This document shows, piece after piece, positions 1 through 64,000 of a stretch of DNA of 64,000 nt. The DNA comes from an uncultured delta proteobacterium (GTDB lineage Bacteria; Desulfobacterota; Desulfobacteria; Desulfobacterales; Desulfosalsimonadaceae). The translations under genes and the position numbers were made by a program. The DNA lies in NCBI GenBank assembly GCA_963826785.1, contig CAWGYD010000008.1:256001-320000 (forward strand). Direction: 5' to 3'. How positions within the stretch are numbered: position 1 is the stretch's first letter; every line of letters begins with the position of its first letter. A model generated the notes under the pieces. It was given only the letters and a program-made list of their open reading frames with translations, had not been told where the DNA came from and searched no databases.

Positions 1-1
1 C

Positions 2-766
2 GGCTGGGAAGGGAGTGCCGATTCCCTGTACCTGGTATCGGCCGCCGGCCTGCTCTTTGAAAACGGCTACGACGTCTTTCGCCTGAATTTGCGGGACCAC
101 GGAAAAACCCACCATTTAAACCGGGAACTGTTTCACTCCTGCAGGATTCATGAGGTGGTGGCCGCCATCAGGACGATCCAGGATACCTTTTTCCACACCC
201 GTCTGCTCCTGGGCGGATTTTCCCTGGGTGGAAATTTTGCCCTTCGGGTGGCGGTGCGGGCCCCGGATGCCGGCATCCATGCGGAAAAAGTGGCGGCGGT
301 CTGCCCGGTGCTGCGCCCCTTGAGCACGCTCGATGCCATGGAAAACGGGTTTTTCCTCTACGAGGGGTACTTCATGAAGAAATGGCGCCGGTCCCTGCGA
401 TTGAAAGAGGGATTCTTTCCGGACCTGGTGAAAATGGACGAAGTCAACCGGCATACCTCCATACGGGCGCTGACCGATTATTTCATCCGTGAATACACCG
501 ATTTTGCGAATCTTGACGCCTATCTTTCCGGGTACGCCATTACCGGAGAAGCATTAAAGGCCCTGCAGATTCCCGCTTTCATCATTTCCAGCCTGGACGA
601 CCCGGTAATCCCCTCGGAGGACCTCAAAAACCTCTATGCCTCGGATTGTCTTCACATTGAACCCGTGCCGTTTGGCGGCCACTGTGGTTTTATCGAAAAT
701 TTTGCGTTCAGGAGCTGGGCGGAGCGGCGGATACTGGAACTGTTTGAAGAAGGTTCAGCCTCTTAA
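2..766 (+). CDS. Alpha/beta-fold hydrolase, YheT-like (5' end outside the window)
   Basis: Frame is open from nt 2 (GWEGSADSLY...RLNLRDHG). Nucleophile elbow GFSLGG, then SLDDPV and GGHCGF (Ser-Asp-His triad). Confidence 0.85.
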   Translation, partial: GWEGSADSLYLVSAAGLLFENGYDVFRLNLRDHGKTHHLNRELFHSCRIHEVVAAIRTIQDTFFHTRLLLGGFSLGGNFALRVAVRAPDAGIHAEKVAAVCPVLRPLSTLDAMENGFFLYEGYFMKKWRRSLRLKEGFFPDLVKMDEVNRHTSIRALTDYFIREYTDFANLDAYLSGYAITGEALKALQIPAFIISSLDDPVIPSEDLKNLYASDCLHIEPVPFGGHCGFIENFAFRSWAERRILELFEEGSAS

Positions 767-775
767 TAACGCCCG

Positions 776-834
776 CCCCCTCGAGGGGGGACTCCTTTTT
801 ATTCCCCCTTAGAGGGGGGACCAAGGGGGGTGTT
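776..834. repeat. REP-like palindromic repeat, family B (CCCCCTCGAGGGGG core)
   Basis: ccccctcgagggggg...ttcccccttagagggggga ccaaggggggtgtt. The same motif occurs near 7.94, 25.34, 42.39 and 53.77 kb. Confidence 0.8.
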
Positions 835-906
835 GGACCTTTGGACAGCAAAAAAATAAAGTAAAACGCAAACGCAATAACATGTGTGCGGCATCCCTGA
901 AATATT

Positions 907-2472
907 TTATCGCGCCGGATACCCCGTGATCTCCTGGATGCTCCTGTAAAGCGGTTTGAGCTGTTTGAAAATCTTGGTGTAGACCTTTTCGTAAAGGGCC
1001 AAATAGAGTTCGTGGTTCTGGGCGATGGGCTCGAACACGTCCCTGACCCGGGTCATCTCCGATACCGCCGCATTGAAATCAGAATAGAACTTGAGCCCTA
1101 CCGCCGCATCGATGGCCGCGCCGATGGCGGATGTTTCATGGGTATGGGGCCGCTGGGCGGGAAGCCCGAAAATGTCGGCCGCAATCTGCATGGCCGTATC
1201 GCTCTGGGAGCCGCCCCCGGAGACCCGCAGGCCCCGGATGGGAACCTTGTTTTTCTTTTCGGTGACATCGGCCCCTTCCTTGAGCCCGAAAATCAATCCC
1301 TCGATAATGGCCCGGTAAAAATGCGCCCGGGTGTGGATATCGCCGAACCCGATCACAGCGCCTTTGACATACTTGGCGGTATGCGGCCCCGGGGTCCAGT
1401 GGGGATGCAGGATCAATCCCAGGGAGCCGGGGGGCACGTCCCGGATCATGGCGTCAAAGAGCATCTCCGGGGTGACGCCCTCCTTTTGGGCCTCCTCGAT
1501 CTCCTTCTGCCCGAACTGCTCCTTGAACCAGGAGACCATCCAGAACCCCCGCATGATGGAGACCTCGGTATAATAGGTGTCGGGAACGGCGGCCGGATAA
1601 GGAGGGAAGAAACTTTGGACCTCCACGTACTTGGCGGTGGCGGTGTTGACCGTGGCGATGGTGCCGAAGCTCAGGCAGGCGGTTTCCGGGGTCATGCATC
1701 CGGCCCCCAGGATCTCGCAGGCCTTGTCGCTGGCCGCGGCGATCACGGGCAACCCCTTCGGGATGCCGGTCTCCTCTGCGGCCCTGGCAGTGATCCGGCC
1801 CATTTCTTCCCCCGGCTTGACCAAAGCGGGGAGCTTTTGGGCATCCACAGGAAAAATCTTCCACTTGAAATCGTATTTTCCCGCCCACTGGTAGGTTTTG
1901 TTGTTGACGGGCAGATATCCGACGTTGCTGCCGGTGGAGTCGACAAATTCGCCGGTCAGCTTGTAATTGAAATAGCCGGACAGGAGCAGGTACTTGTGGG
2001 TCTTTTCCCAGATATCCGGCTGCTGCTGCTTGATCCAGTTGACTTCCGCATCCGCAATCACCCCTTCGGCGAATTCGAGCAGCCGGGCCGCCTTGAGCAC
2101 GGGCTTGAGCACGCCGGGAATGATTTTGCCGGCATCGGCCTTGCGGTTGTCCAGCCAGGTGATGGCGGGCCGAAGCGCCCGGCCCTCGCGATCCACATTC
2201 ACCACGGTGGCCCGCTGGGTGGTCACGGCCACCCCCGCAATGCGCTGCTTCAGCTCTCCAATTTTTTCGAAGAGCAGTTTGCAGGTACTGCAGAACATGG
2301 ACCAGTAGTAGTCCGGCTCCTGCTCCGCCCAACCGGGATTTCTGGAAAAATAGGGTTCGATGGGCGTCTTGACGATGTGCAGGATATCGCCCTTCAGGTC
2401 CACCACAGAAGCCCGGATCGACTGGGTTCCCGCATCGATGGACAGAATCAGCTGACCATTTACATTTCCCAT
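907..2472 (-). CDS. FGGY-family carbohydrate kinase
   Basis: N-terminal SIDAGTQSIRA phosphate motif, PGWAEQ, WLDNR, and C-terminal VSGGGSQS / ETSAIGAAI. Confidence 0.92.
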   Translation of the reverse strand: MGNVNGQLILSIDAGTQSIRASVVDLKGDILHIVKTPIEPYFSRNPGWAEQEPDYYWSMFCSTCKLLFEKIGELKQRIAGVAVTTQRATVVNVDREGRALRPAITWLDNRKADAGKIIPGVLKPVLKAARLLEFAEGVIADAEVNWIKQQQPDIWEKTHKYLLLSGYFNYKLTGEFVDSTGSNVGYLPVNNKTYQWAGKYDFKWKIFPVDAQKLPALVKPGEEMGRITARAAEETGIPKGLPVIAAASDKACEILGAGCMTPETACLSFGTIATVNTATAKYVEVQSFFPPYPAAVPDTYYTEVSIMRGFWMVSWFKEQFGQKEIEEAQKEGVTPEMLFDAMIRDVPPGSLGLILHPHWTPGPHTAKYVKGAVIGFGDIHTRAHFYRAIIEGLIFGLKEGADVTEKKNKVPIRGLRVSGGGSQSDTAMQIAADIFGLPAQRPHTHETSAIGAAIDAAVGLKFYSDFNAAVSEMTRVRDVFEPIAQNHELYLALYEKVYTKIFKQLKPLYRSIQEITGYPAR

Positions 2473-2558
2473 TTTCCCTCTCCCCCGGTCGCTGTTTATC
2501 TCAAAGCCTCGGATTCGTATTCATGCACGTGCACCGTCCAGTGTCCAGTGTCCGAATA

Positions 2559-4250
2559 TTAATCCAGTCCCAGATGCCCCCCCGGATTCATGATGCCGTT
2601 GGGATCGAAATGGTTTTTCAGCGCCCGCAATACCGCCATCTGCTCTTTGCCCAGGTGCTTTTCCATGAAGGGTGAAAACAGTTTGCCCACCCCGTGATGA
2701 TGGCTGATGGACCCGCCGTTCTTGATGATCGATTCGATGACCCCGTGATGAAATTTCTGATACTCCTTGAGTTCGATCATCTTTAAAATGAAGATGAAGT
2801 AAAGATTGGTCCCCTGGGGATAAAAATGCGAGGCATGGGTCATGCAGATGGTATGCGGCCGGCTCTTGATATAGGAACGGACGCCCTGGTGCAGCCGGTG
2901 CAGGTTGTCCCAGGTCACCCCGGACTCCACGGTGTCGATGATGATGCCGTAGTCCATGAGGTCCTCGCGCATGTAGGGCTCCTTGTAGCGCGTCTTTTCC
3001 CACAGGCCGGTGGCATACCCGGTCAGGTTCATGGCCCCGTACTGCCGACATACCCGGGCCACCTGGGCTTTTACGTACTTGGCATAGCTCTTTTCCCCTT
3101 CCGTGGTGCCCAGGCACAGGCACCGCTCCATGGGCCGATACCCCCGCAGGTGGATGAGGCTGTCCACCGGCCCCCCCTGGAGGCCGAAGAGCTTCAATCC
3201 CACCTCGGTTTCCTCGGGGTCGGAAATCCGGTAGACCGCGGGAACGCCGAATTCGCCCTGCATGATCTCCCGGCTGGCGTTCACCGCCTTTTCCCAGGAA
3301 GGGAACATGAAGGCAAACCGCTGGCGGTTATCCGGCATGCAGCGGAAGATCTTCATGGTCAGTTCCACCAGCACACCGAAAGCCCCCTCGTTTCCTTTCA
3401 TGATGTCGTTGATCTTGGGGCCGGTGGCGGTGGCGGGAAATTCCAGGGTTTTAAATGACCCCGCCGGCGTGACGTATTCCTGGCTGATCACCAGGTCATA
3501 GGCATCACCGTAGTAGGTGGAGGCCTGGCCCGATCCCAGTGTGACGATCCAGCCCCCCACGGAAGAATATTCAAATGACTGGGGGAAGTGGCCGCAGGTG
3601 TAGCGGCGGGCAGTCTTGAACCGCTCCGGCGCATTGTTCAACGCCTCTTCATAGGCGGGGCCGAACATGCCAGCCTGAACCCGGGCGGTCTGGTTGAGTT
3701 CGTTGATGGAAAGCACCTTGTTCATATGCGTGCTCATCACCAGCATGACCCCGCCCTTAGGCGTTTGCAGGCCGAAGGTCACCGAAGATCCGCCGCCGTA
3801 GACATAAAGGGGAATTTTTTCGTCACTGCAATAAGCGACGATCTTTGCCACATCTTTCTTGTTCCGGGGGTGCACGACCACATCCGGAACCTGGGCGACC
3901 CGATGGTGGCGAAGGTCCAGGGCTTCGTCCACTGTTTTGCCGTGGCTGTATTTTACCCGGCTGTAGTCGTCGGTGGACACGTTTCGCTTGCCCGCCAGCT
4001 CTTCGATTTTATGGATCTGCGCTTCGGAGAGACCGATTTTCCGGTCGATTTTGACGGCTTCGTCCCCCTCGAATTTCGGTTTTTTAAAATCCGCATCCGA
4101 CATGTTGAATTCGGCCTTGAGCATCTCGAACCATGCATGATTGGGGTGCTTGTATTCATCGGGGCGTCCCCACTTGAAGATGGACCGATAGGATTTCTTC
4201 GCCGGCGGCTTTTCGCGCCAGTCCGGTTCAAACACGCTCTTGTCAGACAT
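2559..4250 (-). CDS. FAD-binding oxidoreductase, alkyl-DHAP-synthase-like (VAO/PCMH family)
   Basis: YGGGSSV, GHFPQSFEYSSVGGW, GNEGAFG, HASHFY and C-terminal SHHHGVGK...DPNGIMNPG. Start set at MSDKS after a GGAG RBS. Confidence 0.88.
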   Translation of the reverse strand: MSDKSVFEPDWREKPPAKKSYRSIFKWGRPDEYKHPNHAWFEMLKAEFNMSDADFKKPKFEGDEAVKIDRKIGLSEAQIHKIEELAGKRNVSTDDYSRVKYSHGKTVDEALDLRHHRVAQVPDVVVHPRNKKDVAKIVAYCSDEKIPLYVYGGGSSVTFGLQTPKGGVMLVMSTHMNKVLSINELNQTARVQAGMFGPAYEEALNNAPERFKTARRYTCGHFPQSFEYSSVGGWIVTLGSGQASTYYGDAYDLVISQEYVTPAGSFKTLEFPATATGPKINDIMKGNEGAFGVLVELTMKIFRCMPDNRQRFAFMFPSWEKAVNASREIMQGEFGVPAVYRISDPEETEVGLKLFGLQGGPVDSLIHLRGYRPMERCLCLGTTEGEKSYAKYVKAQVARVCRQYGAMNLTGYATGLWEKTRYKEPYMREDLMDYGIIIDTVESGVTWDNLHRLHQGVRSYIKSRPHTICMTHASHFYPQGTNLYFIFILKMIELKEYQKFHHGVIESIIKNGGSISHHHGVGKLFSPFMEKHLGKEQMAVLRALKNHFDPNGIMNPGGHLGLD

Positions 4251-4513
4251 GGTCTTCTCCCTTTTGATGTTTATCAGCACTCGATATAAAAAAGTTCGGA
4301 TAGATCAAATATCGCCCGCCAGATAGGATTTAGGATTTACAGGCTTGGAAGAATCATAACGAAATATTGGCAAAACACAAATTAAAAATCTTACATGACC
4401 GGTTTCAAAATCTTTCAGAACATGTGCCGTCCTGGACATCGCAAAACATCGGAGGAAGGGAGTCAAAGAAGGAAACAAAGAAGGAGTGTTGAATTTTAAA
4501 AGGTGCAGACGCA

Positions 4514-4543
4514 AAGCGCCCCGGGGAAACCCCCGGGGCGCTT
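4514..4543 (-). terminator. Probable intrinsic terminator after glnA
   Basis: Perfect 13-bp stem AAGCGCCCCGGGG / CCCCGGGGCGCTT with a 4-nt loop, about 35 nt after the glnA stop. The U-tract is short. Confidence 0.7.
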
Positions 4544-4577
4544 ATGCAGTGATTTACGACTTTAGGAAAACGTATGT

Positions 4578-5993
4578 TTAAATGTCATAGTACAGGAAGA
4601 ACTCATGGGGATGCGGCCGCAGTTTCATGGCGTTGACCTCCGCATCGGTCTTGTACTCGATCCAGCGCTCGATGACGTCCTTGGTGAATACGTCGCCCTT
4701 GAGCAAAAACTCATGGTCTTCCTTGAGGGCGGCCAGTGCTTCTTCCAGGGAACCCGGTGCGGACGGGATCTCGGCCAGTTCTTCCGGCGGAAGATCATAG
4801 ATGTTCTTGTCCAGCGGATCGCCCGGGTCCATCTTGTTCTGGATGCCGTCGAGCACCGCCATCAGGACCGCGGAAAATGCGAGATAGCCGTTGCAGGAGG
4901 GGTCCGGGGTGCGAAATTCGATCCGCTTGGCCTTGGGTGAAGAGGAATACATGGGGATGCGGACCGCCGCACTCCGGTTCCGGCTGGAGTAGGCCAGGTT
5001 GACCGGCGCTTCGAAACCCGGCACCAGTCGCTTGTAGGAGTTGGTGGTCGGGTTGGTGAAGGCGCACAGTGCCTTGCAGTGTTTCAGGATGCCGCCGATG
5101 GCATACAGGGCTTCCTGGGAAACGCCCGCGTACTTGTCCCCGGCGAACAGCGGCTGGCCTTCCTTCCAGATGCTGACATGGGTGTGCATGCCCGATCCGT
5201 TGTCCTCGAACAGCGGTTTGGGCATGAACGTCACCGTCTTGTTGTATTTATGGGCCACGTTTTTCAGAACGTACTTGAACCACACCAGCTGATCGCCCAT
5301 CTCCAGAAGGGGCTTGAACCGCATGTCGATTTCGGCCTGGCCGCCGGTGGCCACCTCGTGATGCTGGCATTCCACGTCAAATCCGAGATCCTGCAGGGTC
5401 AGCATCATCTCGGTGCGGATATTCTGCTGCTTGTCCATGGGAGGAACCGGGAAATACCCTTCCTTGTGGCGGGGTTTGTAGCCCAGGTTCGGAAATTCGT
5501 CCCGGCCGCTGTTCCAGATGCCTTCTTCGGAATCGACCATGTAGAAGGCCTGGTGACGGCCGGATTCGAACCGCACATCGTCAAAGATAAAAAATTCCGC
5601 TTCCGGCCCGATAAACGCCGTGTCTCCGATACCGGTCTGTTTCAGGTAGGCTTCGGCCTTCTGGGCCACATGCCTCGGGTCACGGGTATACGGTTCATGG
5701 GTAATGGGATCGACGATGTTGCCGATCAGCACCACGGTTTTTTCCTCATAGAAGGGATCCACCTTCATGGAGGAAGGGTCCGGAACGACCAGCATGTCGC
5801 TGGCGTTGATGGGCTGCCAGCCCCGGATGCTCGATCCGTCGAACCCGAACCCGTCTTCGAAGCAGGATTCGTCCACTTCGGTGGACGGAACGCTAAAATG
5901 CTGCCAGATCCCGGGAAAATCCATGAACCGGAAATCCACTACCCTGATTTTCTCCTGTTTGATAAACTCCAATACATCTTTGGCACTAGTCAT
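4578..5993 (-). CDS. glnA: Glutamine synthetase type I
   Basis: [41 protein letters not shown] and the adenylylation site KNIYDLP. Confidence 0.98.
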
Positions 5994-6059
5994 TGATTCC
6001 TCCTTGTGTGTTTGTTTATCGGCACTCGATCTACCGTGTTTCAGGTTCTGAATCTAATT

Positions 6060-6134
6060 GGAATAATGGAATATTGGGTCAATGAAGAGGTAACCACTGA
6101 CCTATTATTCCATCATTCCATCATTCATCATTCC
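6060..6134. repeat. Hairpin built from ATTCCATC-type 8-mer repeats between glnK and glnA
   Basis: GGAATAATGGAATATTGGGTCA (6060-6081) pairs 19/22 with TGACCTATTATTCCATCATTCC (6098-6119), followed by more ATTC(C)ATC units. Confidence 0.7.
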
Positions 6135-6163
6135 CTTATCTTTTGGGAACCTTTGATGAGAGG

Positions 6164-6517
<354 letters not shown>

Positions 6518-6559
6518 TTATGTGAATTTTTATATGCAATGCGTTTGATGAAGAGCGGA

Positions 6560-7855
6560 TCAGCTGATCTCAAACCCTCTTTCCCCGTGAATGGCGCTGT
6601 CGAGCCCCTCGATTTCATTTTCGATTTCCACCCGCAGGCCCCCCGCCAGCATCTTGGTCACCATCACCACCACCCAGGTGCCGGCGGCAGTGTAGGCGAC
6701 CGTGGCCAGGATGGAGACGATCTGGATGCCAAACTGCGATGCATTGCCGTAAAACCATCCGGCGGAGCCGGAAATTGCCGGGGAGGCAAACAGGCCGGTG
6801 GCCAGCGCGCCCCACATGCCGCAGATGCCGTGCACGCCAAAGGCGTCCAGGGAATCGTCATACCCCATCTTGTGCTTGAGCTTGGATACGCTGAAAAAAC
6901 CGATCACCCCGGCAAAAAAACCGATCACCAGTGAAGCCGGCATGTTCACGTACCCGGCGGCGGGCGTAATCGCCACCAGTCCCGCCACCACCCCCGAGGC
7001 GATTCCCAGGACGGTGGGTTTTTTCGTGAAGTACCATTCCATAAACATCCAGGAAAGCGCGGCCATGGCGGCGGAAGTGTTGGTGGCCAGAAACGCCGAC
7101 CCGGAAACCCCGTTGGCTGCCAGGGCACTTCCCGCATTGAAGCCGAACCAGCCGAACCACAGCAGGGCCGCTCCCAGGGCGGTCAGGGTGATGCTTGACG
7201 GGAACATGGCCTCTTTGCCGTACCCGTGGCGTTTGCCCAGCATCAGGGCCAGCACCAGGCCGGCCACACCGGCATTGATGTGAACCACGTTGCCGCCCGC
7301 GAAATCGAGCGCCCCCATGTCGGCCATCCAGCCCCCTCCCCATACCCAGTGGGCGATGGGGCAGTAGATGAAGGTGAGCCACAGCACCGCAAAGATGATC
7401 CATGCGGAAAACTTCATCCGATCGACAACGGAGCCGAGCACCAGGGCCACGGTAATGCCGGCAAAGGTCAGCTGAAACAGGACGAACACGAAAGTGGGAA
7501 TGGTGCCCGTAACGCTTTCGACCCCGATCCCGTTTAAAAAAAGGTGGTCCAGATTACCGATGACGCCGCCTGCGTCCGGTCCGAAAGCCAGGGTATATCC
7601 CCACAACACCCAGATGATGCTGCCCAGGCAGTAAGAAACAAAGGTCATGGCAAAGGTATTGAGCAGGTTTTTGTACCGGCTCATGCCCGAGTAGAACAGC
7701 GCCAGCCCCGCCGGGGTCATCATCATGACCAGGGCGGTGGCCACGATAATCCAGGCCGTATCCCCGCTGTCAATCGCATCCGCTGCAAATGCCGGCCCTG
7801 CGGACAGCAAAAACAGGATCAGCATCATTATCCATGTGGTCGCTTTTCTCTTCAT
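6560..7855 (-). CDS. amtB: Ammonium transporter
   Basis: DFAGGNVVH, WFGWFGFNAGS, GLVAITPAAG and DDSLDAFGVHG, with a signal-like N-terminus. Confidence 0.97.
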   Translation of the reverse strand: MKRKATTWIMMLILFLLSAGPAFAADAIDSGDTAWIIVATALVMMMTPAGLALFYSGMSRYKNLLNTFAMTFVSYCLGSIIWVLWGYTLAFGPDAGGVIGNLDHLFLNGIGVESVTGTIPTFVFVLFQLTFAGITVALVLGSVVDRMKFSAWIIFAVLWLTFIYCPIAHWVWGGGWMADMGALDFAGGNVVHINAGVAGLVLALMLGKRHGYGKEAMFPSSITLTALGAALLWFGWFGFNAGSALAANGVSGSAFLATNTSAAMAALSWMFMEWYFTKKPTVLGIASGVVAGLVAITPAAGYVNMPASLVIGFFAGVIGFFSVSKLKHKMGYDDSLDAFGVHGICGMWGALATGLFASPAISGSAGWFYGNASQFGIQIVSILATVAYTAAGTWVVVMVTKMLAGGLRVEIENEIEGLDSAIHGERGFEIS

Positions 7856-7939
7856 TCTACCCCCTGTTCATGGCTTAAAAATTTCTTCGATTACCCTGTT
7901 CGTTTAGACGATACCTAAATGTGTTTGTGCAACCGCTTG

Positions 7940-8062
7940 ACACCCCCCTGGCCCCCCTCAAGGGGGGATTTCTATCGAGAGTGCCCCCTCGTTGAGGATT
8001 CCTATATGGAGAGTATCCGTAAATCATTTCAATTCCCCCCTTGAGGGGGGCCAGGGGGGTGT
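7940..8062. repeat. Family B repeat doublet with 29-bp perfect inverted arms; the right arm overlaps the glnD 3' end
   Basis: ACACCCCCCTGGCCCCCCTCAAGGGGGGA (7940-7968) is the exact reverse complement of 8034-8062. Confidence 0.85.
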
Positions 8063-10698
8063 TCCCCCACATGAGGCAGCACCGACAGAATTTCCGTCTT
8101 GATCTGCTCCACCTGTTCCGGGTCGGTGATTTTTTCATCGGATTCATCCCGGACATAGAATACATCCACCACCTGGTCGAGCTTGGTGGCGATTTTAGCC
8201 ACCCGGATATTGAGTCCGCACCGGCTGATGGCATCGGTAATCCTGTGAAGCAGCCCGGGAAAATCATATGCGAACACCTCGACAATGGTGAAAAAGCTCG
8301 ACATGTCATTATCCACCTTCACCCGGTTGGGCCGGGTGGATACATGGGGTTCGATGTGCCGGCCCGGCAGCACCTTCCGGGAAAGGGCCTCGGACAAATC
8401 CAGGTTTCCGGCAAGTGCGTCGTGGAGGTTTTTTTCCGCCCGCACCCAGCGCTCGGCCTCGAATATCTGGTCCGGCGGCGGCTCCACTTTGAAAATATCC
8501 AAAGCGATCTGGTTTCGCCAGGTGTAGACCTGAACATCTAAAATGTTGATGCTGTTTAAGGTAAACACCCCGGCAATGCGGGAGAACAGCCCGGGCCGGT
8601 CCTTGGCGCAGATGACCACGGTCCGGGTGTTGAGTTCCGGGTCCGGATGAACCTTCCACACGAACGGGGCGTCGCCCATGTTCTGGTAGAGGTTGATATG
8701 GGCGATGATGTCATCGGCATCGGTGTAGAGCAGATACCGGGGAGACATCTGGGATAAAAGATTTTGAAGCCCGCTTCCATTGAAGGCCACATCCTTCATG
8801 CCGACCACATAATCGGTTTTCTTCTCGATCAGCCGAACCGCTGCCGATGAGGCCAGTTCGCCGCTTTCCAGAATGCTCATCACCTTTAAAAACAAATCCC
8901 GCATCAGGGCTGCGGTCCAGTCGTTCCAGGCCTTTGGACCGGTGGCGACCGAGTCGGCGACAGTGAGGAGATAGAGCATTTTCAGGCGGTTTTCATCCTG
9001 GATCCGCCTGGCACACATGATGGCGGTCTCCTCATCGTTTAGATCCCGACGGGTGGCCGTCTTGGCCAGGAGCAGGTGATTTTCGATCAGAAAAGACACG
9101 GTCTCGATATCCCGCTGGGCATACCCGTTGCGCTCCAGCACGGTCTGGGCGATTTTCGCCCCGGCATCCGAATGTTTTCCACCGGGAAGCCCCTTGCCCA
9201 GGTCGTGCATCAGGGCGGCCAGCATGAGGGGCTTTTTCCGTTTCAGGCGCCGGTAAAGGTCCCCGCAGAGGACATCCCGGCAGGGGTCCTGAAACGTGCC
9301 GAAACTCTTAATGATGTACACCGTTTTGAGCATATGCCGATCCACCGGGAACAGGTGGTAGGCGTCATACTGGATGCGGTCCACCACGGTTTCATATTCC
9401 GGGATCAGGCGGACCAGGAATCCGGAGATGAGCATCTGCTCCAGCACATTGAAGGTGGGCGCCGGAGCCATGAGAATATTTTCGAACAGGGACCGGGCTT
9501 CCGGATCGGCCAGATACCTTTCGCCGGCCAGATATCCGAACTCCCGGACCAGTCGGAGCGATTCCCGGCTCAAGGGGATCTTGAGCTCCGCGCTGACTTC
9601 AAAAATTCGGATCAGCAGCGTGGGATCATCCAGAATGGATTCGGGTGAATCGAAATTGAGCCGGCCCTCGGCCAGGTGAATTCCTTTTATCTGCTTCACC
9701 TTGCGGATGTTGTGCTTCCATTTGCCCGCCTGCTCATAGCCGAGCTCATATAAAAACAGGAGCAGCTGCTGTTTGATATGCGCCATATGGGCGTGCAGTT
9801 CACTCAGGAACCGCTCCACCGCGGACTGACCCTTTTCCGGCGAAAATCCCATGGCCCGGGCCAACCGATGCTGGTACTCGAAATAGAGCTGATCGCACTT
9901 GCGGGCAGCGATCAGATGAAGCTGATTGCGCACCGTCCAAATAAAGGACAGGGCCGTGCTCAGGTCGTTGTATTCGGCATGGGAAAGGCATCCCAGGTAT
10001 TCCAGGTCCCGTGTTTCTTTCAGTCCGAACCGGATATCCGCCACCCAGCGCATGGTGTGATAGTCCCGCAGCCCGCCGTTTCCTTCCTTCAGGTTCGGCT
10101 CCAGGAGAAAGGTGGAATCGCCGAAATCCTGGTGCCGCTGACGGTTGCGGTCCACCAGCCACTTGATGACCTTTTTTGATTTTCGGTGGATGATCCGGCG
10201 CTCGATCTGGTCCATCAGCTGGGTGTAAACGGATGAAATACCGCAGATGAACCGGGCGTCTAAAATAGAGGTGAAGACTTCATAGTCTTCCTGGGCGATT
10301 TTGAGGCATTCGCCGATGGAGCGGGTGGCATGGCCCACTTCCATGCGGATATCCCACAAGGGGTAAATGATTTCCCGGATCAGTTCGTCGGCTTCCCTGG
10401 GCACCCGATCCTGGAACAGGATCAATAGATCCACATCCGAATGGTAGCACTGCTCGGACCGGCCGTATCCCCCCAGGGCGATGATGGCATAGGGGTTCTT
10501 GATGATGTTCATGCGGGGGCCGATGTTGCTCGACTCGAAGCTGTTGCGGATATATTCGTCAATATAATGAGCGTAAGCCTTGAGCACCGAAGGGGTGTCC
10601 GCCGGATCATGATCGGAAAAGAGCGCTTCGCGCTTTTTCAGCAGATCCTTTGCAAATCCCGCCTGATTTTTTTCAATTGACTGATTCAACACATTCAT
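8029..10698 (-). CDS. glnD: [Protein-PII] uridylyltransferase
   Basis: ALGGYGR...SDVDL nucleotidyltransferase motif, EPNLKEGNGGLRD, HD domain (YH..DRH, LMHDLGKG) and two ACT domains (DRPGLF, DFPGLL). Start MNVLNQ follows a GGGAG RBS. Confidence 0.96.
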   Translation of the reverse strand: MNVLNQSIEKNQAGFAKDLLKKREALFSDHDPADTPSVLKAYAHYIDEYIRNSFESSNIGPRMNIIKNPYAIIALGGYGRSEQCYHSDVDLLILFQDRVPREADELIREIIYPLWDIRMEVGHATRSIGECLKIAQEDYEVFTSILDARFICGISSVYTQLMDQIERRIIHRKSKKVIKWLVDRNRQRHQDFGDSTFLLEPNLKEGNGGLRDYHTMRWVADIRFGLKETRDLEYLGCLSHAEYNDLSTALSFIWTVRNQLHLIAARKCDQLYFEYQHRLARAMGFSPEKGQSAVERFLSELHAHMAHIKQQLLLFLYELGYEQAGKWKHNIRKVKQIKGIHLAEGRLNFDSPESILDDPTLLIRIFEVSAELKIPLSRESLRLVREFGYLAGERYLADPEARSLFENILMAPAPTFNVLEQMLISGFLVRLIPEYETVVDRIQYDAYHLFPVDRHMLKTVYIIKSFGTFQDPCRDVLCGDLYRRLKRKKPLMLAALMHDLGKGLPGGKHSDAGAKIAQTVLERNGYAQRDIETVSFLIENHLLLAKTATRRDLNDEETAIMCARRIQDENRLKMLYLLTVADSVATGPKAWNDWTAALMRDLFLKVMSILESGELASSAAVRLIEKKTDYVVGMKDVAFNGSGLQNLLSQMSPRYLLYTDADDIIAHINLYQNMGDAPFVWKVHPDPELNTRTVVICAKDRPGLFSRIAGVFTLNSINILDVQVYTWRNQIALDIFKVEPPPDQIFEAERWVRAEKNLHDALAGNLDLSEALSRKVLPGRHIEPHVSTRPNRVKVDNDMSSFFTIVEVFAYDFPGLLHRITDAISRCGLNIRVAKIATKLDQVVDVFYVRDESDEKITDPEQVEQIKTEILSVLPHVGEHPPGPPQGGN

Positions 10699-10726
10699 GC
10701 TCCCGTTTTGCGTATGCCTGATTGAA

Positions 10727-10743
10727 TGCAACTGACATGCCAA
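10727..10743 (-). promoter_or_regulatory. sigma54 (-24/-12) promoter of glnD-amtB-glnK-glnA
   Basis: Minus strand reads TTGGCATGTCAGTTGCA (GG-N10-GC, close to TGGCAC-N5-TTGC), about 30 nt upstream of the glnD start. Confidence 0.85.
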
Positions 10744-10806
10744 CATGAAGAAACGCGTCAGACAGCGGATTTACGGACTGCAGCCTTTAGATCGAAAGCG
10801 AAAACA

Positions 10807-10863
10807 ACAATATTGTTTTACAAAATTGTAATTACGAAATACAAATTTGTAAAACAAATTGAT
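10807..10863. promoter_or_regulatory. Candidate enhancer-binding-protein site (UAS) for the gln operon
   Basis: Four ACAA-ww-TTGT-like boxes at 10807, 10820, 10841 and 10854. Segments 10813-10830 and 10840-10857 form a 17/18 inverted repeat. Confidence 0.6.
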
Positions 10864-10967
10864 TGATGGAATTTTAAAAAGGCTTCAGAACGCGGATGGA
10901 TCAGCCAAGATCGTCGCGCGGTTTGAGGTCAATCCGGAAGCGGCAAAGGGGCCAGATTCGCCCTTTG

Positions 10968-12638
10968 TCACGCCAGAGTGCCGATATCATTTAATACCGG
11001 CAGCAGCTTTGCCCGGCAGGCGGCGGCAAAGTCCTCCGGGTAATGGCCGTTGATCCACCGGAGCTGGGCCTCGCTGAAGGCCCCCGGCGACTCCGGCAGG
11101 CGGGGAAGAAAGGTATAAATGAGCCGCTGGTCCGTATCCAGACTGTCTATGGATCTGGCATATTCAAAAACCGTGACCATTTTTGCCCCCAGGACACCCA
11201 GCACCTTGACGGCCACCAGCATGGCGTAGTCGATGGATCGGCGGACATCGTTGTCGGCTTCCAGGATATGCCCCACCGGGGGAAGCATCATGAGCTGGAT
11301 CTCCCACTGGGAGGTCTGGGCCTTGGGTACAAATAAAATAAGGTTCATATCCTCATAAATGACCAGGCTGCGGTTCTCTTCCCGGCGGTCAAACCGCTGG
11401 TTGCCGAAGATCGCCCGGATGTAGGACTCGAAAAAAGGTTTGGACGCCTGCAGGCGATAGGTGCGGATAAAATCGGCCACCATGTCTCCGCAGGCATAGG
11501 GCGTAAAATCCCCACCGTCCTCCCATCCCCGGGCCTTGACGCCTTCCATGGGGATGCACGCGGGAATCATGGCATACTGCTGGTGAATCTGCTGGTGGGA
11601 AGCGTGCAGCCGGTACCGGGTGGGGGCATAATCGAAACCGAAGTTCCATCCCCACAGGGTGCGGTTGAACTTCAGGTCTTTTCGCTTGGCGCTCATCTGC
11701 AGCGCCTGATTGACCTCGCTGCGCAGTTTTTCGATCTCCGCCCCGGTCATCTGCCGGCGCTGGCAGTTAACTACGATACCGATCTCCTCGGCCACGCGGA
11801 TCACCGTTCGTTGATAATATAGGTGCCGCAGGGCGCGCATGTCCGCCAGCGTCAGGTCGGCGATCCGGTATCGGACCGCATCATGCGCCATGTTGGCGGC
11901 ATAATGCCCCCCCGGAATATAGCTGTTTCGACGTAAATATTCGAAAACATGAGAGGAGCCGCCTCCTTTAGCAAATTCCCCCACAATCTCGCTGCTTCCC
12001 TGGGCCCCGGGAAGCAGAACCATGACAATTTTGTAATCATCCGGAAGACAAGGATTATTGGCCACAATTTCAAACAGCAGATGGTCCCTGATCACCGGGC
12101 CGGCGCTGCCGTCGGCATTGGCCTGATACCGAAGGCCGACCGGCTTTTCACCATCCGCGCCGTAAACAAATTGAGCCGACTGCCGGGCCAGTTGAACCAG
12201 ATCCCGGGGGTCGGTGGAAGTGGCAGCAAGGGCCAGGCGAAGGGGCTTTGGAAGGGTTTCAAAATAATGCGGCGGCACAGATGATGGACGGTTCTCTTTT
12301 TTAATCCATCCGGCCAGTGTGTCGGTGAAAGAGACCGGCTCGGGTGCTGGAATCCGGATGGATTCTGGGTCTTTGGCCTTTTGGTCCGCCCAGGATTTGG
12401 TAATATACGTGACGCCTCTAAAGGGAAACGGGTTACGGATTTCATAGATGGTGTCCGCACCGGTTTCGTCCACGTCCCCCGGCGGGAAATTATCCCGGTT
12501 GTTCACCGATGTTTGGTCTAAATAGCGGCCCAGATCAACTATGAAGTTGTTTTCACGCAGATTTTTCACCCGAAAGCGGGGGCGGTGAGCCCCATATACG
12601 AAATTGCCGGTCGGCGCCACGCAGGTCCTGAGTTTCAT
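10968..12638 (-). CDS. Hypothetical protein with a GalT/HIT-like C-terminal half
   Basis: 556-aa ORF. HASHQQIHQQ resembles the GalT GAS-x-x-H-x-H-x-Q motif, and LFVPKAQTSQWEIQ resembles the second GalT domain. Confidence 0.6.
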   Translation of the reverse strand: MKLRTCVAPTGNFVYGAHRPRFRVKNLRENNFIVDLGRYLDQTSVNNRDNFPPGDVDETGADTIYEIRNPFPFRGVTYITKSWADQKAKDPESIRIPAPEPVSFTDTLAGWIKKENRPSSVPPHYFETLPKPLRLALAATSTDPRDLVQLARQSAQFVYGADGEKPVGLRYQANADGSAGPVIRDHLLFEIVANNPCLPDDYKIVMVLLPGAQGSSEIVGEFAKGGGSSHVFEYLRRNSYIPGGHYAANMAHDAVRYRIADLTLADMRALRHLYYQRTVIRVAEEIGIVVNCQRRQMTGAEIEKLRSEVNQALQMSAKRKDLKFNRTLWGWNFGFDYAPTRYRLHASHQQIHQQYAMIPACIPMEGVKARGWEDGGDFTPYACGDMVADFIRTYRLQASKPFFESYIRAIFGNQRFDRREENRSLVIYEDMNLILFVPKAQTSQWEIQLMMLPPVGHILEADNDVRRSIDYAMLVAVKVLGVLGAKMVTVFEYARSIDSLDTDQRLIYTFLPRLPESPGAFSEAQLRWINGHYPEDFAAACRAKLLPVLNDIGTLA

Positions 12639-12713
12639 GATTATTCCTTTTTATCGGTGTCTGACTCAGGTACTTCTACCACTTCCCTCCGGCGATTTTC
12701 AAGCTGCAATTAT

Positions 12714-13148
12714 TCATAATCCCTTCAAATCGGCCTGAAGATGAGCAACCGAATCGATGGCGCGCTTCTTGTCGCTGTATTGCTCGAGTGCACCGATAAA
12801 CCGGGTGATTTTTTTTTGAACCCCTTCATCGATATCCATGAACTGGCATCCCAGCCCGGTATGACCGGCGTCGTCGAGAATCCATTTGATCTGAATTTCC
12901 GTGTTCACCGGCAGCTTGAATTTCTTCAAGTCATTGATCTCCATAAGGATCAACCGGTTTCCGGATTCAAAGGAGAGATTTTCATTTTTTTTGACATAGC
13001 AGCTCAATCCGCCTGCGCTCAGGTCCAACAGCGTCGACGGAATCACGCTCTGTATGCCGTGAATCGAAAACAGCGCGGCAATACCGTCCCGGGTGGAAAA
13101 CATCACCCGTTTATGTCGCCTTCTTTTCTCAATATCGTTTTCCATCAT
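12714..13148 (-). CDS. Single-domain PilZ protein (putative c-di-GMP receptor)
   Basis: RRRHKR (RxxxR), DLSAGG (DxSxxG) and terminal GLGCQF. Confidence 0.8.
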   Translation of the reverse strand: MMENDIEKRRRHKRVMFSTRDGIAALFSIHGIQSVIPSTLLDLSAGGLSCYVKKNENLSFESGNRLILMEINDLKKFKLPVNTEIQIKWILDDAGHTGLGCQFMDIDEGVQKKITRFIGALEQYSDKKRAIDSVAHLQADLKGL

Positions 13149-13683
13149 ATATATCCTCAAGTTTAAAACTGTTATGCGTTGCCGTCCGGCATCCATTCCG
13201 CCGGTACTGTTTCATAAGAATATGAACTCCATTCAGATGAGACAAGCAGCGCCTGACCGATTATGCGGATTCCGATCTGCATGAAAACGCCTCCCCGCGA
13301 CAGCTGAGAAATCGCTTTGAGCATACAAAGGCAAAACAAGCCCTTGTCGGGATGATATCGCCATGAAGGACAATGACATCAGAATCCGCTCCTCACGCGT
13401 TTTCCGAAATTTCATCGCCCAAAAGATCCCCCAGTCGATTCAAGAACAAGATATATAATTGATTTAATATTAGATTGACACAAATGGCCATCATGGTAAT
13501 TATTCTAAACAGGTATTGCCATCCTTTGATACCCGTAAGGCCAAGCAGTCCCGGCAGTGCCGCTTTGGAGCTAAAAAAGAATATTATGTATATGTTGACG
13601 CGCTCTGCGAAATCGGCCAGTATTAAAATTTCGGCTTGAAAGCGCTGCTTTCAGCAACAGAATTCCAAAAAAGGGAGCAAACC

Positions 13684-14496
13684 ATGAAACCTTTAAAAAT
13701 AATAGTGACCGGCGCGCTGATCCTGGCTTTTCTGGCCGCCTGCTCCACAGTTCCCATCACCGGCCGTCAGCAGCTGGACCTGGTGCCTGAATCCACCATG
13801 CTATCCATGAGTTTTCAGCAGTATGACCAGTTTCTTAAGGAACACAAAGTCATAAACAATACCGAGTGTGCAAAAATGGTGCAGCAGGTGGGCCAGAATA
13901 TCGCGCAGGCGGTGGATACCTTTTTTAAACAGCACAACATGGCCGACAAGATCAAAGATTATAAATGGGAATTCCACCTGATCGACAGCGAAGAAGTCAA
14001 CGCCTGGTGCATGCCGGGGGGCAAGGTCGTGGTATACCAGGGGCTCTGCCCTGTGGCAAAGGACGCCAACGGCCTGGCCGTGGTGATGGGGCACGAAATC
14101 GCCCATGCGGTGGCCGGACACGGCGGTGAGCGGATGAGCCAGGGACTGCTGGCCCAGTTCGGGACCGTGGCGTTGGGTGAGGCATTAAAGACCCAGCCGG
14201 CCGCGACCCAGCAGCTCTGGATGACTGCGTTCGGGCTGGGCGCCCAGGTGGGGGTTCTTTTGCCCTACAGCCGTCTCCAGGAATCCGAGGCCGACCGGCT
14301 GGGCCTGATCTTCATGGCCATGGCCGGCTATGACCCCCATGGAGCGGTTGCCTTCTGGGAACGGATGATGGCCAAGAAAGGCGGCGCGTCGGCTCCGGAA
14401 TTTTTGAGCACCCACCCTTCGGATCAGAAGCGGATCGAAAATATCAAGAAACTGATCCCCGAAGCCATGCAGTATTATCATCCTTCTGCCAATTAG
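13684..14496 (+). CDS. M48-family Zn metallopeptidase lipoprotein
   Basis: Lipobox LAAC, VNAWCMPGGK, HEIAH, YSRLQESEAD and FLSTHP. Confidence 0.93.
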   Translation: MKPLKIIVTGALILAFLAACSTVPITGRQQLDLVPESTMLSMSFQQYDQFLKEHKVINNTECAKMVQQVGQNIAQAVDTFFKQHNMADKIKDYKWEFHLIDSEEVNAWCMPGGKVVVYQGLCPVAKDANGLAVVMGHEIAHAVAGHGGERMSQGLLAQFGTVALGEALKTQPAATQQLWMTAFGLGAQVGVLLPYSRLQESEADRLGLIFMAMAGYDPHGAVAFWERMMAKKGGASAPEFLSTHPSDQKRIENIKKLIPEAMQYYHPSAN

Positions 14497-14515
14497 AAGG
14501 GAATTTAAGGCTCCA

Positions 14516-14893
14516 ATGCTTCAGAAATTTCTGCTGTTGTCCATCGCCGGCGCTGCGGGGACCCTTTGCCGCTACGGACTGGCCGGTTTCGTCCACCGCC
14601 TGACCGGTGCCGGATTTCCCTGGGGAACCCTGGCGGTGAATATCACCGGATGTTTTCTGGCGGGCGTGGTCTGGACCCTTTTCGAACACCGATGGCCCCT
14701 TTTCGGCCAGGCCCGTGTAATCATCATGGTGGGGTTTATGGGTGCTTTCACCACATTTTCATCGTATATACTGGAAACCGGCGAACTGCTTCGTGCGGCC
14801 GACTGGGCCGCTGCCGCCGGCAATTTTTTTCTGCAGAACGGCATCGGGTTTGCCGCACTCTTTGCCGGCATCACCCTGGCCCGCCTGCTCTGA
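14516..14893 (+). CDS. crcB: Fluoride channel CrcB/Fluc
   Basis: 125 aa with four TM segments, FPWGTLAVN and GFMGAFTTFSS. Confidence 0.93.
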   Translation: MLQKFLLLSIAGAAGTLCRYGLAGFVHRLTGAGFPWGTLAVNITGCFLAGVVWTLFEHRWPLFGQARVIIMVGFMGAFTTFSSYILETGELLRAADWAAAAGNFFLQNGIGFAALFAGITLARLL

Positions 14894-14907
14894 TCCGGGA
14901 GAATATC

Positions 14908-15270
14908 ATGAAGCTTCCGCATGAATCGATGCTGCTGAGAATTTTCATCGGGGAGAGCGACCGGTCCGAAGGAAGACCCCTCTATGAAGTGATCGTCAAA
15001 AAAGCGCGTGAAACCGGAATGGCCGGCGCCACGGTCATTCGCGGCGTCCTGGGATTCGGCGCCAACAGCCGCATTCATACTTCGAAGATTCTGCGCCTGT
15101 CCGAAGATCTTCCCCTGGTGATCGAAATCGTGGACACCGAAGAAAAAATCGAATCCTTCCTGCCCGAACTCGACGCCCTGATCACGGAAGGCCTGGTCAC
15201 CCTGGAAAAGGCCCGGGTGATGGTTTATCGCCACAATGCGAAGGGATCGGAGGCGAGAAAAACCGATTGA
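14908..15270 (+). CDS. DUF190 (P-II-like) protein
   Basis: LLRIFIGESD, AGATVIRG and LRLSEDLPLVIEIVD. Lies directly after crcB, its usual neighbour. Confidence 0.88.
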   Translation: MKLPHESMLLRIFIGESDRSEGRPLYEVIVKKARETGMAGATVIRGVLGFGANSRIHTSKILRLSEDLPLVIEIVDTEEKIESFLPELDALITEGLVTLEKARVMVYRHNAKGSEARKTD

Positions 15271-15501
15271 CCGGCCATCAGGTAATCGTCCACCCAGCCG
15301 GGCCCGCCTGCCGGTGCGACATTTCTGGATACAAATTCATATGCATCTACGACCGGACGGTAGAAATGTATCCGGTACCGCAAATACCCGAACCTCCAAT
15401 ACGAAATACATTCTAACCCCAATTCCATTCAATCCGCTGTTTTTCTATAAACTATAGCTGACTGTTCTATCCGGCAAAAATGCTCCAACGGGAACAACAG
15501 C

Positions 15502-17143
15502 TTGAAAACATTTGTCTTCCTGATTCTGCTGCCCATCGTCTGCATGGGAGGATGCTTTAGGGTCGGTCCGAATTTCAGCTCCCCACGGGTGTCCGTGGAG
15601 GAATCATGGATGGAAATCAGAGATTCGCGTCTGGGTGTGGGAACCCCGAAATACCGGGGCTGGTGGCGGATCTTTGATGACCCCGACCTCACCCTGCTCA
15701 TCAACACGGCTTACCGGGACAATCTGCAGCTGCAGGCCGCCGGGCTTCGGGTGATCGAGGCACAGGCGCAACTCGGCATTGCCGTCGGGCAGTGGTATCC
15801 CCAATCCCAGCAGGCCAGCGGCTCCCTGAAGCAAAACGAGATCGGTTCCGGGGTGGGTTTCGGTGCATTCGGCACCCAGGCCGGGACGTCAGCCGCCGCC
15901 GGCGGTGCGTCAACAACAGCCGGCAGCACGGCTTCGTCCTCCCCGGGAAGCCTCTCCTATGCGGAATCGACCCTGGGGGCGGCCGCCAGCTGGGAAATTG
16001 ATTTCTGGGGCAAATTCCGCCGGGGGATCGATTCGGCACGGCTGAGCCTGCTGGCCTCGGTGGCGGCCTATGATTCGGCCCTGGTCAGCCTCACCGCCCA
16101 GGTGGCCAACACTTACATTTCCATCCGCACGCTGGAAAAACGGCTGCGCATTGCCCGGGAAAATGCGAAAAGCCAGGAGGAAGGGCTGAGGATCGCCCGG
16201 GTCCGGTACCGGGCGGGCGCCACCAGCGAACGCGATGTTTACCAGGCGCTTTCCCAGTTAAAGGCCACCCGGGCGACCATTCCCCAGTTGGAGACCACCC
16301 TTCGCGAGACCCGCAACGCCTTGAGCGTTCTTCTGGGGCGGCCGCCCGCACAGATAAACGGCCTCCTTTCGGAGAAATCCGGGATTCCTTCCGTGCCTTC
16401 GAAGGTGGCGGTGGGGATTCCCATCGATTTGCTGCGCAGGCGCCCCGATATCCGTCAGGCCGAGTATCAGGCGGCTGCACAAGTCAATCAAATCGGCATC
16501 GCCAAAGCGGATTTGTACCCCGCCTTTTCGCTTTCGGGTTCCTTCGAGGTGATCGGAAACAACCTGGGCCCCATCCGGCCTGGGGGATATGTTTTCCTGG
16601 AATCATCGCCTGATCACCTACGGGCCGTCCTTTACCTGGAACTTTTTAAATTACGGTCGTATCGCCAATAATGTCCGGCTGCAGGACGCCCGTTTCCAGG
16701 AACTTCTGGTTTCCTACCGGAGCGCCGTGCTCCAGGCGCAGCAGGAAGTCGAAAACAACCTGGTCGCCTTTCTCAATACCCAGGACCAGGCCGCCCTGCT
16801 GCAGGAGGCGGCGGAGGCGGCGAAACAGTCGCTTGAACTGGCCATGGTGCAGTATAAGGAAGGCGATACCGACTACACCACCGTGCTCACGGCCCAGCAG
16901 GCCCTGCTGTCCCAGCAGGATAGTCTGGCCAGTGCAGAGGGGCAGGTCCCCCAAAGCCTGGTGGGCATATACCGTGCGTTGGGCGGCGGATGGGAGATTC
17001 GCCAGGGAAACGATTTTATCCCTGAAAAGATACGCCAGGAGATGACCCGGCGGACCGACTGGGGCGATCTTCTAAAAGAGCAGCCGGTAAAACCGGCGGC
17101 AGTTGAGGAAACGGGAATTCTGCCCCCGCTGCCCCGATGGTGA
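15502..17143 (+). CDS. Outer-membrane efflux factor (NodT/OprM-like lipoprotein), with an apparent +1 frameshift near 16570
   Basis: VGPNF, WWRIFDDP, SWEIDFWG, LLRRRPDI and YRALGGGW are split over ORFs 15502-16671 and 16589-17143. Removing one C from ggcccc restores NLGPSGLGDMFSW. Confidence 0.85.
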
Positions 17144-17189
17144 TGGGGGTTGAAACATGAAAGCCGAAACCACAACCTGAAAGGAACCG

Positions 17190-18374
17190 ATGCCGATGCA
17201 TGCCCCCAGGGCCGCCCCATGGATGAGGTGGGGATTTTTCATCATCCCCCTCTTATGTTCGGCCTTGGCCGGCTGCGGCAAAGGCCAGGAAAACACCGCG
17301 CCGCCGCCAACCCCCAAGGTTACCGTCTCCCATCCGCTGGAGCAGAGCGTGACCGATTACATCGAGGTCCCCGGCACCCTGCAGGCGCGTGGCGAGGTCA
17401 ACCTGATGGCACGGGTGGAAGGATATCTGGAGTCCATCCACTTTGAAGACGGGGCGATCGTACAGGAAGGGGAACTGCTTTTCCTGATCGAACCGGGACC
17501 CTATGAAGCGGATCTGCAGCAGGCCCAGGCCGTCGTGGCCCAGCAAAAGGCGGCCCTGGAGCACGCATTGAAGGAATATGAGCGGCAGCAGCGGATGAAG
17601 AAGAAGAATGCGACATCGGAATCGAATGTCGAACAATGGCGGGCCCAGTATGAACAGGCCAAGGCCGCGCTCAAGGAGGCCGAGGCCAAAGTCGAACTGG
17701 CCCGGATCAACCTGTCCTATACCAAGATCCGAGCCCCCTTCGACGGGCGCATGGAAAGACACCTGGTTGATCCGGGCAACCTGGTGGGTGCCGGCGGCCC
17801 CACCCAGCTGGCCACCATCCACCGGCTCAACCCGATATTTGCCTATTTTAACCTGACGGAGCAGGAAACCATGCGGTTTCTCAACAGGCTGCGGGAAAAT
17901 CGATCAGCGGATCAAAACCAGATCCCCGTGTTTCTGGGGGTGACCGGAGAAACGGGGTATCCTCACCGGGGAGTAGTGGATTACACGTCCACGGTTTTGA
18001 ACCCGGCCACGGGCGCCCTGCAGATGCGCGGCATCCTCGACAATCCGCTGGTCAACCGGTTTCCCGCGCTGCTCCCCGGGATGTATGCCCATGTGCGGAT
18101 TCCGGTATCGGTCGATACGCATGCACTGCTGGTGCCGGATGCCGCCCTGGGGGTGGCCCAGGGAAAGGAGTTCCTTCTGCTGGTCAATGAAAATGACAAG
18201 GTGGAGCAGCGTTTTGTCACCACCGGCAAGAAGGTCGATGATCTGCGGGTGATTAAAAAGGGGATTGGACCGGAAAGCCGGGTGATCGTCACCGGCCTTC
18301 AACAGGCGCATCCCGGTGCGAAGGTGACCCCGCAGATGAAACAGATGAAGGGGGACCATCTCCCTGGAAAGTAA
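17190..18374 (+). CDS. RND efflux periplasmic adaptor (MFP)
   Basis: Lipobox LAGC, ARVEGYL, IRAPFDG and LLPGMYA. Confidence 0.92.
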   Translation: MPMHAPRAAPWMRWGFFIIPLLCSALAGCGKGQENTAPPPTPKVTVSHPLEQSVTDYIEVPGTLQARGEVNLMARVEGYLESIHFEDGAIVQEGELLFLIEPGPYEADLQQAQAVVAQQKAALEHALKEYERQQRMKKKNATSESNVEQWRAQYEQAKAALKEAEAKVELARINLSYTKIRAPFDGRMERHLVDPGNLVGAGGPTQLATIHRLNPIFAYFNLTEQETMRFLNRLRENRSADQNQIPVFLGVTGETGYPHRGVVDYTSTVLNPATGALQMRGILDNPLVNRFPALLPGMYAHVRIPVSVDTHALLVPDAALGVAQGKEFLLLVNENDKVEQRFVTTGKKVDDLRVIKKGIGPESRVIVTGLQQAHPGAKVTPQMKQMKGDHLPGK

Positions 18375-18440
18375 GGCCTAACATGAACATACGACCGGGC
18401 AAAGCCCCGCATGCCCGGCCGGGGACTGGAGTAGGCATAA

Positions 18441-21400
18441 ATGTTCTCCCGGTTTTTTATCGAACGCCCCATCTTCGCCAACGTGCTGGCCATCGTCATC
18501 GTCATCATCGGGGGAATTGCCCTGATGCGCCTGCCCATTACCAAATACCCCGACATCACGCCCCCCACCATCACCGTGAGCACCTTCTTCCCGGGCGCCA
18601 GTGCCAGGATACTGGTGGAGAGCGTGGCCCGGCCCATCGAAGAGGCGGTCAACGGGGTGGAGGGGATGCTGTACATGCAATCGAACAGCGCCGGCAATGG
18701 GGCATACAGCCTGACGGTGACTTTCCAGATCGGCTCCGATATCAACACCGACCAGATCCTGGTGCAAAACCGCGTCTCTTCGGCGCTTTCTCTTTTGCCC
18801 GTCGAGGTTCAGCGCCAGGGGGTCACCACCCGCAAGTCCTCCACGTCCATTCTGCAGGTGATCACCCTGACGTCACCGGACGAACGCTATGACAGCCTTT
18901 TTCTCGACAATTACGCCCTGATCAACCTCAAGGAGGAACTGCTGCGCCTGGACGGGGTGGGCAACATCCAGATTTTCGGGGTCGGCTCCTATGCCATGCG
19001 CATCTGGCTGAATCCCGCCATCATGCAGAGCTATAACCTGACCCCCGCCGATGTGGTTCAGGCCATCCAGGGACAGAATATCCAGGTGGCCGCCGGGGAA
19101 ATCGGATCACCGCCCGTTCCTTCCGGGCAGGACTTCCAGTACAGCGTCCGGGTGCAGGGGCGCCTTGAGCAGGTGGGGGAATTTGAAAACATCATCGTCA
19201 AAAGCCAGACGGAGCAGGCCGGCCAGATCATCCGCATCAAGGACCTGGGACGGGTGGAACTCGGGTCCCAGACCTACAGCCAGTTCAACGAAAAAAACGG
19301 CACTCCCTCCGCCGGTATCGCCGTTTTCCAGCTTCCCGGCGCCAACGCCCTGAAGGTGGCGGGGGAGGTCAAAAGCGCCATGGAGCGACTGAGCCAATCC
19401 TTTCCCGCCGGCCTCGAATACAGCATCCCTTTTGACACCACCATGTTTGTCCGCGCCTCCATCGATGAGGTCTACCGGACCCTTTTCGAAGCGATCGCCC
19501 TGGTGCTGGTGGTGATCCTGCTCTTCCTCCAGATCATGCGCACCATGATCATTCCCGCCACCGCACTGCCGGTGACCATTCTGGGGGCCTTCGTGGCCAT
19601 GGCCACCCTCGGGTACACCATCAACATGGTGACCATGTTCGCCCTGGTGCTGGCCATCGGCATCGTGGTCGATGACGGCATCATCATCGTGGAAGGGGTC
19701 ACCCACCACATGGAACAGGGACTTGCCCCCAAGGAAGCGACCATCGAGGCCATGGGGGAACTCAGCAGCCCCATTTACGGAATCACCGTGGTGCTCATGG
19801 CCGTATTTGTCCCCGCCGTTTTCATGTCCGGGGTGACCGGGCATCTCTACCGGCAGTTCTCCCTGGTCATCGCCGCCACCGCCCTGATCAGCGCCTTCAA
19901 CGCCCTGACCCTCCAGCCGGCCCAGTGCGTCCTCTATCTCAAGCCGAAGAAGAAAAAAGAGCGGCCGAACTTCATCTACCGCATTTTCAATTCTTTTTAC
20001 GACGCCGGGGAGCGGATTTTCCTGCGGCTGATCAGATGGATGACGCGGCACACCCTCATAATGGTGGCGGCCTATGCGGTCCTGATCGGCATTGCCGTCT
20101 GGCTGTTCGGGACCCTGCCCCGGGGGTTTCTGCCCACGGAGGACCAGGGCTATGTTCTGGTCAGCACGGAGTTGCCCCAGGCGGCTTCCCTTCAGCGCAC
20201 CCATGCGGTGGCGGAAAAAATGAACGCGGTTTACAAGACCATCCCCGGCATCAAGGACTGGGTCACGGTGGGGGGGATTTCCCTGCTGGAAGGCTTTGCC
20301 GCCAAATCCAATTCCGCGGTCACCTTCGTCATTCTTGAAAACTGGAGCCAGCGCGGATCTAAGCTTTCCTCGGATGCCATCACGGCACTTCTCCAGAAAA
20401 AGCTTTCCGCCATCCGGGAGGCCACGTTTTTTGCCACCCAGCCCCCCGCTATCCAGGGACTCGGCATCGTCACCGGTTTCGAGATGCAGGTGGGGCTGAA
20501 AGGCGGGAGCCTTGATTTCGATCAACTGCAGAAAGCGGTGCAAAAACTCATCAAGACCGCTTCCGCCAACCCCGGCATCGTCGGCCTCACCACCCCCTTC
20601 AACCCGGATGTGCCGCAGATCAATGCCAATGTCGATCGCCTCAAGGCGGAGGTGTTCGAGACCCCGGTGATCGATGTGTTCAACACGCTTCAGGCCTATC
20701 TGGGGTCTTCCTTTGTAAACCAGTTCAACCAGTTCGGGCAGACTTTCCAGGTCTACGTTCAGGCCGAGGGCGCTTTCCGGAACTCGCCGGAGGATATCGG
20801 CAACCTGTTTGTGCGCAATCAGAAAGGGCAGATGGTGCCCATGGGCAATTTGGTGGAGGTCAGTTTCACCAACGCCCCCTATTTTATCTCCCTGTACAAT
20901 CTCTACCCGTCCGCGGCGATCATCGGCAGCACAACGCCCGGATTCAGTTCAGGCCAGGCGATTTCCACCATGGAAAAAATCGCCGACAAGATCCTGCCAC
21001 AAAACATGGTCTACCAGTGGACGGGCATGTCCTTCCAGGAAAAGGCGGTGGGGCACCAGATCATCTACGTCTTTTTCCTTTCCGTGCTGCTGGTCTTTCT
21101 CACCCTGGCGGCCCAGTACGAAAGCTGGGCAAGCCCCCTGGCCGTGATTCTTTCCGTGCCCCTGGCCGTGCTGGGCATCACCCTGGCCCTGACCTTCAGG
21201 GGATACGAGATCAATGTGTACACCGAGATCGGCATCGTTTTGCTGGTGGCGCTGGCCAGCAAGAACGCCATCCTCATCGTCGACTATGCCCGGAATATCC
21301 GCAAGGAAGGCCGCTCGATCATCGACGCGGCCGTTCAAGCCTCCCAGCGACGGCTGCGCCCCATCCTGATGACCTCCCTGGCCTTTGTCTTCGGCGTCCT

Positions 21401-21563
21401 CCCGCTGTTTATCGCCACCGGAGCGGGGGCCACCGGCCGAAGGGACATCGGCACCGCGGTGATCGGGGGCATGCTCACCTCCACTTTTCTGGCCATGCTG
21501 TTCGTGCCGGTATTTTTCGTTATCACCCAGCGGTTGAGTGAGTGGTGGGAAAATCGGGGGTAA
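18441..21563 (+). CDS. RND efflux permease, HAE1 family
   Basis: 1040 aa with FFIERPIFA, AIGIVVDDGIIIVE, ASKNAILIV and RLRPILMTS. Confidence 0.96.
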   Translation: MFSRFFIERPIFANVLAIVIVIIGGIALMRLPITKYPDITPPTITVSTFFPGASARILVESVARPIEEAVNGVEGMLYMQSNSAGNGAYSLTVTFQIGSDINTDQILVQNRVSSALSLLPVEVQRQGVTTRKSSTSILQVITLTSPDERYDSLFLDNYALINLKEELLRLDGVGNIQIFGVGSYAMRIWLNPAIMQSYNLTPADVVQAIQGQNIQVAAGEIGSPPVPSGQDFQYSVRVQGRLEQVGEFENIIVKSQTEQAGQIIRIKDLGRVELGSQTYSQFNEKNGTPSAGIAVFQLPGANALKVAGEVKSAMERLSQSFPAGLEYSIPFDTTMFVRASIDEVYRTLFEAIALVLVVILLFLQIMRTMIIPATALPVTILGAFVAMATLGYTINMVTMFALVLAIGIVVDDGIIIVEGVTHHMEQGLAPKEATIEAMGELSSPIYGITVVLMAVFVPAVFMSGVTGHLYRQFSLVIAATALISAFNALTLQPAQCVLYLKPKKKKERPNFIYRIFNSFYDAGERIFLRLIRWMTRHTLIMVAAYAVLIGIAVWLFGTLPRGFLPTEDQGYVLVSTELPQAASLQRTHAVAEKMNAVYKTIPGIKDWVTVGGISLLEGFAAKSNSAVTFVILENWSQRGSKLSSDAITALLQKKLSAIREATFFATQPPAIQGLGIVTGFEMQVGLKGGSLDFDQLQKAVQKLIKTASANPGIVGLTTPFNPDVPQINANVDRLKAEVFETPVIDVFNTLQAYLGSSFVNQFNQFGQTFQVYVQAEGAFRNSPEDIGNLFVRNQKGQMVPMGNLVEVSFTNAPYFISLYNLYPSAAIIGSTTPGFSSGQAISTMEKIADKILPQNMVYQWTGMSFQEKAVGHQIIYVFFLSVLLVFLTLAAQYESWASPLAVILSVPLAVLGITLALTFRGYEINVYTEIGIVLLVALASKNAILIVDYARNIRKEGRSIIDAAVQASQRRLRPILMTSLAFVFGVLPLFIATGAGATGRRDIGTAVIGGMLTSTFLAMLFVPVFFVITQRLSEWWENRG

Positions 21564-21575
21564 AAGATGGGGCCG

Positions 21576-22496
21576 TCATTGCCTCCGGAATGCCTCCGCC
21601 TCGATAAAAATCCGTTTGATGATGGGGTATTCTTTCCTGATGCTTTTTTCCAGGCGATCGATGGCATCCGTCAGATCGGACGCGGGCAGGTTTTCGCAAA
21701 ATTCGATGTCGATGTTGAGCAGCACCTGATCGGGGGACAGGTGCATGGTCAGGGTGCGGTGCACTTTTTTCACCGAGGCGTCGGCTTCTACAATTTTTTC
21801 GATGCCCCGGATCACCTCGATATCCACGCTCTCGCCCAGCAGCAGCCCCCTGCCCTCATACGCAAGGAAAATAGCTGTCGCTGCCAGGATGATCCCGATG
21901 AGGATGGAAGCGCCGCCGTCGAAATAGGGGTTGTTGAAATGATGGCTCAAGAAAACCCCCAGGGCCGCGACCACCAGACCGGAAAGCGCCGCCGAATCCT
22001 CGCTGATCACCGTATAAAGCGCCGGATCCTTGCTCCCATGCAGGGTTTTCCAAAACCCCTGGTAGTTTTCGGTGCCGAGCAGCTGCTTGATGGCGATGGA
22101 CCAGGAAACGGACTCTGCAACAAAAGCGATTCCCAGGACGATGTAATTCCAGGTGGGGTCCTTTATCTCATTGGGATGCTGAAAATGCATGATCCCCTCG
22201 TAAAAGGACATGCCGCCCCCCATGCTGAAAAGAAGGACGGCCACCATCAGGCCCCAGAAATAGATTTCCTTTCCGTGGCCGAAGGGATGAAGATCGTCCG
22301 CGGGTTTCCGGCTCCTGCTCATTCCCAGAAGAAGCAAAAGTTCATTGCCGGTGTCCACGACGGAATGGATGCCCTCGGACACCATGGCCGAACTGCCGGT
22401 GATCATCGCGGCCGTGAACTTGCTGGCGGCCACCACCATATTGGCCGCCAGTGCTCCGTAGACGGCGATGTGGCTTTCCCCTGACGCTCTTGCCAT
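21576..22496 (-). CDS. Cation diffusion facilitator (CDF) transporter
   Basis: SEGIHSVVD, HPFGHGKE and EDSAAL, with a C-terminal cytoplasmic domain. Confidence 0.9.
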   Translation of the reverse strand: MARASGESHIAVYGALAANMVVAASKFTAAMITGSSAMVSEGIHSVVDTGNELLLLLGMSRSRKPADDLHPFGHGKEIYFWGLMVAVLLFSMGGGMSFYEGIMHFQHPNEIKDPTWNYIVLGIAFVAESVSWSIAIKQLLGTENYQGFWKTLHGSKDPALYTVISEDSAALSGLVVAALGVFLSHHFNNPYFDGGASILIGIILAATAIFLAYEGRGLLLGESVDIEVIRGIEKIVEADASVKKVHRTLTMHLSPDQVLLNIDIEFCENLPASDLTDAIDRLEKSIRKEYPIIKRIFIEAEAFRRQ

Positions 22497-22519
22497 GATC
22501 TTGATCCTCTGCGATTAAC

Positions 22520-22561
22520 TATTGTCCATCCACAAATTATCTCATTCGTGGATGGACAATA
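22520..22561 (-). terminator. Hairpin closing the ars operon
   Basis: Perfect 14-bp inverted repeat TATTGTCCATCCAC / GTGGATGGACAATA just after the ArsG-like gene. Confidence 0.55.
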
Positions 22562-22572
22562 AGAATAACCCT

Positions 22573-23271
22573 TCAGAAATTAATCACCCGGAAAATATAC
22601 TTGAGGCAAAAATAGATCCCGATCAGGATAAAAAGGACGCCGGTGATACCTCTAAACCAGCGTTCCAGGACCTTCAGGCGGTTGAAAAACAGGCCGGCGG
22701 CCCTTCCGCTGTAGGCGATGAGGATGGCAAATCCGATCACCGGCGCCGCGGTCCCGATTCCGAAAAAAAGCGGCAGAATCAAGCGGGAGCGAAGCTCCAG
22801 GGACAGGGGAATCACCCCGCCGAAAAAAAGGGCCGCAGATACCGGGCAAAACGTCAGCGCGAATAAAAACCCCAGGGCCACCGCCCCGCCGATGCCGCTG
22901 TCCCCCAGCCGTTTCAGCAGGTTCGCATTTACGGCAAATGACGGCAGCTGAACCGGGATGAGTTCCAGGATGAACAGGCCGGTCACCAGCAGAATGGGAC
23001 CCAGGATCTGGTTCATGTGGATCTGGAGAAAGTTGGCCACCCCGGGAATGGAAATCAGCCCCGCAATGAGGGCGGATGCAATCATCACGTAGGACAGGGT
23101 GCGGCCAACGGTATAGGAAATTGCCGCCAGCACCGTGGCATAGGGCGAATTGATCTGCTTTCCGATATACGTGGTGGCGGCGATATTGGTGGCCAGGGGG
23201 CACGGGCTGATGGAGGTGAGAATGCCAAGCCAGATGACGGAAAAAATCTGTGCGGCGCTGAAATCCATCAT
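22573..23271 (-). CDS. ArsG-like / DsbD-CcdA-type membrane protein
   Basis: LTSISPCPLATNIAA and FALTFCPVSAALFF (paired TM cysteines), inside the ars operon. Confidence 0.75.
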   Translation of the reverse strand: MMDFSAAQIFSVIWLGILTSISPCPLATNIAATTYIGKQINSPYATVLAAISYTVGRTLSYVMIASALIAGLISIPGVANFLQIHMNQILGPILLVTGLFILELIPVQLPSFAVNANLLKRLGDSGIGGAVALGFLFALTFCPVSAALFFGGVIPLSLELRSRLILPLFFGIGTAAPVIGFAILIAYSGRAAGLFFNRLKVLERWFRGITGVLFILIGIYFCLKYIFRVINF

Positions 23272-23729
23272 TGTTGTCTCATCCAGCCGCTGATCTCGGA
23301 TGCGACGTATTGATCAAACTGCGCCTCATCCCGCACATAGGTCCAGATCTTTTCCAGGTTTTTCCACCGGATCTCCTTGCCGTCCTTGACTTCGGAAATA
23401 ATCAGGGACTTGGTATAGAGCTGGTAATCCTGGTTATAATGTTCGTTTCCCGAATGATCCACGTTGATGATGCGCCAGACCAGCGTCTTGTTTTTCAATT
23501 CTTCCGAAAAATGGTTTTCGATGGCTTCATTGGACAATTCTTCCAGTTTGTGGCAGGTCGGACAGCGCACTGTGTTGTGGAAATAGGTGGCGACGAAATA
23601 ATGGGACGGATTTTCGATTTCCGGTGCAGGCCCCTGACCCGGTTCTGCAGCCGAAACAGCCGGAATGATACATGCAAACATAAAAGCGAGACAAATACAA
23701 ATGGTCTTCAGGTTTCGTTTAACCGACAT
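23268..23729 (-). CDS. Exported thioredoxin-like protein, ArsF-like
   Basis: Signal peptide, YFHNTVRCPTCHKLE and RWKNLEKIW. Overlaps the start of the ArsG-like gene. Confidence 0.72.
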   Translation of the reverse strand: MSVKRNLKTICICLAFMFACIIPAVSAAEPGQGPAPEIENPSHYFVATYFHNTVRCPTCHKLEELSNEAIENHFSEELKNKTLVWRIINVDHSGNEHYNQDYQLYTKSLIISEVKDGKEIRWKNLEKIWTYVRDEAQFDQYVASEISGWMRQQ

Positions 23730-23946
23730 CAAAACAATCTCCTCCAATGATGATAATTCAACCATTCAAAAGCCGCCATTTCAACCGGGTCCCATGGTGA
23801 GGACAAAGGGCGGGGTATAAGACAGATCTAAATCAAAGAACAGTTCATCGCTTTGAAAAACGATATGTATTTATTGAATACTTGACGCATGGCATCCCCC
23901 AGCGAGCATCCTCACCGTCATTTCGGCCGTCATTAAGCCCGAAGAC

Positions 23947-25041
23947 CTAAGGTCTGCAGCTGACATGGCACACGCCCGTTGGCGTTTCAACCGCATAGGG
24001 GAAATATTTTCGTTTGAACCACAGGGCCGCGTTCACCAGGGAAATCAGCACCGGCACTTCCACCAGGGGGCCGATGACCGCTGCAAAGGCCTGACCCGAA
24101 TCGATGCCGAATACGGACACCGCCACGGCGATGGCCAGTTCGAAATTGTTCGAGGCCGCCGTAAAGGAGAGCGTGGTGGCCTGTTCATAGGTGGCCCTGA
24201 CCTTCATGGACATGTAAAAGGACATGAAAAACATGATGATGAAGTAAATACACAGGGGGATGGCCACCCGGACCACATCCAGCGGCAGTTCAACGATGTA
24301 TTCGCCCTTGAGCGAAAACATCACCAGTATGGTAAAGAGCAGGGCCGCCAGGGTGATGGGGCTGATCATGGGGATGAAATTTTCTTCGTAGCGTTTTGCG
24401 CCCACGGTTTTTAAACCGATGATCCGGGACAGCACCCCCGCGATAAAGGGGATGCCCAGATAGATAAAAACGCTCTGGGCGATCTGCTTCATGGAGATGT
24501 CAACGACCATGCCGGACAGCCCCATCCATTGCGGCAGCACGGTGATAAACACGTATGCGTACACGGAAAAAAAGAGCACCTGGAAAATCGAGTTGAAGGC
24601 CACCAGGCCGGCGCAGTATTCCCGGTCCCCGGCGGCCAGGTCGTTCCAGACGATGACCATGGCGATACAGCGGGCCAGGCCGATCAGGATCAGCCCCGCC
24701 ATGTATTCCGGGTAGCCGGATAAAAAGGCCACCGCCAGCAGAAACATCAGCACGGGGCCGATGACCCAGTTCTGGGCCAGTGACAGGGCGAGCACCTTGG
24801 CATCTTTGAATACGTAGCCCAATTTTTCGTATTTGACCTTGGCCAGCGGCGGGTACATCATCAGGATCAGGCCGATGGCAATGGGGATATTGGTGGTGCC
24901 CACCGTAAATTTGTCGATCACCCGGCTGATCTGCGGAAAGAAGTATCCGCCGCCCACGCCGATGAACATGGCCAGAAATATCCACAGGGTGAGAAACCGG
25001 TCCAGAAAGGAAAGCTTTTTGATGGTTGGATCGTTCATCAT
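23947..25041 (-). CDS. acr3: Arsenite efflux transporter, Acr3 family
   Basis: [31 protein letters not shown] and GPLVEVPVL. Confidence 0.96.
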
Positions 25042-25069
25042 TCCATTTCCCTAATAGATGGTAGGGTTT

Positions 25070-25303
25070 TTATCCGGCAATCCAGCTCAGGACCTCTTCC
25101 TTTTTGGGAACTTTCCCCACCGATTTGACCTGTCCGTCGATGATCACGGCCGGGGTTCCCATCACCCCGTGTTTGGCAATTTCCATCATATCGGACACTT
25201 TTTCGACAGATGCGTCAATGCCGCTTTCCGCAACCGCTTCTTCTACGATTTTTTCCGTTTTCGCGCATTTGGCACAACCCGGGCCCAATACTTTGATTTC
25301 CAT
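25070..25303 (-). CDS. Small redox-active disulfide protein (Thioredoxin_3 type)
   Basis: MEIKVLGPGCAKC...GVMGTPAVIIDG, 77 aa. Confidence 0.9.
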   Translation of the reverse strand: MEIKVLGPGCAKCAKTEKIVEEAVAESGIDASVEKVSDMMEIAKHGVMGTPAVIIDGQVKSVGKVPKKEEVLSWIAG

Positions 25304-25341
25304 TTTTTCCTCCTTCATCTTCATAAAGCCATAGATGCATT

Positions 25342-25412
25342 GCACCCCCTTTAATTCCCCCCTTGAGAGGGCATCCTTTAATTCCCCCCTTGAGGGGGGG
25401 AAGGGGGGTGTT
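25342..25412. repeat. Family B repeat inside the ars operon
   Basis: Two tandem tttaattccccccttgag units followed by gggggaaggggggtgtt. Confidence 0.8.
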
Positions 25413-25423
25413 GGCAAGAGCAC

Positions 25424-26506
25424 TCATATCACCAGGTTAAACAGATATCCCACCCCCAGGATGCCGCCGGCCACCACCAGGATAAAGGTCCATATCAATC
25501 TCATTTTCAGAACTTTTCGCAGGATCACCATTTCCGGGAAGGACAGCGCGATCACCGACATCATGAAGGCCAGCACCGTCCCCAGGGCCGCGCCCTTGCC
25601 CAGCAGGGCTTCCACCACCGGCACGATCCCGGCGGCATTGGAATACATGGGCACCCCGATCAGTACCGCCAGCGGCACGCTCCACCAGTTGCCCTTTCCC
25701 ATGATCGACGCCATGACCTCCTGGGGGACGAACCCGTGGATTCCGGCGCCCACGGCGATCCCGGCAATCACGTAAACCCAGACCCTGCCCACGATTTCGA
25801 TGACGGCATCTTTTGCATAAACGATGCGCTCCTGCCAGGTCATTTTCGTGCCTTCGGCATCCTGCGCGCCCGTGCGGATCTGGGTCACCCAGTCTTCGAT
25901 ATGGCCTTCCAGTTTCAGCCGGCCCAGGACCCATCCGGCCGAAATGGCCACAAACAGGCCGGTTCCCGCATACAGCAGGGCGATTTTCCAGCCCAGGAGC
26001 CCATAGAGCAGGCCCAGCGCGATTTCATTGACCAGGGGCGCGGCGATTAAAAAGGAAAAGGTCACCCCCAGCGGCACCCCGGCGCTCACAAACCCGATAA
26101 ACAGCGGAACGGCCGAGCAGGAGCAGAACGGCGTGACCACGCCCAGCAGGGCCGCCAGCACGTTTCCGATAAACTCGGTCCGCCCCGAGAGCATGGCGCG
26201 GGTCTTTTCCGGGGTGAAAAAACTCCGGATGAGCCCGACGCCGAATACCACCAGGACCAGCAGCATCAGCACCTTGGGGGTTTCATAGAGCAAAAACGCG
26301 ACGGCACTTCCGGCATGTCCCTCTGGATTGAACCCCAGCGCAGAAAACGTCAGAAAAGTGGCCGCGGATTCAAGCCGCTGATATACCAGCCACCACAGGA
26401 GAACCGCCGCGGCCCCGATGATCAGCAGAACCGGCAGTGAAAGACCGGACAGCCGCAATTGCCGCACGGTGGAAGTCTCGGATATCTCCTCCGGGTTACG
26501 GTTCAT
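25424..26506 (-). CDS. arsP: ArsP/DUF318-family permease
   Basis: TPFCSCSAVPLF, GVPMYSNAAG and ALSFPEMVILRKV. Confidence 0.85.
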   Translation of the reverse strand: MNRNPEEISETSTVRQLRLSGLSLPVLLIIGAAAVLLWWLVYQRLESAATFLTFSALGFNPEGHAGSAVAFLLYETPKVLMLLVLVVFGVGLIRSFFTPEKTRAMLSGRTEFIGNVLAALLGVVTPFCSCSAVPLFIGFVSAGVPLGVTFSFLIAAPLVNEIALGLLYGLLGWKIALLYAGTGLFVAISAGWVLGRLKLEGHIEDWVTQIRTGAQDAEGTKMTWQERIVYAKDAVIEIVGRVWVYVIAGIAVGAGIHGFVPQEVMASIMGKGNWWSVPLAVLIGVPMYSNAAGIVPVVEALLGKGAALGTVLAFMMSVIALSFPEMVILRKVLKMRLIWTFILVVAGGILGVGYLFNLVI

Positions 26507-26617
26507 TTTAAATATCCTTTTTTATGTCATTTTCGCCATATAGACATACAGCGATGTATTTACAGAAAAATTTGATTATCCATATAATACCAGCAGTAGA
26601 TTTTTTATTGTCACTTT

Positions 26618-26657
26618 CTCCCCCCTTTTGCATAAAGGGGGGCGGGGGGGGATTTTT
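26618..26657. repeat. REP-like repeat, family C (single arm)
   Basis: ctcccccctttt gcat aaaggggggcgggggggatttt. Related arms lie near 51.6 and 61.0 kb. Confidence 0.65.
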
Positions 26658-26720
26658 AATTTTCCAATCAAACGCTTTGCTGCATAAGCTGGAGTTTCCC
26701 GAATAAGCAGGCAAAAAGGA

Positions 26721-27065
26721 TTACCGGCCGCAAATGATTTCCCGCCGGATTTCCGGTAAGCGCGCGTGCAAGTCCTGTATTTCGGGATCATCATCCAGCC
26801 AGTGCCGCAGGCTGCCGATGAGGCTTGCCGCATACGGGCTGGCGCCGCCGTCGGCCAGGGTGTAATTGACCCATAGCCCGTCCTTGCGGTAAACGATGAG
26901 CCCCGCATCCCCCAGAATCTGGAGATGCTTGCTGGCGGTGGACTGTGCAATTCCCAGCGCCGCCTGGATCTCGCAAACACACATCATTCTTCGCTGGAGC
27001 ATTTTCATGATCTTGATCCGGCTGGGATCGGACAGCGCTTTCATCACCTTGATAAACGGTTTCAT
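26721..27065 (-). CDS. arsR: ArsR/SmtB-family repressor
   Basis: KALSDPSRIKI, As(III)-binding CVCEI and SKHLQIL. First gene of the ars operon. Confidence 0.9.
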   Translation of the reverse strand: MKPFIKVMKALSDPSRIKIMKMLQRRMMCVCEIQAALGIAQSTASKHLQILGDAGLIVYRKDGLWVNYTLADGGASPYAASLIGSLRHWLDDDPEIQDLHARLPEIRREIICGR

Positions 27066-27377
27066 GGACATCTCCTCATATCGTTAAATTGGAATATAGT
27101 GGTATTTGCGGGGTCTGTCAAGCAGGAAATTCCGGACAAAAACAGCTATGATATGCCCTCAATACTGACGATGGCGATCAATCTGGTTTTACCGGTTGAC
27201 AGCGCTAATAAATATTTTTTATATAAAAATCATATTCTTAAAATATACATGGCGCTGTTGATAAAGCAAAGCGCGCAAGCCGCATTTAAACATCGCCGAT
27301 GATGCTCAAGATAATCATTACCTGGGCAATTTACTAATAATCAATGATTATAAGCATATACAAAGGACTGAGCACCG

Positions 27378-29007
27378 ATGGCCAACCATAACGGCAACGG
27401 GAAATCCCTCGAATCCTGGATCTGGGATGCCGCCTGTTCCATCCGTGGGGCCAAGGACGCGCCGAAATACAAGGACTACATCCTCCCGCTGATCTTCACC
27501 AAGCGCCTCTGCGACGTCTTCGATGACGAGCTGAACCGCATCGCCGCCGAGGTCGGCTCGCGCAAGAAGGCCTTCCAGCTCGCCAAAATGGATTGGCAGC
27601 GGGCACGACGACAAGACTGCAAAGATGCCGCTTCTATTCTTTACCCCTCGTGCCGGACGATCCCGAGCAGCCGGTCTGGTCCGTCATCCGCAAGCTCTCC
27701 GACAAGATCGGCGAAGGCGTCACCACCCACATGCGGGCCATCGCCCGGGAAAACCCGCTGCTGCAGGGCATCATCGACCGCGTCGATTTCAACGCCACCA
27801 CCCACGGCCAGCGCGACCTCGACGACGACCGCCTCTCCAACCTCATCGAGGCCATCAGCACCAAGCGCCTCGGGCTCGACGACGTCGAGGCCGACATCAT
27901 CGGCAAGAGCTACGAATACCTCATCCGCAAGTTCGCCGAGGGCGGCGGCCAGAGCGCCGGCGAGTTCTACACCCCGCCCGAGGTCGGCACCATCATGTCC
28001 CGGGTCCTCCAGCCCGAGCCCGGCATGGAAATCTACGACCCCACCTGCGGCTCCGGCGGCCTCCTCGTGAAATGCGAGATCGCCATGGAGGAAAAACGGA
28101 GGGCGGGTTTTCCAACCCGCCATTTGAAAGGCGGACAGGAATGTCCGCCCTCCTTTGCCCCCCTGAAACTGTTCGGCCAGGAATACACCCCCGAGACCTG
28201 GGCCATGGCCAACATGAACATGATCATCCACGACATGGAGGGCCAGATCGAGATCGGCGACACCTTCAAGAACCCCAAATTCCGCAACAAGCAGGGCAAA
28301 CTCCGCACCTTCGACCGCGTCGTCGCCAATCCCATGTGGAACCAGGACTGGTTCACCGAGGCCGACTACGACAACGACGAACTCGACCGCTTCCCCGCCG
28401 GGGCCGGCTTCCCCGGCAAATCCTCCGCCGACTGGGGCTGGGTCCAGCACATGCACGCCAGCCTCAATCCGGAACCGGCCGCGCCGCCGTCGTCCTCGAC
28501 ACCGGCGCCGCCTCCCGCGGCTCGGGCAATGCCGGCACCAACAAGGAAAAAACCGTCCGCCAGTGGTTCGTCGACCACGACCTCATCGAGAGCGTCCTCT
28601 ACCTGCCCGAAAACCTCTTCTACAACACCACCGCCCCGGGCATCGTCCTCTTCCTCAACCGGGCCAAGCCCAAGGCCCGAAAGGGCAAGGTCTTCCTCGT
28701 CAACGCCAGCCAGATCTTCGAAAAGGGCGACCCCAAGAACTTCATCCCGGACGAGGGCATCCAGCGCATCGCCGACACCCTCATCGGGTGGAAGGAAGAG
28801 GAAAAACTCAGCCGCATCGTCGATCACGCCGAGCTTGCGAAAAACGACTACAACATCTCCCCCAGCCGCTACATCCACACCAGCGACGCCGAAACCTACC
28901 GGCCCATCGCCGAGATCGTCGCGGAACTGAAAGCCATCGAAGCCGAGGCAAAAGAGACCGACAAGGCCCTTAGCAAAATCCTCAAGCAACTCGGAATCGG
29001 CGCATGA
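27378..29007 (+). CDS. hsdM: Type I R-M methyltransferase HsdM (apparent frameshifts near 27600-27640 and 28470; in-frame REP insert at 28098-28153)
   Basis: LESWIWDAACSIRG, GEFYTP, motif I DPTCGSGG, motif IV ANPMW, LPENLFYNT and NDYNISPSRY, spread over three frames. Confidence 0.9.
28098..28153. repeat. RAYT-type REP doublet (family A), in frame within hsdM
   Basis: GGAG-GGCGGGTT-ttcc-AACCCGCC...GGCGGACA-ggaa-TGTCCGCC-CTCC, translated RRAGFPTRHLKGGQECPPS. Confidence 0.9.
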
Positions 29008-30549
29008 AGATCTTCATCAGCAGCGTGCAAAAGGAATTTGCCGCCGAGCGCAAGGCCCTGGCCGCTTACCTTGCAGGCGATCCGCTGCTGCGGCGCTTTT
29101 TCGAACACTTTCTGTTTGAAGAACAGCCGGCGGCCGATCAGCGGGCCGACCAGTGCTACCTCGACGAGGTGGATCGCTGCGATATCTATCTCGGTATTTT
29201 CGGCAATGATTATGGCCGGGAAGATGCCCAGGGGCTTTCACCGACACACTGTGAGTTCAACCGGGCCACCGAAAAGGGCAAGTGCCGTCTGATCTATGTC
29301 AAGGGGGCCGATGACAGCGCCCGGCATCCGAAAATGAGCGCCCTGATCCGTGATGCCGCAGGCAGCCTGATCCGGCGCCGGTTCAATTCCGCCGAGGAGC
29401 TGATCGCCGGGGTGTATGCGAGTCTGGTCAGGATTCTTGAAGAGCGCGAACTGATCCGTTTCGGACCATTTGATGCCACGTTCTGCAGAAACGCAACGCT
29501 TGACGACCTTGATGAAGACAAGATCACCCGTTTTCTGGTGCTGGCCCGGCGCGGCCGCAATTTCCCCTTGCCGGGGGATACGCCGCCGCATGAGGTGCTG
29601 GCGCATCTCAATTTGCTCGACAAGGGACGGCCGACCCATGCCGCTGTTTTGTTGTTCGGCAGACAGCCGCAACGTTTTCTGATCACCTCCGAAGTGAAAT
29701 GCGCCCATTTCCACGGCTATGAAGTGGCCAAACCCATCCCTTCCTATCAGGTGTACAAAGGCACGGTTTTCGATCTCGTGGATCAGGCCAAGGATTTCGT
29801 GCTCTCCAAGATAGACCTGTGGGTGGGAACCCGGGCGGAAAGCACCCAGGCGCCGACGAAATACGAAATTCCGCAGGAAGTTGTCGCCGAAGCCATCGTC
29901 AATGCCGTCGTGCATCGCGACTACACCAGCAATGCCAGCGTCCAGGTCATGCTCTTTAAGGATCGGCTGGAAGTCTGGAATCCCGGCACCCTGCCGCCGA
30001 CCCTGACCCTTGAAAAACTGCGCGGCCCGCATGCCTCCGTTCCGCATAATCCGCTTCTTGCCGAGCCCATGTACCTGACCAAGTACATCGAACGCATGGG
30101 AACCGGTATCCGTGACATGATCCGGCGATGCCGGAAGGCCGGGCTTGCTGAACCTGAAATCAGGCTTGACGGCGGGTTTTTTGTGTTGACGATCCGGAGG
30201 AAAAAGACTGAGCCGGGGACCAGTCGGAACCAGGTCGGGACCAGGTCACCCCGCAAGATACCCACCAGTCGACGGTACCAGTCACCCCACCAGTCGCGGA
30301 GGTTACGTCTCTCGACTCTCGCCTGCGTCGGATCAAGTGGCCCTCTTGGCAACGCCGAAATTCTTGAAGATCTATGGTCTTAAAGATCGTACGCATCTCC
30401 GTGAGCATTATATCGACCCAGCCCTTGCAGACGGACTGGTGGAGCGTACCATCCCCGACAAACCCACCAGTCGCCTCCAGAAATACCGGCTCACGGAAAA
30501 GGGACGCGAATTACTGGAGCGATTGGAAAAGGGAAAGGGCCGGTCATGA
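29004..30549 (+). CDS. DUF4062 + RecG-C-like/HATPase_c_4 + winged-helix protein (frameshifted near 30250-30340)
   Basis: KIFISSVQKEF, EAIVNAVVHRDY, NPG.L, HNPLLA, IERMGTGI, an ACCAG(G)TC repeat linker, and C-terminal TIPDKPTSRLQKYRLT in ORF 30337-30549. Confidence 0.75.
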
Positions 30550-31933
30550 AAAACATTGTGGCTACAGGACAAGTCGAGGCCCAAGAGGCCCAAGTCGGAC
30601 ACCCACCAGTCAAGTCAACAGTCGGCGGGCAAGGATTTGAAGAAGATTTTGGAGAAGATCGGGGTATGAGTGACTGCACGTATCAAGCTTTCACGAATGT
30701 TGCCAGAACTTGTGAATGGCCGGCGATCGCTTTCGAAATCAACAGGGCGTATGACGAAGCTCGTGACGGGACATCGTCCGTTCTATCAAGCGAAAAAAGA
30801 TTCTATGGAGCCACTTATCCAAACGAACGGATCAGATTGCATGTGCGCCGAAGAATGCTGTCGGAAAGCCAGGCGACATTCTTGTCGCGAACGCGCGCCG
30901 GTTGGAGCGACAAATCTTGAACCAAAGATCGTTGCTTGTATCTGGACGTGGCATCGCTGCAGTTCGGGACAAATGGCATCGATCCGCGATTTTCTCTATT
31001 GGCTCAATTCGTAAGACCTTAGATGTGAAGCTATATTATCGACAGCCTCGGGTCAAGTGACTGACTATCACAGGCGAATCAACTAGCAATCACAGTTGGC
31101 TGAATTGCCGATCAATGCACTCCCATCCCACTCCCCGAGCAAAAGAAGATCGCGCACATCCTTTCGACGGTGCAGCGGGCGATCGAAGCGCAGGAGCGGA
31201 TCATTCAGACCACCACCGAGCTGAAAAAGGCCCTCATGCACAAGCTCTTCACCGAAGGCCTCCGCAACGAACCCCAAAAACAAACCGAAATCGGCCCCGT
31301 CCCCGAAAGCTGGGAGGTGGTGCCGTTGTCGATGTCTGCCGATTCCAAAGTGGAGGCACTCCCATCCAAGAAGAACCCGGAATTCTGGCAAGGAACCATT
31401 CCTTGGGTTTCGACCAAGGACATGAAACGCCCCTGCATAACGAAGTTCCAGACCAATCCCCCAAGAAGCACTCGAGAATCGAAAGCAACTTGCACCCGGC
31501 GGTTTCGCTCTTAATCGTCGTTCGACGAGGAATGATCTTGGCAAAGACTGCCGGTCGCGCTCGCAGAAGTTCCGATGGCTATCGAATCAAGAATGAAGGC
31601 CATCATTCCACCAAAGGCTCAAAATCCGCTCCGTATTTCTTTCATCTACTTCAAAACATTACGAGGCAACCTGTCAGAAAGATCGGACGCATCCGGGCAC
31701 GCGAACCGCGCAACTCAATGAGGCCATCGAGATCTCGGAGTTCAAAATCCACTTCCCGACTTGGACACGCAGGAAGAGATCGCATCAGCAATCAAAGCGC
31801 TCGAACGAAAACGAGCTTCATGAACAGAAAGCGAAAACGACTCCAAGACCTCTTCCGCACCCTCCTTCACGAACTGATGACCGCGAAAACCCGCGTTCAG
31901 AACCTTACTTTATCCGAGGATAGTTATGAATGA
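30546..31933 (+). pseudogene. hsdS: Type I R-M specificity subunit HsdS with intact conserved helices and scrambled TRDs
   Basis: [22 protein letters not shown]...[14 protein letters not shown]...[14 protein letters not shown] (about 31130-31325), [20 protein letters not shown] and LQDLFRTLLHELMT. The DNA between these blocks has no continuous frame. Confidence 0.85.
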
Positions 31934-32384
31934 TCCAAGAGGCTCATATTGGAGGCGCTGGGACCTCCACGTGCATACGCCATACTCCGAGCTCAACAAT
32001 GGCTTCGGCGACGACTTCGACACCTACGCTAAGGAGCTTCTCACTCGGGCTAAGGACAACGATATCGCATGCATTGGAATCACCGATTACTTTTTGATCG
32101 ATGGTTACAAGGCTTTGAGAAAAATCGTTGATGAAGACACCAAGCTGGAGGCCCTCCTCGACCCGTCCTGTGCGACGCACGCAAAGAAGGTCCTTTACTT
32201 GCCGAATATCGAATTTCGCTCTTCAACGATCGTTCGCTATCGTGATGCCGGGGGAAGACTCACGATAGCCGGGTCGACTTTCACATCCTCTTCGCTGATT
32301 CAGTGCCATCTGAAACAATTGAAGAGGACTTCCTGCGCGAGCTCAAGTTTTCGGCCGATGGAGCACCCGCTGCACCTGATGTGA
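31926..32384 (+). pseudogene. Truncated PHP-domain N-terminus of a PHP + AAA-ATPase (TrlF/Ppl-like) protein
   Basis: RGSYWRRWDLHVHTP, IGITDY and PNIEFR, continuing in another frame (RVDFHILF...EEDFLREL) and then stopping. No ATPase follows. Confidence 0.7.
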
Positions 32385-32517
32385 GCTCGAATTTCAAGAA
32401 ACCTTTTCCGATATAGAGATTCCAGGGTTTAACCCTGCGGAGAATTGATGATCGATAACTTCTAAGACAGGGCGATAAGACCTCTTCAAGTTGGTATCCA
32501 TGCATAAGTAGGAAGCT

Positions 32518-32643
32518 ATGCCTAAACCCGGAGAGCACAAAACAGTCCAGGCCCGTATCCTTGCATATGCGCAAGAGACTGGTCGTTTGTTTTTAATGAC
32601 AAAAAATGGCTTCATAAAGTCGACATTTATGACGAATAAATGA
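32518..32643 (+). pseudogene. Duplicated remnant of the hsdR 5' end
   Basis: MPKPGEHKTVQARILAYAQETG versus the real hsdR start MKPGEHKTVQARILEYAEAIG at 33112. Similarity ends near 32583. Confidence 0.85.
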
Positions 32644-32670
32644 CAAATATATACTTCTAAATCGTCATAA
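32627..32670. promoter_or_regulatory. Candidate autoregulatory operator of the XRE gene
   Basis: TTATGACGA (32627-32635) and TCGTCATAA (32662-32670) form a perfect inverted repeat in AT-rich DNA about 40 nt upstream of the gene. Confidence 0.55.
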
Positions 32671-32709
32671 GTTTACGATATACAACCTCCAGATAAAGGA
32701 GGGCTTCTG

Positions 32710-33057
32710 ATGAAAATTGAAGGATTATTAACGGACGAGGCGATCCTGACGGAGCTGGGCGGGCGCCTGGCCCAGCGTCGGTTGGAACTTCAGCTTACGC
32801 AAGAGATGCTGGCGGAGCAGGCAGGAGTATCGAAGCGGACCGTGGAACGTATCGAGGCCGGGGCCACGACGCAAACGACGACATTGATCCGGATTCTGCG
32901 GGTATTGGCGCTGTTAGATTGGCTGGAAATACTGGTGCCCGAAGCCGGACCCAGTCCGATGGATCTGGTCAAGCTGAAAGGCAAGGTGCGGAAGCGGGCC
33001 AGCGGCAAGCGGAAGCCTACGGACAAGGGACCGTGGCGGTGGGGTGATGAAACGTGA
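32710..33057 (+). CDS. XRE-family HTH regulator (HipB-like)
   Basis: LTQEMLAEQAGVSKRTVERIEAG, with a strong AAGGAGG RBS. Confidence 0.88.
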   Translation: MKIEGLLTDEAILTELGGRLAQRRLELQLTQEMLAEQAGVSKRTVERIEAGATTQTTTLIRILRVLALLDWLEILVPEAGPSPMDLVKLKGKVRKRASGKRKPTDKGPWRWGDET

Positions 33058-33111
33058 ATACGACGGCAGCGGTAACAAAACACAGGCTGCCCTGAGACTG
33101 GAGCTCCTTAA

Positions 33112-36100
33112 ATGAAACCCGGAGAACACAAAACCGTCCAAGCTCGGATCCTCGAATATGCTGAGGCCATCGGCTGGACTGTCGTGCCCCGCGAGGAAGC
33201 CGAGGAAAGGAGGGCGGGTTTTCCAACCCGCCATATGCAAGAAAATGGCGGACAGGGATGTCCGCCCGCCGTTAAGGCGGGTTGGAAAACCCGCCCTCCC
33301 TTGTCTCTTTTCTTCGACGACCTGCTCGACGCCAAGGTGCGGGAATTCAATCCGCGCTATGCCGAGGCCGAGGGCGCCTTGCCCGGGCGGTTCCGCCATC
33401 TCCACACCGACATCTACGGCAACCGGGAATTCGTCGAGCATCTGCGCAACCGGGGCAAATTCTTCGACCACGAGGAAAAGCGCGAGCGCGACCTGATCCT
33501 GATCGATTACGACGACCCGGCGAACAACGTTTTCGAGGTCACCGAGGAGTGGGCCTTTCACAACGGCCATTACGGCACGCGGGAGGATGTGGTCTTTCTC
33601 ATCAACGGCATTCCGGTGCTGGTGATCGAGTGCAAGAACGCCAACAAGGACGAGGCCATTGCCCTGGGGGTGGACCAGATCCGCCGTTACCACCGCGAGA
33701 CGCCCGAGCTGTTCGTGTCGCAGCAGCTATTCACCGCCACCGACGCCATCGGCTTTTCCTATGGGGTGACCTGGAACACGGTGCGGCGCAACATTTTCAA
33801 TTGGAAGCTAACGGAGGGCGGGTTTTCCAACCCGCCGCATACAAAGCTCGTATGGCGGGTTGGAAAACCCGCCCTCCGTTAACACGCACTCCTTTTTCAA
33901 TCCGCATGGTGAGATCGACAAGAAGGAGCATCGATTGCCCCATTGGCAGCAGGGCGAGGCATGGGTCTTTGTGACGTGGCGACTGGGTGATTCTCTTCCG
34001 AAGGCGAAGCTGGATCGGTGGAAGGAGGAACGCGCGATATGGCTCTCACATCATCCCGAACCGTGGGATGAAAAGACCGAAGCCGAGTATCACGAGCGTT
34101 TTTCCAGCCAGATCGACGAGTGGCTGGATCAAGGGAGCGGGTCGTGTGTGCTGAAAGACCCGGCGAACGCGAAGATGGTGGCGGATGCGTTGAGGCATTT
34201 CGATGGTGAGCGATATGAGATCGCGTCGTTCGTGGTGATGCCGAATCACGTTCACGTGTTGTTCCGACCGCTGGGCAAACACACGCTGCCGGAGATACTG
34301 AAGTCGTGGAAAGGATTCACGGCGCGGGAGATCAACAAGCGGATCGGGAAGACGGGAGCGCTTTGGCAGGATGAGTATTGGGATCGGTTGATTCGGAATG
34401 AGCGGCACTTTTTCAAGGTGGCGGAATACATCCGGGAGAATCCGGTGAAGGCAAAGCTTGAAGGAGGGGGCAGTTCATACGTGGAGGGCGGGTTTTCCAA
34501 CCGCCGTATGCAAAATTAGAATGGCGGACAGGAAAGTCCGCCCTCCTAGAGCATGGCGGGTTGGAAAACCCGCCCTCCGTTGACGTTCCCGGCCGACTGG
34601 AAGCAAAGGTCAAGACCTTCTGCGCCATCCCGCAGGTACTCGCCTTCCTGAAGGACTACATCGTCTTTGCCGAGAAGGACGAGGAGCTGAACAAATACAT
34701 CCTGCGCCAGCACCAGACCGGCGCGGTGGAGGCGGCCGTCGGCCGGGCCCTCGATCCCCGGCGCACCCGCGGGCTGGTCTGGCACACCCAGGGCAGCGGC
34801 AAGACCTTCACCATGATCAAGGCGGCGGAACGGCTTTTCCGCGCGCCCGAGGCGGACAAGCCCACCATCCTGCTGATGATCGACCGCAACGAGCTGGAAG
34901 ACCAGATGCTCAAGAACCTCGCCGCGCTCGGCCTGGGCAACCTGGAGCACGCCGGCAGCATCGCCCGGCTCAACCGGTTGCTGCGCGACGACTACCGGGG
35001 CATCATCGTGACGATGATCCACAAGTTCCGCGACATGCCGGCGGATCTCAACACGCGCGCAAACATCTACGTCCTCATCGACGAAGCCCATCGCACCACC
35101 GGCGGCGATCTCGGCAACTTCCTCATGGCCGGCCTGCCGAACGCCACCTTCCTCGGTTTCACCGGCACCCCGGTGGACAAGACCGCCTACGGCAAGGGCA
35201 CCTTCAAGACCTTCGGCTGCGAGGACGACCAGGGCTACCTGCACAAGTATTCCATCGCCGACAGCATCGAGGACGGCACCACCCTGCCGCTCTACTACCA
35301 GCTCGCGCCAAATGAAATGCTCGTGCCCGCACGAGACGCTGGATGCGGAATTCCTCTCCCTCGCCGAAGCCGAGGGCGTGGCCGACATCGAGGAGCTGAA
35401 CAAGATCCTCGAGCGGGCGGTGAACCTGAAGAATTTCCTCAAGGGCAAGGACCGGATACAAAAGGTGGCGCAGTTCGTCGCCGAACATTACCGCGAGAAC
35501 GTCGAGCCGCTCGGCTACAAGGCCTTTCTCGTCGGCGTGGACCGCGAAGCCTGCGCCCACTACAAGCACGCCCTCGATCAGTTCCTGCCGCCCGAGTATT
35601 CCGAGGTCGTTTACACCGGCAGCAACAACGACTCGGCCCTGCTGAAGGAATTCCACCTCGACCCGAAGAAGGAGCGGCAGATCCGCAAGAGCTTCGGCAA
35701 GCTCGACCAGCAGCCGAAGATCCTGATCGTCACCGAGAAACTGCTCACCGGCTTCGACGCGCCCGTGCTCTACGCCATGTATCTCGACAAGCCGATGCGC
35801 GACCACACCCTGCTGCAGGCCATCGCCCGGGTGAACCGCCCCTACGAGAACGAGGCCCGGGAGATGGTGAAGCCCCACGGCTTCGTTCTGGATTTCGTCG
35901 GCATCTTCGACAAGCTGGAAAAGGCGCTGGCCTTCGACAGCGACGAGATCAACGCCATCGTCAAGGATCTGAAGCTCCTGAAGGTGCTCTTCAAAAACAA
36001 GATGGAGAGATTTCAAGGGAGGGCGGACTTTCCAGTCCGCCTTGGAGAAGCAGACGCGGGTTGGAAAACCCGCGCTCCGTTCGAATTCAACGACAAGGAC

Positions 36101-36887
36101 GTCGATACCCTCATCGAGCACTTCCGCGATCCCGAGCGGCGCAAGGAGTTTTTCAAGGAATACAAGGAGATCGAGATGCTCTACGAGATCATCTCGCCGG
36201 ACGCCTTCCTGCGGCCGTTCATCAGCGACTACGGAACGCTCGCGGCCATCTATGCCGTTGTTCGGAAGGCCTACGCCAAGCGGGTCATGGTGGACCGGGA
36301 CTTCCAGAGAAAGACGAACGAGCTGGTGCAGAGGCATATCGGAACCAGCTATATCCTGCCCGTCGAGGACACCCTGGAAATCAATGAGGATACCGTAAGG
36401 TATATCGTCGATAAAAAGGGGGGCGACAACAGCAAGGTCATCAACCTGGTCAAAAGCATCGGAAAGGCGGCGGAAGAACAAAGTGACGATCCCTATCTGA
36501 TTGCCATGGCCGAGCGCGCGCGGGTTGTCCAGGAGGCATTTGAAGATCGGCAGGCCACTACGGCCGAAACGCTGGCCAAGCTGCTTCGCGAGGTGGAGGC
36601 GAACGAGGCCCGCAAAAAGGAACAGGCCGCCAAAGGAATCGACGGTCTGACGTTTTTCGTCTACCGCATGCTGGAGGATGCGAAGATCGGGAACGCCGAG
36701 GCCGTCAGCCGCAAAATCCGGGAGGCCTTTGTCGAAACGCCGAACTGGAAACGCAGCGACAGCCAGCTTCGGGAGCTGCGCAAGAAGGTTACTTTTGCCA
36801 TCTTTGCGGAATGTGACGACCTCGATCGCGGTAACCGCATTGGTGAATGATCTGTTCCGCGTACTGGAAAAGGCGGACAGGATTTAA
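33112..36887 (+). CDS. hsdR: Type I R-M restriction subunit HsdR containing an internal RAYT and REP inserts (indels near 33810-33880, 34500, 35327 and 36830)
   Basis: Nuclease motifs D-x-V..INGIPVLVIECK and QIRRY. Motor motifs HTQGSGKT, DEAHR, FTGTP, LTGFDAP and QAIARVNR. Confidence 0.92.
33209..33299. repeat. Family A REP triplet, in frame within the hsdR N-terminus
   Basis: Three GGCGG..CCGCC hairpins bounded by GGAG / CTCC, translated RRAGFPTRHMQENGGQGCPPAVKAGWKTRPP. Confidence 0.9.
33813..34578 (+). mobile_element. REPtron-like element: RAYT flanked by REP clusters (33813-33877 and 34483-34578), inserted in hsdR
   Basis: A REP doublet on the left and a triplet on the right flank an HUH transposase ORF. 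hsdR breaks after RRNIFNWK and resumes at GRLEAKVKTF in the same frame. Confidence 0.9.
33860..34519 (+). CDS. REP-associated tyrosine transposase (RAYT/TnpA-REP, Y1 HUH family)
   Basis: RLPHWQQ, FVTWRLGDSLP, HUH motif VVMPNHVHVL, WKGFTAREIN, WQDEYWDRLIR and catalytic YIRENP. There is no ATG start; the ORF opens on a TTG inside the REP. Confidence 0.92.
   Translation: MENPPSVNTHSFFNPHGEIDKKEHRLPHWQQGEAWVFVTWRLGDSLPKAKLDRWKEERAIWLSHHPEPWDEKTEAEYHERFSSQIDEWLDQGSGSCVLKDPANAKMVADALRHFDGERYEIASFVVMPNHVHVLFRPLGKHTLPEILKSWKGFTAREINKRIGKTGALWQDEYWDRLIRNERHFFKVAEYIRENPVKAKLEGGGSSYVEGGFSNRRMQN
36018..36078. repeat. Family A REP doublet, in frame within the hsdR C-terminal region
   Basis: GGAG-GGCGGACT-ttcc-AGTCCGCC...CGCGGGTT-ggaa-AACCCGCG-CTCC, translated GRADFPVRLGEADAGWKTRAP. 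Confidence 0.88.
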
Positions 36888-36890
36888 CTC

Positions 36891-37220
36891 ATGGACAACC
36901 CGGATACAAAGACGGCGTTCAAGGAGCGGGTTCGCCACTGGGCCGAAAAGCTCGATGTGAATGTCGTCTGGCTCGGGGTGCGGCCGATGAGCAACAAATG
37001 GGCCTCGTGCTCCACCGCCGGCCACCTGAACTTCAACGCCGATCTGCTCGACCTGAAAACCGAGCTGTGGGACTACGTCATCGTCCACGAACTGCTGCAC
37101 TTCTTTGTTCCAAACCATGGAAAACTATGGAAGAGCCTGATGCGCGCCCATCTGGGCGATTATGAGGCTTATGAAGCAGAGTTGAAGCAGATAGCGCAAA
37201 ACAAGCGCTTTCACAGCTGA
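36891..37220 (+). CDS. Short YgjP/DUF45-type metal-dependent hydrolase
   Basis: MSNKWASCS and DYVIVHELLH...NHGKLW. Commonly found after hsdR. Confidence 0.85.
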   Translation: MDNPDTKTAFKERVRHWAEKLDVNVVWLGVRPMSNKWASCSTAGHLNFNADLLDLKTELWDYVIVHELLHFFVPNHGKLWKSLMRAHLGDYEAYEAELKQIAQNKRFHS

Positions 37221-37321
37221 CCTGGCTATCTTGCGGCGGTTAATAAATTCTGTGGTTAATGAGATCCGTAGTTTTATCATTTATGATCCCTTTCGCCCGG
37301 CCGGTGAAGCGGACGTTAACC
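37196..37321 (+). other. attC-like integron recombination site (solitary, degenerate)
   Basis: AAC-aag-CGCTT(T)CAC ... GTGAAGCG-gac-GTT over 126 bp: AAC/GTT core, unpaired spacer and one extra base in the left L box. Confidence 0.55.
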
Positions 37322-37356
37322 CATCCACTCGAATCTGATAAAGAGGTGAAAATTCC

Positions 37357-37668
37357 ATGATCACAGTTATTGTCGAATTCAAGCTGCCCCGGGCGATTAC
37401 AAGGGATCAGGCGCGCGAAACCTTTCTGGGGACGGCATCGAGATACAAGGGTATGGCCGGACTGATCCGCAAGTACTATTTTATTTCCTTGGACGGCACC
37501 AAAGCGGGCGGCGTCTACCTCTGGAAATCCCGCGAAGACGCCGACCGGCTCTACACAGAAGAGTGGAAGGCCTTTGTCCGTGAAAAATACGGCACCGAAC
37601 CTGCGCTTGCATACCTGGAATGCCCGGTGGTCGTTGACAACCTCTCGAATGAAATCATCTCGGACTGA
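37357..37668 (+). CDS. YdhR-like putative monooxygenase (dimeric alpha-beta barrel)
   Basis: 103 aa with GLIRKYY and AGGVYLWKSREDA. Confidence 0.75.
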   Translation: MITVIVEFKLPRAITRDQARETFLGTASRYKGMAGLIRKYYFISLDGTKAGGVYLWKSREDADRLYTEEWKAFVREKYGTEPALAYLECPVVVDNLSNEIISD

Positions 37669-37708
37669 CCCGGCATTTAAGCAAGCCGATCATTAAAAAC
37701 TATTCTTG

Positions 37709-38689
37709 TCAGCGCGCCTCTCCCATGGTGTCGGCGGCATGGGCGCCGCGACTCCCCATGGGGCGGGGCTCTCCCCGGGTGGTGTCTTTCCGGGTCTGAT
37801 GCTCCATCTCAGCGTTCAATTCCGCCCCCAGCAGGATCAGGTAAGAAGTCAGAAAAAGCCAGGTGAGCAGCACGATCACCGCTCCCATGGACCCGTATGT
37901 GGCATTGTAGCTGCCGAAATTGGACACGTAAATGGAAAACAGCACCGATGCGATGATCCAGGCGACGGTGGCCAGGATCGCCCCCCCGCTCGCCCATCGC
38001 CACTGGGGATAATCCCGGTCCGGCGCAAACCGGTATAACACCCCGAGCCCGACCATGATAAAGGCCGCCAGAAGCACCCACCGGGCAATGGAAATCAGGA
38101 GCTGAAGCGGCGACGGCAGGCCCAGGTTTCCCAGCAGTCCCGGCAGGACCACGATCAAGGCCAGGGAGACGATCATAAACAGTATGGCGCCCAGGGTCAG
38201 CAGCAAAGAAACCGCATTGAACCGGATGATCCCCCGGTTCTCCTGTTCATCATAGGCAATATCCAGGGCCGTGATCATGGCCTTCATCCCCTTGGCGGCG
38301 CTCCAGAGCGCCAGCACGATGCTGACGCCCAGGCTGATGCCCAATTTTCCGCTGGAACTGGACACGATGGAGGAGATCTGGCTGCTGATGATCTGGTAGA
38401 CCTGCTGGGGGACGATCCCCTTGAAGGAGGCCACCTGCTGCTGAACCTGGGCCGGGTCTGCCACCAGCCCGTATAATGAGACAAAGGCGGTGATGGCCGG
38501 AAATATGGAAAACAGGGCGTAGAAGGCCACTCCCGCGGAAACGATGCTCAGATTGTCCTTCCCCTGCTCGTCCTTGACCCGCAGGAGAATATCCTTCCAC
38601 CCGGTTTTGGGGATCTTGGAAGGCGCATCGGCCTCCCTGCCCCGTTCCGATGATTGATCTTCATTCGCGTTCATGTCTTGACCCTCCAA
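37709..38689 (-). CDS. YihY/BrkB-family membrane protein
   Basis: AGVAFYALFSIFP, LYRFAPD, YNATYGSMGAV and LLGAELNAE. Confidence 0.92.
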   Translation of the reverse strand: MEGQDMNANEDQSSERGREADAPSKIPKTGWKDILLRVKDEQGKDNLSIVSAGVAFYALFSIFPAITAFVSLYGLVADPAQVQQQVASFKGIVPQQVYQIISSQISSIVSSSSGKLGISLGVSIVLALWSAAKGMKAMITALDIAYDEQENRGIIRFNAVSLLLTLGAILFMIVSLALIVVLPGLLGNLGLPSPLQLLISIARWVLLAAFIMVGLGVLYRFAPDRDYPQWRWASGGAILATVAWIIASVLFSIYVSNFGSYNATYGSMGAVIVLLTWLFLTSYLILLGAELNAEMEHQTRKDTTRGEPRPMGSRGAHAADTMGEAR

Positions 38690-38765
38690 TAATTTTAAAA
38701 AATTCCATCCTCATCCCTTACATAATCCGCTGCATAAAATTTATGGATGCATCTTCAGGAAAAAA

Positions 38766-38804
38766 TAAGGTCATTCCCCTATCCGGCAGGGTAAATTCCC
38801 CTAT
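38766..38804. promoter_or_regulatory. Tandem candidate regulator boxes between divergent genes
   Basis: ATTCCCCTAT at 38773 and 38795 (22-bp period), each the right half of an imperfect TAGGG-N-CCCTA palindrome. Confidence 0.4.
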
Positions 38805-39054
38805 TTTGAGATCAAACCGATATTCCATGCCCGGCCCCGCCGAAATTTTGCCGGATAATCATACAAAACGATTTCTCGAATCAACTGATTTATGTATCAG
38901 AGACTCAAACCTCCCGCCCTTTGGTTTCGATCATCAATTACCGCTTCTGCCGCGGGGCAATAGGGGCTTGACCCTATGGACGCCCTGCTTATTTGATTAT
39001 AAAAAAGGCAGAAGAGATTCATTATTGAGAAAACCGCGATGAGAGGAGGATAGG

Positions 39055-40074
39055 ATGGCCAAAGACTGCAGCGGTTCACAGCTTCTGGCGGCCGGATTTG
39101 CCTGCGGCGCGGCCCTGCTCACCTGGGCGGCGGTGCGCCGGACGGGTGATCCTGGCCGCAGAAAGGTTTCGCCGCAGCCCCGAAGCCTGATCAATTTTGC
39201 TGAGGCCATCGTTGCTGAGGCCATCTATGACAAGACCGTCCCCTCTAAAAAGAAGACCCGGCGCAAGGCGGTCCGCCGGTTGTACGGCGCGGCGGCCCTG
39301 CTCTCCTTCAGCGTCCTTGCGGACAGCGTACTGGAGCATTACCGCGGCTGCTTCAACAACCGGGCCATGTACATCCCGCCGGTGGCCTCCTCGCTGGTGC
39401 TGGCTGAAACCGTGGCCGGGGCCATCATGCCCGGATCCGTCAATGCCCTGCGCCGGCCCCTGTTCTTTGCGGCAGTACTCACCGGTACTGCCGGATTCGG
39501 ATTCCACGTCTACAACATCAGCCGCCGCGAAGGGGGATTTTCCTGGCTCAATCTCTTCTACGGCGCGCCGCTGGGTGCCCCCGGTGCCCTGGCCATGGCC
39601 GGCATATACGGATACTGCGCCGAAATGGTTCACCAGCAGAGCCGGCCATTTCGGAAAAAACGGTTTCCCCGCATGCGTGAAATCGGCCGGGCCCTTGCCG
39701 GTCTATCCATGTTCAGCATGCTGGGAACGGTGGGGGAAGTCCTGCTGCTCCATTTCCGCGGCGCCTTTCAGGACCGTTTCATGTACATCCCGGTGGTGCT
39801 GCCCACTCTGGGGGCACTGGGTCTGGGAAAAGCCGCCCTCCGGCCCGGCCGGCGCAGGATGGACGGCCTTGCCGCGACCCTGAAGGCCATCAATGTCATG
39901 GGGATGATCGGTTCGGGGTTTCACGCATACGGCATTCACCGAAACATGGGCGGATGGAACAACTGGAGCCAGATGCTCCTCCAGGGCCCGCCGCTTCCCG
40001 CGCCGCCGGGATTTTCCGGCATCGCCCTGGGCGGCTTGGGCGCCCTGAACCTGATGACCAGCAACGGAGATTAA
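39055..40074 (+). CDS. Internally duplicated membrane protein of unknown function
   Basis: Two similar halves: EHYRGCFNNRAMYIP..GFGFH..GAPLGAP and LHFRGAFQDRFMYIP..GSGFH..GPPLPAP. Confidence 0.75.
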   Translation: MAKDCSGSQLLAAGFACGAALLTWAAVRRTGDPGRRKVSPQPRSLINFAEAIVAEAIYDKTVPSKKKTRRKAVRRLYGAAALLSFSVLADSVLEHYRGCFNNRAMYIPPVASSLVLAETVAGAIMPGSVNALRRPLFFAAVLTGTAGFGFHVYNISRREGGFSWLNLFYGAPLGAPGALAMAGIYGYCAEMVHQQSRPFRKKRFPRMREIGRALAGLSMFSMLGTVGEVLLLHFRGAFQDRFMYIPVVLPTLGALGLGKAALRPGRRRMDGLAATLKAINVMGMIGSGFHAYGIHRNMGGWNNWSQMLLQGPPLPAPPGFSGIALGGLGALNLMTSNGD

Positions 40075-40076
40075 AC

Positions 40077-40685
40077 GTGGATCATTTCAAGCAACGGTTT
40101 CCCGAATATGATGTCCTGGCCAAGTGGGACACCCCCTCCTGGAATGACCAGACCCGGAAAGTGGTGGCCAAACGGATCAATGAAATCCCCGAGCGCCGAT
40201 TTTTCGATCCCGACGAATTTGCCACGCTGGAAGCGGTTTGCGGCCGCGTCATTCCCCAGCCCGACCGGCCGGATAACCCCGTCCCCATCGCCCCCTTCAT
40301 CGACGAAAAACTGTTTGAAAACCAGACCGACGGCACCCGCTATGACGTGCTCCCCCCTTTGCGGGAAGCCTGGAGGCAAGGGCTTTCGGCCATTGAAGGC
40401 GAAAGCCGGATCCGGTTTGAAAAGCGTTTTGCCGATCTGTCGCCGGAACAGCAGGATCTCATTTTGCGCGATATTCAGAACGGCAGGACCGAAAGTCCGG
40501 CCTGGCAGGACATGCCCCCGGAAAAATGGTTCGCTTCACGGATGGTTTTTGACATCGTGTCCGTCTATTACGCCCATCCCGCATCCTGGAACGAAATCGG
40601 CTTCGGCGGGCCGGCCTCCCCCCGGGGGTATGTCCGGCTGAGGACCAACCGCCATGACCCCTGGGAGGCGAGGGAGATGCCATGA
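40077..40685 (+). CDS. Gluconate 2-dehydrogenase subunit 3-like protein
   Basis: LEAVCGRVIPQ, RFADLSPEQQD and YYAHPASWNEIGFGGPASPRGY. GTG start inferred. Confidence 0.82.
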   Translation: MDHFKQRFPEYDVLAKWDTPSWNDQTRKVVAKRINEIPERRFFDPDEFATLEAVCGRVIPQPDRPDNPVPIAPFIDEKLFENQTDGTRYDVLPPLREAWRQGLSAIEGESRIRFEKRFADLSPEQQDLILRDIQNGRTESPAWQDMPPEKWFASRMVFDIVSVYYAHPASWNEIGFGGPASPRGYVRLRTNRHDPWEAREMP

Positions 40686-42321
40686 ACGATCATATACCAG
40701 CAGCCCGCCGCAACGGACAGGCCCCGGACGTGCTCCGGCCGGGAAAGACGCCTCCCCATGCGCTGCTTCTCCGATGCCGAAGAAGTCGATTTTGCCATCG
40801 TCGGCACCGGCGCCGGCGGGGGCACCCTGGCCGCAAAACTGGCCCAGTCCGGCTTCTCCGTGGTGGCCTTCGACGCCGGCCCCTTCTGGCGGCCCCTGGA
40901 GGAATTCACCTCGGATGAAAAGTCCCAGCAGAAGCTCTACTGGACCGACGACCGGATCAGCGCCGGAGAAAACCCCATCGAGTTCGGCCGGAACAACAGC
41001 GGTAAAGGCGTGGGCGGCTGCACCGTCCATTTCACCATGGTCTCCCTGCGCTTTCGCCCGGAGTGGTTCAAGGCCAGATCAAAAATGGGGTATGCGGTGG
41101 ACTGGCCCATCACCTGGGAGGAGATGTGGCGATACTACGAAGCGGTGGAGCAGGCATTAAAAATCTCCGGGCCGGTGCAACTACCCCTGGGGCCCGCCCC
41201 GGGGCCGCTACCCCTACCGGCCCCACGAGGTGAATGCCGCCGGACTGGTGCTGGGCCGGGCCGCCGATGCCATGGGAATCGCCTGGGCCCCCACGCCTCT
41301 GGCCACCATCTCCGCCCCCCGGGGGCGCGCCCATCCCTGCGTTTACCGGGGCTTCTGCCAGGTCGGGTGCTCCACCAATGCCAAGCAGAGCATCCTGGTC
41401 ACCCGGATTCCTGCGGCCATCAAAGCCGGGGCGGAGATCCGGGACAAATCCATGGTGGGCCGGATCGAGATCAATGATTCCGGACGGGCCACCGGGGTCA
41501 AGTACCACCGGGACGGCCAGTGGCGCTTTCAAAAAGCCCGTCATGTGGTGGTGGCGGGCTATGCCATCGAGACCCCCCGCCTGCTGCTCAACTCCGCCTG
41601 CCCCCCGTTTCCGGACGGGCTGGCCAACTCCAGCGGCCTGGTGGGCAAAAATCTCATGCCCCAGGCCAACCACGCGGTGTGGGGGATCATGGAAGACGAA
41701 ATCCGCTGGTACAAGGGGCCGCCCACCATGGCCATCACCGAGCACTGGAACTACACCGACACGGGCAAGGATTTTCCCGGGGGCTACTGCTTCCTCAGCC
41801 AGGGGCCGCTGCCCATCGACTGGGCCCACAGCGTGGCGGGCAAGCGGGGGCTTTGGGGGATGGCCCTGCGGGAGCAGATGACCCGGTACAACCACCAGGC
41901 GGGATTGAAGATCGTGGGGGAGGTGCTCCCCCGGGAGGAGAACCGCGTGGAGTTGTCGGACGAAACCGACGCCCTGGGGCTGCCCATCCCCAAGATCACC
42001 TTTTCCTATGGGGAAGAAGACAAACGGCTGCAGGCTCATGCCCTTGATTTCATGCGCCAGGGGCTGGTCGCTGCCGGGGGGAGCGACCTCTGGCACGAAT
42101 CGGGCACCGCCCACCTGCTGGGCACCTGCCGGATGGGAAACAGCCCCTCTTCCAGCGTCACCGATGCCGACGGCCGGACCTGGGATATTCCCAATCTCTG
42201 GATCTGCGACGGATCGCTCTTTCCCACCAGCGGCGGCGTGAACCCGTCATTGACCATCCAGGCCCTGGCCTGCCGCATGGCAGACCGGATTGTGGCCCAA
42301 TCCCGCCGGGGGGAAATTTGA
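40682..42321 (+). CDS. GMC-family FAD oxidoreductase (apparent +1 indels near 40757 and 41179)
   Basis: IVGTGAGGG, GVGGCT, CVYRGFCQVGC, ETPRLLLNS, HLLGTCRMG and NPSLTIQALA across three ORFs. Confidence 0.88.
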
Positions 42322-42393
42322 TGGCGCATGCTTTGCAAGGAACATACTCGGAAAGGGGTTTAAATAATTTCTTTTTTGTTTTTCGCAGGTCCG

Positions 42394-42590
42394 ACACCCC
42401 CCTTCGCCCCCCTCAAGGGGGGAATTGAGAGGGTGGGGCACCCTTCGAGGGGTGGAATTAAAGGAGGATGTCCCTCGAGGGAGGGAATAAAAGGGGGGTG
42501 CCCTTCGAGGGAGGAAATAAAAGGGGGGTGCCTCGAGGGAGGAAAGAGGGACATCCCTTGAGGGGAGGGGAAAGCGAGATATCCCCTCGC
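42394..42590. repeat. Family B repeat expanded into a tandem array of about 7 degenerate 24-31-bp units
   Basis: Units such as cccttcgagggaggaaataaaaggggggtg follow the ACACCCCCCTTCGCCCCCCTC head. Confidence 0.85.
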
Positions 42591-42633
42591 GGATAATCAC
42601 CCCGCTTATGTTAACTTTTTATAGGAGACATTC

Positions 42634-44389
42634 ATGCCCGGCGCCATGGTCCCCACTGAACGGCTGTATGCCTTTATCGCCGACGGCGAGCGCGGGGCGC
42701 TCATCGACCCTTCCGGCGGCATTTCCTGGATGTGCATGCCCTCCTGGGACGGGGATGCTTTTTTCACATCCCTGCTGGGCGGGGCCGGGATCTACAGCGT
42801 CAGCCCGCAGGAGAGCTATGTCTGGGGCGGCTATTATGAATCCGGCACGCTGGTCTGGCGCAACCGCTGGACCCTGACCGGCGGACCGATTGTCGAATGC
42901 CATGACGCCCTGGCCTTTCCCGGCGATCCGGAAAGGGCGCTGCTGCTGCGGCGACTGAGTGCGGAAAAGGGCGAAGTCAGGATGCGAATCGTCCTGGATA
43001 TCCGGCCCGAATACGGAAAAAAACGCATCCAGAACTGGAAGCAATCGGAACAGGGGATATGGTCCGGCCACCTGGATCCGCTGCAGGTACAGTGGCACGG
43101 CGCAGCGGATGCCCGCTTTTCGAAGGATGAGGGGCTGGTGATGGAAGTCACCCTCGCGGCGGGGCAGCATCATGATCTGCTGCTCGCGCTTTCCTGCCGG
43201 CCCATGAAAGACGAAAAGTTTGATCCGGATGCCCTCTGGAGTTCCACCCGCAGGGCCTGGGAACTGTCCGCACCCAAGCTGGACCGGTGCGCGGGGCAGC
43301 GCGACGCCCTGCATGCCTATGTGGTCCTCCGGGGATTGACCACGAAAAGCGGCGGCATGGCTTCTGCGGCCACCACCTCCCTTCCGGAGCGGAGCGACTC
43401 GGGCCGCAATTACGATTACCGCTACGTCTGGATTCGGGACCAATGCTGGACCGGCCAGGCCATGGCCGCCATCGCACCTGACTTCCTGCTGAGCGAATCC
43501 GTCCGGTTTATCCAGGACCGATTGCTGGAAGACGGGCCGGATCTTCGGCCGGTCTACACCCCATCCGGCGAAAAAGTCCCCGCAGAAAAAGATCTTTCAC
43601 ACCTGCCCGGCTACCCGGGTGGAGCCCAAAATCATCATCGGCAACAAGGCCGGGGAGCAGTTTCAGCTGGATGCCTTCGGCGAGGCGCTTCTGCTCTTTG
43701 CCGCCGCCGCCCGGCACGACACACTGGATGCGATGGGATGGCGGGCGGCGGAAGTCGCGGTGAATGCCATTAAAAATCGCTGGCAGGAAAAGGGGGCCGG
43801 TCTGTGGGAGACTAAACCCCATTGCTGGACCCACAGCCGGCTGATCTGCGCGGCGGGGCTCAAGCAGATCGCCATGAACGGCGCACCGCGCCGGGTGGCT
43901 TCCCAGTGGCTGGCCCTGGCCGAAACCATCCTGGCCGAAACTGCCGGGATGTCCGTCCACCGGTCCGGGTACTGGCAGCGCTCACCCGAAGACGACCGGG
44001 TGGATGCCTCCCTGCTCCTGCCGGTGCTGCGGGGGGCCCTGTACCATAAGGACCCCCGGAGCAAGGCCACCCTGGAAAAGATCGAGCACGACCTGGCCCG
44101 GGACGGCTACTGCTACCGGTTCAAGTCCTCCCTCCCCCTGTCCCGGGCAGAAGGGGCCTTTTCCATCTGCGGGTATTGGCTCTGCCTCACTTACCTCCAG
44201 CAGAAGGATTACACCGAAGCCGTGCGCTGGTTCGAGCGCGCCCGGTCCAGCTGCGGCCCGCCCGGCCTTTATGCCGAAGAATACGATGTCATCCAGCGGG
44301 AGCTGCGGGGCAACCTCCCCCAGGCCTTTGTCCACGCCGTCCTGCTGGAATGCGCCGCGCGTATCGGCCAGGAGATCGGCTACCGATAG
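42634..44389 (+). CDS. Glycoside hydrolase family 15 (apparent +1 indel near 43627)
   Basis: AATTSLPE, NYDYRYVWIRD, QLDAFGE, GLWE, EGAF, LYAEE and GNLPQAFVH. Confidence 0.9.
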
Positions 44390-44464
44390 ATGTGGCTTCA
44401 AAACCTCATCTAAGGTCCACTGGCTGCGTTGCAGGCTTCCTCAAAATGCTCACATACGCCATAT

Positions 44465-45286
44465 CTAATTCGGATTCAAAATCCCCTTGAACTGATCGCC
44501 CAACCCTTTGAGTTCCTCGCCCTTCTTTTTGAGCTGCTCGGTGGTCTGTTCCAGTTGTTTCTGCTTTTCCATTTTCAACTTGTTAAAATCGATCCCCTTG
44601 GCCTTGAACTGATCCCGGAACCGGGCCATGACCTGGGGAGAGGTGATATTTTCGTAGATGTTCTGGAAAATGATCATCATGACCTGCCGCGGGGTGGTGT
44701 TTTCACCCCCCACATTCTTCATGTGGAGATCGGGCATTGGGGAGGTGACGGACTGGCTCTGGCCGAGCACCGAGACGGACATGTTCACCGTCCCCCCGGT
44801 CATGGCAAAATCCCGGATCAACAGGCTTTTCCCTTTTTTCTCCGGGGCGGGCGCGGGGGCCTGGGGCTCAGAAGGCTTGGACGGGCCCGCGGCGGTTTTG
44901 ATGTTGTTGATAATCGCCCGGAAATTGTCCGTCTTTCCTTTCAGCTCATAGGAGATCACCGGCTTTTGGATTTCAATCCTGTCGATGATGATGGTATCGC
45001 CGGCCAGGCTTTTCTCGTCCACATCGACGGTCACAGCATTCACGCTCAGGGCATTCTGGTCTGAAAATCCCCGGGGATTTCCCATGACGAAATCATTTAG
45101 CCGGGCCTCGCCGGTGAACAGGGATACATTCACATTCGCCACACTGACATCGGTTTGGGTCATGGAAGGCAGGTAGGTGTTCACCGCAGTTTTAATGATG
45201 GGCCCCAGATTTGAAATACCGATCACCAGGACAATGATCAGGATCAACAGGACAGCTCCGAGGCCGATGACAAGCCACTTTCTCAT
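44465..45286 (-). CDS. AsmA/DUF748-like membrane-anchored protein
   Basis: N-terminal TM helix followed by a beta-rich region with GNPRGF and IIIDRIEI. Confidence 0.6.
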   Translation of the reverse strand: MRKWLVIGLGAVLLILIIVLVIGISNLGPIIKTAVNTYLPSMTQTDVSVANVNVSLFTGEARLNDFVMGNPRGFSDQNALSVNAVTVDVDEKSLAGDTIIIDRIEIQKPVISYELKGKTDNFRAIINNIKTAAGPSKPSEPQAPAPAPEKKGKSLLIRDFAMTGGTVNMSVSVLGQSQSVTSPMPDLHMKNVGGENTTPRQVMMIIFQNIYENITSPQVMARFRDQFKAKGIDFNKLKMEKQKQLEQTTEQLKKKGEELKGLGDQFKGILNPN

Positions 45287-45358
45287 GCAGTTCCTCCTTT
45301 CAGGTGATATGGATTTGCAGAAGCAAAGGCATCCTGGATGCTTATTTATAGACGGACC

Positions 45359-46645
45359 CTAAACGGCTGCCAGGGCCTGCTCCAGGTCGGCAATGATATC
45401 GTCGATGTGCTCGATGCCCACCGACAGCCGGATCAGATCCGGGGGAAGGCCGCCGGCGATCTGCTGTTCGGGGGAGAGCTGGGAATGGGTGGTGGAAGAG
45501 GGATGCAGGGCCAGGCTCTTGGCATCCCCCACATTGGCCAGGTGGGAAATCAGGTTGAGATTTTCGATAAACTGCCGTCCGGCATCCGGCGTCCCCTCGA
45601 TCCCGAACACCACCATGGCGCCAAACCCCTTCTTCAGGTACTTTGCGGCAATTGCGTGCGACGGGTCGTCCGGCAGCCCGGGATACCGGACCCAGGCCGC
45701 TTTGGGATGTTCCTTTAAGAACTGGGCCACTTTCATGGCATTCTGGCAGTGCCGCTCCATGCGCAAAGGGAGCGTCTCCATTCCCTGGAGGAACAGCCAG
45801 GCATTGTCCGGCGACATGCAGGCCCCCAGGTTCCGCAGGGGCACCAGGCGCATGCGCACGATAAAGGCGATGTCGTTGTTCTCCCCCAGATCGTGGGCGA
45901 ACCGGAGATCGAAATTGCTGGGGTCCGGGATATTGAAATACTTGAATTTCGGATCGGTCCAATCGAAGGTTCCGGCGTCCACCACCACCCCGCCGATGCC
46001 GGTGCCGTGTCCGCCGATCCACTTGGTCACCGAATTGACCACCACGTCGGCGCCGTGCTCGATGGCCCGCAGCAAATAGGGGGTGGTGAAGGTGGCGTCC
46101 ACGATCAGCGGCAGGTGGTGCTTTTTCGCGATCTTCGATACCGCATCGATGTCGGCCACGTCCAGGGCGGGGTTTCCGATGGTCTCCATGAAAATGGCCC
46201 GGGTCTTTGATGTCACGGCCGCATCGAAATTTTTCGGATCTCTCGGGTCCACGAATTTCACCTGGATGTCGAACTGGGGCAGGATGTCATGAAACATGGT
46301 ATAGGTGCCGCCATACAGGTTGCTGGCGGACACGATCTCGTCGCCGGCGCCGCAGATGGTGATGATGGAATAGTAAATGGCGGCCGTACCCGAGGAAAGG
46401 GCCAGGGCGGCTGCCCCGCCCTCCAGTGCGGCCAGTCGCTTTTCCAGTGCATCATGGGTGGGGTTCATGATCCGGGAATAGATGTTTCCCGCTTGCTGGT
46501 GCGAAAACAGGCCGGCGGCATGCTCCGTGCTTTTAAACGTAAAGGAAGTGGTCCGGTGGATGGGAATCGCCCGGGAACGGGTCACCGGGTCGGGCGCATA
46601 CCCGGCATGCAGGCACAGGGTTTCAAAGTGGAGTTTTCGGGTCAT
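45359..46645 (-). CDS. metY: O-acetylhomoserine/O-acetylserine sulfhydrylase
   Basis: FETLCLHAG, YSRIMNPT, PLP lysine in SVTKWIGGHG, HLANVGDAKSL and IRLSVGIE. Start at MTRKLH. Confidence 0.9.
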   Translation of the reverse strand: MTRKLHFETLCLHAGYAPDPVTRSRAIPIHRTTSFTFKSTEHAAGLFSHQQAGNIYSRIMNPTHDALEKRLAALEGGAAALALSSGTAAIYYSIITICGAGDEIVSASNLYGGTYTMFHDILPQFDIQVKFVDPRDPKNFDAAVTSKTRAIFMETIGNPALDVADIDAVSKIAKKHHLPLIVDATFTTPYLLRAIEHGADVVVNSVTKWIGGHGTGIGGVVVDAGTFDWTDPKFKYFNIPDPSNFDLRFAHDLGENNDIAFIVRMRLVPLRNLGACMSPDNAWLFLQGMETLPLRMERHCQNAMKVAQFLKEHPKAAWVRYPGLPDDPSHAIAAKYLKKGFGAMVVFGIEGTPDAGRQFIENLNLISHLANVGDAKSLALHPSSTTHSQLSPEQQIAGGLPPDLIRLSVGIEHIDDIIADLEQALAAV

Positions 46646-46688
46646 GGCGTCCTCCAGAATGGATTCAGAATTTATGATGATCGGAGGA

Positions 46689-47618
46689 TCAGTCTTCCTT
46701 CCTGAACAGCTCCGTACTGATATACCGCTCCCCCGTGCTGGGCAACAGGGTGACGATCCTTTTGCCGGCAGATTCCGGCCGTTTTGCCACCTGCAGCGCG
46801 GCGGCCACGGCCGCCCCCGAGGAAATGCCGCAGAGCAGCCCTTCCTTTTCCGCAAGCTTCCGGGCCATGTCAAACGCCTGGTCATTGGTGACGGTGACCA
46901 CCTCGTCGATGACCGACCGGTCCAGCACCTCGGGCACAAACCCCGCCCCGATGCCCTGGATTTTGTGAGGTCCGGGCTTGCCGCCGGAGAGCACCGGCGA
47001 TTCCGCCGGCTCCACGGCAATGGCCTTGAATGTGTTCTTCCGGCTCTTGATCACCTGGGCCACGCCGGTGATGGTGCCGCCGGTGCCCACGCCGGCCACG
47101 AATATATCCACCGTCCCTTCCGTGTCCCGCCAGATCTCCTCCGCGGTGGTGATGCGATGAACGGCCGGGTTGGCCGGGTTGGCGAACTGGTCCGGCATGA
47201 AGGCATCTTTTTGTTCCGCAAGCATCTCCCTGGCCGTGTCAATGGCGCCTTTCATGCCCTGCTCCCCCCGGGTCAGCACCAGGTCCGCGCCCAGATGGCG
47301 CAACAGTTTCTTGCGCTCCATGCTCATGGTTTCGGGCATGGTCAGGCGGAGCCGGTATCCTTTGGCCGCGCACACGAAGGCAAGGGCGATGCCGGTATTG
47401 CCGCTGGTGGGTTCGATGATCAGTGTGCCGGGGTGGATGCGCCCCTGCTTTTCCGCCGCTTCGATCATGGACACGGCGATGCGGTCCTTGACACTTCCCA
47501 GCGGGTTGAAATATTCCAGCTTGGCATAAATCTCGGCGTCGATCCCCTCGGTGATCCGATTGAGCCGGACCATGGGGGTCAATCCGATGGTATGGGCGAT
47601 ATTGGAATAATATTTCAT
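46689..47618 (-). CDS. cysK: Cysteine synthase A
   Basis: [24 protein letters not shown] and [10 protein letters not shown]. Confidence 0.96.
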
Positions 47619-47658
47619 CGTCGTATTCCTTTATTTGAATAACCTGACTCCGATTTCC

Positions 47659-48612
47659 TTATGTTTTCCGGTACTTTAATTTGGGGGTCTCGCCGATCAC
47701 GGTGGTATCCGGGGGAACCGATTCGGTCACCCAGACATTGCCGCCGATGACGCAGCGTGTGCCGATAGTGGTTTCGCCGCCCAGGATAGTGGCGCCGGAA
47801 TAGATCACCACGTCATCCTCGATGGTGGGATGCCGTTTTAGACCCCGCATCTGTTCGCACTGATCGGAAGGCACCGACAGGGCGCCGATGGTCACCCCCT
47901 GGTAGAGGCGGACATTTTTGCCGATGATGGAGGTCTCGCCGATCACCACGCCGGTGCCGTGGTCGATGAAAAACCGCGGGCCGATCGTCGCCCCCGGATG
48001 GATGTCGATGCCGGTCAGGCTGTGGGAAAATTCGGTCATCATCCGGGGGATCAGCGGGACTTCCAGTTCAAACAGCCGGTGGGCGATCCGATAGACGGTG
48101 ATGGCGAACATGCCCGGATAGCTGAAGATGACCTCGTCATGGCTCTTGGCTGCCGGGTCCCCTTCGTAGCCGGCATCGATGTCCGTGGAGAGCATCTTCT
48201 GGAGGGCCGGGACCGATTCCAGAAAAGCCAGGGCGATCTGATACCCCCGCTCCATGCAGTCGGTGCAGGGGCGTTCATACTTGAAGCATTCATACCGGAT
48301 GGCCCTGGACACCTGGTCGGACAACAGGTCGAACAGGGTGGAAACCTGCTGGCCCAGGGTATACTTGAGGTTGACCGGATCGAGCTTGTCCCGGTTGAAA
48401 TACCCTGGAAACAGGATCTCCCGGGCCTTGTCGAGAATGGCAAACACCGATTCCCGGGAAGGGGTGGGTTCATAGTCGATATGGGTGAAATTCTTGTCCT
48501 GGGTGCATCCGGCCAGGATGTCATCCACCACCCGGGGAAGTTTTTCCCGGAAATCGGTGTATGATTCGGCCTCGGTCCGGCATTTGGAAATGTCAGTTTT
48601 TCTTGCGTCCAT
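47659..48612 (-). CDS. cysE: Serine O-acetyltransferase
   Basis: GDPAA, TGIDIHPGA, FIDHGTGVVIGET and KRHPTIED. Confidence 0.93.
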   Translation of the reverse strand: MDARKTDISKCRTEAESYTDFREKLPRVVDDILAGCTQDKNFTHIDYEPTPSRESVFAILDKAREILFPGYFNRDKLDPVNLKYTLGQQVSTLFDLLSDQVSRAIRYECFKYERPCTDCMERGYQIALAFLESVPALQKMLSTDIDAGYEGDPAAKSHDEVIFSYPGMFAITVYRIAHRLFELEVPLIPRMMTEFSHSLTGIDIHPGATIGPRFFIDHGTGVVIGETSIIGKNVRLYQGVTIGALSVPSDQCEQMRGLKRHPTIEDDVVIYSGATILGGETTIGTRCVIGGNVWVTESVPPDTTVIGETPKLKYRKT

Positions 48613-48774
48613 GCGATTTGCTCCATTTCCAATGGAACATCATGATTATGAAATTATCCCAACATTATATTCCGTAAAAATCCATTTTTCCTTATCGTCA
48701 TTCCGGCGAGGCCGATATTCCAATTGGTTATTACTCCGGTATTCCCGGAGTGACGAACTCCGGTTTTTACGGGT

Positions 48775-48813
48775 TCCAGCATTCCAGCATTCCATTCCAG
48801 TATTCCATTGCTC
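48775..48813. repeat. Short ATTCCAGC-type tandem repeats
   Basis: ttccagc attccagc attcc attccagt attccatt, the same 8-mer class as at 6.1 kb. Confidence 0.55.
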
Positions 48814-48865
48814 CCTTTGATGCTGCGACTGCCCTCGCCGGTATCGCGTATTCGGGTTCTGACGC

Positions 48866-50035
48866 TTACTGCACCGCGCAGGCCGATTTCCAGAAGGGGG
48901 ACATCTGCCGGAGCCGTTCGATAATGGCCGGCAGCTGCTCCACCACGAAATCGACCTCTTCTGCGGTGTTGTAAGTGCTCAGGGAAAACCGGATGGAGCC
49001 GTGGGCCGCAGTGTACGGTACGCCCATGGCCCTCAGCACGTGGGAGGGCTCCAGCGATCCCGAGGTGCAGGCGGACCCGGAAGAAGCGCAGATCCCGAAC
49101 TGGTCCATCATCAAAAGGATGGCTTCCCCTTCGATATATTCGAAGCTGATATTGGTGGTGTTGGGCAGCCGGCTTTCCGGTTCACCGTTTAAAATGGTCT
49201 TTTCCACGCCGGTCAGAATTCCGGTTTCCAGGCGGTCCCGCAGCTTTCCCACCCGTTCCATCCCCGGCAGGTGCAGCGCCGCCAATTCCGCGGCCTTGCC
49301 CATGCCGATGATGGATGCGGAATTTTCAGTACCGCCCCGCCGGCCCCTTTCCTGGTGGCCGCCGATCATGAAGGGCGAGAACTTGGTCCCCTTTCTCACA
49401 TAGAGGGCCCCCACACCTTTTGGCGCATGGATCTTGTGGCCGGACATGGAGAGCATGTTCACGTTCGCATCGGCGACATCCACCGGGATCTTCCCCACCG
49501 CCTGGACCGCATCTGTGTGAAAGACGATGCCGCGCTCCCGGATGATTTTCGCCAGTTTTGCAATGGGGTATATCACTCCGGTTTCGTTGTTGGCCCACAT
49601 GATGCTGACCACGGCCGTATCGTCGCTCAAATGGTCCACCAGGTAATCCGTATCCAGGTTTCCCCGGCGGTCCACCGGCACCCAGGAAATCCGGTAGCCG
49701 TTCTTGGCCAGGTGCTCATACAGGTTTTTGATCGCCGGGTGCTCCACCCGGGTGGTGATGATGTGCTTTTTCTCCGGCTGGGACCGGATGGCCGCCCAGA
49801 TGGCCGTGGAGTCACTTTCCGTTCCGCATCCCGTGAAAATGATCTCTTCGGGGGACGCATGGATCAGGGCGGCGACTTTTTCCCGGGCTTCGGCAATTTT
49901 TTTTCCCACCATGCCGCCGAAGGCGTGCATACTGGAAGGGTTGCCGTAGTATTCGGTAAAAAAGGGCTGCATCTCCTGGAGCACTTCCGGTGCCACCCGG
50001 GTGGTGGCGTTGTTGTCCATGTAGATCACGTTCAT
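48866..50035 (-). CDS. nifS: Cysteine desulfurase NifS
   Basis: DNNATT, GNPSS, SGHKIHAPKG and SSGSACTS. Overlaps the nifU stop. Confidence 0.95.
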   Translation of the reverse strand: MNVIYMDNNATTRVAPEVLQEMQPFFTEYYGNPSSMHAFGGMVGKKIAEAREKVAALIHASPEEIIFTGCGTESDSTAIWAAIRSQPEKKHIITTRVEHPAIKNLYEHLAKNGYRISWVPVDRRGNLDTDYLVDHLSDDTAVVSIMWANNETGVIYPIAKLAKIIRERGIVFHTDAVQAVGKIPVDVADANVNMLSMSGHKIHAPKGVGALYVRKGTKFSPFMIGGHQERGRRGGTENSASIIGMGKAAELAALHLPGMERVGKLRDRLETGILTGVEKTILNGEPESRLPNTTNISFEYIEGEAILLMMDQFGICASSGSACTSGSLEPSHVLRAMGVPYTAAHGSIRFSLSTYNTAEEVDFVVEQLPAIIERLRQMSPFWKSACAVQ

Positions 50036-50859
50036 GCGGCCTCCTCCACCACCAGTTCCGGTGTGACCATCTCACGCAGTTTGGCCTCCACGTAGTTTTT
50101 CAACGTCAGCCCCGAAGCCGCGCAGGTGGCGCAGGTGCCGATGAGCTTGACAAATACCCGGTTGCCGTCCACATCCACCAGTTCGATGCTGCCGCCGTCC
50201 TTCTGCAGGGCCGGCTTGATTTCACGCTCCAGGGTGTCTTCGATCATCTTGATCTTCTGGATGTTCGTCAGCCCCTTGGGTTTTGCCGGTTCGATGCCGG
50301 CCTTCTGGTAGACCGAATTGATGATCTGCTCGATATCGTCGTGGCATTTGCCGCAGCCGCCGCCGGCCTTTATGTAATTGGTGACATCATCGATGCTCTT
50401 GAGCCGGTTTTCCCGGACCGCCGCCTCGATCTGCTTGTCGGTGACCCCGAAGCACTCGCATACCACCCGGCCCTCCTGAGGCTGCAGGTCCCCGCCCCGA
50501 TAATTCTGGATGGCCACCTTGAGGGCGTCTTTTCCCATCACCGAGCAGTGCATCTTTTCCTTGGGCAGTCCGCCGAGGTACTCGGCGATGTCGTCATTGG
50601 TAATCTTTTCGGCTTCCTCCAGGGATTTGCCCCGGAGTATCTCCGTCAGCGCCGATGAAGAGGCAATGGCGCTGGCGCATCCGAATGTCTGGAACCGGGC
50701 ATCGACGATCTTCTTGTTCTCGTCGAGCTTGAGATAGAGTTTCAGTGCGTCCCCGCAGGCCATGGAGCCGACCTCGCCCACGGCATCCGCGTCCTCGATC
50801 TCACCGACATTCCTGGGATTTAAAAAATGATCTTTGACCTTGTCCGTGTATTCCCACAT
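50032..50859 (-). CDS. nifU: Three-domain Fe-S scaffold NifU
   Basis: IscU domain (ACGD, FGCASA, KMHC), central CECF...GCGKC and NfuA domain (DGG..CATC). Confidence 0.95.
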   Translation of the reverse strand: MWEYTDKVKDHFLNPRNVGEIEDADAVGEVGSMACGDALKLYLKLDENKKIVDARFQTFGCASAIASSSALTEILRGKSLEEAEKITNDDIAEYLGGLPKEKMHCSVMGKDALKVAIQNYRGGDLQPQEGRVVCECFGVTDKQIEAAVRENRLKSIDDVTNYIKAGGGCGKCHDDIEQIINSVYQKAGIEPAKPKGLTNIQKIKMIEDTLEREIKPALQKDGGSIELVDVDGNRVFVKLIGTCATCAASGLTLKNYVEAKLREMVTPELVVEEAA

Positions 50860-51059
50860 TTTTCCGGTCTCCTCTGGATATCGCTTTATAATCCGCTGCC
50901 CACTTTGTATGGAGCGGATTGAAAATTTGTTTTTAATACTCTCATAATAATCATATTGATTTAAATATCAAAGTCTTTTTTAAACACCGGTCCGAATCAA
51001 TCGTTGAATCGGCGGCTGTTTTCAGTGATATATAGCTATCACATCGTGATACCTGTTTT

Positions 51060-51566
51060 TTACTCGCCATCCAGCAGGGAAATATTTTCATCTGCAATGG
51101 CCAGGCTGACCCTTGTGCAGGCGGCAGCCAGTTCGGAGGCGGCGGTGGCATCGGTCCGGGCCGGCGGGTGGCACAGGGGGCGGATTTGGCGGATGAGTTG
51201 CATCATGCGCAATCCATGCCGGCAGATTAAAAGCGAAACTTCCATCAGCTTCTGTTTTTCCCGGGACCCTCCGCCCGCATTCAACGGCCCGGACCTGAGG
51301 CCGGCGATGTATCGGTTATAGGCAAAAACATCGGCTTCCATGAGGGCCAGGCACTGATTTCGAATTTGATCGAATTCTTCGGCGGCCTGCAGGAGTCGCG
51401 GCCTGGTTTCAGAAGTTTTTATGTATTTTACAGAAACGCGGCAGACAAAAGATCCCAGGGCGGCAGCCGTCGCACCGGTCAGGGCCGATGCACTTCCGGC
51501 GGCGGGAACCGCGGGGGACGGGGCGGCAATCATTTCCAGCAGATGGGTGAAGGGTTCTGATTTCAT
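51060..51566 (-). CDS. Cyclodeaminase/cyclohydrolase (FTCD C-terminal-like), divergent
   Basis: APSPAVPAAGSASALTGA, LMEADVFAY and ADENI. Confidence 0.6.
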   Translation of the reverse strand: MKSEPFTHLLEMIAAPSPAVPAAGSASALTGATAAALGSFVCRVSVKYIKTSETRPRLLQAAEEFDQIRNQCLALMEADVFAYNRYIAGLRSGPLNAGGGSREKQKLMEVSLLICRHGLRMMQLIRQIRPLCHPPARTDATAASELAAACTRVSLAIADENISLLDGE

Positions 51567-51614
51567 GTTTAAACCCCTTATCCAGATAACGCCAGTCTTG
51601 ATTATTGGTGACAG

Positions 51615-51700
51615 TTCTCCCCACTTTCGGAAGGGAGGCGGGAGATTTAAGATTCCGGCGTGTCAAATCCCCCTGAATCCCCCTTTTCTAAGGGGGACTT
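51615..51700. repeat. REP-like repeat, family C doublet
   Basis: ttctccccactttcggaagggagg...aaatccccctgaatcccccttttctaagggggactt. Confidence 0.75.
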
Positions 51701-51780
51701 ATATCAAAATTTACCAAGCACTTGCTTTTGCTGAATAAACTGGAGTTATCCGGATAACCCGAAAAATTTATCCGGGTTGC

Positions 51781-52632
51781 CTACGCGATCAGGCGCTTGG
51801 ACCGCAGCAGGGGCCGGGGGTCGATGAGGTGGCGCCGGAACCATCCCCGGCCGCTTCCCACACCCATGGACAAAGACAGGATTTCTGAAAAATGCAGGAC
51901 CGGGACCTTGCCGGGAAGCGAACTGCGGATCTCCAGGTTGAGGTGGCACATGGCGCAGGCGGTGACGATGCACTCGGCTTTCACCTGGGCTGCGCCGTCC
52001 ATAATGCGCGTGACGGTGCCGGTGGCGATATCCGGCCGGGAAACGGACAGAAATGTGCCGCAGCAGCGGGATTTGTGGGACCAGGAAAGCGGCTCTGCCC
52101 CCAGAGACGAAAGCACTCTCTCCATGATTCCATGAAAGTTTCGTTCATGGCGCATGGCCGGTGGTCGATTGAGCATGCAGCCGTAATAGGGGACGAACTT
52201 CAGGCCGCTCAGCCGCTTGGGCGTATTTTCAAACAGGCCGTCTTCATCCATTTCCAGGAGCAGGTCAAAAAAATTGATCACCTGCAGATCAGACGGAAAC
52301 GGCTTTCCCCACAACGCGGCATATTCTTCCTGAAGAACCGGATCTTCCTTGATTTTCATATGGGTGCTTTTCAGCCGCAGATAGCAGCTCGGGCAGGCGG
52401 CCAGCAGGGGCCGGTCCGGCGGGGCCAAAAGAAGATTGCGCGACGGCAGGTGAATCCCGAGTTCGTGGTTGATGCTGTGGGCCGATGACGATCCGCAGCA
52501 GTTCCAGTCCCTGATCTCCACCAGTTCAATCCCGTAAAGCCGGCAGAACGTCAACAGCGAGTTGTTGTTTTCCTTGGCCGTGGTGGCCAGGGAACAGCCG
52601 GGAAAATAGGAGAAGGTTTTATGCTTCATCAT
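51781..52632 (-). CDS. hdrB: Heterodisulfide reductase subunit B-like (CCG domains)
   Basis: YFPGCS, DWNCCG, ACPSC, YYGC, RCCG and ACAMC. Confidence 0.88.
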   Translation of the reverse strand: MMKHKTFSYFPGCSLATTAKENNNSLLTFCRLYGIELVEIRDWNCCGSSSAHSINHELGIHLPSRNLLLAPPDRPLLAACPSCYLRLKSTHMKIKEDPVLQEEYAALWGKPFPSDLQVINFFDLLLEMDEDGLFENTPKRLSGLKFVPYYGCMLNRPPAMRHERNFHGIMERVLSSLGAEPLSWSHKSRCCGTFLSVSRPDIATGTVTRIMDGAAQVKAECIVTACAMCHLNLEIRSSLPGKVPVLHFSEILSLSMGVGSGRGWFRRHLIDPRPLLRSKRLIA

Positions 52633-53213
52633 GTTTTCTTCCCCCCGGATTTAGCAAAGATGGCCCTGATGCTGCTCATTTTCTTCACCCGGGAAGGCAT
52701 CAGGTCGAGCTTGCGGTTCGAAAGCATGCGCAGTCCCAGGTTCATATCCGAAAACCAGTCTTTTTTGATCATTTTGTAGCGCAGCATGATTTCCAGTTTG
52801 TGCGTCCGGCCATGCCGGCGGATGGAGTTGACCACCTCCTGGTGGAACTTGAAGATGTCCGGCTGCCCGATGGCGGCTTTTTCCTCCAGGGCGATCGCCC
52901 GGATGGCATCCATGACTGCGGCCATATCGATGGCCTGGGGGCATTCAACGGAACAGGTATTGCACCCCACGCAGATCCATGCGGCCGAGCATTCAATCGC
53001 CTTTTTCTTCATCCCCAGCTGCACCAGCCGGAGCACCTGATTGGGCAGGTAATCCATGGAATCCGCAAACGGGCACCCATTGCTGCACCCCCTGCAATGC
53101 CAGCACAAACTGACGTTTTCGCCGGACCGGCGGGCCACATCCGCCAAAAAACCGGATTCCAGCTTGTCAAAATTGACGGTATCCTGCGACATTTTCCAGG
53201 CAGACTGCAGCAT
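52629..53213 (-). CDS. hdrC: Heterodisulfide reductase subunit C-like (2x[4Fe-4S])
   Basis: CWHCRGCSNGCP and CVGCNTCSVECP. Confidence 0.88.
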   Translation of the reverse strand: MLQSAWKMSQDTVNFDKLESGFLADVARRSGENVSLCWHCRGCSNGCPFADSMDYLPNQVLRLVQLGMKKKAIECSAAWICVGCNTCSVECPQAIDMAAVMDAIRAIALEEKAAIGQPDIFKFHQEVVNSIRRHGRTHKLEIMLRYKMIKKDWFSDMNLGLRMLSNRKLDLMPSRVKKMSSIRAIFAKSGGKKT

Positions 53214-53291
53214 CGCCTACTCCATGCGTAAACGTTATCGAAGACTTTTCTTTACAAAAATGAAACCATTAGATCAAGTGGATGCTTTCGA

Positions 53292-53612
53292 TCAGATCGG
53301 CGGGGCAATGGTCACCAGCACCCGCATATCGGTTTTTGCCCGGATGCCGTGGGGTTCGCTGATATCTGAGATCAACACGTCCCCGGGACCGGCCGGAAAA
53401 GTGGCCCCGTCCCCGCCCAGAAACTCGCCCGTCCCCTCGAGCACCGCGATGCTGGCCTGCCCTTCGATGTCATGCGAGTGAATCGGCAGTTCCTGGCCGG
53501 CCTTGAAATTGAAATTGATAATTTTAAAATAGGGGGAATCATGGACCAGGAAGTTGGTCATTTTCTTTTCCGAAAACCCGTTTTCCTCAAACATGGCAAT
53601 TTTTTTGATCAT
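53292..53612 (-). CDS. Cupin-domain protein
   Basis: GQELPIHSH...EPHG, with an AGGAGG RBS before MIKKI. Confidence 0.85.
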   Translation of the reverse strand: MIKKIAMFEENGFSEKKMTNFLVHDSPYFKIINFNFKAGQELPIHSHDIEGQASIAVLEGTGEFLGGDGATFPAGPGDVLISDISEPHGIRAKTDMRVLVTIAPPI

Positions 53613-53771
53613 TGGGGTACCTCCTGATTTCTTTGTCAGCCGGCCTTTTGTTCCAAGCCGGCATTCTAAAGTTAGATGAAGCTGCGGCACTCCGATGAAA
53701 GCCGGAGTCTATAGCCAGCTGCTGAGTTCATGTCCACTAGTTCATGATAGATTTCTGTTTTCGCCGGCCCG

Positions 53772-53827
53772 ACACCCCCCTTCGCCCCCCTCGAGGGGGG
53801 GAATAAAAAGGGGGGGTGCCCTTCGCG
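53772..53827. repeat. Family B repeat
   Basis: acacccccc ttcgcccccctcgagggggggaataaaaaggggggtgcccttcgcg, nearly identical to the head of the 42.4-kb array. Confidence 0.8.
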
Positions 53828-53908
53828 ACTAAAAAGTTCATTCAGTAAAAACAATGCATTGGGGTATGATGAATGCGTTTTCCGGGTTCATCAAGTTTAT
53901 TTCCTCCC

Positions 53909-54032
53909 CAGAAATGGTAGTTTTTGGCTCAGGCCAAAAGCGCCTCGATTCTGAAACCGGAGGCGCAGTCGTCTACGTCAAGGGTTTCAGAATCGCGAGA
54001 ACGCCGGCCTGGGCCAAAAGATGCCGTTTCTG
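53909..54032. repeat. Long imperfect hairpin directly after the hcp stop
   Basis: Nested arms CAGAAATGG/CCGTTTCTG, TTTTGGCTCAGGC/GCCTGGGCCAAAA and CGATTCTGAAACC/GGTTTCAGAATCG. Confidence 0.75.
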
Positions 54033-54037
54033 CGCCA

Positions 54038-55666
54038 TTACGCGCACAGGATGGCGTCCAGGTCCTCCTGCGGTGTGCTGATGGGCATGATATTGAATTT
54101 CTCCACCAGGATGTTGAGCACGTTGGGGGAGACAAACGCCGGCAGACTCGGCCCCAGGCGGATATCCTTGATCCCCAGGTAGAGCAGGGTCAGCAGGATG
54201 GCCACCGCCTTCTGCTCATACCAGGACAGCACCATGGAGAGCGGCAGATCGTTGACCCCCACGCCGAAGGCATCGGCCAGGGCTCCGGCGATCTTAATGG
54301 CCGAATAGGCATCGTTGCACTGCCCCACATCCAAAAGCCGCGGAATACCGCCGATATCCCCCAGCTTCTTATCGAAAAACCGGAACTTGCCGCAGGCCAG
54401 GGTCAGGACCACGCAGTCCTCGGGTACTTTTTCCACAAATTCCGTGTAATAGTTGCGGCCCGGCTTGGCGCCGTCGCATCCGGCCACCAGGAAGAAATGC
54501 CGGATGTCCTTGTTTTTCACCGCCGAAATCACCTTGTCGGCCACGCTCATCACCGCGTTTCGGGCAAATCCCACCGTCACGCTGCCCTTGTCCACATCTT
54601 CTTCGAATCCGGTCATGGAAAGCGCCCTTTCGATCACCGGGGTAAAATCCTTGTCCGCGATGTGGGTGACCCCGGGCCAGCCCACCAGGCCGGTGGTGAA
54701 GATGTTGCCCTTGTAGATTTCCTTCGGGTTCTGGATACAGTTGGTGGTCATGAGGATGGCGCCCGGGAATTCGGCGAACTCCCGTTTCTGATTCTGCCAG
54801 GCGCTGCCGTAATGCCCATAGAAGTGCGAATACTTTTTGAGTTCCGGGTACCCGTGGCAGGGGAGCATCTCACCGTGGGTGTACACATAGATCCCCTTGC
54901 CTTCGCTCTGCTTCAAAATGGCTTCCAGGTCGCCCAGGTCATGCCCGGATACCAGGATGGCCTTTCCCTTTTTGGCGCCCAGGGGGACCTGTGTCGGTAC
55001 GGGATGACCATAAGCGCCCGTGTTGGCCGCATCCAGCAATTCCATGGCCCGCAAGTTGATCTCGCCGCACTTGAGCACCAGGCCCAGCAGATCGTCTGCG
55101 GATTTGTCGTTGTCCAGGGTGGCGGCCAGCCCCTCGTAAATGAAATCAAAAACCTTGTTGTCGGTCTGACCCAGAATGGCGGCATGATCCGCATAAGCGG
55201 CAACGCCCTTGATGCCGTAGGTCAGGATTTCCCGCAGCGAGGTGATATCCTCATTGTCCGAAAAAGTCTTCACCCCGACCTTCTGCCCCTCGGCCACCAG
55301 TTCCCCGCGGCTCCGGGGAGGATCATAGATGGCCGGTCCGGCTGAAAAATCGGTCCACCCGCCGGCGGCATCCACCTTGCGCTTCAACGCTTCCCGCTTT
55401 TCAGCGGTTTTGTGTATCAGCGTCACAAAACGCTCCGGATCGAAATCCACATTGGTCAGCGTCGAAAACATCGCCTCGCACGTAAAGCGGTCAGTCCGTT
55501 CATCCCGCACATTGACCTTGGCCGCTTCAACGGCAATCTGGGAAAGCCCCTTTAGCATATAGACCAGAAGGTCCTGGAGTTCAGCCACTTCGGACTGTTT
55601 GCCGCATACGCCGATCTGGGTGCATCCTTCGCCTTTGGCCGTCTGTTCACATTGAAAACAAAACAT
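54038..55666 (-). CDS. hcp: Hybrid cluster protein (hydroxylamine/NO reductase)
   Basis: MFCFQCEQT...CGK, TLTNVDFD, SGHDL, THGEMLP, GCDG, GQCNDAYS and SWYEQKA. Confidence 0.98.
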   Translation of the reverse strand: MFCFQCEQTAKGEGCTQIGVCGKQSEVAELQDLLVYMLKGLSQIAVEAAKVNVRDERTDRFTCEAMFSTLTNVDFDPERFVTLIHKTAEKREALKRKVDAAGGWTDFSAGPAIYDPPRSRGELVAEGQKVGVKTFSDNEDITSLREILTYGIKGVAAYADHAAILGQTDNKVFDFIYEGLAATLDNDKSADDLLGLVLKCGEINLRAMELLDAANTGAYGHPVPTQVPLGAKKGKAILVSGHDLGDLEAILKQSEGKGIYVYTHGEMLPCHGYPELKKYSHFYGHYGSAWQNQKREFAEFPGAILMTTNCIQNPKEIYKGNIFTTGLVGWPGVTHIADKDFTPVIERALSMTGFEEDVDKGSVTVGFARNAVMSVADKVISAVKNKDIRHFFLVAGCDGAKPGRNYYTEFVEKVPEDCVVLTLACGKFRFFDKKLGDIGGIPRLLDVGQCNDAYSAIKIAGALADAFGVGVNDLPLSMVLSWYEQKAVAILLTLLYLGIKDIRLGPSLPAFVSPNVLNILVEKFNIMPISTPQEDLDAILCA

Positions 55667-55759
55667 CTTTTTGCCTCCTTTTTTAGGTTGGGGTTTGATC
55701 GTTTAAAAATTCTTTTCGTTGTTTTGATTTCCAAATTACCCCAAAACCGGAACGGCATC

Positions 55760-55775
55760 CTTGACTTAGGTCAAG
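55760..55775. promoter_or_regulatory. FNR/CRP-family (HcpR-like) box upstream of hcp
   Basis: CTTGAC-ttag-GTCAAG palindrome about 95 nt upstream of the hcp start. Confidence 0.75.
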
Positions 55776-56040
55776 CCGCACTGCTTTTTTTTAAATAATT
55801 TCTTTTGAGCGTAAATCTGTTGCTTCAAAAACACCGCACGGCGGGCACACAATGCGTTTTAAGCGTTCATTACCATTCAAGATATTAAGATCTTATTGGA
55901 TTTTTTCAAGGCCACCCGGATTTCCGGCAAAACAGAGCGAAATGAAGCGGTGGACACCAGAAGCGCGGCCCCTATGATTTCTCAAGGGACCGCTGAATTT
56001 TTCCGCGCATACAGGCAAGAAGGGGTAAATGGGAAAAACA

Positions 56041-56670
56041 TCATGTCCAGAAGCAATGCCGATCCGGCATCTGCGCGGCCATTTCGCCGGACAGACGGAC
56101 GATCTGCCGGTAGTCGGCAGGGGTGTCCATGTCATGGACCACGCCGGGATCCCGGGTCGTCAAGTAAAATACCCGGTTACGATGCCGGGCGATAATCCGG
56201 TTCAAGGAAACCCCCTGGGAAACGGGTTTGCAGATATCGACCGGAAACAGGGCGGGATGACCGTTTTTAAAATCAAAAGTGGGAATGATGATCTTGTCCG
56301 GAAAGCGATGATGCAGCTCGACCAGTTTCGCATATGTATCCGCGGTCACCAGGGGATGGTCGCACGGGCAGATGATCACCCCGGTTGCATAGCCGGGCAT
56401 GGCGGCAAGCCCGATGGCGGCAGAGCCGGCCATGTCGCTTTCAGCATCATCGTTTACCGCCATGCAGATCCGGTAGCCGGAAAGGGCTGCGGCCACCCGA
56501 AAGCGTTCATGGCCGAGCACCGCCACGATATCATCGATTCCCGCTTCCATCATATGGTCAATGCAGTATGCCGCCGCCGGCTTTCCCTGAACCGGGAGCA
56601 GCTGCTTAATTTCGTTCATCCGTGTTGATCTGCCTGCTGCCAGCAGCACGGCACCCACTGTCGTGGACAT
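56041..56670 (-). CDS. MocA/MobA-like nucleotidyltransferase
   Basis: LLAAGRSTRM...KQLL, DHP, GHPALF and DMDTPADY. Confidence 0.85.
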   Translation of the reverse strand: MSTTVGAVLLAAGRSTRMNEIKQLLPVQGKPAAAYCIDHMMEAGIDDIVAVLGHERFRVAAALSGYRICMAVNDDAESDMAGSAAIGLAAMPGYATGVIICPCDHPLVTADTYAKLVELHHRFPDKIIIPTFDFKNGHPALFPVDICKPVSQGVSLNRIIARHRNRVFYLTTRDPGVVHDMDTPADYRQIVRLSGEMAAQMPDRHCFWT

Positions 56671-57445
56671 GCTTCCTCCTTTTCTGAACCAGCTGAGCCG
56701 CAATGCTCAGCGCAATTTCGGTTGGTGTGACCGCTCCGATATCCAGCCCCACGGGTGTATGGACCCGCACAAGCTGATCTTCGGCAATGCCGTCGGCGAT
56801 CAGATTTTCAAAAAAACGGGCCTTTTTCTTCCGGCTTCCCAGCAGCCCGATATAGGGGGCCGGTGTTTTCAAGGCATTCAGGACCACCCCGTAATCGTGT
56901 TCGTGGCCCCGGGTGGCGCATACGATAAATGTATTCTCATCCACAGGAACCGACTTAAACAGGATATCAAAGGGAACGGTTATCACATCGGACGCCTCCG
57001 GCAGCCGTTCCTTGGCGGCATATTCCGCCCGGTCATCTGCCGCGGTCACGCAAAAGCCGCAAAAAGCGGCGGCGGTGCACAGGGCCTGGCCCACGTGCCC
57101 CGCACCGGCGATGATCAGCTTTGGCGGGGCCAGCACGGGTTCAACATAGATTGTCACCCGTCCGCCGCAGACATATCCGGATTCGGGGGTCAGGCGGATA
57201 GAGAACGTGGAAGCGGAGCCGCTGCTGATCGCGCGAAGGCTCTGGGCCATGACCGCCTGCTCGATGCGGCCGCCGCCCACGGTGCCCACGGGATCGCCCC
57301 TCCGGCGCACCAGCATCTTGGCCCCGACTCCCGCCGGAGTCGATCCCTGGGCCTCCACCACAATGGCCAGTGCGCAGGGCTCCCCATTTTTCCGGCAGGC
57401 CACCAGCGTTTCAAATACCTGTGCGTGCGAATTTTTCGGCTCCAT
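56606..57445 (-). CDS. XdhC/CoxI-family Moco chaperone
   Basis: GSTP..GAKM, GTVGGG, VCGG, GAGHVG, YIGLLGS and PVGLDIGA.TP.EIA. Confidence 0.9.
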   Translation of the reverse strand: MEPKNSHAQVFETLVACRKNGEPCALAIVVEAQGSTPAGVGAKMLVRRRGDPVGTVGGGRIEQAVMAQSLRAISSGSASTFSIRLTPESGYVCGGRVTIYVEPVLAPPKLIIAGAGHVGQALCTAAAFCGFCVTAADDRAEYAAKERLPEASDVITVPFDILFKSVPVDENTFIVCATRGHEHDYGVVLNALKTPAPYIGLLGSRKKKARFFENLIADGIAEDQLVRVHTPVGLDIGAVTPTEIALSIAAQLVQKRRKHVHDSGCRAAGSRQINTDERN

Positions 57446-57668
57446 GCAAACACATTCTCCGTCTCGATGAATTCTTCCCGGCTTCCTCAGAAGGTATTTA
57501 TTTCTAAAACGGCCCCCGTTGAATGTGTATACCTGATATCCTGTAAATCGGTGGGGGCGCTCCCCCATATTCAAACCGAAAACGGCCGTCGAACCGGAAA
57601 GGACGAAAAAAACCGCGAACCGGACACTTTCCGATTCGCGGTTTTTAAAAGAAATCTCGCGGGCGCCC

Positions 57669-59078
57669 CTATTCAGGCGGATGGTCCGCTTTTTCAAAAA
57701 TCGCCGGCGGCTTTTCGGTGGACCCGGTGGCATTCGGGTAATCCGGATACCGGTATGCCTTCTGGCCGCTGTTGATCAGTTCTTCGGAAGCATGCATGAA
57801 CCGGTTGTAGCGCTTCTTGCACTCGTAAAATCCATGCCACCACGCATAATCCGGCGCCATCATGGCCGTACCCATGCGCGCCCGCCGTCCTTCATGGTGC
57901 CAGAGTTCATAAAACTCCACCTCCAGATCCTCGTCGAAATAGCGGCTCTTGTCGAGCAGGCCCCGGGCATACAGATCGTCCAGGCGTTTTCTTGCCGGCT
58001 GATAATACACCGTATTGTATTCTTCGACGACGTTGTCGAGCTTGGTGTAATGGTCTTTCACCCACTTTTCACTGTGGCACTGCCGGCAGACGGCCTGCAT
58101 TTTGTCCCGTTCCACCGACCAGTTGGTCTTTGCGGGGAATGCCTTGAAATCGGCCGGGCGAACGGTCAGGGGCGCCTGGGTTTCCCAGGAGAGCCGCTCG
58201 GTCACATCATGGGTGGTGGAGACCGTCCCCGATCCGGACATGTGGCACACCGCACAGGTGGGACCCCGGAAATCCACCCCCGCCGACCAGGTGCCCGGGG
58301 CTGAGGTCCAGTTGTAGTTGTCGCCGAATGCCGTGTAGATATCGCCGTGCTTGGATTCCATGTAGATTTCGATCTGGGGATGGTCCGGTCCCAGGTGGCA
58401 CTGACCGCAGGCTTCCGGCTTGCGGGCCTCCATGATGGAAAACCGGTGGCGGGTATGGCAGCTGGAACACGATCCCTTGCTGCCGTCGAGATTGACCCGC
58501 CCCACCCCCACATTGGGCCAGGTATCGGAGGCGATTTCGCCGTCTTTCGTCTGAATGACCGACCCGTGGCAGTAATAGCACCCCGATTGGCGCTCCACCG
58601 CGCTGTTCATGCCGTCATTGAGCCAGGGATCGATCTTCCAGATGATCTCAAGGGTATTGGCATGCTTGCTCCTTTGAAACTGCGTCGCCTCATCGGGATG
58701 GCATCTGGAGCAGTCCTTGGGGGTGACCACCCCGGACACCGGCACCCGGTATTTTTCCACACCCCAGGGGGAATCGGATTTCCGGTACTGCTGATAGTGC
58801 GCTTTGCTCACATCCGGATCATGTTCCTCGGCCTGATGACAATCGATGCAGGTGATGTTGGCGGACGCATGCCGGCTGTTGGCCCAGTCCGCGTAGATCC
58901 CCGGATGGCTCTGCTTGTGGCACTGGATACAGGCGACCCCCGCCTCGGAAATGCTTCTTTCCAGCCGGAATTCTTTTGTTTTGGACATGTCCGAATTGTT
59001 TTCGGCGCAGATGCCGGAAACGGGCGTTTCAAGGCAAAAAGCGCCGGTCAGCAGAATCAGCAGCAACGATATTTTCAT
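57669..59078 (-). CDS. Octaheme cytochrome c, hydroxylamine-oxidoreductase family
   Basis: Signal peptide, 8 CxxCH motifs (CIQCH, CIDCH, CSRCH, CYYCH, CSSCH, CGQCH, CAVCH, CRQCH), HLGPDHPQ, ESKHG and APDYAWWHG. Confidence 0.9.
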   Translation of the reverse strand: MKISLLLILLTGAFCLETPVSGICAENNSDMSKTKEFRLERSISEAGVACIQCHKQSHPGIYADWANSRHASANITCIDCHQAEEHDPDVSKAHYQQYRKSDSPWGVEKYRVPVSGVVTPKDCSRCHPDEATQFQRSKHANTLEIIWKIDPWLNDGMNSAVERQSGCYYCHGSVIQTKDGEIASDTWPNVGVGRVNLDGSKGSCSSCHTRHRFSIMEARKPEACGQCHLGPDHPQIEIYMESKHGDIYTAFGDNYNWTSAPGTWSAGVDFRGPTCAVCHMSGSGTVSTTHDVTERLSWETQAPLTVRPADFKAFPAKTNWSVERDKMQAVCRQCHSEKWVKDHYTKLDNVVEEYNTVYYQPARKRLDDLYARGLLDKSRYFDEDLEVEFYELWHHEGRRARMGTAMMAPDYAWWHGFYECKKRYNRFMHASEELINSGQKAYRYPDYPNATGSTEKPPAIFEKADHPPE

Positions 59079-59095
59079 GCCGATCTTCCCTCCTT

Positions 59096-59629
59096 CTAAA
59101 ATGATTGATATTGCTTGTACCGGTAGATGGCGGTCGGGTTGTGCACCAGGTCCCGGTGGCAGTCCACGCACCTTTTTTCCTGTCCGGGCAGGGCATAGAC
59201 CACGGAGCGGTGGGCCAGCATGGCCCCCCGTTTGTCCGGGATATAAAGAATGTTCCGGTGGCATTTCCGGCACTGTTCGTTTTTGAATGACGCATAGGCT
59301 TTTTCACGATTTTCGGCGTGGTCGTATTCATCCATGGTGAAATGGGCGATGACGTCCTTTATGCCGTGCAGGGTCTTGGTATAGAAGAAATTCACGGTGT
59401 CATGCGGGGCGGGCAGGTGGCAGTCCATGCAGTCGGCCACAAATCCCTGGGCGTTGTTGACGTGGGTCGACGTCTTCCAGGTATTGTAGGCGAACTCGAT
59501 TTCATGGCAGGAGGAGCAGAATCCCGGGGTGGACGTACGGACCATGGTGTAATAGGTCATGGAAAACACCGGAAACCCGATCAATATGCCGATGATGATC
59601 AGAAGTGCGCTTCTGGTGAATCTGTTCAT
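59096..59629 (-). CDS. NapC/NirT-family tetraheme cytochrome c
   Basis: N-terminal TM helix, TSTPGFCSSCH and 4 CxxCH motifs. Confidence 0.92.
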   Translation of the reverse strand: MNRFTRSALLIIIGILIGFPVFSMTYYTMVRTSTPGFCSSCHEIEFAYNTWKTSTHVNNAQGFVADCMDCHLPAPHDTVNFFYTKTLHGIKDVIAHFTMDEYDHAENREKAYASFKNEQCRKCHRNILYIPDKRGAMLAHRSVVYALPGQEKRCVDCHRDLVHNPTAIYRYKQYQSF

Positions 59630-59871
59630 ATGCCTCCATCGGTTTTTAAGTCGTGGCCGAACGAAAACCCGGATATTTGTTCAAGATCGCAGATATTGGG
59701 CAAATAGACGGTTTTCGTTCAGCCACGAAAGTATCACCTGTTCATTATTATATCCAGGATCGAGATAGATGCAAATCGGCACCCGCTATGCGTCCGGTAA
59801 AGATCAGGCATCAGCCGGTATATTTTACATGGGACATTAAAAAGATTATGGTTTGGATAAAGCAGGCGGTC

Positions 59872-59887
59872 ATTGACCTATATCAAT
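59872..59887. promoter_or_regulatory. Second FNR/HcpR-like box
   Basis: ATTGAC-ctat-ATCAAT about 35 nt upstream of usp, in the divergent napC/usp intergenic region. Confidence 0.6.
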
Positions 59888-59921
59888 TTCATCGATTTTC
59901 AAGAACCGGCAAGGAGGCGGC

Positions 59922-60386
59922 ATGCAGATCCAGAAAATTTTATGGCCCACTGATTTTTCCGAAAATGCACAGAGAGCGCTGCCATACGTCACTTCCCTTT
60001 CCCAGGTGTATCAGGCGGAAATCCACATTCTTTATGTGCTCAAGGAGTACCTGGAATTCGGGGCCGCCTACGGGGATTACGACCCTTCGGATTATGACAA
60101 GATGAAGCAGTGGGAAAAAGATATGGCTGAAAAACGGCTGGACGAGATCTGCAGCCGGTTTCTGGACAGCTGCCCCCTTTACGTCCGGCATCTCGGGGTG
60201 GGGAATCCGGGCAAAGTGATCATAGAGACCATCGAAAATGAGCGGATCGACCTGGTGGTCATGGCCGGAAAAGGAACCGAAGACCACTTCCAGGTGGGCA
60301 GCGTGGTGGACCGGGTGATGCGGTGTGGGGCCGCCCCCCTGCTGGTCGTGCCGGTGCCGCCGGCCTGCGTATCCGCTGCATCATAA
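59922..60386 (+). CDS. Universal stress protein
   Basis: KILWPTDFS, DLVVMAG and GSVVDRV. Confidence 0.9.
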   Translation: MQIQKILWPTDFSENAQRALPYVTSLSQVYQAEIHILYVLKEYLEFGAAYGDYDPSDYDKMKQWEKDMAEKRLDEICSRFLDSCPLYVRHLGVGNPGKVIIETIENERIDLVVMAGKGTEDHFQVGSVVDRVMRCGAAPLLVVPVPPACVSAAS

Positions 60387-60404
60387 CCGGAAAGGATTTC
60401 AACC

Positions 60405-60953
60405 ATGCGCGCGACCCGAACACTCAATGAAGAACACAACATCATATTGAAAGCAGCGGAAATTTTCGAGCGGCTGCACCACCGCATCCAGAAAAACGGG
60501 GATCTGGACAGATCGGCGCTGACAAAACTCATCGAGTTTGACCGGGAGTTTTCCATCCGCTGCCACCACGAAAAGGAAGAACGGTATCTGTTTCCCAGGC
60601 TCAGGGAATACGGTGTTCCGGATCATCAGGGGCTCATCAGTGAACTGCTGCTGGAACATGAACAGTTCCGGCAGATGATGATCGACCTTTCGGTCATCAT
60701 CAAAACGGAAAAGCCCCTCCCCCCTTCCGCGCTGGATGAGGCGGACCGCCTGATCGGTTCTTTTGTCAGCCTCATTCGTGAGCACATCGACGAAGAAGAC
60801 CACATCCTCTTTCCGGCAGCCGACCAGATCCTCATCCCGGCCCACCAGGATTTCCTGTCCGAAGCATTTGAGCGCTTCGAAATCGAAGAGACCGGCGCAG
60901 GCGTTCACGAAAAATATCACGGGATGATCAAAGAACTGGATGCATCGGTATAA
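60405..60953 (+). CDS. Hemerythrin/HHE-domain protein
   Basis: EEH, HHEKEE..LFP, LLEH and HIDEED..LFP. Confidence 0.88.
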   Translation: MRATRTLNEEHNIILKAAEIFERLHHRIQKNGDLDRSALTKLIEFDREFSIRCHHEKEERYLFPRLREYGVPDHQGLISELLLEHEQFRQMMIDLSVIIKTEKPLPPSALDEADRLIGSFVSLIREHIDEEDHILFPAADQILIPAHQDFLSEAFERFEIEETGAGVHEKYHGMIKELDASV

Positions 60954-61030
60954 GAAAAATCGGGGAGGGAGAATTCGTAAAAAAAAATCTGCTTATCCAT
61001 GAAACTCCAGCAGCGTTTTTGGCTATTATT

Positions 61031-61131
61031 TTCTCCTCCCTTTCCTCAAAAGGGGGGCCGGGGGGGATTTAATTTCGGCGCGTCAACATCTCTTGAAATC
61101 CCCCTAAATCCCCCTTTTAAAAGGGGGACTT
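61031..61131. repeat. REP-like repeat, family C doublet
   Basis: ctccctttcctcaaaagggggg...aaatccccctaaatcccccttttaaaagggggacttt. The spacer resembles that of the 51.6-kb copy. Confidence 0.78.
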
Positions 61132-61204
61132 TTGTGCCCCGATTTCAAAGAGAATATAATTACCAATTTACTGGAGTTAACAGACATGAACCTGACGATT
61201 TAAC

Positions 61205-63034
61205 TTAAGCGGCACCACGCTTTTCAGATACTTTGCGGTCCGAGATGGAAAGGACCTTTTTGCGCAGGCGGATGACTTTTGGCGTGATTTCGACCCATTC
61301 GTCATCCCGGATGAACTGGATGGCCTTTTCCAGGGTCAGGGGGAATATCGGGGTCAGGGTGACCGCATCATCCTTTCCCGAAGCCCGGACGTTGGTCAAT
61401 TTCTTGGTCTTGCAGGGATTGACGTTCAGGTCGGTCTCCCGGTTGTGCTCGCCCACGATCATGCCCTCGTAGACCTGGTCCCCCGGCAGCACAAACAGCC
61501 GGCCCCGGGGTTCCAGGTTGAACAGGGCATAGGCCACCGCGTTTCCCTGGCGGTCCGAAACCAGGCTTCCCGTGTACCGGTGGGGGAAATCCCCCCGGTA
61601 TGTCTCATACCCGGCATAGGAGGAGTTCATGATCCCGGTGCCCCGGGTGTCGGTGAGAAATTCGTCCCGAAACCCGATCAGCGCCCGGGAGGGCGCTGAG
61701 AACTCCAGCCGGACCCGGCCGTTGTTCTTGTGCGACATGTGGGTCAGATGCGCCTTGCGGCGCAGCAGCTTTTCCGTGACGATCCCCTGGAAGGTTTCAT
61801 CACAGTTGATCAGCAGGTTTTCGATGGGTTCGCATTTTTCACCGTTGATGTTCCGGAAGATCACCTGGGGCCGGCCCACGCACAGTTCGAATCCCTCCCG
61901 GCGCATCTGCTCGATGAGAATGGCCATCTGGAACTCGCCGCGGCCCTTGACCACGAAACTTTCCTTGTCGTCGGATTCCTCCACCTGGATGGAGACATTG
62001 GTGAGGCTTTCCTTGACCAGGCGCTCGCTGATCTTGCTGGACTGGACGAATTTGCCGTCCTTTCCGGAAAACGGACCGGTGTTTTTGGCAAATTCCATGA
62101 ATACGGTGGGCTGATCCACGCTGATCCGGGGAAGCGCCTTGGGGGTTTCCCGGGTGCAGATGGTATCTCCAATGTGGACGTCCTCGATGCCCGACAGAAC
62201 GATGATTTCCCCGGCCGAGACCTCTTCGGCTTCGGCCAGTTCGATTCCCCGGTAAATTTGGAGTTTGGAGATTTTAAGCGGCACCTGGGCGCCGTCTTCG
62301 TGGATGCAGATCAGATCCTTGCGGGAAGCCACCGACCCGTTGACCACCTTGCCGATGGCCAGACGGCCCAGGTAATCCGAATAGCTCAAGTCCGACACCA
62401 GCATCTGGAAGGGTTCGCCCGGGGTGGATTTCGGCGAAGGGATTTCTTTTGCGATCATGTCCAGCAGCAGGTGCAGGTTCTCCGCATGATCCCCCGGTTC
62501 TTTCATGGCCAGCCCTTTTCGCCCCACGGCATAGAGGAGCGGGAAATCGAGCTGCGCGTCGGAGGCGTCCAGATCGATGAGCAGGCTGTAGACGTCGTCC
62601 AGCACTTCTGCGGGGCGGGCATCGTCCCGGTCGATCTTGTTGATCACCACGATCAGCTTCAGGCCGGCGCGCAGGGCCTTGTCCAGCACGAACCGGGTCT
62701 GGGGCAGCGGGCCTTCGGAGGCATCCACCAGCAGGATGGCGCCGTCGGCCATGGAAAGGGCACGTTCCACCTCGCCACCGAAATCGGCGTGGCCCGGCGT
62801 ATCGATGATGTTGATTTTTACATCATTCCACACAATGGCGCAGTTTTTGGCGGCGATGGTAATCCCCCGCTCCCGCTCCAGGTCCATCCGGTCCATGAGG
62901 CGTTCGGCCACTTCCTGACCCTGCCTGAACACTCCGCTCTGGCGGAACATGGCATCCACCAGGGTCGTCTTTCCATGGTCGACGTGGGCGATGATGGCGA
63001 TATTTCGAATCGATTGGTTTTTTGGCGTATTCAT
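61205..63034 (-). CDS. typA: Translational GTPase TypA/BipA
   Basis: [28 protein letters not shown] and VYEGMIVG. Confidence 0.97.
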
Positions 63035-63267
63035 TTATCTTTCTCAAACTGATTAAATACTGATTGCATTGACAGGCACAGAACCGGAAACCTAATGCCA
63101 AATTTTTAAAATTCAAGGCGGACTGATAAATCGCGCGTAACGATTCCCCGGGAGAAGCATCTTGGCCGGCACGGTTTTTTTTGGCAACCCATGAATCGGA
63201 AAGGGGGTTTATATATGAGGGGGTGTAAAAAGAAAAGGAATAATTTCAGACGATATCAAAAGACAGT

Positions 63268-64000
63268 TCAATTCCGGGCCGTCGGAAGCTCCATCACGAA
63301 CCGGGCCCCCGGGGTGAAATTGGGGTCAAGATACAGCCGGCCGCCGTGCTCCGCTACAATCCCGTAGCTGATGGACAGGCCGAGCCCGGTCCCCTTGCCG
63401 GTCTCCTTGGTGGAAAAAAAAGGGTCGAAAATACGATCGATGAGCGGCAGGGGCACCCCCGTGCCGTTCTCCTCGACAGAAATGCGAAGCAGGTTCTTTT
63501 CGGCGGCCTCCGCCGCCACCCGGATGATTTTTTCGCCCTCGGGACCGTGCGCCTCATTCACCGCATCCCGGGCGTTGGTCAGCAGGTTCAAAATCACCTG
63601 CTGGATCTGCTGCTTGTTGCAGTTGACCAGCGGGAGATCCTCGGAGACATCGATATTCAGGGCAATATCATCATTTCGCATGACCGCGCGGACCAGGGGA
63701 ATCACGCCATATACCATATCATGCGGTGAGGTGTCGGCTTTGAGTTTTTTTTCCCTGCGGGCAAAAGAGAGAAGATCGGTGATCAGTTCATGCACCCGTG
63801 TGGTCTCGCGCTGGATTTTTCGGGCAAAATCGGCGATCCGGCTGTCATCTCCGGCGCTTTCCTCGATGAGCTGCGCATATCCGGAAATGCCCATGATGGG
63901 GTTGTTCACCTCGTGGGCGATACCGCTGGCCAGAAAACCGATGTCCTCCATTTTCTGCTGCTGCCGCAGCCGCATCTCGGACAGCTTCTCGCGGGTGATA
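63268..64000 (-). CDS. Sensor histidine kinase, C-terminal part (5' end outside the window)
   Basis: H-box IAHEVNNP, N-box NLLTNARDA, FDPFFSTK and GTGLGL. Confidence 0.9.
   Translation of the reverse strand, partial: ITREKLSEMRLRQQQKMEDIGFLASGIAHEVNNPIMGISGYAQLIEESAGDDSRIADFARKIQRETTRVHELITDLLSFARREKKLKADTSPHDMVYGVIPLVRAVMRNDDIALNIDVSEDLPLVNCNKQQIQQVILNLLTNARDAVNEAHGPEGEKIIRVAAEAAEKNLLRISVEENGTGVPLPLIDRIFDPFFSTKETGKGTGLGLSISYGIVAEHGGRLYLDPNFTPGARFVMELPTARN

Follow-up and report, generated by a model that had tools for sequence, protein, structure and literature searches.

A RAYT transposase bounded by REP hairpins occupies a loop of the type I restriction subunit HsdR and may spread with its operon

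The closest described system is the REPtron, or RAYT-REPIN, whose reference is the E. coli TnpA-REP (PDB 4ER8; model NF047646) of TnpA-Y1 class 2 (Quentin 2018, PMC6006769), a protein that is a monomer (PMC3479197). RAYTs have been described as extragenic, vertically inherited and absent from mobile elements; the Quentin 2018 survey (PMC6006769) discarded long fusion proteins and reported REPs inside subclass 2.4 tnpA-REP genes. Intragenic GTAG/CGTC REPs and the Rickettsia RPEs (PMC3733652) are translated as loops of 20-30 residues, often in DNA-handling proteins, with an N-6 DNA methylase of O. terrae among the intragenic REP genes in the supplement. Coding REPs are therefore already published, and a RAYT embedded in a gene is new as far as we searched: no paper on one was found in a literature search that covered supplements only for PMC3733652 (4 files) and had subscription papers mostly outside its scope, and neither PMC3733652 nor PMC8266576 contains the string GGAG in its main text. 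Accounts of static, intergenic RAYTs that avoid mobile DNA do not explain what founds a REPIN population in a new lineage or why RAYTs persist.

We analysed a 64,000-nt stretch of contig CAWGYD010000008.1 (the window), in which an initial annotation had placed five hairpin clusters within restriction-modification (R-M) genes. All five were found where described and belong to RAYT-type REPs, two of them flanking a RAYT that interrupts hsdR, a placement overlooked in that annotation. The features are as follows.

27378..29007, + strand: hsdM, type I methyltransferase (Pfam HsdM_N and N6_Mtase; DNA alignment with four relatives)
28098..28153, no strand: REP doublet in the loop that follows motif I of HsdM; 21 residues versus 9 in empty alleles
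29004..30549, + strand: cargo gene with DUF4062 and HATPase_c_4 within the operon, free of REPs
30546..31930, + strand: hsdS, full of 1-nt indels in the assembly
33112..33807, + strand: 5' part of hsdR, endonuclease domain (Pfam HSDR_N; 95% identity to empty allele P0002)
33209..33299, no strand: REP triplet, HsdR site A; 33 residues versus 18 in empty alleles
33808..34596, + strand: RAYT and REP cassette, HsdR site B; 798 nt between anchors versus 27 nt in empty alleles
33813..33877, no strand: 5' REP doublet of the cassette, encoding the N-side linker
33884..34450, + strand: RAYT (Y1 HUH transposase) domain (PF01797; NF047646; fold match PDB 4ER8)
34483..34578, no strand: 3' REP triplet of the cassette, encoding the C-side linker
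34597..36887, + strand: 3' part of hsdR, motor and helical domains (Pfam SWI2_SNF2, ResIII, T1R_D3-like)
36018..36078, no strand: REP doublet, HsdR site C; 28 residues versus 15 in empty alleles
36891..37220, + strand: YgjP-like metallopeptidase gene, last of the operon

Scored with the curated RAYT model NF047646, the window RAYT reached 83.4 bits (cut-off 80) and five fused relatives fell slightly below the cut-off (69.5-78.1 bits), while the window domain failed the IS200 model NF033573 (32 bits, cut-off 55). Its structure model found PDB 4ER8 as the best HUH match (E 4e-6, TMt 0.60). The domain carries NHVH, WQ and YIRENP motifs, with His-Val-His encoded at 34247-34255 and the catalytic Tyr codon at 34427-34429, and these motifs resemble those of subclass 2.7. 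The likeness to REPtrons extends from the HUH and Y..NP motifs, the 4ER8-like fold and the single close copy in the genome to the inverted, transposase-specific REP doublets with a tetranucleotide foot that flank the gene, the tie between REP type and RAYT lineage and, in some carriers of an embedded RAYT though not in this genome, doublets that are dispersed and mostly non-coding. It ends at the foot, which is GT[AG]G there and GGAG here, and at the setting: REPtron RAYTs are stand-alone extragenic genes, whereas this one shares the frame of hsdR, as its kin do with other genes, lacks a stop codon of its own and appears to move across phyla on an R-M island. In intragenic REPs and RPEs only the repeat is intragenic, whereas here the transposase is as well, and the same positions within one operon carry repeats in different phyla. 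IS200/IS605 elements (IS608, ISDra2) share the fold family and subterminal hairpins, the cassette being bounded by a 27-nt perfect inverted repeat in which the 5' REP doublet pairs with 34555-34581; the RAYT differs from them in having Y..NP rather than Y...Q and one copy per genome, and there is no clean empty site because the cassette replaces host codons.

The locus holds 12 REP units in the five clusters, each unit consisting of a GGAG foot, an 8-bp stem and a TTCC loop, mostly in head-to-head doublets, with fold z-scores of -4.1 to -11.8; two units are degenerate (33247-33270, altered foot; 34483-34505, stem one base short). Where 0.54 pattern matches were expected in the window, 11 were found: 10 inside clusters and one loose long-loop match at 41553. 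Across the genome (4,427,239 bases, 11 contigs), six REP probe units had no match outside the locus at ≤3 mismatches and one at 4 mismatches, and a structural scan recovered 10 units, every one in the locus, confirming that REPs in this genome are confined to R-M genes. Since translation of the same unit uses different frames and either strand, the hairpin rather than the peptide is kept, as the initial annotation had proposed; the compensatory stem changes that it cited were not taken as evidence of selection, because paired stems were a condition of the scan and REP subtypes originate through copying.

Site B is a single HsdR loop where the endonuclease domain ends, and dozens of filled relatives were found across many phyla. 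The cassette was in frame in 40/40 loci outside the window that had both HsdR anchors with a RAYT between them (696-1005 nt, always a multiple of 3; L027 included), loci that were mostly recovered by RAYT search and include non-independent kin. In filled and empty alleles, respectively, hsdR was open to the C-terminus in 28/31 and 45/47 and contained all six motifs of nuclease and DEAH motor in 27/31 and 42/47; filled relatives L001 and L024 scored above the TIGR00348 cut-off. The RAYT His-x-His was present in 33/33 (32 by pattern plus one His-Ala-His) and the Tyr..NP pattern in 31/33. In these comparisons filled hsdR keeps both the catalytic motifs of the RAYT and those of the host's own nuclease and motor. 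The median dN/dS of the embedded RAYT was 0.106 (451/528 pairs), or 0.142 in 46 unsaturated pairs, and on these ratios of about 0.11-0.14 the domain is under purifying selection. A model of the filled HsdR of L008 (mean pLDDT 86.8, pTM 0.74), which replaced an earlier shallow-alignment model with a confident RAYT domain and a poor HsdR (mean pLDDT 54), had EcoR124 HsdR as its best fold match (TMt about 0.6) and pLDDT <50 only in linkers 229-250, 264-268 and 456-477 and at the cut end. The RAYT is thus predicted to fold as a separate domain, with disordered REP-coded linkers that leave both folds intact.

Inteins with homing endonucleases also carry a nuclease domain in frame at a single position in a conserved host protein, and there too filled alleles are intermixed with empty ones. 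The embedded RAYT differs in its HUH nuclease and its surface-loop site, and intein splicing was rejected as the insert's first and last residues vary widely; with no conserved splice-junction residues, the domain is probably retained in the protein. Filled-type junctions, as expected of precise excision, occurred in 0/91 short site-B alleles. In public contigs of other organisms, the positions corresponding to 33807 and 34597 were joined with 18 other bases between them.

At the three remaining clusters, the peptides given in the initial annotation are in frame with HsdM or HsdR. The HsdM insert falls between two blocks aligning to PDB 7VRU, and in the L008 model site A is a surface loop and site C an inter-helix loop, which bears out the suggestion that REP inserts sit in tolerated loops. 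All three peptides are longer than the corresponding stretches of empty alleles; they replace host loop residues, so they are not simple additions. REPs outside site B were found in 29/40 RAYT loci versus 4/63 empty loci, and the HsdM site was filled in 9/11 versus 0/20. Near-identical peptides occur at the same sites in other phyla (L002, L008, L013), and 0/36 genomes of the same family have a close hsdR; for these reasons the three clusters probably came with the island, which weakens the earlier proposal that a local RAYT seeded them in this genome. The related idea that the clusters mark former RAYT landing sites held for the cassette site, where 91 of 113 proteins were empty and 2 carried REPs only, and indirectly for the HsdM loop, since a whole RAYT occupies the corresponding loop of the type ISP enzyme P0213; the other sites gave it no support. 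Among 120 longer matches no RAYT lay at sites A or C or the HsdM site except in P0138, a deletion product that supports the claim that REPs mediate rearrangement. P0137, a candidate RAYT in HsdM, was rejected because it is a chimera formed by rearrangement of hsdM and hsdR, in which the junction is the usual one of site B.

On the sequences, structure models and analogy with TnpA-REP, we favour, with somewhat better than even confidence, the reading that the RAYT is an extra HsdR domain that still copies REP doublets and spreads on a mobile type I R-M operon. The RAYT and its hairpin ends would be translated as an independently folded domain; by the biochemistry of E. coli and group 3 TnpA-REP, this domain, a monomer, would bind REP hairpins in single-stranded DNA, use a phosphotyrosine to nick at a dinucleotide chosen by the foot, predicted by the guide model to be CT, and move REP doublets. 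In so compact an operon insertions would survive only where they keep the frame and fall in surface loops, giving the recurring HsdM, HsdS and HsdR sites; cassettes would be swapped among hsdR alleles by recombination, and in this genome the island may be recent and its REPs as yet unspread. On trees of 90 anchored loci (full coverage, duplicates and L027 removed), the filled state needs 18 changes on the flank tree, at least 6 of them forced, and REP type required 6 changes on the RAYT tree but 14 on that of hsdR (15.1 for each when shuffled); rank correlations were 0.63-0.75 flank to flank versus 0.27-0.54 flank to RAYT. Cassette and REP type thus track the phylogeny of the RAYT rather than that of hsdR, and cassettes are decoupled from the hsdR flanks. 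The apparent decoupling is inflated by the third codon positions of the RAYT, which show more saturation and a lower GC content (GC3 0.68 versus 0.80-0.83); against it, the correlation between the two halves of the RAYT is itself only 0.49, and the AU test groups were picked after the trees had been seen. RAYT domains are 80-94% identical across several phyla, and REPs occurred in 3/300 genomes of the class, each as a single loose match. A RAYT of this clade is also found in frame within LeuRS (P0224). Placement in R-M genes only is not a property of the family: 6/39 carrier genomes have 59-234 dispersed REP copies. In G081 (68 REPs) and G091 (59) the embedded RAYT is the only PF01797 match, and 15/16 dispersed clusters examined in G091 are near copies of the cassette 5' doublet. 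Against the favoured reading, 31/39 carriers have ≤16 REPs (2 of these none by the strict pattern), 33/79 RAYT-selected loci lie outside hsdR, and G062, G079 and G083 carry other Y1 proteins; the dispersed copies could also have been made by a free RAYT that has since been lost. A broader proposal, which we put forward only tentatively, is a class of protein-embedded transposases, in which a RAYT with hairpin ends, inserted in frame in surface loops, is never spliced out and stays active in place, with mobile restriction enzymes as cross-phyla vehicle and homing target, and seeds new REPIN populations genome-wide.

The strongest rival is homing, in which the RAYT would nick an empty hsdR at site B and be copied there through gene conversion, much as an intein endonuclease is, though without splicing. 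Its single fixed site and selected catalytic motifs would fit, as would the scattering of the filled state on the flank tree and the presence of close RAYTs in more distant backbones (L020/L025, 0.075 versus 0.214; L019/L023, 0.145 versus 0.293). Filled-versus-empty differentiation peaked, weakly, beside site B (0.093 and 0.054 versus mostly 0.01-0.05; L161, L045 and L041 left out of this test), but partial correlations (-0.16 to 0.16, no junction peak) revealed no co-conversion tract. Few loci are filled (6/77 hsdR-selected loci; 10/113 proteins), junctions fall in several phases, the empty site has no REP hairpin for binding, and unrelated repeat types use the same loop, all of which make homing unlikely.

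Still less probable is a domesticated defence module, in which the RAYT would aid the HsdR motor to the host's benefit, for example by cutting hairpins or single-stranded DNA exposed in translocation. Long-term purifying selection would agree with this, RAYTs of this clade also occur frequently in other defence proteins (type ISP, Eco57I-like and BREX PglX enzymes), and RAYT persistence has been argued to require a host benefit (bioRxiv 2021.07.10.451892). However, members of the clade also sit in LeuRS, ArsC, MoaE, HPPK and a peptidase, all without a DNA motor; most close hsdR alleles are empty, and cassette linkers vary freely in length and sequence.

As assembled, hsdM is spread over three frames (26 extra bases near 27590-27640, 2 near 28476), the cargo gene has one break near 30271, hsdS shows 37 gap openings and 53 mismatches over 799 columns against the open hsdS of L124, and hsdR has at least 4 breaks, those in its 3' part at 35325 and near 36830; the cassette is broken twice with net zero effect. 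With hsdM, hsdS and hsdR so affected, the earlier claim of a kept frame stands for the three peptides, and whole-gene frame preservation is unreadable from the window alone. The breaks are nearly all 1-nt, with extra bases predominating, a pattern like that of raw long reads, and leuS on the same contig is also frameshifted, from which we infer that they are mostly read errors; against the favoured reading, the R-M locus is far more damaged than core genes, rpoB, rpoC, secA and valS being intact (the frame-switch count, 216/4,781 segments, is a rough heuristic with false positives). Public sequencing runs included none with this organism (best share of words 0.17), and four examined runs were uninformative on the window's breaks or expression because they contained only other organisms' alleles. 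That a separate RAYT gene broke hsdR in a dead system, the frame of the REP inserts being chance or history, would match three broken R-M genes beside four intact core genes, but is improbable given the character of the breaks, a cassette length still a multiple of 3 and hsdR flanks with low dN (0.013-0.04 versus close relatives) on a short terminal branch, and even if true here would leave the 40 in-frame relatives unexplained.

If the favoured reading of an active RAYT in frame in a mobile restriction subunit is true, it would offer a route for starting a REPIN population. Filled and empty hsdR form natural matched pairs for testing RAYT function, homing and the effect on restriction, and the four tolerant loops map insertion-accepting places in type I subunits. 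Empty HsdR has 973 residues and filled HsdR about 1,220-1,350, with >90% identity between matched pairs; filled proteins are named simply HsdR in databases, an annotation that hides the embedded RAYT.

A type I R-M operon comprising hsdM, a DUF4062/HATPase cargo gene, hsdS, relics, hsdR and a YgjP-like gene carries a RAYT, the Y1 HUH transposase cognate to REPs, inside hsdR between its endonuclease and motor parts. This RAYT, identified by a PF01797 match and an NF047646 score above cut-off, has the third and fourth REP clusters as its ends, and its embedding is the point that the initial annotation overlooked.

28098, REP-only cluster in a loop of HsdM (HsdM site)
31926-33111, hsdS-hsdR interval with the truncated start of a TrlF-family ATPase, the 5' end of a relic hsdR (~32521-32590) and an HTH_3 gene
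33112-33807, endonuclease part of hsdR
33209, REP-only cluster in hsdR (site A)
33808-34596, RAYT with REP clusters at 33813 and 34483 (site B)
from 34597, motor part of hsdR
36018, REP-only cluster in hsdR (site C)

We confirmed the five cluster positions of that annotation and resolved them into 12 hairpin units, mostly head-to-head doublets, with a GGAG foot, an 8-bp stem and a TTCC loop (11 pattern matches in the window versus 0.54 expected), and the three peptides it quoted were located in the HsdM and HsdR reading frames. Its claim that the hairpins are confined to R-M genes held across the 4.43-Mb genome, where no copy was found outside 28098-36078 at ≤3 mismatches and a structural scan returned 10 units, every one within the locus. 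A second, unrelated C-run/G-run hairpin family (D3, D7, D8, D11 and D15 among the window's repeat families) had several copies, at 795-839, 7940-8062, 25348-25412, 42380-42530 and 53758-53825 and directly past leuS on contig C8, one of which overlapped the start of ORF 25070-25423.

The window cassette (RAYT plus flanking REP hairpins), 798 nt between anchors, contained two frame breaks, one within its 5' spacer and another within REP unit 34483. Two further breaks were found in hsdR (at 35325 and near 36830) and two in hsdM, and hsdS showed 37 gap openings, nearly all of 1 nt, versus 53 mismatches. The assembly contains indel errors, since leuS on the same contig was split by a frameshift (C8, ~17670) and a rough heuristic detected a frame-switch signature in ~216 of 4,781 coding segments; rpoB, rpoC, secA and valS were intact. 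The breaks at the locus are probably errors of long reads left unpolished where coverage of the island was low.

Querying GTDB genomes with the RAYT yielded 79 loci, of which 46 have HsdR sequence flanking the RAYT at that junction, on at least one side, and 33 lack it. Among all fetched loci having both HsdR anchors, the cassette was 696-1005 nt and a multiple of 3 in 40/40 non-window loci with an intervening RAYT, from taxa that include Verrucomicrobia, Gammaproteobacteria, Betaproteobacteria, Chlorobiaceae, Desulfatiglandales, Nitrospirales, Dehalococcoidia and Flavobacteriales. Empty alleles had 27 nt at site B and encoded a 973-residue HsdR (93-97% identity). When 77 loci were selected by HsdR instead of RAYT, 6 were filled, 8 had other inserts and 63 were empty; across 113 proteins, site B was filled in 10, REP-only in 2, occupied by other inserts in 10 and without insert in 91. 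The gene-embedded RAYT-REP element, which likely travels horizontally, is a real phenomenon and a wider one than first reported.

At least two unrelated repeat-like inserts without RAYT were accepted at site B, and also at site A (loci L080, L087, L117, L123, L134 and L151; proteins P0004, P0022, P0024, P0031 and others), and a Pro-Gly junction was common to 8/10 non-RAYT inserts and most RAYT-filled alleles. The site B loop appears to serve several small elements as a common landing site. In three loci (L041, L045, L060) the RAYT was located directly upstream of an hsdR with empty site B, amid long REP arrays, an arrangement that possibly precedes or follows embedding.

REP doublets within genes, among them an N-6 methylase gene (Di Nocera 2013, PMC3733652), and REPs inside RAYT genes (Quentin 2018, PMC6006769) have been reported, the latter survey having discarded long fusion proteins. 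Whereas Bertels and Rainey describe RAYTs as extragenic genes that are inherited vertically and not carried by mobile elements (bioRxiv 2021.07.10.451892; PMC5581495), those described here lie in hsdR and likely travel horizontally. The literature searched yielded no account of a RAYT nested within HsdR, though other papers or supplements could contain one.

HsdR was open to its end in 28/31 filled and 45/47 empty alleles, the RAYT had a median dN/dS of 0.106 (0.142 in 46 unsaturated pairs) with its motifs kept, and both proteins look functional in relatives. An AlphaFold model of one related locus (L008, residues 1-1050; mean pLDDT 86.8) confidently folded nuclease, RAYT and motor, with REP-coded linkers disordered and sites A and C as loops, in line with the earlier suggestion that insertions occupy tolerated loops of the R-M proteins. 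Its best structural match was EcoR124 HsdR, to which site B aligned at about residues 228-230; in a separate model, the RAYT portion matched PDB 4ER8. A tethered single RAYT domain is plausible given that TnpA-REP of E. coli is monomeric (PMC3479197).

REP copies numbered 59-234 in six of 39 carrier genomes, 28-38 in two and ≤16 in 31. Five of the six high-REP genomes gave no match at 1e-15 other than the embedded RAYT, the sixth (G091) having an additional partial RAYT duplicate in hsdR; in G081 and G091 the embedded RAYT was the only PF01797 match. Of 16 dispersed G091 clusters examined, in regions from the first-listed matches, 15 were near copies of the cassette 5' doublet; in 15, the shorter side had ≤61 codons open, and the clusters are thus mostly non-coding. 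Dispersed REPs likewise characterize the classic RAYT-REPIN pattern, but here the transposase sits inside a protein. The embedded RAYT likely still copies its REP doublets; a since-lost free RAYT could possibly have made the dispersed copies. Nine other Y1 loci of G062, G079 and G083 were inspected, and one of them had a lone REP in its vicinity.

On a 90-row tree of hsdR flanks, the filled state required 18 changes, with starred branches forcing at least 6 of them. REP subtype required 6 changes on the RAYT tree and 14 on the hsdR tree, each versus 15.1 when shuffled. AU tests transferring clades between the two trees, with groups picked post hoc, rejected the transfer in 6/6 cases (p 3e-49 to 0.03), and the two hsdR flanks agreed mutually better than either did with the intervening RAYT, to which saturation contributes. 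By these comparisons, the RAYT and its REPs move as a unit. No co-conversion tract was found, and RAYT-driven homing into empty hsdR alleles is an unlikely route; identical trees are expected from ordinary recombination with the large pool of empty alleles.

The layout, frame, selection and decoupling of the embedded RAYT are observed, and the RAYT and HsdR domains are predicted to fold independently. By analogy with TnpA-REP chemistry (PMC3479197, PMC8266576), the RAYT domain would bind the REP hairpin in single-stranded DNA, perform foot-guided nicking and transfer the strand through a phosphotyrosine. Only in-frame insertions into loops would survive, and the moving cassette would spread together with the R-M island.

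The positions of the three REP-only clusters recur across phyla. REPs were found outside site B in 29/40 RAYT loci versus 4/63 empty loci (3/6 RAYT loci of the HsdR-selected set), and the HsdM site was filled in 9/11 RAYT-associated versus 0/20 empty loci. Within hsdR/hsdM/hsdS homology, 28% of the DNA, lay 52/72 of the clusters outside site B, and the coarse stem type was the cassette's in 27/30 loci, kin among them not being independent. The proposed local seeding by RAYT therefore survives in part: a RAYT acting nearby probably made such clusters at some time, but those of the window seem to have been inherited with the island, as indicated by near-identical REP peptides that other phyla have in these positions and the absence of this hsdR from all 36 same-family genomes examined. 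The peptides, described initially as insertions, give a net gain of 12-15 residues but replace 9-18 host residues rather than simply adding. The suggestion that REP sites recombine was borne out by P0138, a protein fusing site A directly to RAYT with the nuclease deleted; deletions or duplications ending at hsdR REP clusters also occurred in L007, L017, L038 and L154.

Four distant Y1-transposase-like genes in the window's genome (C4:322926, C4:236894, C6:851075 and C6:215257; 26-33% identity over 76-93 residues) had no GGAG-foot REP nearby. The clade of the hsdR-embedded RAYT was also found in frame within a type ISP enzyme, LeuRS, BREX PglX-like proteins, ArsC and MoaE (P0213, P0224, L062, L065, L070, L073-L075, L209-L212), and within Eco57I-like enzymes, HPPK and a peptidase. 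If that LeuRS is the sole copy, the fusion must be tolerated by its host. In the type ISP enzyme, the RAYT occupied the loop after methyltransferase motif I.
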